From NCBI GenBank assembly GCA_905178155.1, contig CAJINV010000027.1, positions 348,840 through 354,374 of the forward strand: a stretch of 5,535 bases of DNA. The letters are read 5' to 3'. The DNA comes from Amoebophrya sp. A120. Its lineage: Eukaryota > Protista > Dinoflagellata. The translations under genes and the position numbers were made by a program. The notes below the pieces were generated by a model. It was not told where the DNA came from, made no database searches, and saw only the letters and a list, made by a program, of their open reading frames with translations. Positions 1 through 5,535 of this stretch are shown piece after piece (position 1 is the first letter of the stretch; each line of letters starts with the position of its first letter).

Positions 1-10
1 AGGGACACTA

Positions 11-37
11 AGTATTGAAATGAAGGAGCTCAATACT
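11..37. repeat. Spaced palindrome copy 1 (TATTGA-N11-TCAATA)
   Basis: AGTATTGA-aatgaaggagc-TCAATACT; 8-bp perfect arms, 11-nt spacer. Confidence 0.85.
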
Positions 38-114
38 AAAAGGAACGCAGAGCCGTGAGAGTCTTAGTTTCCTGGATCAGTCGAGTAGATCAATACAATT
101 CACGGAATTCGTGC

Positions 115-147
115 CGACGTATTGGCTTAACGTAAATCAATACGTCG
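115..147. repeat. Spaced palindrome copy 2 (TATTGG-N11-TCAATA)
   Basis: CGACGTATTG(G)-cttaacgtaaa-(T)CAATACGTCG; 10-bp perfect arms plus a G-T position, 11-nt spacer. Confidence 0.85.
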
Positions 148-190
148 CTGATCTGCATCATTTCTACGCTTAAGCGAACAAATTTACTCA

Positions 191-283
191 ACAGTGTCCT
201 TCTGGGTATTATAAAGTATTTCCTGAACCTGTTTTGCACCACTTTGCGCTATTGAGAATTTGTGTTCTTTCCGCTGTATAGCA
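191..283 (+). repeat. 5' LTR, portion shared with the 3' LTR (likely R-U5 with or without the core promoter)
   Basis: 93/93 identical to 5229-5321 by direct comparison. Ends in ...TATAGCA just before the PBS-like site. Confidence 0.93.
210..215 (+). promoter_or_regulatory. TATAAA within the LTR (TATA box or polyadenylation signal); second copy at 5248-5253
   Basis: Motif seen in both LTR copies, followed by a T/GT-rich tract (TTTGTGTTCTTT). Function cannot be resolved from sequence alone. Confidence 0.4.
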
Positions 284-287
284 TAGA

Positions 288-296
288 GTTATGAGC
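288..296 (+). other. Primer-binding site complementary to the anticodon loop of initiator tRNA-Met (half-tRNA priming type)
   Basis: GTTATGAGC, 4 nt after the LTR-terminal CA. Its reverse complement GCTCATAAC contains the CAT anticodon loop. Resembles the Ty5/copia-type GGTTATG(A/G)GCCC PBS. Confidence 0.65.
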
Positions 297-367
297 ATCT
301 CGCATCTTCATAGTTTTATTTAGATTTCAAACCATTCAGATAAGTAAGTCCATCAACATCTCCCCGA

Positions 368-398
368 TAAGTATTGAAATAAGTTAAGTCAATACTTA
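368..398. repeat. Spaced palindrome copy 3, in the 5' leader
   Basis: TAAGTATTGA-aataagttaag-TCAATACTTA; 10-bp perfect arms, 11-nt spacer, ending 19 nt before the gag ATG. Confidence 0.88.
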
Positions 399-417
399 GA
401 AAACAAACCCCAACAAA

Positions 418-1623
418 ATGGTCCTCGCGAAAATGTGGAAAAAGGGACGCACCGCGACGGTGGACGGCGAGACCGTCATGTTCTGCGGATGGCGCCACAG
501 TTTCGACCCGACGCTGCCGAAAACCTGCAAAGACCGAATCTTCGTCACCCGTGCGGATGGCCTTCCGGATGGTGAGGAAGATTTTACGGTCCAGGGACGG
601 AAGTATTTGGTCCGGGTTTTGAACTGCTACGCGCGCAAACTGCTACCGGAGACCAACAGCTCCCTCGTGTCGGACGCTGTTATGACGGAGATCTGCTTGA
701 CCATCGGCGAGCTGGCCGATTCTCTGGACTCGGACTTGTACACCCCGCCTGCGGACCCCACCCCTGTTGTCGTTCCGACCACGACCACCACCACAGCAGT
801 AGTTGAACAAAAAGAGCGCCCGCAGTTACCGAAATGGGACGGCAAGGAGGAGCTTGATTTGTTTCTGCAAATGGTGGACCTGTGGCGCGGCGAGCTCAAG
901 ACCCTGGGAGCCCCTGAGTTGGTGTCCGACTTCTTATCCGCTTTACCCCAGAAGGACCGAGCCGCGATTATTCGCAAAGCCGACGTCAGCACCCTGGACG
1001 TGCAAGGTGCTATCGAAATTTTATGCGAAAAAGTGAAAGGCGATGTCCGTTTCCAGATGTTCGGCGTCCTTGCGGAGTGGTTCCTGTACCGCCGCAAGAC
1101 TGGCACCAGCGTCCACGACCACCTTTCCCGCGTAAACGAGCACCGCCGTAAGGTCAAGGCGGCACTGGGCTGCACTGACGACCCGTTTCCCGATCTGTTC
1201 TGGGGATGGTATCTGCTGTTCACCGCCGCGGTGGATGAGACGGAGCTGCAGAACCTCAAGACTATGATCAACGGCAATTTCGGTTTTGCGGTTGTGAAGA
1301 ACGCCTTGATCGCGTATTTCCACAAGAGTAACCTGGCCAGCGACACCAAGGAAAACAAGGAGAACACGCTGGAGGCCCAGGTCAAGGACATCGTGAACAA
1401 GATGGGCATTCGCAAGAACAACAACAACACGAAGGACAAGAACGGAGGAGATGAAACTCACAAGCCCCGCTGTGAGTACAAGCACAACTGTAGAAAGTTG
1501 CTTTCCGGAACCTGCCCGAATTACCACCCCTTCTGGGAACTTGCCAAGGCCAAGAAGAACAAGACGAAAGTGAACAAGGCTGAGGAGGAGAAGCAGGACG
1601 GTCGTTCCTCGGAACAGCCGTGA
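418..1623 (+). CDS. gag: Gag protein (401 aa): N-terminal CAP-Gly-like region, P/T-rich linker, capsid-like region, basic C-terminus with a CCCH finger
   Basis: First long ORF after the PBS. ATG in a strong context (AAAATGG). Capsid-start-like LPKWDG...FLQMVDLW. Lys/Asn-rich nucleocapsid-like tail with C-x5-C-x7-C-x3-H. Lies directly upstream of pol. Confidence 0.88.
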   Translation: MVLAKMWKKGRTATVDGETVMFCGWRHSFDPTLPKTCKDRIFVTRADGLPDGEEDFTVQGRKYLVRVLNCYARKLLPETNSSLVSDAVMTEICLTIGELADSLDSDLYTPPADPTPVVVPTTTTTTAVVEQKERPQLPKWDGKEELDLFLQMVDLWRGELKTLGAPELVSDFLSALPQKDRAAIIRKADVSTLDVQGAIEILCEKVKGDVRFQMFGVLAEWFLYRRKTGTSVHDHLSRVNEHRRKVKAALGCTDDPFPDLFWGWYLLFTAAVDETELQNLKTMINGNFGFAVVKNALIAYFHKSNLASDTKENKENTLEAQVKDIVNKMGIRKNNNNTKDKNGGDETHKPRCEYKHNCRKLLSGTCPNYHPFWELAKAKKNKTKVNKAEEEKQDGRSSEQP

Positions 1624-1645
1624 CTAAATTCTTCTTACTTAGTCG
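1621..1645 (+). promoter_or_regulatory. Putative gag-pol stop-codon readthrough signal (UGA-CUA) with a local hairpin
   Basis: CCG TGA CTA AAT; the frame stays open from 1624 to 4767. GACTAA (1622-1627) can pair with TTAGTC (1639-1644). Confidence 0.75.
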
Positions 1646-4600
1646 AGACAGATGCTGATCACGTGCACAGCGTAGACATCCCGGGTGTATGTAACTCTAC
1701 CGAGTTCATTCCCGCGGACTACGTGCAGACGTCAGATCGTGGGGGCGTAACTTCAACCCTGTGGTCTTCGGACGGCGTGATCCGCTTCCTGTTGGATGGA
1801 GGAGCAACAAATCACTGCATTCGATTCAAGGAGCTGATCTTGAAAAACACCAACCAAAAGCGAGCCCTCGGCGGAATCTGTGGCGGTTGTACTGTGGACG
1901 TGGTCCATCTGAAGTCCATGCAGTTCCCCGGCACCTCCATGGGACTCGTCGCGACTGGCGCCATCTACTCGCCCCGGCTAACGCAAAACATCCTTGCCGA
2001 ATCAAGACTACTTGATGCTGGTTGGCGCTTTGCTGAGGACAAGAGCTCGATGTGGCACCTGACACGACCAAGCTCGAAAGTCTCCGTCGTACGCAGTGGA
2101 AACCTGTTTTGGGTCGACGTCAACGTACCCGACCTGAATTGCACCCCTGACGAAACCGATTCTACTACTAGCCTGGCCAGTGAAGACATGCTTAAGGTTT
2201 TCGCTGTTTCCCTGGACGAGCACATACGCTGCGGACGCATGCCGCTTCTGCCGCCTGGTGAGTGTGATGCTTGCGATCGCACCAAGCGACAGCGCAAGGG
2301 CATCCAGCGTTCCCGTGCTGAAGACCGTTCCCAGCTGGTGGGAGTCGTCGCGACTGACCTCTGCGGCCCGCTCCAGCCCAGTCAGGATGGGAATAAGTAT
2401 CTTCAGCTGTTTAAGCAGCTCGATACGCTCGACCTGGTTCCTACGTTTTCCAAGACGAAGCATTCTGCCGCCACCCGGACCAACCTACGGAGCTACCTCG
2501 CGGTGCGGACGAAGCCGAAAATCGTCAAAACGGACAATGGAACCGAGTTCAAGGGCGATTTCGAGAAAGAGGTAATTGATCAAGGCATACAAATACGAAA
2601 ATCGCCGGAATACTTGCCAGCCTTCAACGGAGGAGTTGAAGTGGAGAGCAGAGTGGTGATTCAGGGCGCTGCGTGCATTTTGTACGATTCTGGCGCACCT
2701 TTAGAATTTTGGCCACACGCTATCAAGTACATCTGCTACACCCTGAACCGCATGCCGCGACCGGCTTTGAAGAAGTCGCCGCACGAGGCCCGCACAGGTG
2801 TAGAGCCGAACAACGACCATCTCCGAGAATTTTGGTCGCTGGGTTATTATTTGGTGCTGAACCCGGAGCACAAGAAAACCAAATTGGAACCCCGACGCCG
2901 ACCTTGTCGCCTCCTGTCGTACTGTTTCGACAAGAGGGCCTACAATGTCTATGACGTGGACGACGAGCGCGTTGGCCCGCCGGTTTACGACGTTGTTTGG
3001 GCAAAGAACCAGTCCCCCCACCGGTCCCCCTCTGGTAAGCTTCTGGATGTCGACGGGCTGACCCCGGAAGTCGATCCTGATCAGATCGAGAGGACCATGT
3101 ACATGGGCGAGCCGGATTGGGTTTTGACCAATGAAGAAATGGCGAAATGGGACGAGTTGGTAGATCCTGACTTCATCCGAAAGTTTGAATTCGCCAACAA
3201 TGCAGTGATCGGACTAAATGAGGCTATGGCAGACACTGCAAACAAAGAAAACTGGACGAGCGGCATTACAGTCGAGTGCCGCGCGGTGGATATGTCCTGG
3301 GTATGGGAAAAGCTACCTGCCGGGCATCGAGCTCTACCGTGCCGAATCATCCTGACCCGGAAAGACGACGGAAGATTCAAGGCAAGAATAGTAGTCATCG
3401 GCTTCCTCCAGTACGTAAGTGCTGGCGATGGAACCACTTACGCACCTACACTCATGGCGGATAGCTTTCGGGCTGCTGTGGCACTGTGTGGGGCGATGGG
3501 ATGGGAGCCGGAAGGCGCTGACGTTTCGACGGCTTTCCTGCTTGCTGACATCCCGGAAGACGAAGTTATTTACGTCCACCCCCCGAAGGGATGGATTCCG
3601 AAAAACGAAGAAGACCGCAAGAAATGCGCAGACGGCTACGTTTGGCGTTTGAAGCGGGCGCTTTACGGCTTGCGGAAAAGTCCGAAGTACTGGTCTGACC
3701 ACTTCCACAAAGTCGCGACCAAGGAGTTCAAATTTATCCGATGCCCTTCCGACCGCTGCATCTACATCCATATCGAATTTGGTCACCTGACAATCATCCT
3801 GGTGTACGTCGACGACCTTGTTTTCATGGGTGTACGGGCGAAAGAGGTCAAGAAGATGGTCTTGGGTCGATTTCCCTGCCGCGATTTGGGACGACTTTCC
3901 GAGTTTCTAGGCTGCCAGGTGCTGTACCCGGGCGATAAGACTATTGTCCTGTCCCAGCAGCGCTACGTCGAGAAATTCATCAAGAAGGTTAACGTAAGCG
4001 AAAAAGGAGTGCCTACGCCGATCGAGAAAAAGCTGACGTCAATGGGTGAACCTGCACCGGTGGACAACAACACGAGGCAGATTTTGGGAACAATCGGATA
4101 CCTTCCGATCATGACCCGCCCCGACCTGTCTTTCGCGCAAGGACATTCCGCGAGGTTCGTCGCCAATCCCACCCTGGGCCACATTTCTGCGCTGAAGCAC
4201 TACGTGCGGTATGTAGCTGGAACGAAGCGCGCACGCCTGACCTACGGACCCCCAAGCAACTCCGTCAAGCTCTCGGCTAGCAAAGACAGTGATTGGAAGG
4301 GCTGCCCGGAGTCTGGTCGCTCTACTGGTGGGCATTTGATCAACATCAACGGCACTGCAGTTTGCTGGACCTCGAAGTTGATGCTGGATTCGATCAAAAT
4401 GTCTTCTACCGAGGCGGAGTATGTGCAGCTCTCGCTCTGCTCGCGAGATGTTATTTTCTTCAAGAATCTGCTAGACTGGCTGGCACAGCACGGCAAGCGG
4501 TTCGCGCTGGACCCGAATCCGGCTGAGATCGAGGAAGACAACAAAGGCTCGTTTGACTTTGTACAAGGAGCAAACACTGGAAATGGCAAACGACTCCGAC

Positions 4601-4767
4601 ACTTAGATCACCACCAGCACCATGCTCGCGATTGCGTGGAGCAGGGCATTATCAAGGTCGTGAAAGTTGAAACGGACAAAAATAGCAGCGACATCATGAC
4701 GAAACCTGCGAAATCCCGTCCCCAACTCGACCGGTTGCTCGCGAAGCACAACTTCGTGACTGAGTAA
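1624..4767 (+). CDS. pol: Pol polyprotein (protease, integrase, reverse transcriptase, RNase H), probably made as a Gag-Pol fusion 418-4767; the ORF-track GTG start at 1663 is unlikely to be the true start
   Basis: Protease FLLDGGATNH. Integrase TDLCGP / TDNGTEF / NGGVE and KLEPR..C..Y. RT FKARIV, DVSTAFL, ALYGLRKSP, YVDD. RNase H DSDW, SSTEAEY, EDNKG, RHLD, SDIMTK. No stops or frameshifts. Confidence 0.96.
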   Translation, partial: LNSSYLVETDADHVHSVDIPGVCNSTEFIPADYVQTSDRGGVTSTLWSSDGVIRFLLDGGATNHCIRFKELILKNTNQKRALGGICGGCTVDVVHLKSMQFPGTSMGLVATGAIYSPRLTQNILAESRLLDAGWRFAEDKSSMWHLTRPSSKVSVVRSGNLFWVDVNVPDLNCTPDETDSTTSLASEDMLKVFAVSLDEHIRCGRMPLLPPGECDACDRTKRQRKGIQRSRAEDRSQLVGVVATDLCGPLQPSQDGNKYLQLFKQLDTLDLVPTFSKTKHSAATRTNLRSYLAVRTKPKIVKTDNGTEFKGDFEKEVIDQGIQIRKSPEYLPAFNGGVEVESRVVIQGAACILYDSGAPLEFWPHAIKYICYTLNRMPRPALKKSPHEARTGVEPNNDHLREFWSLGYYLVLNPEHKKTKLEPRRRPCRLLSYCFDKRAYNVYDVDDERVGPPVYDVVWAKNQSPHRSPSGKLLDVDGLTPEVDPDQIERTMYMGEPDWVLTNEEMAKWDELVDPDFIRKFEFANNAVIGLNEAMADTANKENWTSGITVECRAVDMSWVWEKLPAGHRALPCRIILTRKDDGRFKARIVVIGFLQYVSAGDGTTYAPTLMADSFRAAVALCGAMGWEPEGADVSTAFLLADIPEDEVIYVHPPKGWIPKNEEDRKKCADGYVWRLKRALYGLRKSPKYWSDHFHKVATKEFKFIRCPSDRCIYIHIEFGHLTIILVYVDDLVFMGVRAKEVKKMVLGRFPCRDLGRLSEFLGCQVLYPGDKTIVLSQQRYVEKFIKKVNVSEKGVPTPIEKKLTSMGEPAPVDNNTRQILGTIGYLPIMTRPDLSFAQGHSARFVANPTLGHISALKHYVRYVAGTKRARLTYGPPSNSVKLSASKDSDWKGCPESGRSTGGHLININGTAVCWTSKLMLDSIKMSSTEAEYVQLSLCSRDVIFFKNLLDWLAQHGKRFALDPNPAEIEEDNKGSFDFVQGANTGNGKRLRHLDHHQHHARDCVEQGIIKVVKVETDKNSSDIMTKPAKSRPQLDRLLAKHNFVTE
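1777..2127 (+). other. Aspartic protease domain (approximate limits)
   Basis: LLDGGATNH with catalytic Asp at 1795-1797; copia-like downstream YSPRLTQNILAESRLLDAG. Confidence 0.8.
2221..3000 (+). other. Integrase domain (approximate limits)
   Basis: Zn-finger remnant at 2221-2274. Catalytic D at 2356, D at 2533 and E at 2638. C-terminal KLEPR...KRAY, equivalent to the copia GKGY region. Confidence 0.9.
3298..4010 (+). other. Reverse transcriptase domain, copia type (approximate limits)
   Basis: KARIVVIGFLQ, TYAPT, DVSTAFL, LYGLRKSPKYW, YVDD at 3805-3816, DLG..FLG. Confidence 0.95.
4270..4750 (+). other. RNase H domain, Ty1/copia type (approximate limits)
   Basis: DSDW (Asp at 4285), SSTEAEY, EEDNKG, SDIMTKP; all four acidic catalytic positions appear present. 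Confidence 0.93.
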
Positions 4768-4830
4768 GCTGCTGGCGGAGGAATACTTGTGAAGCCTTGA
4801 GGACTATGGTGAACAATTTAGGCGCAAAGC

Positions 4831-4853
4831 TATTGAATTAAGTGAAATCAATA
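4831..4853. repeat. Spaced palindrome copy 4, in the 3' untranslated region
   Basis: TATTGA-attaagtgaaa-TCAATA; 11-nt spacer. Confidence 0.8.
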
Positions 4854-5023
4854 CTCTTTATGCTATTGCTTCAGTAGACCCTTCTTTGGCTGATTTATTC
4901 TTTTCTAGGAGCTGTTTATGGACCATTTACAAATTGAAGTTTTCAACTTTCCATCCTGTTTTTCTCATCGAGTTTTTCCACTTCCCTGCGTTTAGGCTTT
5001 TCAAGTGGCTCGCACTCGATTAT

Positions 5024-5032
5024 GGGGGCGTA
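5024..5032 (+). other. Polypurine tract (plus-strand primer)
   Basis: GGGGGCGTA immediately before TGCT at 5033; resembles the GGGGGCG-type PPT of copia elements. Confidence 0.65.
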
Positions 5033-5321
5033 TGCTCTGCAAGTTGTAATCGACCACGAGATCACACAAATTCTACTTCAGGTTCAAGAATGAAAATAGA
5101 TGAAATTGAAGAAAGTTCTGATTAAGTATTGAATTGAATGAATTCAATATTGGGAGCATCTTGCCACTTGACAAATGGTAAAAGAGAATCAGAATCAGAA
5201 TGAACCGCAAATGTTGAAACCACGCTTCACAGTGTCCTTCTGGGTATTATAAAGTATTTCCTGAACCTGTTTTGCACCACTTTGCGCTATTGAGAATTTG
5301 TGTTCTTTCCGCTGTATAGCA
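5033..5321 (+). repeat. 3' LTR (289 bp, TGCT...AGCA); only 5229-5321 is matched at the 5' end
   Basis: Follows the PPT and has 4-bp inverted termini TGCT/AGCA. Last 93 bp identical to 191-283. Abrupt switch to GC-rich sequence after 5321. The end is firm; the start is inferred. Confidence 0.72.
5127..5149. repeat. Spaced palindrome copy 5, in the U3-like part of the 3' LTR
   Basis: TATTGA-attgaatgaat-TCAATA; 5123-5151 matches 9-37 at 24/29 positions. Confidence 0.85.
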
Positions 5322-5324
5322 CGA

Positions 5325-5440
5325 CCTCTTGCGCCTACGCCAATCCGCAAGAGGAAGAACCAAAGAGCAGCGCCGCGCTTGTGCGGGCCAGGCGGGGAGA
5401 TTGCTGCATCCCTCTCGCGCCTACCCCTGTCCGCGAGAGG
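5325..5440. repeat. Two related hairpin units in the right flank (5325-5354 and 5411-5440)
   Basis: CCTCTTGCG-cctacgccaatc-CGCAAGAGG and CCTCTCGCG-cctacccctgtc-CGCGAGAGG; 9-bp perfect stems, 12-nt loops, 86 bp apart. Confidence 0.8.
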
Positions 5441-5535
5441 AAAAAAACCGCCAGCCCCGCACCAAAAGCGGCCGCGGGAAGCGGCTGCGATCTGCCTCGC
5501 GCGCGGCTGCTCGCCATTGGGAAAAGCTGCCAACC

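What the first reader, a model, noticed from the sequence alone, without database searches (positions are those of the whole stretch)
11..5149. Five copies of a fixed-spacing palindrome TATTGR-N11-TCAATA, one or two in every non-coding compartment of the element
Seen: cores at 13-35, 120-142, 372-394, 4831-4853 and 5127-5149, always with exactly 11 nt between half-sites; I saw none in the 4.3 kb of coding sequence. The spacers differ but share T at position 3, purine at 4, A at 5 and A at 9, so all copies point the same way. The outer arms differ between copies yet stay complementary (AG/CT, CGACG/CGTCG, TAAG/CTTA), which suggests selection on pairing or symmetry rather than simple duplication. 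Inference: a dimeric protein-binding site, an RNA stem-loop recognised by Gag (packaging or dimerisation), or a host chromatin/transcription signal that the element has adopted. It is the only clear sequence shared by the two otherwise unrelated U3-like regions. I do not recognise it as a described LTR-element motif.
Basis: partly seen in the sequence, partly recalled or inferred. Interest (0 to 1): 0.8.

Follow-up and report, generated by a model that had tools for sequence, protein, structure and literature searches.

The report
Symmetric DNA site shared by retrotransposons
A strictly spaced, mirror-symmetric DNA motif occurs five times in the non-coding parts of a copia-type jumping gene and of a second repeat that likely is a different jumping gene inserted into it, and it likely serves as a docking site for a host DNA-binding protein, as palindromic boxes are thought to do in other retrotransposons.

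Summary
Five exact copies of TATTGR-N11-TCAATA lie at the stated coordinates and none in 4.3 kb of coding sequence; no shuffle reaches five, and only N11 scores. The window is a Ty1/copia element (family A). Four corrections: (1) window 1-190 is probably not A's U3 but the start of a second LTR family (B) lying in reverse inside A's 5' LTR, so copies 1-2 belong to B and 3-5 to A; (2) the motif is a near-symmetric site of about 29 bp, with an invariant T...A pair inside the spacer; (3) the shared polarity is not significant; (4) outer-arm covariation rests on copy 2 alone. Both clade relatives with DNA (42% pol identity) lack the motif. Best reading (0.55): a double-stranded DNA site for a two-fold symmetric host protein, working like Sirevirus RM boxes or the copia leader dyad. 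An RNA hairpin remains possible (0.22). No host genome was held and no binding was tested. It is a new sequence of a known kind of cis-element. Interest 0.4.

The parts
13..35 (.). dyad copy 1, in the inferred family-B LTR, 156-178 nt from its start
   Evidence: family assignment inferred
120..142 (.). dyad copy 2, in the inferred family-B LTR, 49-71 nt from its start; unique 5-bp perfect outer arms (115-147)
   Evidence: a further contig of run X1 carries 120-155 between other flanks
372..394 (.). dyad copy 3, 5' UTR of element A, ending 23 nt before the gag ATG; closest to the symmetric consensus
4831..4853 (.). dyad copy 4, 3' UTR of A, 63 nt after the pol stop; weakest hairpin (z -0.06)
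5127..5149 (.). dyad copy 5, U3 of A's 3' LTR, about 100 nt upstream of a TATA-like TATAAAG at 5248; spacer position 5134 is polymorphic
85..98 (-). lone half-site in B without a partner at N11
1..190 (-). inferred start (U3) of a second LTR family B, inserted in reverse into A's 5' LTR; TG at 190-189
   Evidence: a 681-nt contig (depth 94) runs on past 191 with a G6 tract on the minus strand and an inverted repeat to 149-170; junction contig 162-220 has depth 26, like A's interior (25); X3 shows a third continuation at 191
191..283 (+). remaining right part of A's 5' LTR, identical to 5229-5321, ends in CA
   Evidence: D1, 93 nt, 100%
284..297 (+). primer-binding-site region, same 14 letters behind the LTR end in L040 and L041
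   Evidence: half-tRNA-Met priming is recalled, not tested
418..1623 (+). gag, 401 aa, no Pfam hit; C-x5-C-x7-C-x3-H finger near the C terminus; ends in TGA in frame with pol
1624..4767 (+). pol in copia order (protease, integrase, RT, RNase H); RVT_2 E 8.7e-37, SH3_retrovirus E 1.3e-10
   Evidence: protease, integrase and RNase H read from motifs and alignment, not from Pfam hits on this protein
5008..5060 (+). polypurine tract (about 5021-5032) enclosed by an inverted repeat across the 3' LTR start
   Evidence: sequence, printed; same arrangement in L040; type described in PMC2829016 section 8
5033..5321 (+). 3' LTR of A, 289 bp, TG...CA
   Evidence: contig break at 5033; depth 42 against 25 inside
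5322..5535 (.). high-copy GC-rich tandem repeat of about 203 bp flanking the element, with its own 9-bp-arm, N12 dyad twice

Best explanation
The five palindromes are likely double-stranded DNA binding sites for one two-fold symmetric host protein (dimer or tetramer) that two different LTR retrotransposon families of this organism likely use to control their transcription or chromatin. Shown: five exact copies with fixed N11 spacing, all non-coding; a half-site of about (AAG)TATTGAnTTnA read twice around one central base; absence in two distant relatives. Inferred: that copies 1-2 lie in a second family inserted in reverse; that a protein binds; that it is host-encoded; that the U3 copies act as upstream activating or silencing sites. 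Speculative: that the 5' UTR and 3' UTR copies, which bracket gag-pol, extend or loop this domain.
For: Across 10 half-sites TATTG is invariant, A follows in 9 of 10, inner T in 10 of 10, and inner T (7 of 10) and A (8 of 10) extend the symmetry to the base next to the centre, where a hairpin cannot pair. The six core pairs show no two-sided change; a fixed letter sequence with fixed spacing is what a symmetric DNA-binding protein reads (established knowledge), whereas RNA stems usually covary. Only N11 scores. Contigs of runs X1 and X4 differ from the window inside the spacer (5134), the only listed letter difference in a 225-nt LTR contig; it weakens the predicted hairpin from -9.1 to -5.2 kcal/mol and leaves the half-sites intact. 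U3 position in both families, copy 5 about 100 nt before a TATA-like box. If B is reversed, copy 1 has the opposite polarity to A's copies on the sense strand (identity score 61 as read, 52 when copy 1 is flipped against the rest), which a DNA site tolerates and a directional RNA signal does not. L040 and L041 share the primer site, the gag-TGA-CT-pol junction and Gag homology but score below zero for the motif, so it is not a clade-wide replication signal. Precedent: PMC2829016 section 9; PMC8933008 passage.
Against: No binding, expression or host-genome data. All five cores are predicted to pair in local RNA context (mean pairing probability 0.44-1.0 on +, 0.54-0.99 on -), and four of five fold better than shuffles. 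The per-pair shuffle gives 2 of 500 for percent paired and 1 of 500 for covariation, though the structure was drawn from these same sequences. G-U pairs on + outnumber A-C by 5 to 2 in the arms. Family B is inferred from 30-letter loose ends of contigs from one sample that may be the window's source; no B open reading frame was seen. Only 2 clade relatives could be read, at 42% identity, and L041 lacks its 3' end. An element-encoded rather than host protein is not excluded.
Confidence: 0.55

Rival explanations
1. RNA stem-loops (about 8-11 bp stem, 2x2 internal loop, U-A pair, 5-nt purine-rich loop) in the 5' and 3' UTRs of the genomic RNA, bound by Gag or a host RNA-binding protein for packaging, dimerisation or translation control.
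For: Hairpins predicted in local context for all five; z -3.3 to -5.0 for four of five; per-pair covariation 1 of 500; 5 G-U against 2 A-C on +; Gag relatives give weak CCCH zinc-finger matches (E 0.017 and 0.027, one member each); copies 3 and 5 could also pair with each other (81% over 27 nt).
Against: Stem letters invariant and loop variable, the reverse of usual RNA signals; copy 4 no better than shuffles (z -0.06); whole-arm permutation weak and lost without copy 2; loops not self-complementary; opposite sense polarity in B; motif absent in relatives with homologous Gag; 0 Rfam matches at E<=1.
Confidence: 0.22
2. Cruciform or single-stranded DNA hairpins acting during reverse transcription, integration or in satellite chromatin; structure matters and the sequence is only partly read.
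For: Both strands fold about equally; the flanking tandem repeat has its own fixed-spacer dyad with a two-sided change between its two sub-units; both families carry PPT-spanning inverted repeats.
Against: An 11-nt loop with a 6-11 bp AT-rich stem extrudes poorly (established knowledge); structure alone does not explain invariant letters or exact spacing; absent in relatives.
Confidence: 0.1
3. A neutral product of duplication and template-switch palindrome correction, passed between families by recombination.
For: Copy 2's private perfect arms fit quasi-palindrome correction; a contig of X1 carries 5033-5089 between foreign flanks and another carries 120-155 alone, so LTR pieces do move; earlier AI notes describe palindrome cassettes passed between fungal families (e1-7825453, e1-9835344; unchecked).
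Against: No similarity between copies beyond about 29 nt; cores and spacing are kept while spacer and flanks have diverged; there is one copy per compartment rather than a tandem array.
Confidence: 0.08
4. Site-specific recombination sites (lox/dif-like) that would swap LTR or UTR modules.
For: Size of about 29-33 bp with inverted arms resembles such sites (recalled).
Against: Central bases differ between all five copies, whereas tyrosine-recombinase partners need matching cores (established knowledge); no recombinase in the window; the B/A junction at 190/191 and the LTR ends are not at the motif; no joints at the motif.
Confidence: 0.05

Closest known systems
Sirevirus repeated-motif (RM) boxes (PMC2829016; passages and sections 8 and 9 read; PMC4728375 abstract read)
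   Same: Dyad-symmetric motifs in a Ty1/copia LTR upstream of the TATA box and also in internal non-coding regions; near-identical between divergent elements; proposed cis-regulatory role that was not proven there; able to form hairpins.
   Different: RM boxes are 10-20 bp, mostly with a CGG-CCG core, 8-32 copies clustered in CpG islands, in plants. Here the site is about 29 bp, AT-rich, with an 11-nt fixed spacer, 3 dispersed copies in A and 2 in B.
Drosophila copia untranslated-leader enhancer, 28-bp dyad with Xrp1-consensus sites (PMC8933008 passage read)
   Same: A dyad of similar length in the 5' leader of a copia element, tied to a host transcription factor and to expression level.
   Different: Different sequence context and host; copies here also lie in U3 and the 3' UTR; no binding factor is known here.
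Vibrio LuxR operator TTATTGATA-N4-TATCAATAA (PMC8034623 passages read)
   Same: The same TATTGA / TCAATA half-site letters in a palindrome read by a protein dimer.
   Different: Bacterial TetR-type regulator; 8 nt between the hexamers rather than 11; unrelated context. A coincidence of sequence that shows only that such half-sites can be protein-read.
PPT-spanning inverted repeat of Pseudoviridae (PMC2829016 section 8)
   Same: Present as a separate feature in A, in L040 and in inferred B; used here to orient B.
   Different: It is not the motif: one copy per element, at the PPT/LTR junction, with family-specific sequence.

Membership tests
Ty1/copia LTR retrotransposon (the host element A) | RVT_2-type reverse transcriptase, integrase upstream of RT | tested here: met
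   RVT_2 E 8.7e-37 at 559-801, SH3_retrovirus at 392-450; integrase motifs align with relatives that carry PF00665
Ty1/copia LTR retrotransposon (the host element A) | TG...CA LTRs with primer site and polypurine tract | tested here: met
   3' LTR 5033-5321 with PPT; 93-nt identical right part of the 5' LTR followed by a conserved primer-site region
Ty1/copia LTR retrotransposon (the host element A) | target-site duplication | not testable with these tools
   the left end of the 5' LTR is outside the window
Sirevirus RM boxes | dyad symmetry | tested here: met
Sirevirus RM boxes | CGG-CCG core | tested here: not met
   core is TATTGA/TCAATA; RM definition
Sirevirus RM boxes | at least 8 clustered copies per element in CpG islands | tested here: not met
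   3 dispersed copies in A in AT-rich sequence
Sirevirus RM boxes | located in the LTR upstream of the TATA box and in internal non-coding regions | tested here: met
   copy 5 about 100 nt before TATAAAG; copies 3 and 4 in the UTRs
host transcription-factor site in an LTR or leader (copia leader type) | sequence-specific binding by a host protein | not testable with these tools
   no binding assay
host transcription-factor site in an LTR or leader (copia leader type) | occurs outside the element family, in host promoters or other families | tested here: inconclusive
   present in inferred family B; no host genome to scan
structured RNA packaging or dimerisation signal | covarying stem with conserved loop | tested here: not met
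   core pairs show no two-sided change; outer-arm signal depends on copy 2
structured RNA packaging or dimerisation signal | match to a described RNA family | tested here: not met
   0 Rfam matches at E<=1
structured RNA packaging or dimerisation signal | same polarity on the sense strand of each element | tested here: inconclusive
   holds for copies 3-5; fails for copy 1 if B is reversed, which is inferred
LuxR/HapR operator | 9-4-9 palindrome in a bacterial promoter | tested here: not met
   spacer is 3 nt longer and the context is eukaryotic
tyrosine-recombinase site | identical asymmetric core between partner sites and a cognate recombinase | tested here: not met
   five different centres; no recombinase ORF

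The most novel reading that the evidence does not exclude
The site is read by an undescribed architectural DNA-binding protein of a poorly sampled eukaryote, binding as two inverted pairs of ATTGA-like pentamers. Unrelated LTR families have adopted it in both U3 and both UTRs to loop or insulate themselves inside satellite heterochromatin, making it a host-wide boundary or centromere-associated code rather than an ordinary promoter box.
Probability: 0.12. Interest if true: 0.72.

Novelty: new member of a known kind. Interest (0 to 1): 0.4.

Why it matters
If true, it hands over a sharply defined bait of about 29 bp for a DNA-binding protein in an uncharacterised eukaryotic lineage, and shows two LTR families carrying the same host signal while the rest of their LTRs share nothing. 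Palindromic cis-boxes in copia LTRs and leaders are a known kind, so the surprise is moderate: the new points are the sequence, its strict geometry and the placement on both sides of the coding region.

Tried and rejected
No whole genome is held, so no host-wide scan. No RNA holder was listed; RNA runs X5 and X6 laid 0 reads, which is no test. Viral collection: 39 and 110 stretches matched two degenerate patterns; of 151 motif matches in these 149 loci, 135 lie inside stop-free frames of 100 aa or more, 2 of 149 loci hold two exact copies, and none encodes a relative of gag or pol. Read as chance. A symmetrised 29-nt pattern and a satellite pattern found 0. No pol relative in viral or prokaryotic contigs (0 of 15 and 0 of 63 candidates). 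Prokaryotic genomes: 12 hits, 6 of them from Phascolarctobacterium within about 50 bases of contig ends, one tested and lying beside an ISL3 transposase; read as an unrelated terminal hairpin. Metagenome scan: 5 of 170 candidates confirmed, 2 in the clade and 3 distant; 0 of 5 carry the N11 motif with up to 1 mismatch, and no dyad recurs in the non-coding parts of L040 or L041 beyond local repeats. Gag searches: 0 of 4033 candidates with the single protein, 1 of 7991 with the alignment (a contig of L040's length). The Atlas did not answer. Literature: two searches for the motif's letters (30 of 169 and 25 of 26 listings seen) showed no eukaryotic or retrotransposon motif of this form; the ChlorV preprint was read in passages and is unrelated. 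The library lacks most subscription papers, and no supplements were read; the Sirevirus paper's additional files could bear on the comparison. Earlier-finding look-ups by sequence and place were empty. Rejected ideas: an assembly chimera at 190/191 (a junction contig exists at interior depth, though in a possible source sample); a role of the motif in gag stop read-through (relatives have the same junction without it); SECIS-like or tRNA-like RNA.
Full report
Observation. The pattern TATTGR-N11-YCAATA matches five times, all exactly, at 13-35, 120-142, 372-394, 4831-4853 and 5127-5149; 0 of 200 shuffles reach five. All copies are outside gag (418-1623) and pol (1624-4767). Because these regions are AT-rich and the motif was picked after the fact, I asked how often any 5-mer dyad at any spacing from 0 to 30 recurs in shuffles of the 878 non-coding bases: four copies once in 1000, five never (observed value 5, the figure printed being an artefact of N padding). 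Only N11 gives exact matches. A matrix built from the ten half-sites scores the five sites at 30-38 bits, the next at 3.1, and at most 7.4 at neighbouring spacings (trained on the same copies, so the gap is inflated).

The element. Pol carries RVT_2 and a retroviral SH3-like domain in copia order. Its four closest relatives are 43-50% identical over RT-RNase H and lie on contigs of 5.1-5.4 kb, with no names. The 3' LTR is 5033-5321 (TG...CA), preceded by a purine tract; contigs of run X1 break at 5033 and show depth 42 over this U3 against 25 inside. Positions 191-283 repeat 5229-5321 exactly and are followed by a primer-site region shared with L040 and L041. Beyond 5321 lies a tandem repeat of about 203 bp at depth in the thousands. 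These depths are contig means and not copy numbers, and X1, X3 and X4 are one sample that may be the window's source.

The left 190 bases are probably another element. In X1, window 1-191 lies on a 681-nt contig (depth 94) that runs on past 191 with other letters. A 59-nt contig spans the window's own junction (162-220) at depth 26, and X3 shows a third continuation at 191. Read on the minus strand, the main continuation is a run of six G and four further letters directly before TG at 190-189, and the bases before the G run are, by eye, an inverted repeat of 149-170, starting 20 nt inside. That is the arrangement described for copia 3' LTR junctions: left arm bordering the PPT, right arm about 18 bp inside the LTR (PMC2829016 section 8). 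A and L040 have the same arrangement at their own PPTs. I infer that 1-190 is the start of an LTR of a second family, B, inserted in reverse into A's 5' LTR. This rests on 30-letter loose ends; no B coding sequence was seen. It explains the two 'unrelated U3-like regions' and assigns copies 1-2 to B and copies 3-5 to A (5' UTR, 3' UTR, U3).

Anatomy of the motif. Taking the ten half-sites together: A 7/10, A 7/10, G 8/10, TATTG 10/10, A 9/10, variable, T 7/10, T 10/10, variable, A 8/10, then one central base. So the unit is a near-symmetric site of about 29 bp, which can be read as two ATTGA-like pentamers per half, the inner one degenerate. That one of the five inner pairs is the same pair in all copies has a chance of about 8e-5 under the local composition. 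Spacers resemble each other more than random ones with T3/A9 fixed (p 0.0012), but the as-read orientation only ties for first among 16 sets; most of the resemblance is symmetric. Copy 1 does match A's copies better as read (61 against 52), which on B's inferred sense strand is the opposite polarity.

DNA site or hairpin. For pairing: all five cores are predicted to pair in context on either strand, four beat shuffles, per-pair shuffling gives 2 of 500 and 1 of 500, and G-U outnumbers A-C 5 to 2 on +. Against: that structure was drawn from these sequences. Exchanging whole arms among copies reaches the observed pairing in 6-12 of 120 permutations at 4-5 nt, 17-36 of 120 at 8 nt, and 6-12 of 24 without copy 2. 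The six core pairs show no two-sided change, and copy 4 folds no better than shuffles. A natural variant at 5134 in X1 and X4 sits in the spacer and costs 3.9 kcal/mol of predicted hairpin; this is a single observation. Invariant letters, exact spacing and symmetry up to the centre fit a symmetric protein on duplex DNA better than an RNA signal.

Relatives. The one metagenome scan confirmed 5 of 170 candidates. L040 and L041 belong to the clade (42% pol identity, homologous Gag, same primer site and gag-TGA-CT-pol junction). Neither has the motif. L040 is circularly permuted and shows its whole 590-nt non-coding region; L041 lacks its 3' end. So the motif is not a clade-wide replication signal but is tied to this host or to these two families. 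A closer sister copia (4811-nt contig, depth 21) exists in X1, but only coding pieces were listed (10 rows not shown). Matches in viral and prokaryotic collections behave like chance or unrelated hairpins.

Mechanism. Most likely (0.55) a host dimer or tetramer binds the duplex site. In U3 it would act on the LTR promoter (copy 5 lies about 100 nt before a TATA-like box), and the UTR copies would extend the bound domain across gag-pol. Shown: the sequence facts above. Inferred: family B, protein binding, host origin, regulatory effect. Rivals: RNA stem-loop 0.22, cruciform or single-stranded DNA hairpin 0.10, neutral copying 0.08, recombination site 0.05.

Comparison and novelty. It works like the palindromic RM boxes of Sireviruses (PMC2829016 section 9; PMC4728375 abstract) and the 28-bp dyad of the Drosophila copia leader (PMC8933008 passage). 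It is not an RM box: no CGG-CCG core, no cluster of eight or more. The LuxR operator shares the hexamers at a shorter spacing (PMC8034623 passages) and is unrelated. Two full-text searches for the letters listed no such motif in a retrotransposon; the library is incomplete and no supplements were read. Two earlier AI notes describe palindrome cassettes shared between fungal LTR families; they are unchecked leads, not support. Verdict: a real, sharply defined, apparently undescribed sequence of a known kind of cis-element. Interest 0.4, rising to about 0.7 if it proves to be a host-wide architectural signal (probability about 0.12).

Noticed in passing
window 1621-1626; L040 3088-3093; L041 1738-1743: gag ends in TGA followed by CT and pol continues in the same frame in all three clade members, pointing to conserved stop-codon bypass; a gag-UGA-pol copia is known in Candida Tca2 (PMC2194720 abstract).
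   Followed up: partly
window about 1465-1530 (Gag C terminus); L040, L041: Gag of this clade carries a CCCH-like finger (C-x5-C-x5/7-C-x3/5-H) instead of the usual CCHC knuckle; weak zf-CCCH matches in single members. Window Gag has no Pfam match.
   Followed up: partly
window 5322-5535: High-copy tandem repeat of about 203 bp (depth in the thousands, joints 5524 to 5322) with two sub-units, each holding a 9-bp-arm dyad with a 12-nt spacer and a two-sided letter change between them. Could be a centromeric or other structured satellite.
   Followed up: partly
window 190/191: Nested insertion: a second LTR family in reverse inside A's 5' LTR, with at least two sequence variants at 171-180.
   Followed up: partly
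window 5033-5089: A contig of X1 at higher depth carries only the first 57 nt of A's LTR between foreign flanks, and a contig of X3 has the same left flank but runs on to 5133; unexplained.
   Followed up: no
window 120-155: A short contig of X1 holds copy 2 and its right arm between GC-rich flanks that resemble the satellite by eye.
   Followed up: no
window 2227-3750 (run X1, record 4): A sister copia family (4811-nt contig, depth 21, pieces about 76-90% identical) in the same sample; its UTRs were not shown.
   Followed up: no
L040 whole contig: Circularly permuted contig with one LTR between pol and gag and an overlap at its ends: a collapsed repeat, tandem copies or a one-LTR circle.
   Followed up: no
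L156, L157, L161, L162, L165, L166: A look-alike palindrome forms part of a longer hairpin near contig ends in Phascolarctobacterium, beside an ISL3 transposase in L166; unrelated to this finding.
   Followed up: partly

What the first reader, a model, noticed from the sequence alone, without database searches (positions are those of the whole stretch)
433..651. Gag N-terminus resembles a degenerate CAP-Gly (microtubule/tubulin-tail binding) domain
Seen: before the P/T linker and the capsid-like region, Gag has an extra region of about 110 aa containing WKKGRTATVDGETVMFCG...RIFV...GEEDFTVQGRKYL (GEEDFTVQGRKYL at 571-609). From recall, the dynactin p150Glued CAP-Gly reads ...GTVAYVG...WVGV...GKNDGTVQGRKYF. 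TVQGRKY is identical, and the G-x-x-D and TV-x-aromatic-x-G elements are in the same order. The GKNDG loop that binds acidic EEY/F tails is changed to acidic GEEDF, so the specificity would be altered. Inference: a captured cytoskeletal module displayed on the virus-like particle, possibly for microtubule or dynein trafficking or access to the nucleus. I know of no described copia Gag with CAP-Gly. The match is by eye only.
Basis: partly seen in the sequence, partly recalled or inferred. Interest (0 to 1): 0.8.

Follow-up and report, generated by a model that had tools for sequence, protein, structure and literature searches.

The report
Copia capsid barrel shared with Helitron
The capsid protein of this jumping gene starts with a small domain, predicted to fold as an SH3-like barrel, that also sits in four copies at the front of an unrelated Helitron transposase from the marine parasite Amoebophrya; it is probably not the microtubule-binding CAP-Gly domain first proposed and more likely grips DNA, RNA or chromatin.

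Summary
The motif is real. GEEDFTVQGRKYL (571-609) matches dynactin p150Glued at 9 of 13 positions. CAP-Gly membership fails: there is no Pfam CAP_GLY hit (control E 1e-18), GKNDG-type loops occur in 0 of 17 homologous sequences, and profile comparisons are not significant.

The region is a genuine domain. Twelve sister Gags carry N-terminal extensions, 9 of 12 homologous by leave-one-out. AlphaFold2 with a 14-row alignment gives a small beta-barrel plus helix (pLDDT 76). It matches KOW, Tudor and eL27 barrels at Z 3.5-4.1; CAP-Gly chains tie at Z 3.0-3.2.

Unexpectedly, the closest relative is four tandem copies heading an Amoebophrya Helitron Rep-helicase (40% identical), closer than any sister Gag (12-22%).

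The element belongs to a distinct Copia clade with a CCCH finger instead of the CCHC knuckle and a conserved gag-UGA-C-pol junction. The barrel's ligand is inferred, most likely nucleic acid or chromatin; remote CAP-Gly ancestry is not excluded.

The parts
436..651 (+). Predicted SH3-like small beta-barrel of Gag (aa 7-78); the part shared with the Helitron repeats
   Evidence: AF2 strands 12-15, 18-25, 40-45, 56-58, 61-69, 74-75; fold matches over about residues 3-75; 29 of 73 identical to P0061 repeat 1
571..609 (+). GEEDFTVQGRKYL: loop and hairpin between strands 3 and 4 that resemble the p150Glued motif
673..726 (+). Predicted helix (aa 86-103) following the barrel
733..816 (+). Pro/Thr-rich linker
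   Evidence: sequence; low-complexity linkers in sister Gags
817..1320 (+). Capsid-like region of Gag
   Evidence: a profile of it hits four Gag-type proteins at E 1e-4 to 2e-14 that carry weak Pfam Retrotran_gag_2 hits; no direct Pfam or PDB hit
1471..1527 (+). CCCH zinc finger (C-x5-C-x7-C-x3-H) in place of the CCHC knuckle
   Evidence: strict CCCH pattern in 9 of 14 Gags, CCHC in 0 of 14; weak Pfam zf-CCCH_2 in sisters
418..1623 (+). gag ORF, ending in TGA followed by CTA, in frame with pol
   Evidence: TGA-C junction in 4 of 4 elements with DNA
1624..4767 (+). pol ORF in Copia order: protease (motif 1789-1815), integrase (2218-2652), SH3 (2797-2973), RT (3298-4026), RNase H (4282-4704)
   Evidence: Pfam RVT_2 E 9e-37 and SH3_retrovirus E 1e-10; motif positions; alignment with sisters
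191..283 (+). Last 93 bp of the 5' LTR (truncated in the window), identical to 5229-5321
284..296 (+). Likely primer-binding site TAGAGTTATGAGC; resembles half-tRNA-iMet sites of copia and Ty5 (site sequence recalled)
   Evidence: same sequence after ...CA in sister L001; half-tRNA priming described in PMC5371799 passages
5024..5032 (+). Likely polypurine tract
   Evidence: sequence directly before the TG at 5033
5033..5321 (+). Likely 3' LTR (TG...CA); boundaries inferred

Best explanation
The first ~105 residues of Gag form a domain, predicted to be an SH3-like (KOW/Tudor-type) barrel plus a helix, that recurs in a distinct Copia clade and in four tandem copies at the front of an Amoebophrya Helitron Rep-helicase, and that likely binds nucleic acid or chromatin rather than tubulin.

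Shown: the domain's sequence family, its presence in both element types, and the failure of the CAP-Gly tests. Predicted: the barrel fold. Inferred: tethered to the capsid by a flexible linker, it would be displayed in many copies on the virus-like particle (outward orientation recalled from Ty1 and retroviruses, not checked). The Helitron would get the same avidity by tandem repetition. The need common to a capsid and a rolling-circle transposase is access to the host genome, so the likeliest job is gripping DNA, RNA or chromatin (particle assembly on RNA, nuclear delivery or target choice). The likeliest history is capture of the barrel from a Copia close to this one by the Helitron, followed by duplication; the direction is inferred.
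For: (1) Family: a profile of three Gags scored against 1.84 billion proteins gave 60 hits at E<=0.001. Twelve full-length sister Gags have an N-terminal extension; 9 of 12 are recovered by a profile of the others with 0 of 200 shuffles as good. A profile of sister Gags alone finds the window domain (P 9e-5) and Helitron repeat 2 (P 4e-5). Gly10 is kept in 12 of 14 rows, Asp51 in 12, Arg40 in 10, and hydrophobic 41-42 in 14.
(2) Fold: pLDDT 81-88 over residues 11-70, pTM 0.63. At least 26 of the top 50 rows among 48,161 chains are small barrels (NusG/RfaH/Spt5 KOW, Tudor, eL21, eL27, PsaE, CarD; folds partly recalled). The best are Z 4.1, rmsd 2.8, 45 aligned and Z 4.0, rmsd 2.1-2.9, 45-51 aligned. 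Foldseek ranks eL27 first (TM 0.44).
(3) Helitron: P0061 (EukProt, Amoebophrya sp. AT5.2) has Pfam Helitron_like_N at E 2.5e-8 and Rep and Pif1 motifs. Its four repeats match at E 8e-16 to 9e-7 pairwise (library E 2.4e-7). It has no capsid match. The repeats join the window domain in the tree (86/84).
(4) Ligand: Arg11, Lys62, Arg66, Arg73 and Lys74 are shared by the window and the full-length Helitron repeats. Lys+Arg exceeds Asp+Glu in the first 80 residues (14 v 10).
Against: All fold scores are middling (no Z>=5, Foldseek E>=0.45), so 'SH3-like' rests on the recurrence of barrels in the list and on a 14-row model. No binding was tested. Net charge is not uniformly basic: Lys+Arg exceeds Asp+Glu in 11 of 17 sequences. 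Three of 12 sister extensions (P0046, P0047, P0051) are not shown to be homologous. Repeats 1 and 3 are not found by the sister-Gag-only profile (P 0.055, 0.043). The Helitron is one gene model whose DNA I could not see, so the fusion could be a mis-prediction or a passenger capture. The tree branch is not starred and the tree is unrooted, so direction is not shown. Only one non-Gag carrier was found, with a whole-Gag profile; a host source gene could have been missed.
Confidence: 0.5

Rival explanations
1. The barrel is a remote, eroded descendant of a host CAP-Gly domain. It may still touch microtubules or have switched ligand.
For: 9 of 13 identity to p150Glued. The Helitron repeats keep G-x2-D-x4-G-x-K-Y-F spacing (6 of 13 in three repeats; 4-6 of 1000 shuffles). 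The hairpin is predicted between strands 3 and 4. CAP-Gly chains 2qk0 (Z 3.2, rmsd 3.3, 52 aligned) and 1txq_A (Z 3.0, rmsd 3.6, 55 aligned) are tied with the top of that list. Window+Helitron profile v CAP-Gly gives pairwise E 0.019-0.054. The family's RIFAVE strand lines up by eye with CAP-Gly's W-x-G-V-E-L strand.
Against: No Pfam CAP_GLY hit in 14 of 14 rows. GKNDG-type loop in 0 of 17. The full-family profile gives HHalign probability 0.1% and scores two real CAP-Gly domains at chance (184 and 76 of 500 shuffles). The sequence after RKY runs straight into strand 4 and lacks the Cys...Gly-x-Phe segment. Loss of Lys or Asn in GKNDG harms tail binding (PMC3806363, passages). My CAP-Gly profile was shallow (2-5 rows), which limits this test.
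Confidence: 0.15
2. The barrel binds a host protein (nuclear-import factor, RNA polymerase or silencing machinery), as KOW/Tudor barrels of NusG, CarD, Mfd and UvrD do, giving both elements nuclear entry or protection.
For: Many top fold matches are protein-binding barrels (NusG, RfaH, CarD, UvrD C-terminal, Sgf29, TDRD3). The high similarity between the window and the Amoebophrya Helitron, against 12-22% to other Gags, fits a host-lineage-specific partner.
Against: No partner was identified. A shared fold shows no function.
Confidence: 0.2
3. The barrel is a structural Gag part (assembly or matrix-like role, like the N-terminal region of Ty1 Gag), and the Helitron copies are passengers picked up by gene capture or joined by the gene predictor.
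For: Helitrons capture gene fragments routinely (PMC11417382, section 22 read). The Ty1 Gag N-terminal region is needed for particle assembly (bioRxiv 10.1101/2023.02.27.530227, passages). There is only one Helitron example, and two of its four repeats are partial.
Against: The four repeats sit in one predicted ORF although repeats 1 and 2 are only 62 of 103 identical. The match covers the barrel exactly (aa 7-78) and no capsid sequence.
Confidence: 0.15

Closest known systems
CAP-Gly domain (Pfam PF01302; p150Glued 1txq, CLIP-170 2qk0)
   Same: SH3-like barrel class; a hairpin between strands 3 and 4; 9 of 13 identical residues with p150Glued in that hairpin region; structural alignment at Z 3.0-3.2.
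   Different: No GKNDG loop (0 of 17), no glycine in the third strand, no Cys...Gly-x-Phe segment, no significant profile match, and a C-terminal helix is added.
KOW/Tudor-type small beta-barrels (NusG/RfaH/Spt5 KOW, ribosomal eL27/eL21, Tudor, CarD and UvrD C-terminal domains)
   Same: Best structural matches (Z 3.5-4.1); eL27 aligns over barrel and helix (82-88 residues).
   Different: No sequence similarity (4-19% in structural alignments), no Pfam hit, and a long insertion between strands 3 and 4. No single family stands above the rest.
Ty1/Copia LTR retrotransposons (Pseudoviridae); Candida albicans Tca2 for the gag-UGA-pol junction
   Same: PR-IN-RT-RH order, RVT_2, Pol SH3 domain, likely half-tRNA priming; in-frame UGA between gag and pol as in Tca2 (PMC2194720, abstract).
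   Different: Folded N-terminal barrel on Gag (the Ty1 region is disordered and prion-like); CCCH finger instead of CCHC; long-branch RT clade of its own (5 rows, SH-aLRT 100).
Helitron Rep-helicases with captured accessory domains (RPA, OTU, EN, B3 and others)
   Same: An extra domain fused ahead of RepHel, as in other capture events (PMC11417382, section 22).
   Different: The extra domain's only known relatives here are retrotransposon Gag heads. No such domain is named in the section read; supplementary Table S11 with all 20 domains was not seen.

Membership tests
CAP-Gly (PF01302) | Match to the family profile above its cut-off | tested here: not met
   No CAP_GLY hit for the window or 14 of 14 alignment rows at E<=10 (HMMER filters drop weak hits). 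Positive control L082 scored 67 bits, E 1e-18.
CAP-Gly (PF01302) | GKNDG-type tubulin-tail loop (PMC3806363, passages) | tested here: not met
   0 of 17 sequences; the window reads GEEDF, Helitron repeats GAEDF.
CAP-Gly (PF01302) | Conserved structural glycines and C-terminal Cys...Gly-x-Phe strand forming the groove floor | tested here: not met
   In alignment A6 the third strand is RIF[AV] with no glycine. Gly24 is in 1 of 14 rows and Gly60 in 6 of 14; no Cys...Gly-x-Phe follows the hairpin (CAP-Gly reference columns).
CAP-Gly (PF01302) | CAP-Gly fold, preferred over other barrels | tested here: inconclusive
   2qk0 Z 3.2 (rmsd 3.3, 52 aligned) and 1txq_A Z 3.0 (rmsd 3.6, 55 aligned) are tied with eL27, Tudor, PWWP and TnsB rows.
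CAP-Gly (PF01302) | Binding to EEY/F tails or microtubules | not testable with these tools
   Needs a bench assay.
SH3-like small beta-barrel (fold level) | Five-stranded barrel core of about 50 residues | tested here: met
   Predicted strands; 45-51 residues align at rmsd 2.1-2.9 to KOW and SH3 barrels, Z about 4. Moderate support only.
KOW or Tudor superfamily specifically | Sequence signature (KOW motif; Tudor aromatic cage) | tested here: inconclusive
   No Pfam hit.
Ty1/Copia (Pseudoviridae) | Pol order PR-IN-RT-RH with Copia-type RT | tested here: met
Ty1/Copia (Pseudoviridae) | Two LTRs with PBS and PPT | tested here: inconclusive
   A 93-bp identical repeat, a PBS-like site shared with L001 and a PPT-like tract are present. 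The 5' LTR is truncated in the window and no target-site duplication is visible.
Helitron RepHel (for P0061) | HUH Rep motifs plus Pif1 helicase motifs | tested here: met
   Helitron_like_N 34.8 bits, above the 28.9 cut-off; PIF1 weak, E 0.014; motifs located. Element ends were not seen.

The most novel reading that the evidence does not exclude
A host CAP-Gly domain was captured by an ancestral protist Copia element, eroded into a new-specificity barrel worn on the capsid, and was then taken over and quadruplicated by a Helitron. That would be a portable nuclear-access or targeting module traded between a retrotransposon capsid and a rolling-circle transposase in Amoebophrya. The cross-class sharing of a functional module is fairly likely (about 0.5); the CAP-Gly origin with a cytoskeletal role is the long shot.
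Probability: 0.12. Interest if true: 0.8.

Novelty: new variant of a known kind. Interest (0 to 1): 0.52.

Why it matters
What Gag N-terminal extensions do, and how retrotransposon particles reach the genome, is poorly known outside yeast. Here a folded, unannotated domain is fixed at the head of Gag across a whole Copia clade and reused in tandem by an unrelated DNA transposase. If both use it, it marks a host feature that two classes of mobile element need, and it is small enough to express and test directly. The clade also swaps the CCHC knuckle for a CCCH finger and keeps a UGA-C junction, giving a natural test set for stop-codon readthrough in Copia elements.

Tried and rejected
CAP-Gly by sequence: Pfam, NCBIfam and PDB sequence searches with the domain, the motif region and two profiles gave no CAP-Gly hit. 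Pairwise and profile comparisons with two real CAP-Gly domains were not significant beyond the motif. No CAP-Gly chain is among the 50 rows shown of 826 at Z>=2 in the wide fold search, which does not exclude it. The viral structure library gave nothing at E<=0.001.

The single-sequence model was unusable (pLDDT 39). Word-index searches with Gag found no new relatives. Pairwise comparison of the window domain with the L001 and L002 domains alone was at chance; homology emerged only with more rows. Alignment A5 with whole proteins was misaligned and not used.

Dropped rows: of the 60 hits, fragments P0045, P0052, P0053, P0057 and P0058 (no N-terminus), four capsid-only Gags, and the hits matching only the zinc-finger region were left out of the domain alignment. 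Helitron repeat 3 was left out of the tree, where the one-clade test was uninformative about direction.

No whole genome is held, so the Helitron could not be sought in this host. The protein atlas did not complete and the complex predictor was not available, so self-association is untested. Expression: no RNA holder was listed, and three RNA runs laid no reads anywhere, so they are no test. No tRNA or Rfam hit. The RNA after the UGA folds no better than shuffles (z -1.5).

Literature searches found no described CAP-Gly Gag, no CCCH-finger Copia Gag, and no Gag-derived or Tudor/SH3 Helitron head, judged from search listings. A source for the outward orientation of the Gag N-terminus was not found.

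Full report
Anatomy. The window holds a Copia-type LTR retrotransposon. gag runs 418-1623 and pol 1624-4767 in the same frame, separated by TGA followed by CTA. Pol has the order protease, integrase, SH3, RT, RNase H. A 93-bp identical repeat (191-283 = 5229-5321) is the end of the LTR. A PBS-like site follows the 5' copy and recurs in sister L001. A public contig spans 191-5062 with no differences, though it may be the window's own source sample. The host is not given. The closest named relative of the domain is from Amoebophrya, and unreviewed notes on this genome also say Amoebophrya.

The observation. GEEDFTVQGRKYL is at 571-609, and p150Glued chains in the PDB do show TVQGRKY in the recalled context: 9 of 13 identical. 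Against that single motif the match beats 5000 of 5000 shuffles. At library scale it is expected tens to hundreds of times (assumed mean lengths). Real PDB searches list Gemin2 and a defensin for this stretch and no CAP-Gly chain. Pfam gives no CAP_GLY hit, while a control domain scores E 1e-18. Whole-domain scores against two real CAP-Gly domains are suggestive for the window (12 and 43 of 2000 shuffles) and at chance for the two sister domains tested.

The family. Pol searches gave four close relatives (40-43% identity) and three loci with DNA. In a tree of 22 RT-RNase H regions, the window and those four form a long-branch clade (SH-aLRT 100). All 4 of 4 elements with DNA end gag with TGA-C in frame with pol, as Tca2 does with UGA (PMC2194720, abstract seen). 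A three-Gag profile against 1.84 billion proteins gave 60 hits. Twelve are full-length sister Gags with an N-terminal extension. Leave-one-out profiles recover 9 of the 12 with 0 of 200 shuffles as good; P0046, P0047 and P0051 are not shown. A strict CCCH pattern occurs in 9 of 14 Gags and CCHC in 0 of 14. Four more distant Gag proteins match the capsid only and lack the domain.

The surprise. The only non-Gag carrier found is P0061, a 1773-residue Helitron Rep-helicase from Amoebophrya sp. AT5.2. Its first 400 residues hold four tandem copies of the domain, two of them partial. Repeat 1 is 29 of 73 identical to window residues 7-78 (pairwise E 8e-16; library E 2.4e-7), whereas sister Gag domains are 12-22% identical to the window's. 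P0061 has no capsid match. The repeats join the window domain in the tree at 86/84, not starred; the tree is unrooted and the one-clade test said nothing on direction. Capture by the Helitron is inferred from the domain's depth among Gags and from known Helitron behaviour (PMC11417382, passages and section 22 read; its Table S11 not seen). P0061 is one gene model whose DNA I could not read.

The fold. With a 14-row alignment AlphaFold2 gave mean pLDDT 75.7 (81-88 over residues 11-70), six strands and a helix at 86-103. Against 48,161 chains none reached Z 5, but at least 26 of the top 50 are small SH3-like barrels: KOW domains of NusG, RfaH and Spt5, Tudor domains, eL21, eL27, PsaE, CarD (folds partly recalled). 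Foldseek ranks eL27 first. In the second look at 787 chains, CLIP-170 CAP-Gly (Z 3.2, rmsd 3.3, 52 aligned) and p150Glued (Z 3.0, rmsd 3.6, 55 aligned, 11% identity) are present but tied with eL27, Tudor, PWWP and TnsB rows. The full-family profile against CAP-Gly gives probability 0.1%. Only the window+Helitron subgroup keeps a weak signal (pairwise E 0.019-0.054). My CAP-Gly profile had just 2-5 rows, so remote ancestry stays open. The Lys and Asn needed for tail binding (PMC3806363, passages) are absent.

How it likely works. Shown: domain family, co-occurrence in Gag and Helitron, failed CAP-Gly tests. Predicted: the barrel. Inferred: on a flexible linker ahead of the capsid it would be shown in many copies per particle (orientation recalled), and the Helitron gains avidity by repetition. 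Basic residues Arg11, Lys62, Arg66, Arg73 and Lys74 are shared with the full-length repeats, although overall charge is not uniformly basic (11 of 17). A capsid and a rolling-circle transposase both need access to the host genome, so nucleic-acid or chromatin binding is my first choice (0.5). Rivals are a host-protein partner (0.2), CAP-Gly descent (0.15), and a purely structural Gag role with passenger Helitron copies (0.15); the Ty1 N-terminal region offers a precedent for the last (bioRxiv 10.1101/2023.02.27.530227, passages).

Novelty. Search listings showed no CAP-Gly Gag, no CCCH Copia Gag and no Gag-derived Helitron head. Passages of two Amoebophrya papers mention LTR elements only in general (PMC7789003; PMC12130899); PMC11889832 had nothing relevant. 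Two unreviewed notes of this scan describe other protist Gags with a PB1 head and a CCCH finger, so folded heads with CCCH fingers may recur; I did not test those. Verdict: a new variant of a known kind, interest 0.52.

Noticed in passing
window 13-35, 120-142, 372-394, 4831-4853, 5127-5149: Five copies of the spaced palindrome TATTG-N13-CAATA, all outside the ORFs (0 of 200 shuffles give 5, pattern chosen after seeing it). Four of five fold as hairpins at z -2.6 to -4.0. Absent from L001-L003. Looks like a site for a dimeric DNA-binding protein or a repeated RNA hairpin.
   Followed up: partly
window 1621-1626; L001:1738-1743; L002:1578-1583; L003:130-135: gag ends in TGA followed by C (CTA, CTC, CAG, CTG) in frame with pol in 4 of 4 elements; likely stop-codon readthrough across the clade.
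   Followed up: partly
window 1471-1527: CCCH zinc finger replaces the CCHC knuckle (strict pattern 9 of 14 Gags, CCHC 0 of 14). The profile also pulls in many multi-finger host-like proteins.
   Followed up: partly
window 2218-2274: The integrase zinc-binding motif lacks its second His (Arg here) where 4 of 4 sisters have His; a Cys lies two residues earlier.
   Followed up: no
window 1-190 and 5322-5535: Flanks are repeats: about 94x depth at the 5' side against 25x for the element, and a roughly 200-bp tandem repeat at thousands-fold depth at the 3' side. The 5' LTR is cut to 93 bp; whether by nesting or assembly is unresolved.
   Followed up: partly
L082:2-508: A bona fide CAP-Gly domain (Pfam E 1e-18) ends an ORF on a 125-kb giant-virus MAG contig; host contamination was not excluded.
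   Followed up: no
L131 (G001:C1:4846165-4846353), L132/L134 (G002), L133 (G003): Eukaryotic-looking CAP-Gly genes, some split as if by introns, inside prokaryote MAGs; probably contamination.
   Followed up: no
L001:295-371: Three to four 23-bp tandem repeats upstream of gag in this sister, where the window has a palindrome instead.
   Followed up: no
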